Part shown: positions 1 to 1,089 of the stretch, piece by piece
Layout of the letters: each line of letters begins with the position of its first letter
Position numbering within the stretch: position 1 is the stretch's first letter
Source: a phage
Sequence record: OR846392.1
DNA length: 1,089 bases
Reading direction: 5' to 3' (one strand)
Program-made: the position numbers and the translations under genes
The notes under the pieces: generated by a model
Told to the model about the DNA's origin: nothing
Databases searched by the model: none
What the model saw: the letters and a program-made list of their open reading frames with translations, nothing else

Positions 1-1
1 C

Positions 2-838
2 TCTGAAGGTATTGCCCTGACATTTCGTGTTCCTGAAGGAAATATAAAACATCCTTTGATTATCTTATGCCATGGGTTTTGCGGTATCAGGAATGTTCTG
101 CTCCCTTGCTTTGCGAATGCCTTCACAGAAGCAGGATTCGCAACGATTACTTTTGATTATCGAGGATTCGGTGAGAGTGATGGAGAACGAGGGCGTCTGG
201 TTCCTGCAATGCAGACCGAAGATATTATTTCAGTTATCAATTGGGCAGAAAAGCAGGAATGTATTGATAATCAGCGTATTGGGTTATGGGGAACATCGCT
301 GGGAGGGGGGCATGTCTTCAGTGCAGCTGCGCAGGACCAACGCGTAAAATGTATTGTCAGCCAGCTGGCTTTTGCTGACGGTGATGTTCTGGTTACCGGA
401 GAGATGAATGAATCGGAGAGAGCGTCTTTTCTATCCACGCTGAATAAAATGGCAGAGAAGAAGAAAAACACCGGGAAAGAGATGTTTGTGGGGGTTACAC
501 GGGTACTAAGTGATGATGAATCGAAGGTATTCTTCGAGAAAATCAAAGCCCGGCATCCCGAAATGGATATAAAAATACCTTTCCTTACGGTCATGGAAAC
601 GTTGCAATATAAACCGGCAGAGAGTGCAGCCAGCGTCCAGTGCCCAGTTTTGGTTGTTATTGCCGGCCAGGATAGCGTTAATCCACCGGAACAGGGAAGA
701 GCATTATATGATGCTGTTGCTTCTGGTACTAAGGAATTATACGAGGAAGCTGATGCATGCCATTATGATATTTATGAGGGCGCGTTTTTTGAACGTGTAG
801 TAGCTGTGCAGACACAATGGTTTAAACAATATCTTTAA
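2..838 (+). CDS. alpha/beta-fold serine hydrolase (dienelactone-hydrolase/esterase-like), 5'-partial; frame open to the left window edge, stop TAA at 836-838
   Basis: The frame is open from nt 2 with no in-frame stop upstream of the track's TTG at 56; upstream codons read SEGIALTFRVPEGNIKHP and run directly into LIILCHGFCG. HG oxyanion motif (His-Gly) at nt 71-76. Nucleophile elbow G-T-S-L-G at nt 290-304 (Ser codon TCG 296-298) within GLWGTSLGGGHVF. Probable acid residue in VLVVIAGQDSV (Asp codon GAT 671-673). Probable catalytic His in EADACHYDIY (CAT 761-763). Order and spacing HG...GxSxG...D...H over about 230 residues is canonical for this fold. Family placement is by motif recognition only; no search was run. 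Confidence 0.88.
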   Translation, partial: SEGIALTFRVPEGNIKHPLIILCHGFCGIRNVLLPCFANAFTEAGFATITFDYRGFGESDGERGRLVPAMQTEDIISVINWAEKQECIDNQRIGLWGTSLGGGHVFSAAAQDQRVKCIVSQLAFADGDVLVTGEMNESERASFLSTLNKMAEKKKNTGKEMFVGVTRVLSDDESKVFFEKIKARHPEMDIKIPFLTVMETLQYKPAESAASVQCPVLVVIAGQDSVNPPEQGRALYDAVASGTKELYEEADACHYDIYEGAFFERVVAVQTQWFKQYL

Positions 839-859
839 TTGTCAGTATTTATACGTTAA

Positions 860-907
860 AGGTCGTTGAAATTAACTTCCTGTTACGATGAGCCGTTTCA
901 ACGGCCT
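860..907 (+). repeat. Imperfect inverted repeat / potential RNA stem-loop: arms 860-871 (AGGTCGTTGAAA) and 896-907 (TTTCAACGGCCT), 24-nt loop
   Basis: The reverse complement of 896-907 is AGGCCGTTGAAA, which matches 860-871 at 11 of 12 positions. The single mismatch (T863 opposite G904) is a G-U wobble in RNA. Core 8-bp perfect repeat is CGTTGAAA (864-871) / TTTCAACG (896-903). It lies in the spacer between the hydrolase stop and the finO start. Confidence 0.55.
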
Positions 908-924
908 GCAGCGCATATTTTCAC

Positions 925-929
925 GAAGG
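925..929 (+). promoter_or_regulatory. Putative Shine-Dalgarno for finO (GAAGG), 11-nt spacer to ATG; alternative weak GAG at 933-935
   Basis: Purine-rich GAAGG is seen directly upstream of the ATG at 941. Spacing is slightly long for an optimal RBS, so this is a weak call. Confidence 0.4.
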
Positions 930-940
930 TCAGAGTAAGC

Positions 941-1089
941 ATGGCAGAGCAAAAACGACCGGTACTGACACTGAAGCGGAAAACGGAAGGAGAGACGCCT
1001 GTCCGCAGCCGGAAAACCATCATCAATGTCACCACGCCACCAAAATGGAAGGTGAAAAAGCAGAAGCTGGCCGAGAAAGCAGCCCGGGA
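941..1089 (+). CDS. finO: FinO-like fertility inhibition protein (RNA chaperone of FinP/traJ system), N-terminal 49 codons; 3'-partial, continues past window end
   Basis: ATG at 941-943 opens a frame that runs to the window edge: [49 protein letters not shown]. This matches, from memory, the lysine-rich N-terminus of FinO of F-like plasmids almost residue for residue. GC content is about 54% versus about 45% in the upstream gene. A purine-rich GAAGG at 925-929 lies upstream of the ATG. Confidence 0.85.

Follow-up and report, generated by a model that had tools for sequence, protein, structure and literature searches.

The window (the whole 1,089-nucleotide stretch of record OR846392.1 analysed here) carries nearly all of a hydrolase gene, followed by the beginning of finO. 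On the plus strand, frame 2 runs open for 278 codons, beginning at base 2 and ending with the TAA at 836–838. Within positions 1–838 this frame has a single stop and the other two plus-strand frames have 24 and 10; an open run of this kind would arise at random with p ~1.6e-6. The complete gene in the identical record NZ_CP032794.1 measures 861 bases (286 codons), and the window thus lacks only the 8 N-terminal codons. The finO ATG is found at 941, and the opening 49 residues of its product match FinO_N (Pfam, E=9e-32) as well as NCBIfam FinO. A previous sequence-only reading of this DNA had proposed an ORF of at least 278 codons with a missing N-terminus, lying immediately upstream of finO and encoding an HG dipeptide, a GxSxG motif, an Asp and a His as catalytic apparatus. 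The ORF and its placement agree with our results, traX standing upstream in NZ_CP032794.1, and the four motifs are all in frame at the positions it gave. The features of the window are the following:

2–838, plus strand: hydrolase CDS ("orf286" / uilS), codons 9–286 and the TAA at 836–838 (Pfam, NCBIfam, RefSeq label).
71–76, plus strand: CAT GGG, His-Gly dipeptide at the predicted oxyanion-hole position (sequence; invariant H24 G25; model).
290–304, plus strand: GGA ACA TCG CTG GGA, predicted nucleophile elbow G-T-S-L-G, with the Ser codon at 296–298.
671–673, plus strand: GAT, predicted catalytic acid Asp (invariant; topology in the model).
761–763, plus strand: CAT, predicted catalytic His, in an invariant H-Y-D motif (invariant; topology in the model).
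839–940, plus strand: spacer of 102 bases, which is the finO leader in R100-type plasmids and has no counterpart in F.
941–1089, plus strand: first 49 codons of finO (Pfam FinO_N, NCBIfam FinO, annotation).
1–937, unstranded: block of low GC that comprises the hydrolase gene and spacers; R100/pO157-type plasmids have it and F-type plasmids do not.

Besides these features, the minus strand shows a sub-threshold Rfam match to CRISPR-DR37 at 569–600 (21.1 bits, gathering score 40, E=0.62), which falls within the coding region and is almost certainly due to chance.

Plasmid pNZRM3614 (NZ_CP032794.1) matches the window at 100% identity, and pO157 of E. coli O157:H7 Sakai at 99.9%. In NZ_CP032794.1 the hydrolase gene lies 58 bases past traX and 102 bases ahead of finO; besides these two genes, its neighbourhood holds hha, a nuclease and a regulator of the ANR family, and no LuxR gene. 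The R100 orthologue (WP_000704523.1) presents 96% amino-acid identity and the same placement between traX and finO, with the same spacing of 58 and 102 bases. In the F plasmid, on the other hand, finO begins ~54 bases past the traX stop with no hydrolase ORF between them; homology of F to the window begins at 938, 3 bases upstream of the finO ATG, and F-type records align with 938–1089 only. The contrast between F and R100 drawn in the sequence-only reading is therefore real, and the gene, far from being absent from all F-like traX–finO regions, is present in those of the R100 and pO157 types. Taken globally, the ORF is the 286-codon gene of the R100/R6-5 type, a cassette of low GC that such plasmids have between traX and finO. 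As such it is already known, originally as orf286 of R100/R6-5 and at present as uilS in RefSeq.

Although it is the same gene as orf286 of R100/R6-5 in codon number, amino-acid identity and spacing, the copy in the window differs in its carrier, a pO157-type virulence plasmid in which everything ahead of the final ~1.4 kb of traI is lost. On this plasmid type, which is typed as non-mobilizable in PLSDB, R100 homology begins inside traI, ~1.4 kb before its end. The gene order observed (L001 5763–7173) is that last ~1.4 kb of traI, then traX, the hydrolase gene, finO and the rest. Calling the site a conjugation locus, as had been done earlier, is right insofar as traX and finO flank the gene, but the tra region of the pO157-type plasmid is only a remnant. 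Since the tra promoter is lost on pO157, expression of the hydrolase there must rely on another promoter.

The composition of the gene sets it apart from its neighbours, with a GC content of 0.445 (traX 0.58, finO 0.57) and a GC3 of 0.39 (0.65 in both traX and finO). A GC trough extends over window positions 1–940 (L001 7920–8940), with values of 0.37–0.49 in 200-base windows. Such low GC would fit an inserted cassette, not a deletion in F, and a short, weak alignment hints that the insertion may have occurred directly upstream of the finO ATG. The traX–hydrolase spacer (L001 7920–7977) and the traX–finO spacer of F (L077 10711–10764) agree over the ~12 bases that follow the traX stop, and again in an AACACAG located just ahead of the start codon. 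As for the origin of the cassette, the chromosomal homologues that we found all belong to genera which we take to have a higher GC than the cassette, so its donor would not be among them.

The encoded protein belongs to the alpha/beta hydrolases. Pfam Abhydrolase_1 (PF00561) matches with E=6e-34 and 118.2 bits (cutoff 25.8) over profile positions 1–244 of 245. The predicted nucleophile is Ser99 in the window (Ser107 in the full protein), with Asp224 (Asp232) and His254 (His262) completing the triad and the HG dipeptide at 24–25 (32–33). Ser, Asp, His and HG are all invariant in alignments of 24–25 family members (63–92% identity), as is a W-G-T-S-x-G-G motif, and the aligned family has 97 invariant positions overall; the GTSLG of the elbow aligns with GISLGG of structure 7qjm. 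We then generated an AlphaFold2 model of the 278-residue window fragment from a 24-sequence alignment (pLDDT 82.8, pTM 0.85). In this model, HG comes directly past strand 17–23, Ser99 sits between strand 88–98 and helix 100–111, and Asp224 and His254, both in high-pLDDT blocks, follow strands 216–221 and 244–249, respectively. Read as strand topology and not as distances, the model places the catalytic residues at the canonical positions of an alpha/beta hydrolase. The earlier proposal of such an enzyme with an intact Ser-Asp-His apparatus is thus well supported by the profile match, the invariant residues and the predicted topology.

More specific assignments within or outside this fold were also considered. 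The Pfam scan returned 13 families, the weaker hydrolase matches including S33, S15 and S9 peptidase, acetyl-xylan esterase, PETase and dienelactone hydrolase (DLH) models, and the peptidase labels are generic fold matches only. The profile search that had been suggested for the hydrolase families supports the general family but not dienelactone hydrolase proper: the DLH match (PF01738) is weak and partial (25.6 bits, with no stretch passing alone), and the nucleophile is a serine, while dienelactone hydrolases use a cysteine in a Cys-His-Asp triad. A lactonase of the metallo-beta-lactamase fold (AiiA/BlcC type, with its HxHxDH zinc motif) was likewise discarded, with no Lactamase_B among the 13 Pfam families and a fold of the alpha/beta hydrolase type. 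To AidH-type AHL lactonases, which do have the alpha/beta fold, we found no specific similarity of sequence or structure beyond the common fold. The nearest solved structures, at 19–26% identity, are the uncharacterised hydrolase "202" of Chloroflexus sp. MS-G (7qjm), the fungal DcsB thioesterase (7d78), E. coli YcjY (5xb6), GrgF (6lzh) and PA2218 (2hdw), none of them described as an AHL lactonase and all with unrelated or unknown substrates. Monoacylglycerol lipases are also found among the structural neighbours of the model, and neither the top 50–60 fold matches, nor the 46 profile matches, nor the matches by sequence include a solved structure that is described as an AHL lactonase.

A more precise assignment comes from the NCBIfam equivalog NF047920 ("lactonase_UilS"), whose full name is UilS family quorum-quenching N-acyl-homoserine lactonase. 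The window fragment scores 503.7 bits against a cutoff of 400, covering model positions 9–285 of 285. Similar scores are obtained for the R100 orthologue (508.9), a chromosomal homologue of Serratia nevei (516.7) and a Paraburkholderia homologue (484.9), and an Acidocella relative (47% identical) falls under the cutoff with 371 bits. The September 2026 RefSeq annotation of NZ_CP032794.1 names the gene uilS, where the older PLSDB table has "alpha/beta hydrolase" only; a plasmid paper from 2024 labels it "2,6-dihydropseudooxynicotine hydrolase". Compared with the S. nevei homologue, which we used as a proxy for UilS of S. marcescens RM66262, the window protein shows 63% identity and 78% similarity with no gaps.

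The founding member of this family was described in 2024 in Serratia marcescens RM66262 (PMC11633161), and the view of an uncharacterised enzyme with no substrate known, expressed in the sequence-only reading, has consequently to be given up at the level of the family. In S. marcescens, a uilS mutant fails to degrade C10-AHL that is supplied to it and builds up AHLs of its own, complementation brings degradation back, and Serratia uilS expressed in E. coli TOP10 is sufficient for AHL degradation, the activity being cell-associated and absent from supernatants (PMC11633161). The readout in that study was biosensor halos only, with no acidification test, HPLC, mass spectrometry or purified enzyme, and the wording "lactonase" rests on a 28% identity to A. 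baumannii AidA (PMC11633161). Even Serratia UilS itself may thus be an acylase, or inactivate AHLs in another way, instead of being a lactonase. The plasmid protein and Serratia UilS have the same length, a similar NF047920 score (by the S. nevei proxy) and, by the family alignment, the same Ser/Asp/His set, and neither has an evident signal peptide. They differ in context: Serratia uilS is a chromosomal gene with reported synteny to luxR, urea-induced via CpxR and LuxR-dependent (PMC11633161), whereas the plasmid gene is part of a tra–finO region with no LuxR gene nearby.

Genomic context beyond Serratia marcescens is uninformative on function. Chromosomal homologues are stand-alone genes in Citrobacter, Enterobacter, Pantoea, Erwinia, Yersinia, Edwardsiella, Burkholderia and others. 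Across 59 chromosomal loci of at least 9 kb each, no neighbour was common to more than 7 loci, and a Pfam scan of the ten most widely common neighbour clusters returned no LuxR-type protein (SDR, molybdopterin oxidoreductase, GFA, sigma factor and so on). The S. nevei homologue has no LuxR-type gene within 6 kb. Context, then, neither favours nor opposes the AHL assignment. Our search of the literature found no experiment on any plasmid copy of uilS/orf286, and the matches to "orf286" were mitochondrial and phage ORFs only. A lactonase activity of the plasmid copy is what we infer from its family membership.

On this basis, we consider it somewhat more probable than the opposite that the plasmid protein is a cytoplasmic Ser-His-Asp hydrolase which inactivates AHLs. 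The main rival, possible although clearly less probable in our judgement, is an active serine hydrolase that acts natively on something other than an AHL, such as another ester, a thioester, a lactone or a lipid; AHL turnover would then be a side activity or be lacking altogether, and the uilS name would have been propagated too far. The scatter of Pfam matches over peptidase, acetyl-xylan esterase, PETase and DLH models points in this direction, as do the best structural neighbours (DcsB thioesterase, GrgF, YcjY and monoacylglycerol lipases, not lactonases), the missing product chemistry and purified-enzyme kinetics in the UilS paper (PMC11633161), the 59 chromosomal loci with no LuxR or other informative neighbour, and the label 2,6-dihydropseudooxynicotine hydrolase in plasmid papers. 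Against a non-AHL substrate, Serratia uilS suffices for AHL loss in E. coli and its mutant accumulates endogenous AHL (PMC11633161), the IncF protein matches the family model as well as the Serratia homologue does, and the aligned family keeps 97 positions invariant.

The gene is widespread. With the hydrolase part as query, 2,845 PLSDB plasmids match, 2,245 of them over at least 80% of the query; with the whole window as query, matches occur in 3,529 of 5,426 complete E. coli genomes, and in 1,753 at the same coverage. The E. coli matches below 80% coverage, where sampled, were mostly to 938–1089 only, the F-type junction, and so about half of the finO-bearing E. coli genomes would have the hydrolase gene. 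In those 2,245 plasmids and 1,753 genomes the gene is intact in length and reading frame. We calculated dN/dS across divergent IncF lineages (pO157, R100, pEC244_2, pNADC1036IncF and a Klebsiella IncF scaffold). The hydrolase gives 0.11–0.17, close to finO (0.14–0.19) and below traX (0.19–0.29), which indicates purifying selection on the protein and not on RNA alone. A pseudogene reading is rejected in view of the intact gene and this selection.

These data also bear on the possibility that selection acts mainly on the DNA or RNA, with the cassette giving a longer, stabler or better-expressed finO transcript, and thereby stronger fertility inhibition, and with the protein as an incidental product. 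The ORF upstream of finO (orf286 in R6-5) reportedly raises finO mRNA in cis, the paper concerned being that of van Biesen and Frost in Mol Microbiol in 1992, which PMC7690428 cites. The cassette, moreover, takes the place of the finO leader in its entirety, to within 3 bases of the ATG, and both points would suit such a role. However, the dN/dS of 0.11–0.17 and the invariant triad speak for selection on the protein, and the family is found as stand-alone genes on the chromosomes of many genera and on Klebsiella plasmids apart from tra and finO genes. Furthermore, the 102-base leader has no Rfam match, no significant structure (fold z-score −1.41) and no promoter- or terminator-like site, the site counts in the window being near the shuffle mean. 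We regard a role mainly in DNA or RNA as improbable; a cis effect on finO and an enzymatic function are nevertheless compatible, not exclusive, and may coexist.

Least credible of all, and given very little weight here, is a decaying passenger gene with no function on present plasmids, which its place in what is left of the tra region on a plasmid that PLSDB types as non-mobilizable and the many truncated or fused versions in the protein database might suggest, but which is at odds with a gene kept full length and in frame in so many plasmids and genomes, with a low dN/dS and intact catalytic residues.

The database searches returned further forms of the gene. A divergent member of the family (~69% amino-acid and 72.7% nucleotide identity) is carried by large Klebsiella IncFIB/IncHI1B plasmids, with 589 records in PLSDB; this copy (L078 5922–6782; L047 6001–6858) is found next to a Tn3-family transposase, with the ter operon close by and outside any tra region, and scaffold2 of K. 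pneumoniae ATCC 13883 has both this divergent copy and the IncF-type copy. Many database proteins (P0011–P0026, P0086) show 92–94% identity over ~83–87% of the query yet measure 322–450 residues, being joined to unrelated domains such as relaxase, SSB or methylase fragments, a pattern suggestive of repeated rearrangement or of mis-assembly, the break falling within the hydrolase gene. Fragments with 77–100% identity are present on very short contigs of assemblies labelled Clostridiales, Ferruginibacter, Acinetobacter idrijaensis and Bacillus (L002, L061, L069, L070, L074), and are most likely contaminating E. coli plasmid DNA.

Returning to AHL inactivation as the preferred function, the enzyme in question is a soluble alpha/beta serine hydrolase that carries a helical cap; it is predicted as cytoplasmic and has no evident signal peptide. 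Mechanistically, the likeliest reaction, by family membership, would be hydrolysis, and thereby inactivation, of N-acyl-homoserine lactones that have diffused into the cell. Ser107, assisted by His262 and Asp232 and with the His-Gly 32–33 dipeptide contributing to the oxyanion hole, would attack the lactone carbonyl to form an acyl-enzyme intermediate, from which water would release the ring-opened acyl-homoserine. E. coli makes no AHL and senses AHLs through SdiA, so that the plasmid would dampen the signals of neighbours inside its host, and any benefit of the enzyme to such hosts would be indirect. Our results show the identity and place of the gene, its fold, its intact and conserved catalytic residues, its UilS-model membership, its prevalence and the selection on its protein; what the enzyme acts on, how it would open a lactone and whether it affects SdiA or conjugation are inferences.

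The position of the gene as the last one before finO in R100-type plasmids raises a broader proposal, namely that a cytoplasmic AHL-degrading enzyme ties quorum quenching to the control of conjugation by breaking down AHLs from neighbours within the donor and so blinding SdiA. We consider this rather unlikely, and the link between quorum quenching and conjugation is a putative one, although the feature itself is real and already known. BlcC (AttM) of Agrobacterium is a metallo-beta-lactamase-fold enzyme, and Ti transfer is directly activated by AHL via TraR; the plasmid protein, in contrast, has no Lactamase_B match, and IncF transfer is not known to have an AHL input. Their likeness is one of logic only, that of an AHL-degrading enzyme coupled to plasmid-transfer control, with the BlcC lactonase damping AHL-controlled conjugation of the Ti plasmid (PMC7690428). 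In RP4, transfer is reported to be repressed by P. aeruginosa AHL via SdiA (PMC7690428). Ti plasmids with BlcC and RP4 with SdiA were the only precedents that we found for an AHL influence on transfer (PMC7690428). If the proposal is true, the enzyme could shield plasmid transfer or host behaviour from AHL interference, as for RP4 and SdiA (PMC7690428), the pO157 copy could change how enterohaemorrhagic E. coli senses AHLs through SdiA, and the activity would be a widespread, overlooked plasmid trait, carried by about a third of complete E. coli genomes.

As a sequence feature, this is an ordinary, long-catalogued IncF gene, and the point of use lies in the gap between its label and the evidence. 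A name spread from a single Serratia study now stands on a gene found in 1,753 of 5,426 complete E. coli genomes, including on pO157 and the classic R plasmids. If the label is wrong, a very common annotation is misleading. If it is right, plasmid-bearing E. coli would quench the AHLs of other species, and perhaps their own SdiA input, with a bearing on the ecology of the gut and the rumen and on the spread of plasmids.

Follow-up and report, generated by a model that had tools for sequence, protein, structure and literature searches.

A probable sense-strand RNA stem-loop between a predicted lactonase gene and finO in F-like plasmids

Main

The REP hairpins between malE and malF, the hairpins of the puf operon and the RNase III sites of phage T7 are intercistronic stem-loops that stabilize or process the messages in which they lie. 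In F-like resistance and virulence plasmids, one gene for which such message-level control would matter is finO: FinO sets the strength with which these plasmids repress their own transfer, and sequences of the hydrolase gene orf286 reportedly raise the stability of finO mRNA. Van Biesen and Frost are said to have linked, in 1992, the concentration of finO mRNA to differences among F-like plasmids, and from the same work, as cited, plasmids that carry the hydrolase gene (R100, R6-5 and pO157 types) reportedly have more finO mRNA than those without it. A literature search returned nothing on the spacer between the hydrolase gene and finO, nor data on transcript ends or decay for such plasmids.

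Here we analyze an inverted repeat in this spacer, its conservation among related plasmids and its likely role. The window is the whole stretch of DNA analyzed, 1,089 bases long, and positions refer to it unless another locus is named; loci and lineages other than named plasmid types are designated by L numbers.

Results

The hydrolase–finO junction

The window has 100% identity to pNZRM3614, a toxB-bearing, pO157-like IncF plasmid from E. coli on which traX, a 286-residue alpha/beta hydrolase and finO follow one another in this order. It contains most of the hydrolase gene, a spacer of 102 nt and the first 149 nt of finO (Table 1). The two genes are co-oriented on the + strand, and a consensus scan predicted neither a + strand promoter nor a + strand terminator in 839–940.

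The 286-residue hydrolase beside finO is the 'orf286' of R100 and R6-5. It scores 511 bits, above a cutoff of 400, against the NCBIfam equivalog model NF047920 for UilS-family acyl-homoserine lactonases; UilS itself, a quorum-quenching N-acyl-homoserine lactonase, was characterized in Serratia marcescens in 2024 (PMC11633161). In about 3,000 plasmids a predicted lactonase lies between the transfer operon and the fertility-inhibition gene, a placement that seems so far to have gone undiscussed. Upstream of the window, overlapping the traX stop codon (L001 3900–3929), there is a promoter-like TGGGCA-18 nt-TATGAT with a preceding TG (extended −10), of which the diverged lineage L026 has a TG-n-TATTAT version; from its sequence, this site could give hydrolase and finO a promoter of their own, independent of the tra operon. 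Against Rfam (E up to 10), the full length of the window produced no match at the hairpin and a single weak match, to CRISPR-DR37, on the − strand inside the hydrolase coding sequence (569–600; 21 bits against a gathering threshold of 40, E = 0.62), which is almost certainly due to chance.

Table 1 Features of the window around the hydrolase–finO spacer
Feature	Position	Strand	Remark
Hydrolase gene	1–838; full gene, L001 3978–4838	+	
Hydrolase stop codon TAA	836–838	+	Ends the 286-aa alpha/beta hydrolase; NCBIfam NF047920
Lower-stem extension	855–857, pairing with 910–912	+	Only in the window's rare variant
Left arm AGGTCGTTGAAA	860–871	+	Core GGYCGTTGA common to all five lineages
Loop, 24 nt (23 in L026)	872–895	+	Length kept; sequence ~50% identical between lineages
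Alternative short hairpin GCCGT-TTCA-ACGGC	892–905	+	Overlaps right arm; minor conformer, probability ~0.003
Right arm TTTCAACGGCCT	896–907	+	Pair probabilities 0.96–0.996
AU-rich block CATATTTTCAC	914–924	+	Conserved in five lineages; candidate single-stranded endonuclease cleavage region (putative role)
Ribosome-binding region AAGGTCAGAG and finO start codon	926–943 (ATG 941–943)	+	Homology to hydrolase-less plasmids starts at 938

Distribution of the spacer

A search of PLSDB with the spacer found it in 2,139 plasmid records, essentially in one copy each and always at the hydrolase–finO junction; the pO157 type accounts for about 640 of them and the NR1/R100 type, 77% identical, for about 1,500. 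In hydrolase-less plasmids the match to the window starts only at base 938, so that the whole spacer, including the finO ribosome-binding region, came with the hydrolase insertion. The 54-nt traX–finO spacer of these plasmids shares only GTCAGAG with the spacer of the window, lacks the stem and has no significant structure (z about 0).

Look-ups among plasmids, protein clusters and metagenomes brought together five diverged lineages that carry the repeat: the pO157 type (sub-variants L008, L045 and L054/L055), the NR1/R100 type (variants L003 and L093), L005/L017 and L028, which have hydrolases 87% and 89% identical, respectively, and no finO downstream, and L026, whose hydrolase is 80% identical and whose gene order is traX–hydrolase–finO. 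Scanning genome contigs with the hydrolase protein gave only known spacer types or unrelated distant hydrolases, and a metagenome scan gave 80 loci, all at least 95% identical and within-type variants only. Further protein-cluster and plasmid look-ups added no spacer lineage, and a pattern scan of viral contigs for the arms produced chance matches only. The sequence of the window is a rare one: position 912 is G in typical pO157 sequences, with TT at 893–894 as well in a wider group. As the usual G912 abolishes the G855–C912 pair, the lower-stem extension (855–857/910–912) appears only in the fold of the window.

Several rearrangements surround the hairpin. In L004 (NZ_CP139855, 732–1500), an IS26 insertion has taken away the hydrolase gene up to a few bases short of the stop codon; the hairpin and finO are undamaged, which makes this locus a natural construct of hairpin plus finO with no hydrolase. 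Eight nucleotides (homologous to window 908–915) are deleted from L005 and L028, which brings the conserved ATATTTCC or ATATATCC directly against the stem; in place of finO both lineages have an ATGATGG start-like sequence, past which they share ~40 nt. About 1 kb past the hydrolase, L005 (3293–3868) and L017 (3242–3780) carry a gene of the ProQ/FinO family, a different one, convergently on the − strand.

The repeat in isolation

The arms at 860–871 and 896–907 form 11 Watson–Crick pairs and one U863–G904 pair around a loop of 24 nt, exactly as had been claimed from the letters of the window, and the distances given there, 22 nt after the hydrolase stop codon (836–838) and 33 nt before the finO ATG (941), are also right. 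A thirteenth pair, U872–G895, could extend the stem. Five of the 12 pairs are G–C, the stem alone contributes about −16 kcal/mol, and within the loop each lineage could form a further small helix, a different one each time. The fold of 839–940 has an energy of −25.3 kcal/mol (z = −1.99, equaled by 5 of 200 shuffles), the opposite strand of the spacer has z = −0.8, and equilibrium pair probabilities of the long stem are 0.90–0.996. For 840–940, the interval that the sequence-only reading had put forward for folding, z is −1.77. With z about −2, the fold of the window has only a marginal advantage over its shuffles. Repeats with 12-nt arms, at most one G–U pair and a loop of 3–40 nt arose in 20 of 1,000 dinucleotide shuffles of the window, and this rate of 2% is unusual in a single window and not rare across a genome-wide scan. 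In isolation, then, the repeat is only mildly unusual; what makes it convincing is solely its conservation in related plasmids.

Two details of the sequence-only reading required adjustment. The nearest T run, placed by it at 917–920 and 9 nt downstream, lies at 918–921, 10 nt after the stem. The short hairpin that it regarded as a mutually exclusive alternative is present (892–896/901–905) but thermodynamically negligible (~0.003); across the alignment 89% of its cells pair, and the NR1 type and L028 cannot form it intact.

Two further sequence coincidences fall on the repeat. AAGGTC occurs as a direct repeat in the left arm (859–864) and beside the finO ribosome-binding site (927–932), and GGCCT in the right arm could pair with either copy. 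A 16-codon upstream open reading frame (888–938) starts in the loop, crosses the right arm and ends with TAA 2 nt before the finO ATG; in NR1 the frame has a GTG start and an overlapping ATGA end, and in L026 an overlapping TAATG end. This frame does not explain the repeat: it has no ribosome-binding site, L003 has lost its start (GTA) and L028 has none, and its changes are non-synonymous, for which reasons it is probably coincidental.

Evidence for selection on pairing

In an alignment of 13 sequences from the five lineages, standard pairs make up 98% of stem cells, compared with 22–51% when the 3′ partner is slid by 1–3 columns. RNAalifold recovers the same stem from this alignment, and the minimum-energy fold of every lineage's spacer includes it (z from −1.15 to −4.26). 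The loop, by contrast, keeps its length (22–24 nt throughout the lineages) at an identity of ~50%. Between the window and L026, which are 40% identical at fourfold-degenerate sites and 57% identical over all third codon positions, the arms agree at 21 of 24 positions, the loop at 12 of 24 and the flanks at 44–62%, which puts the conservation of the arms above neutral. The sequence-only reading had staked its stem on conservation of the arms in related plasmids, and this is what the five lineages, with 98% pairing, display.

The changes that do occur in the stem have a direction. Pair 863:904 is seen as U–G, U–A and C–G, and pair 871:896 as A–U, G–U and G–C; both have moved between Watson–Crick types via a G–U intermediate. 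At all five positions with one-sided changes (904, 870, 871, 901 and 906) the outcome on the + strand is G–U, with A–C in none; among these changes are the polymorphisms within types, A871G in L054/L055 and C906T in L093. The hairpin is therefore stabler on the + strand than on the − strand, by 3.8–9.3 kcal/mol in 12 of the 13 sequences, L028 being the exception. By manual count from the pair table of the alignment, about 10 substitution steps fell in the stem and 7 of them preserve pairing, against a chance expectation of ~25–30% (p roughly 0.02). With a stem kept in five lineages around a divergent loop, one-sided changes that are all G–U and a stronger + fold, the earlier proposal of an RNA stem-loop on the sense strand is borne out, and these comparisons suggest that the repeat is probably a selected sense-strand RNA stem.

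Several properties of the alignment bound this conclusion. The covariation that had been looked for is visible in the two pairs that switch Watson–Crick type through G–U, and its formal signal is weak because the arms barely vary: 5 of 12 pairs are invariant, a single cell departs from the commonest pair at both of its bases, and the control by shuffling (117/500) is not significant. The sample consists of only five independent lineages, which are recombination mosaics, and a DNA- or RNA-binding protein may impose sequence-specific constraint on the arms. L028 has an internal A–A mismatch and the weakest hairpin of the set. The 100% identity of NR1-type spacers was rejected as evidence of selection, the flanking 300 nt being nearly identical as well.

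The loop has a pattern of its own. It differs between the window (872–895) and NR1 (L002 1542–1565) at 11 of 24 positions, where nearby third codon positions differ by only 17–21%; the NR1 loop is nearer to that of L005 (17/24) than to that of the window, and the first ~450 nt of the pO157-type and NR1 hydrolase genes are identical. On these comparisons, the loop appears to be either hypervariable or of separate recombination history.

Distant homologues and origin

Downstream of genes for hydrolases of ~70% identity, on Klebsiella, Salmonella IncC and Aeromonas plasmids, a compact, G+C-rich hairpin lies as far from the stop codon as here (z about −3); in L020 it is a predicted terminator. This hydrolase gene therefore usually carries a 3′ hairpin. 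MAFFT aligns the left arm of the window and the 5′ half of its loop with this compact hairpin, anchored at GTTAYGAT, which tentatively suggests homology to an ancestral compact hairpin. The distant homologues lack the complementarity of 860–871 with 896–907, so that it was derived in the F-plasmid clade, probably within the gene order traX–hydrolase–finO, and then retained.

Two lineages keep the stem without finO downstream (L005/L017 and L028), and remnants of the traX 3′ end stand upstream of the hydrolase gene in the finO-less L005, L028 and L022. Because the finO-less lineages descend from an F-like arrangement, their stem says little about whether it serves the hydrolase or finO.

Known classes of element

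Comparison with described elements removed several identities. A REP or BIME repeat was rejected, since the sequence occurs at a single place per record in almost all of the 2,139 records and has no Rfam match. An integron attC site was rejected, since the RYYYAAC/GTTRRRY core is not found and GTTGAAA/TTTCAAC stand at the loop end, in reversed order. A FinP-like antisense RNA was rejected as well: there is no − strand promoter or terminator nearby, the − fold is weaker, and U tail and Rfam match are both missing. A promoter that draws a −35 or −10 element from the loop, from CATATT or from the arms was rejected, as its spacings would be wrong and the 8-nt deletion of L005/L028 would break it; a single-strand promoter was rejected on architecture. 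An anti-Shine–Dalgarno switch, pairing GGCCU of the right arm with AAGGUC (927–932), was rejected too, since it would rest on a helix of just 5 bp that L028 and L026 have lost.

Discussion

The reading that we prefer, at a probability of about 0.45, is that of an intercistronic hairpin in the sense-strand mRNA that arrived with the hydrolase insertion and blocks decay or guides processing. The repeat is as the sequence-only reading described it, and the meaning given to it there is supported in part: formation of the stem and selection on its pairing have computational support. The setting is that of an intercistronic stabilizer, with co-oriented + strand genes (stop 838, ATG 941), no predicted promoter or terminator between them and a sense-strand stem-loop whose pairing is preserved in 98% of cells over 13 sequences, with weak covariation statistics. 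Because no terminator is found between the genes, hydrolase and finO would be co-transcribed through the 102-nt spacer, and the stem of 12–13 bp would form in this joint transcript. There it could be a barrier to 3′-to-5′ exonucleases, the marker of a processing site, or both. RNase E prefers A/U-rich single-stranded sites beside a stem, and CAUAUUUUCA fits this preference; cleavage in that AU-rich stretch (914–923) would yield a hydrolase mRNA with a protective 3′ hairpin and a separate finO message, decoupling the stabilities of the two. How stable and how abundant the two transcripts are relative to each other would then depend on the hairpin, which may in this way have an effect on finO.

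What this would mean depends on which of the two messages is served. If stability or processing of the hydrolase–finO transcript is under the control of the hairpin, conjugation rates in ~2,000 sequenced plasmids would be tuned by this small cis element; if it only protects the 3′ end of the hydrolase message, it would be routine operon architecture. Unless tied to control of FinO levels, the hairpin is of modest interest.

It is unlikely that the hairpin, together with the downstream UAUUUU, is a leaky intrinsic terminator or attenuator that meters read-through from the tra operon and the hydrolase gene into finO. Although the stem begins 22 nt past a stop codon, the usual place of a terminator, and is of ordinary terminator length (12–13 pairs, 5 of them G–C, in a range of ~5–14 bp with several G–C), G–C pairs account for only 5 of 12, and the loop measures 22–24 nt in every lineage instead of the usual ~3–8. 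A terminator has its U-tract 0–2 nt from the stem; in the finO-linked lineages ten mixed, partly G/C bases intervene, in the window GCAGCGCAUA, before UUUU is reached (918–921). The picture is closer to that of a terminator in L005 and L028, where AUAUUUCC or AUAUAUCC comes immediately after the stem, and in the distant hydrolase homologues, which have compact hairpins at the same place, that of L020 being a predicted terminator. At this locus the consensus scan finds none, and with a loop that is too long and no U-tract adjoining the stem, the sequence-only reading was correct in setting an intrinsic terminator aside.

We also doubt that the repeat is without current function, a decaying relic of the hydrolase's original 3′ hairpin whose conservation is only apparent, arising from related, recombining plasmids. 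Arms identical to those of L026 at 21 of 24 positions, despite fourfold sites at 40% and flanks at 44–62%, are not what such decay would leave; stem changes are biased towards those that keep pairs, and the complementarity, missing in distant homologues, was derived and then retained. The idea draws instead on the fold of the window, which hardly beats its shuffles, on the similar repeats in 2% of shuffled windows, on the MAFFT alignment, which sets the left arm and the loop's 5′ half against the compact hairpin that distant homologues have, and on the stem mismatch in L028.

Less credible still is a palindrome that acts as DNA, whether as a site for a dimeric protein or for recombination, or as a quasi-palindrome maintained by template switching and devoid of RNA function. 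Mismatches are all G–U on the + strand, which is A–C on the other strand, whereas a DNA process should lack strand bias. A distance of 36 bp between the centers of the half-sites is not typical of operators, the scan predicts no promoter for such a site to control, and inspection of the sequence showed no core-site layout of an integron attC site. A DNA-level site would, on the other hand, account for arms that are conserved as sequence (GGYCGTTGA/TCARCGRCC) more than they covary and for a loop that is constant in length (23–24 nt) and not in sequence; the region is a recombination mosaic, and template switching can produce apparent compensatory changes.

A similarly small chance attaches to an RNA operator for FinO, ProQ or an RNase III-like protein that would control translation or cleavage of finO, possibly as FinO autoregulation. 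Its appeal lies in the place, as a gene for an RNA-binding protein starts 33 nt downstream, in conservation of the stem at the sequence level, as expected of a helix recognized by a protein, and in flanks and loop that extend the helix to ~20–26 irregular bp per lineage, the size of an RNase III substrate. These extensions differ between lineages, however, and the 5 bp that the right arm could alternatively form with AAGGUC, close to the ribosome-binding site, do not survive in L028 or L026. Proteins of the FinO family bind preferentially to hairpins that resemble terminators and carry a 3′ U tail, and this tail is absent here. Tight binding by the FinO domain of ProQ needs a terminator hairpin with a 3′ oligo-U tail, and recognition of FinP by FinO is promoted by a 5′ extension and the 3′ U tail. 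The in vivo FinO ligands reported in Salmonella are FinP and RepX, which also counts against an operator in this spacer.

It is very improbable that the conserved stem presents its hypervariable loop as an allele-specific recognition element, in the manner of FinP/traJ or CopA/CopT, for RNA–RNA or RNA–protein contacts that couple lactonase expression to the FinO level; if it did, lactonase expression would be tied to FinO and hence to conjugation frequency, and a mechanism would be at hand for the reported rise of finO mRNA with orf286 sequences.

Set against known systems, the hairpin shares a little with each of three. Like Rho-independent terminators, with the compact hairpins after the distant UilS-like hydrolase genes (L018, L019 and L020) among them, it lies ~17–22 nt past the hydrolase stop codon and has a stem of similar length; it differs from them in its long loop, its greater number of A–U pairs, the lack of an adjacent U-tract and the lack of a prediction by the scan. 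With the stem-loops of FinP and traJ it has in common conserved stems, allele-specific variable loops and a fertility-inhibition neighborhood, but it comes without an Rfam match, an antisense promoter or terminator, or a 3′ U tail, and its − strand fold is the weaker one. The REP elements of malE–malF, the puf operon hairpins and the T7 RNase III sites likewise lie between co-oriented genes with no terminator, and they share with the hairpin of the window a stable sense-strand stem-loop, an AU-rich neighbor and preserved pairing. Unlike REP, the hairpin is confined to a single locus and belongs to no repeated family, and for a stabilizer of the REP, puf or T7 kind its loop is unusually long (22–24 nt) and hypervariable. 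It is plausibly a so far undescribed member of this familiar class of operon RNA hairpins.

What the first reader, a model, noticed from the sequence alone, without database searches (positions are those of the whole stretch)
941..1089. Unlisted finO-like gene start at the 3' edge identifies the locus as the end of an F-like plasmid transfer region
The ORF track misses this gene because it has no stop in the window. The translation [49 protein letters not shown] is, to my recollection, nearly identical to the N-terminus of FinO, the RNA chaperone that stabilises FinP antisense RNA and represses traJ in IncF plasmids. Against my memory of F FinO there may be two substitutions (Ala for Thr at residue 2, Val for Thr at residue 21), but I cannot verify individual residues. 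This sets the genomic context (conjugative plasmid or integrated F-like element) for everything else in the window.
Basis: partly seen in the sequence, partly recalled or inferred. Interest (0 to 1): 0.5.

Follow-up and report, generated by a model that had tools for sequence, protein, structure and literature searches.

The report
Start of the finO gene (pO157-type)
The last 149 bases of the window are the start of finO, a well-known F-plasmid gene for an RNA chaperone that represses conjugation; the only twist is that the best-matching plasmids (E. coli O157:H7 pO157) have lost the RNA and genes FinO normally controls.

Summary
They match Pfam FinO_N at E = 9.4e-32, aligned from model position 1. 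The whole window is 100% identical to E. coli plasmid pNZRM3614 and differs by one base from pO157 Sakai. In those records the ORF runs to 186 codons (FinO_N plus ProQ/FinO domain; E = 1e-94 to the FinO crystal structure 1DVO). The two recalled substitutions (T2A, T21V) are exactly right against R100 FinO. Against F itself the differences are T2A and L20P. The predicted synteny holds: traX, a 286-codon hydrolase, finO, then the RepFIIA replicon. One caveat: the best-matching plasmids are non-mobilizable pO157 virulence plasmids. They keep only a traI fragment, traX, the hydrolase and finO. They have no FinP RNA or traJ leader, whereas the R100 positive control has both. A 99.7% identical copy, differing only in the intergenic leader, sits in a plasmid with a full tra operon. 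So the window alone fixes the F-like backbone position but not transfer proficiency. This gene is already known and annotated, and of low interest. In pO157 it is most likely a relic that may still act in trans.

The parts
941..1089 (+). 5' end of finO: codons 1-49 plus 2 bases of a 186-codon gene. It encodes the disordered basic N-terminal region and the start of the long helix, including Trp36 in the PPKWKVKK motif.
   Evidence: Translation. Pfam FinO_N E = 9.4e-32. NCBIfam FinO E = 3.9e-25. Residues 33-49 identical to 1DVO. Full gene of 186 aa in the identical record. Trp at residue 36, 15 K+R against 4 D+E.
839..940 (+). 102-nt intergenic leader between the hydrolase stop and the finO ATG. 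It has a weak Shine-Dalgarno-like AAGG at 926-929. It belongs to the hydrolase module, because homology to F-type plasmids that lack the hydrolase starts only at base 938. It carries every base that separates this window from its closest relatives (893, 894, 912).
   Evidence: Alignment with R100 and F. Matches confined to 938-1089. Difference positions. No significant fold, z = -1.69. No promoter- or terminator-like site here. No Rfam match.
1..838 (+). 3' 278 codons plus stop of the 286-codon alpha/beta-hydrolase gene that precedes finO in R100-type plasmids. The first 23 bases of the gene lie upstream of the window. RefSeq now names it a UilS-family N-acyl-homoserine lactonase.
   Evidence: Pfam Abhydrolase_1 E = 6.1e-34. 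NCBIfam NF047920 at 511 bits against a cut-off of 400 on the full-length protein. Annotations.

Best explanation
Bases 941-1089 are the first 49 codons of finO, the fertility-inhibition gene at the distal end of the F-like transfer region. The allele is the one carried by pO157-type virulence plasmids of E. coli O157:H7.

Established family mechanism (literature, not shown here): FinO's C-terminal ProQ/FinO domain, which lies beyond the window, binds the stem-loop and 3' tail of the antisense RNA FinP and of the traJ mRNA leader. This shields FinP from RNase E. The flexible basic N-terminal region encoded in the window (residues 1-44, with Trp36 as the key residue) catalyses strand exchange and FinP-traJ duplex formation. 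That blocks TraJ translation and shuts down the tra operon.

Inferred for this locus: in the plasmid family that matches at 0-1 mismatch, the tra region between the leading region and a traI fragment has been deleted, and neither FinP nor the traJ leader is present. FinO there has no target on its own plasmid. It is most likely an intact relic kept because it sits beside the RepFIIA replicon. It probably remains able to act in trans on the FinP of an incoming or co-resident F-like plasmid, since FinO is not plasmid-specific.
For: Shown here:
- Exact translation.
- FinO_N E = 9.4e-32 and NCBIfam FinO E = 3.9e-25.
- 100% nucleotide identity to pNZRM3614 and a 1-nt difference from pO157 Sakai.
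- The full ORF is 186 aa with FinO_N plus ProQ/FinO domains, NF010317 at 360.7 bits against a cut-off of 136, and 1DVO at E = 1e-94.
- Synteny of traI fragment (471 aa), traX, hydrolase, finO, ANR regulator, nuclease, hha, repA2. R100 and p2461-1 have the same order with a complete tra operon.
- Trp36 and the basic N-terminus are conserved.
- Rfam at gathering threshold finds FinP (93.4 bits) and traJ_5 (110 bits) in R100 but neither in the entire pNZRM3614. Neither appears at E <= 1 in the 22 kb from hok to repA2.
- No traM, traJ or traY is annotated and the typing is non-mobilizable.

From the literature:
- The FinOP mechanism (PMC7690428, PMC9977716).
- The N-terminal region and Trp36 are required for duplexing and strand exchange (PMC3105414).
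Against: - Only 49 of 186 codons are in the window. The RNA-binding domain and the stop codon are inferred from an identical public record, not from the window itself.
- The origin of the window is not given. A copy with only 3 leader mismatches lies in a plasmid with a full tra operon, so the 'orphan' context rests on 2-3 nucleotides of ranking.
- No expression or activity data exist for this allele. No sigma-70-like promoter was found in the leader, so transcription presumably comes from upstream.
- The host chromosome and any other replicons of the matching strain were not scanned for FinP-like RNAs.
Confidence: 0.95

Rival explanations
1. The window comes from a transfer-proficient F-like (R100-type) plasmid, where this finO works in the classical FinOP circuit together with FinP and traJ on the same plasmid.
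For: p2461-1 carries traU through traI, then traX, uilS and finO, at 99.7% identity to the window. The hydrolase protein is identical and the first 49 FinO residues are identical. All 3 differences are in the leader. Most matching plasmids in PLSDB are typed conjugative: 3909 of the 5000 best.
Against: The only 100% match, and all listed 99.9% matches, are 91-108 kb pO157-type plasmids. At positions 893-894 the window has the pO157 state (CC), not the p2461-1 state (TT).
Confidence: 0.1
2. On pO157, FinO is not a passive relic. It is retained under selection for another RNA ligand, for example the CopA-like replication-control RNA of the adjacent RepFIIA replicon, the AS-pc02 antisense RNA just downstream, or RepX-like RNAs of co-resident plasmids.
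For: finO is intact in all listed pO157 records although its known targets on the same plasmid are gone. pNZRM3614 does encode structured antisense RNAs (CopA-like, sok, AS-pc02). Salmonella FinO has a second in vivo ligand, RepX, and controls the copy number of a cohabiting plasmid (PMC8136791). Retention of traI-traX-finO in tra-deleted plasmids has been called puzzling (PMC5102898).
Against: The pO157 lineage is young and nearly clonal, so intactness is weak evidence of selection. Closeness to the essential replicon explains retention by itself. FinO is reported to be highly specific for FinP-like RNAs (PMC9977716, PMC8136791). No binding was tested here.
Confidence: 0.15
3. The open frame is a chance ORF or a pseudogene fragment that ends shortly beyond the window.
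For: Only 49 codons are visible, with no stop inside the window.
Against: FinO_N E = 9.4e-32. The identical record continues to 186 codons with both domains. It is annotated as intact FinO in every listed record.
Confidence: 0.01

Closest known systems
FinO of pO157 (E. coli O157:H7 Sakai, BAA31821.1; RefSeq WP_000840472.1)
   Same: The 186-aa protein in the record that is 100% identical to the window is identical to Sakai FinO. The nucleotide sequence of the window's finO part is identical too. The single difference from Sakai is at base 912 in the leader.
   Different: Nothing in the coding part. There is one private leader base: C at 912 where Sakai, R100 and p2461-1 have G.
FinO of R100/R6-5 (WP_000139321.1), the functional reference repressor and a close relative of the 1DVO crystal-structure sequence
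   Same: Same length (186 aa) and same domains. 178 of 186 residues are identical. Same gene order of traX, 286-codon hydrolase, finO, RepFIIA.
   Different: There are 8 substitutions: T2A, T21V, T54A, S72T, L73Q, V160A, E164A, Q186K. The leader is 25% divergent (26 of 102 nt). R100 carries FinP, traJ and a complete tra operon, which pO157-type plasmids lack.
finO of plasmid F (interrupted by IS3)
   Same: The first 49 residues differ at only 2 positions (T2A, L20P), with 9 of 147 nt different.
   Different: F has no hydrolase gene; its finO ATG lies 54 nt after the traX stop, and homology to the window begins at base 938. F finO is inactivated by IS3 (PMC7690428, PMC5102898).
ProQ / RocC chromosomal FinO-domain RNA chaperones
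   Same: They share the ProQ/FinO domain fold and 3'-terminator hairpin binding (ProQ 5NB9 at 3e-05, RocC 7RGU at 5e-05; PMC9977716).
   Different: They are distant (E about 1e-5), lack the FinO_N extension encoded in this window, and bind many RNAs rather than FinP-like ones.

Membership tests
FinO protein (FinO/ProQ family, plasmid FinO subfamily) | FinO-specific N-terminal extension (Pfam PF12602 FinO_N) | tested here: met
   E = 9.4e-32, 109 bits against a cut-off of 25. Residues 1-49 align to model positions 1-49 of 63.
FinO protein (FinO/ProQ family, plasmid FinO subfamily) | ProQ/FinO RNA-binding domain (PF04352) C-terminal to the extension | tested here: met
   This part is not in the window. 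In the 100% identical record, residues 73-177 match PF04352 at E = 4.1e-27, and residues 33-184 match 1DVO at E = 1e-94. It rests on the assumption that the source continues as that record does.
FinO protein (FinO/ProQ family, plasmid FinO subfamily) | Full-length score above NCBIfam NF010317 (FinO) cut-off | tested here: met
   The full-length protein scores 360.7 bits against a cut-off of 136. The 49-aa fragment alone scores 88.7 bits, below the cut-off, as expected for a quarter of the protein.
FinO protein (FinO/ProQ family, plasmid FinO subfamily) | Chaperone determinants in the N-terminus: basic flexible region and Trp36 | tested here: met
   Trp at residue 36 in PPKWKVKK, with 15 K+R in 49 residues. 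Their role is documented in PMC3105414.
FinO protein (FinO/ProQ family, plasmid FinO subfamily) | Position at the distal end of the tra region, after traX and before the RepFIIA replicon | tested here: met
   Seen in matching records and in R100.
FinO protein (FinO/ProQ family, plasmid FinO subfamily) | Binds FinP/traJ stem-loops and inhibits F transfer | not testable with these tools
   This needs EMSA or mating assays.
Complete FinOP fertility-inhibition system | FinP antisense RNA and traJ 5' UTR on the same replicon | tested here: not met
   R100 control: FinP 93.4 bits, traJ_5 110 bits. The whole of pNZRM3614 has none at gathering threshold, and none at E <= 1 from hok to repA2. This applies to the best-matching plasmid, because the window itself cannot show it.
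Complete FinOP fertility-inhibition system | A tra operon under TraJ control to be repressed | tested here: not met
   pNZRM3614 and pO157 Sakai carry only a 471-aa traI fragment and traX. They are typed non-mobilizable (PMC7175801). The feature is met in the 99.7% relative p2461-1.

The most novel reading that the evidence does not exclude
The intact finO on non-transmissible pO157 plasmids, which lack FinP, traJ and the tra operon, may be maintained because FinO has a second job there. One option is acting in trans to silence conjugation of incoming F-like plasmids. Another is binding a different structured antisense RNA, such as the CopA-like RNA of the adjacent RepFIIA replicon, AS-pc02, or RepX-like RNAs of co-resident plasmids, as reported for Salmonella pSLT FinO.
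Probability: 0.15. Interest if true: 0.4.

Novelty: already known. Interest (0 to 1): 0.1.

Why it matters
The main value is annotation. The finding correctly anchors the window to the traX, hydrolase, finO, RepFIIA backbone of F-like plasmids, and specifically to the pO157 virulence-plasmid lineage of E. coli O157:H7. It adds nothing new about FinO. The one open biological point is why an intact fertility inhibitor persists on a plasmid that can no longer conjugate and has no FinP. That point has already been raised in the literature for tra-deleted plasmids that keep traI-traX-finO (PMC5102898).

Tried and rejected
- Regulatory RNA or structure in the 102-nt leader. The imperfect inverted repeat 850-871/896-917 is 77% complementary. 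The fold is not better than shuffles, z = -1.69. The small hairpin at 891-905 is not conserved in R100. There is no Rfam match. Rejected as a feature.
- A dedicated finO promoter or terminator in the leader. The consensus scan found none between 839 and 940.
- Fetching F as AP001918 failed because it is not in the collection. NC_002483 was used instead.
- A literature search for 'orf286' plus finO returned nothing in the held library. From memory, van Biesen & Frost 1992 linked the upstream ORF to higher finO mRNA levels. I could confirm only that the paper exists, from its citation in PMC7690428, not what it says.
- The Salmonella FinO RIP-seq paper (PMC8136791) does not mention CopA, so it gives no support for CopA as a FinO ligand.
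- The minus-strand ORF 898-1035 (45 aa, GTG) overlapping finO was treated as spurious. It lies antisense to a strongly supported gene and was not pursued.
- The first Python run failed on file layout and was fixed.

Full report
**Observation.** That is 49 codons plus two bases, with no stop before the window ends. The mechanical ORF list omits it because ORFs that run off the source are not listed. An open frame of this length could be chance, but the sequence match is not. Pfam FinO_N matches at E = 9.4e-32 (109 bits, cut-off 25), with residues 1-49 aligned to model positions 1-49. NCBIfam's FinO model matches at E = 3.9e-25. Residues 33-49 are identical to the first 17 residues of the FinO crystal-structure chain 1DVO. 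The nearest in-frame upstream stop is TAA at 857, and the only other in-frame start candidate is TTG at 866. Three things support ATG 941: the model alignment from position 1, homology to F-type plasmids that begins at base 938, and every record annotation.

**Identity of the locus.** The whole 1,089-base window is 100% identical to plasmid pNZRM3614 (NZ_CP032794.1, 88,687-89,775). It is 99.9% identical to pO157 of E. coli O157:H7 Sakai and to many other 91-108 kb E. coli plasmids. The single difference from Sakai is base 912, C here and G there, in the intergenic leader. In the identical record the ORF continues to 186 codons. It carries FinO_N (E = 1.4e-38) and the ProQ/FinO domain (E = 4.1e-27). 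It scores 360.7 bits on NCBIfam FinO against a cut-off of 136 and matches 1DVO at E = 1e-94.

**The remembered substitutions.** Over the full length there are 8 substitutions. Against the actual F plasmid (NC_002483), the N-terminus reads [25 protein letters not shown]. The differences there are T2A and L20P, and F already has Val21.

**Context.** In pNZRM3614 and pO157 Sakai the gene order is:
- toxB, then IS elements
- a traI fragment (471 aa)
- traX
- a 286-codon alpha/beta-hydrolase (window 1-838 holds its last 278 codons and the stop)
- finO
- an ANR-family regulator, a thermonuclease and hha
- repA2/repA1 of RepFIIA

R100 has the same distal order behind a complete tra operon.

The best-matching plasmids, however, are not conjugative. 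They are typed non-mobilizable and carry ehx, etp, katP, espP, stcE and toxB. They have no traM, traJ, traY or pilus genes. [quoted passage not shown]

An Rfam scan of the complete pNZRM3614, with R100 as positive control, found FinP (93.4 bits) and the traJ 5' UTR (110 bits) in R100. It found neither in pNZRM3614, which has only CopA-like, sok, ALIL and AS-pc02 RNAs. A permissive scan (E <= 1) of the 22 kb from hok to repA2 also found neither.

There is a limit to this inference. Plasmid p2461-1 has full-length traU through traI, then traX, uilS and finO, and matches the window at 99.7%. Its three differences (893, 894, 912) all lie in the leader. The coding parts of the window are therefore identical between a plasmid with a complete tra operon and pO157. 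The assignment to pO157 rests on the 0-1 mismatch ranking.

**Mechanism.** The family mechanism comes from the literature and was not tested here. FinO's globular domain (residues 45-186) binds the lower stem and 3' tail of FinP stem-loop II and of the complementary traJ leader. This protects FinP from RNase E. The flexible N-terminal region, with Trp36 as the most critical single residue, is required for strand exchange and FinP-traJ duplexing. The duplex blocks TraJ translation and so represses the tra operon (PMC3105414, PMC7690428, PMC9977716). The window encodes precisely this chaperone module: residues 1-49, Trp36 in PPKWKVKK, and 15 K+R against 4 D+E.

For pO157-type plasmids I infer that FinO has no target on its own plasmid and is an intact relic adjacent to the essential RepFIIA replicon. 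Because FinO is the non-plasmid-specific component of FinOP, it could still repress an incoming F-like plasmid through that plasmid's own FinP. Salmonella FinO also binds RepX of an unrelated plasmid and affects its copy number (PMC8136791). That leaves room for a second ligand, but nothing here tests it.

**Leader.** The 102-nt spacer (839-940) has no significant fold (z = -1.69), no promoter- or terminator-like site and no Rfam match. Its imperfect inverted repeat is not conserved in R100. It differs from R100 at 26 of 102 positions, compared with 27 of 561 in finO and 34 of 861 in the hydrolase gene. About half of the matching E. coli records align only from base 938 onward. In F, the finO ATG lies 54 nt after the traX stop with no hydrolase gene. 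So the hydrolase and leader form a present/absent module that ends 3 nt before the finO start codon.

**Novelty.** None. The gene is annotated as finO in every matching record, and the pO157 sequence has been public since the Sakai plasmid record AB011549. The retention of traI-traX-finO in tra-deleted plasmids has been noted before (PMC5102898). The finding is a correct piece of annotation with a contextual caveat. Interest is low.

Noticed in passing
window 1-838 (+): The hydrolase gene preceding finO passes NCBI's equivalog model for UilS-family quorum-quenching N-acyl-homoserine lactonases: 511 bits against a cut-off of 400 on the full 286-aa protein. Current RefSeq names it uilS. UilS was characterised in Serratia marcescens (PMC11633161). 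A putative AHL lactonase is therefore built into the distal tra region of R100-type F-like plasmids and is retained on pO157.
   Followed up: partly
window 938-941: There is a presence/absence junction here. About half of the matching complete E. coli records align only from base 938 to 1089. In F, finO starts 54 nt after traX with no hydrolase gene. The hydrolase-plus-leader module ends 3 nt before the finO ATG, so the two plasmid classes give finO entirely different upstream sequence, including the ribosome-binding region.
   Followed up: partly
window 839-940: The leader is about 5 times more divergent from R100 (26 of 102 nt) than the flanking genes are (27 of 561 in finO, 34 of 861 in the hydrolase gene). 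It also holds all differences from the closest relatives: 912 against Sakai, and 893, 894 and 912 against p2461-1. C at 912 was seen only in pNZRM3614 among the listed records.
   Followed up: partly
L006 44129-44313 (-), about 240 nt downstream of the finO stop; also L004 36323-36506 (-): Rfam AS-pc02 (RF02876, 'antisense to pHK01_099') matches strongly, at 205 and 229 bits, opposite the small ANR-family regulator gene just downstream of finO, in both pNZRM3614 and R100. It lies outside the window.
   Followed up: no
E. coli complete-genome collection: The window's finO region is found in 3,529 of 5,426 complete E. coli genomes. The R100 finP/traJ-leader segment is found by blastn in 2,844. 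This is a rough hint that several hundred genomes carry finO without a detectable finP. The two searches differ in sensitivity, and FinP alleles are diverse.
   Followed up: no
window 850-871 / 896-917: An imperfect inverted repeat (22-nt arms, 77% complementary, 24 nt apart) lies in the leader. It is not energetically unusual and not conserved in R100.
   Followed up: yes
window 898-1035 (-): A 45-codon GTG-initiated ORF lies antisense to the finO start. It is probably spurious.
   Followed up: no
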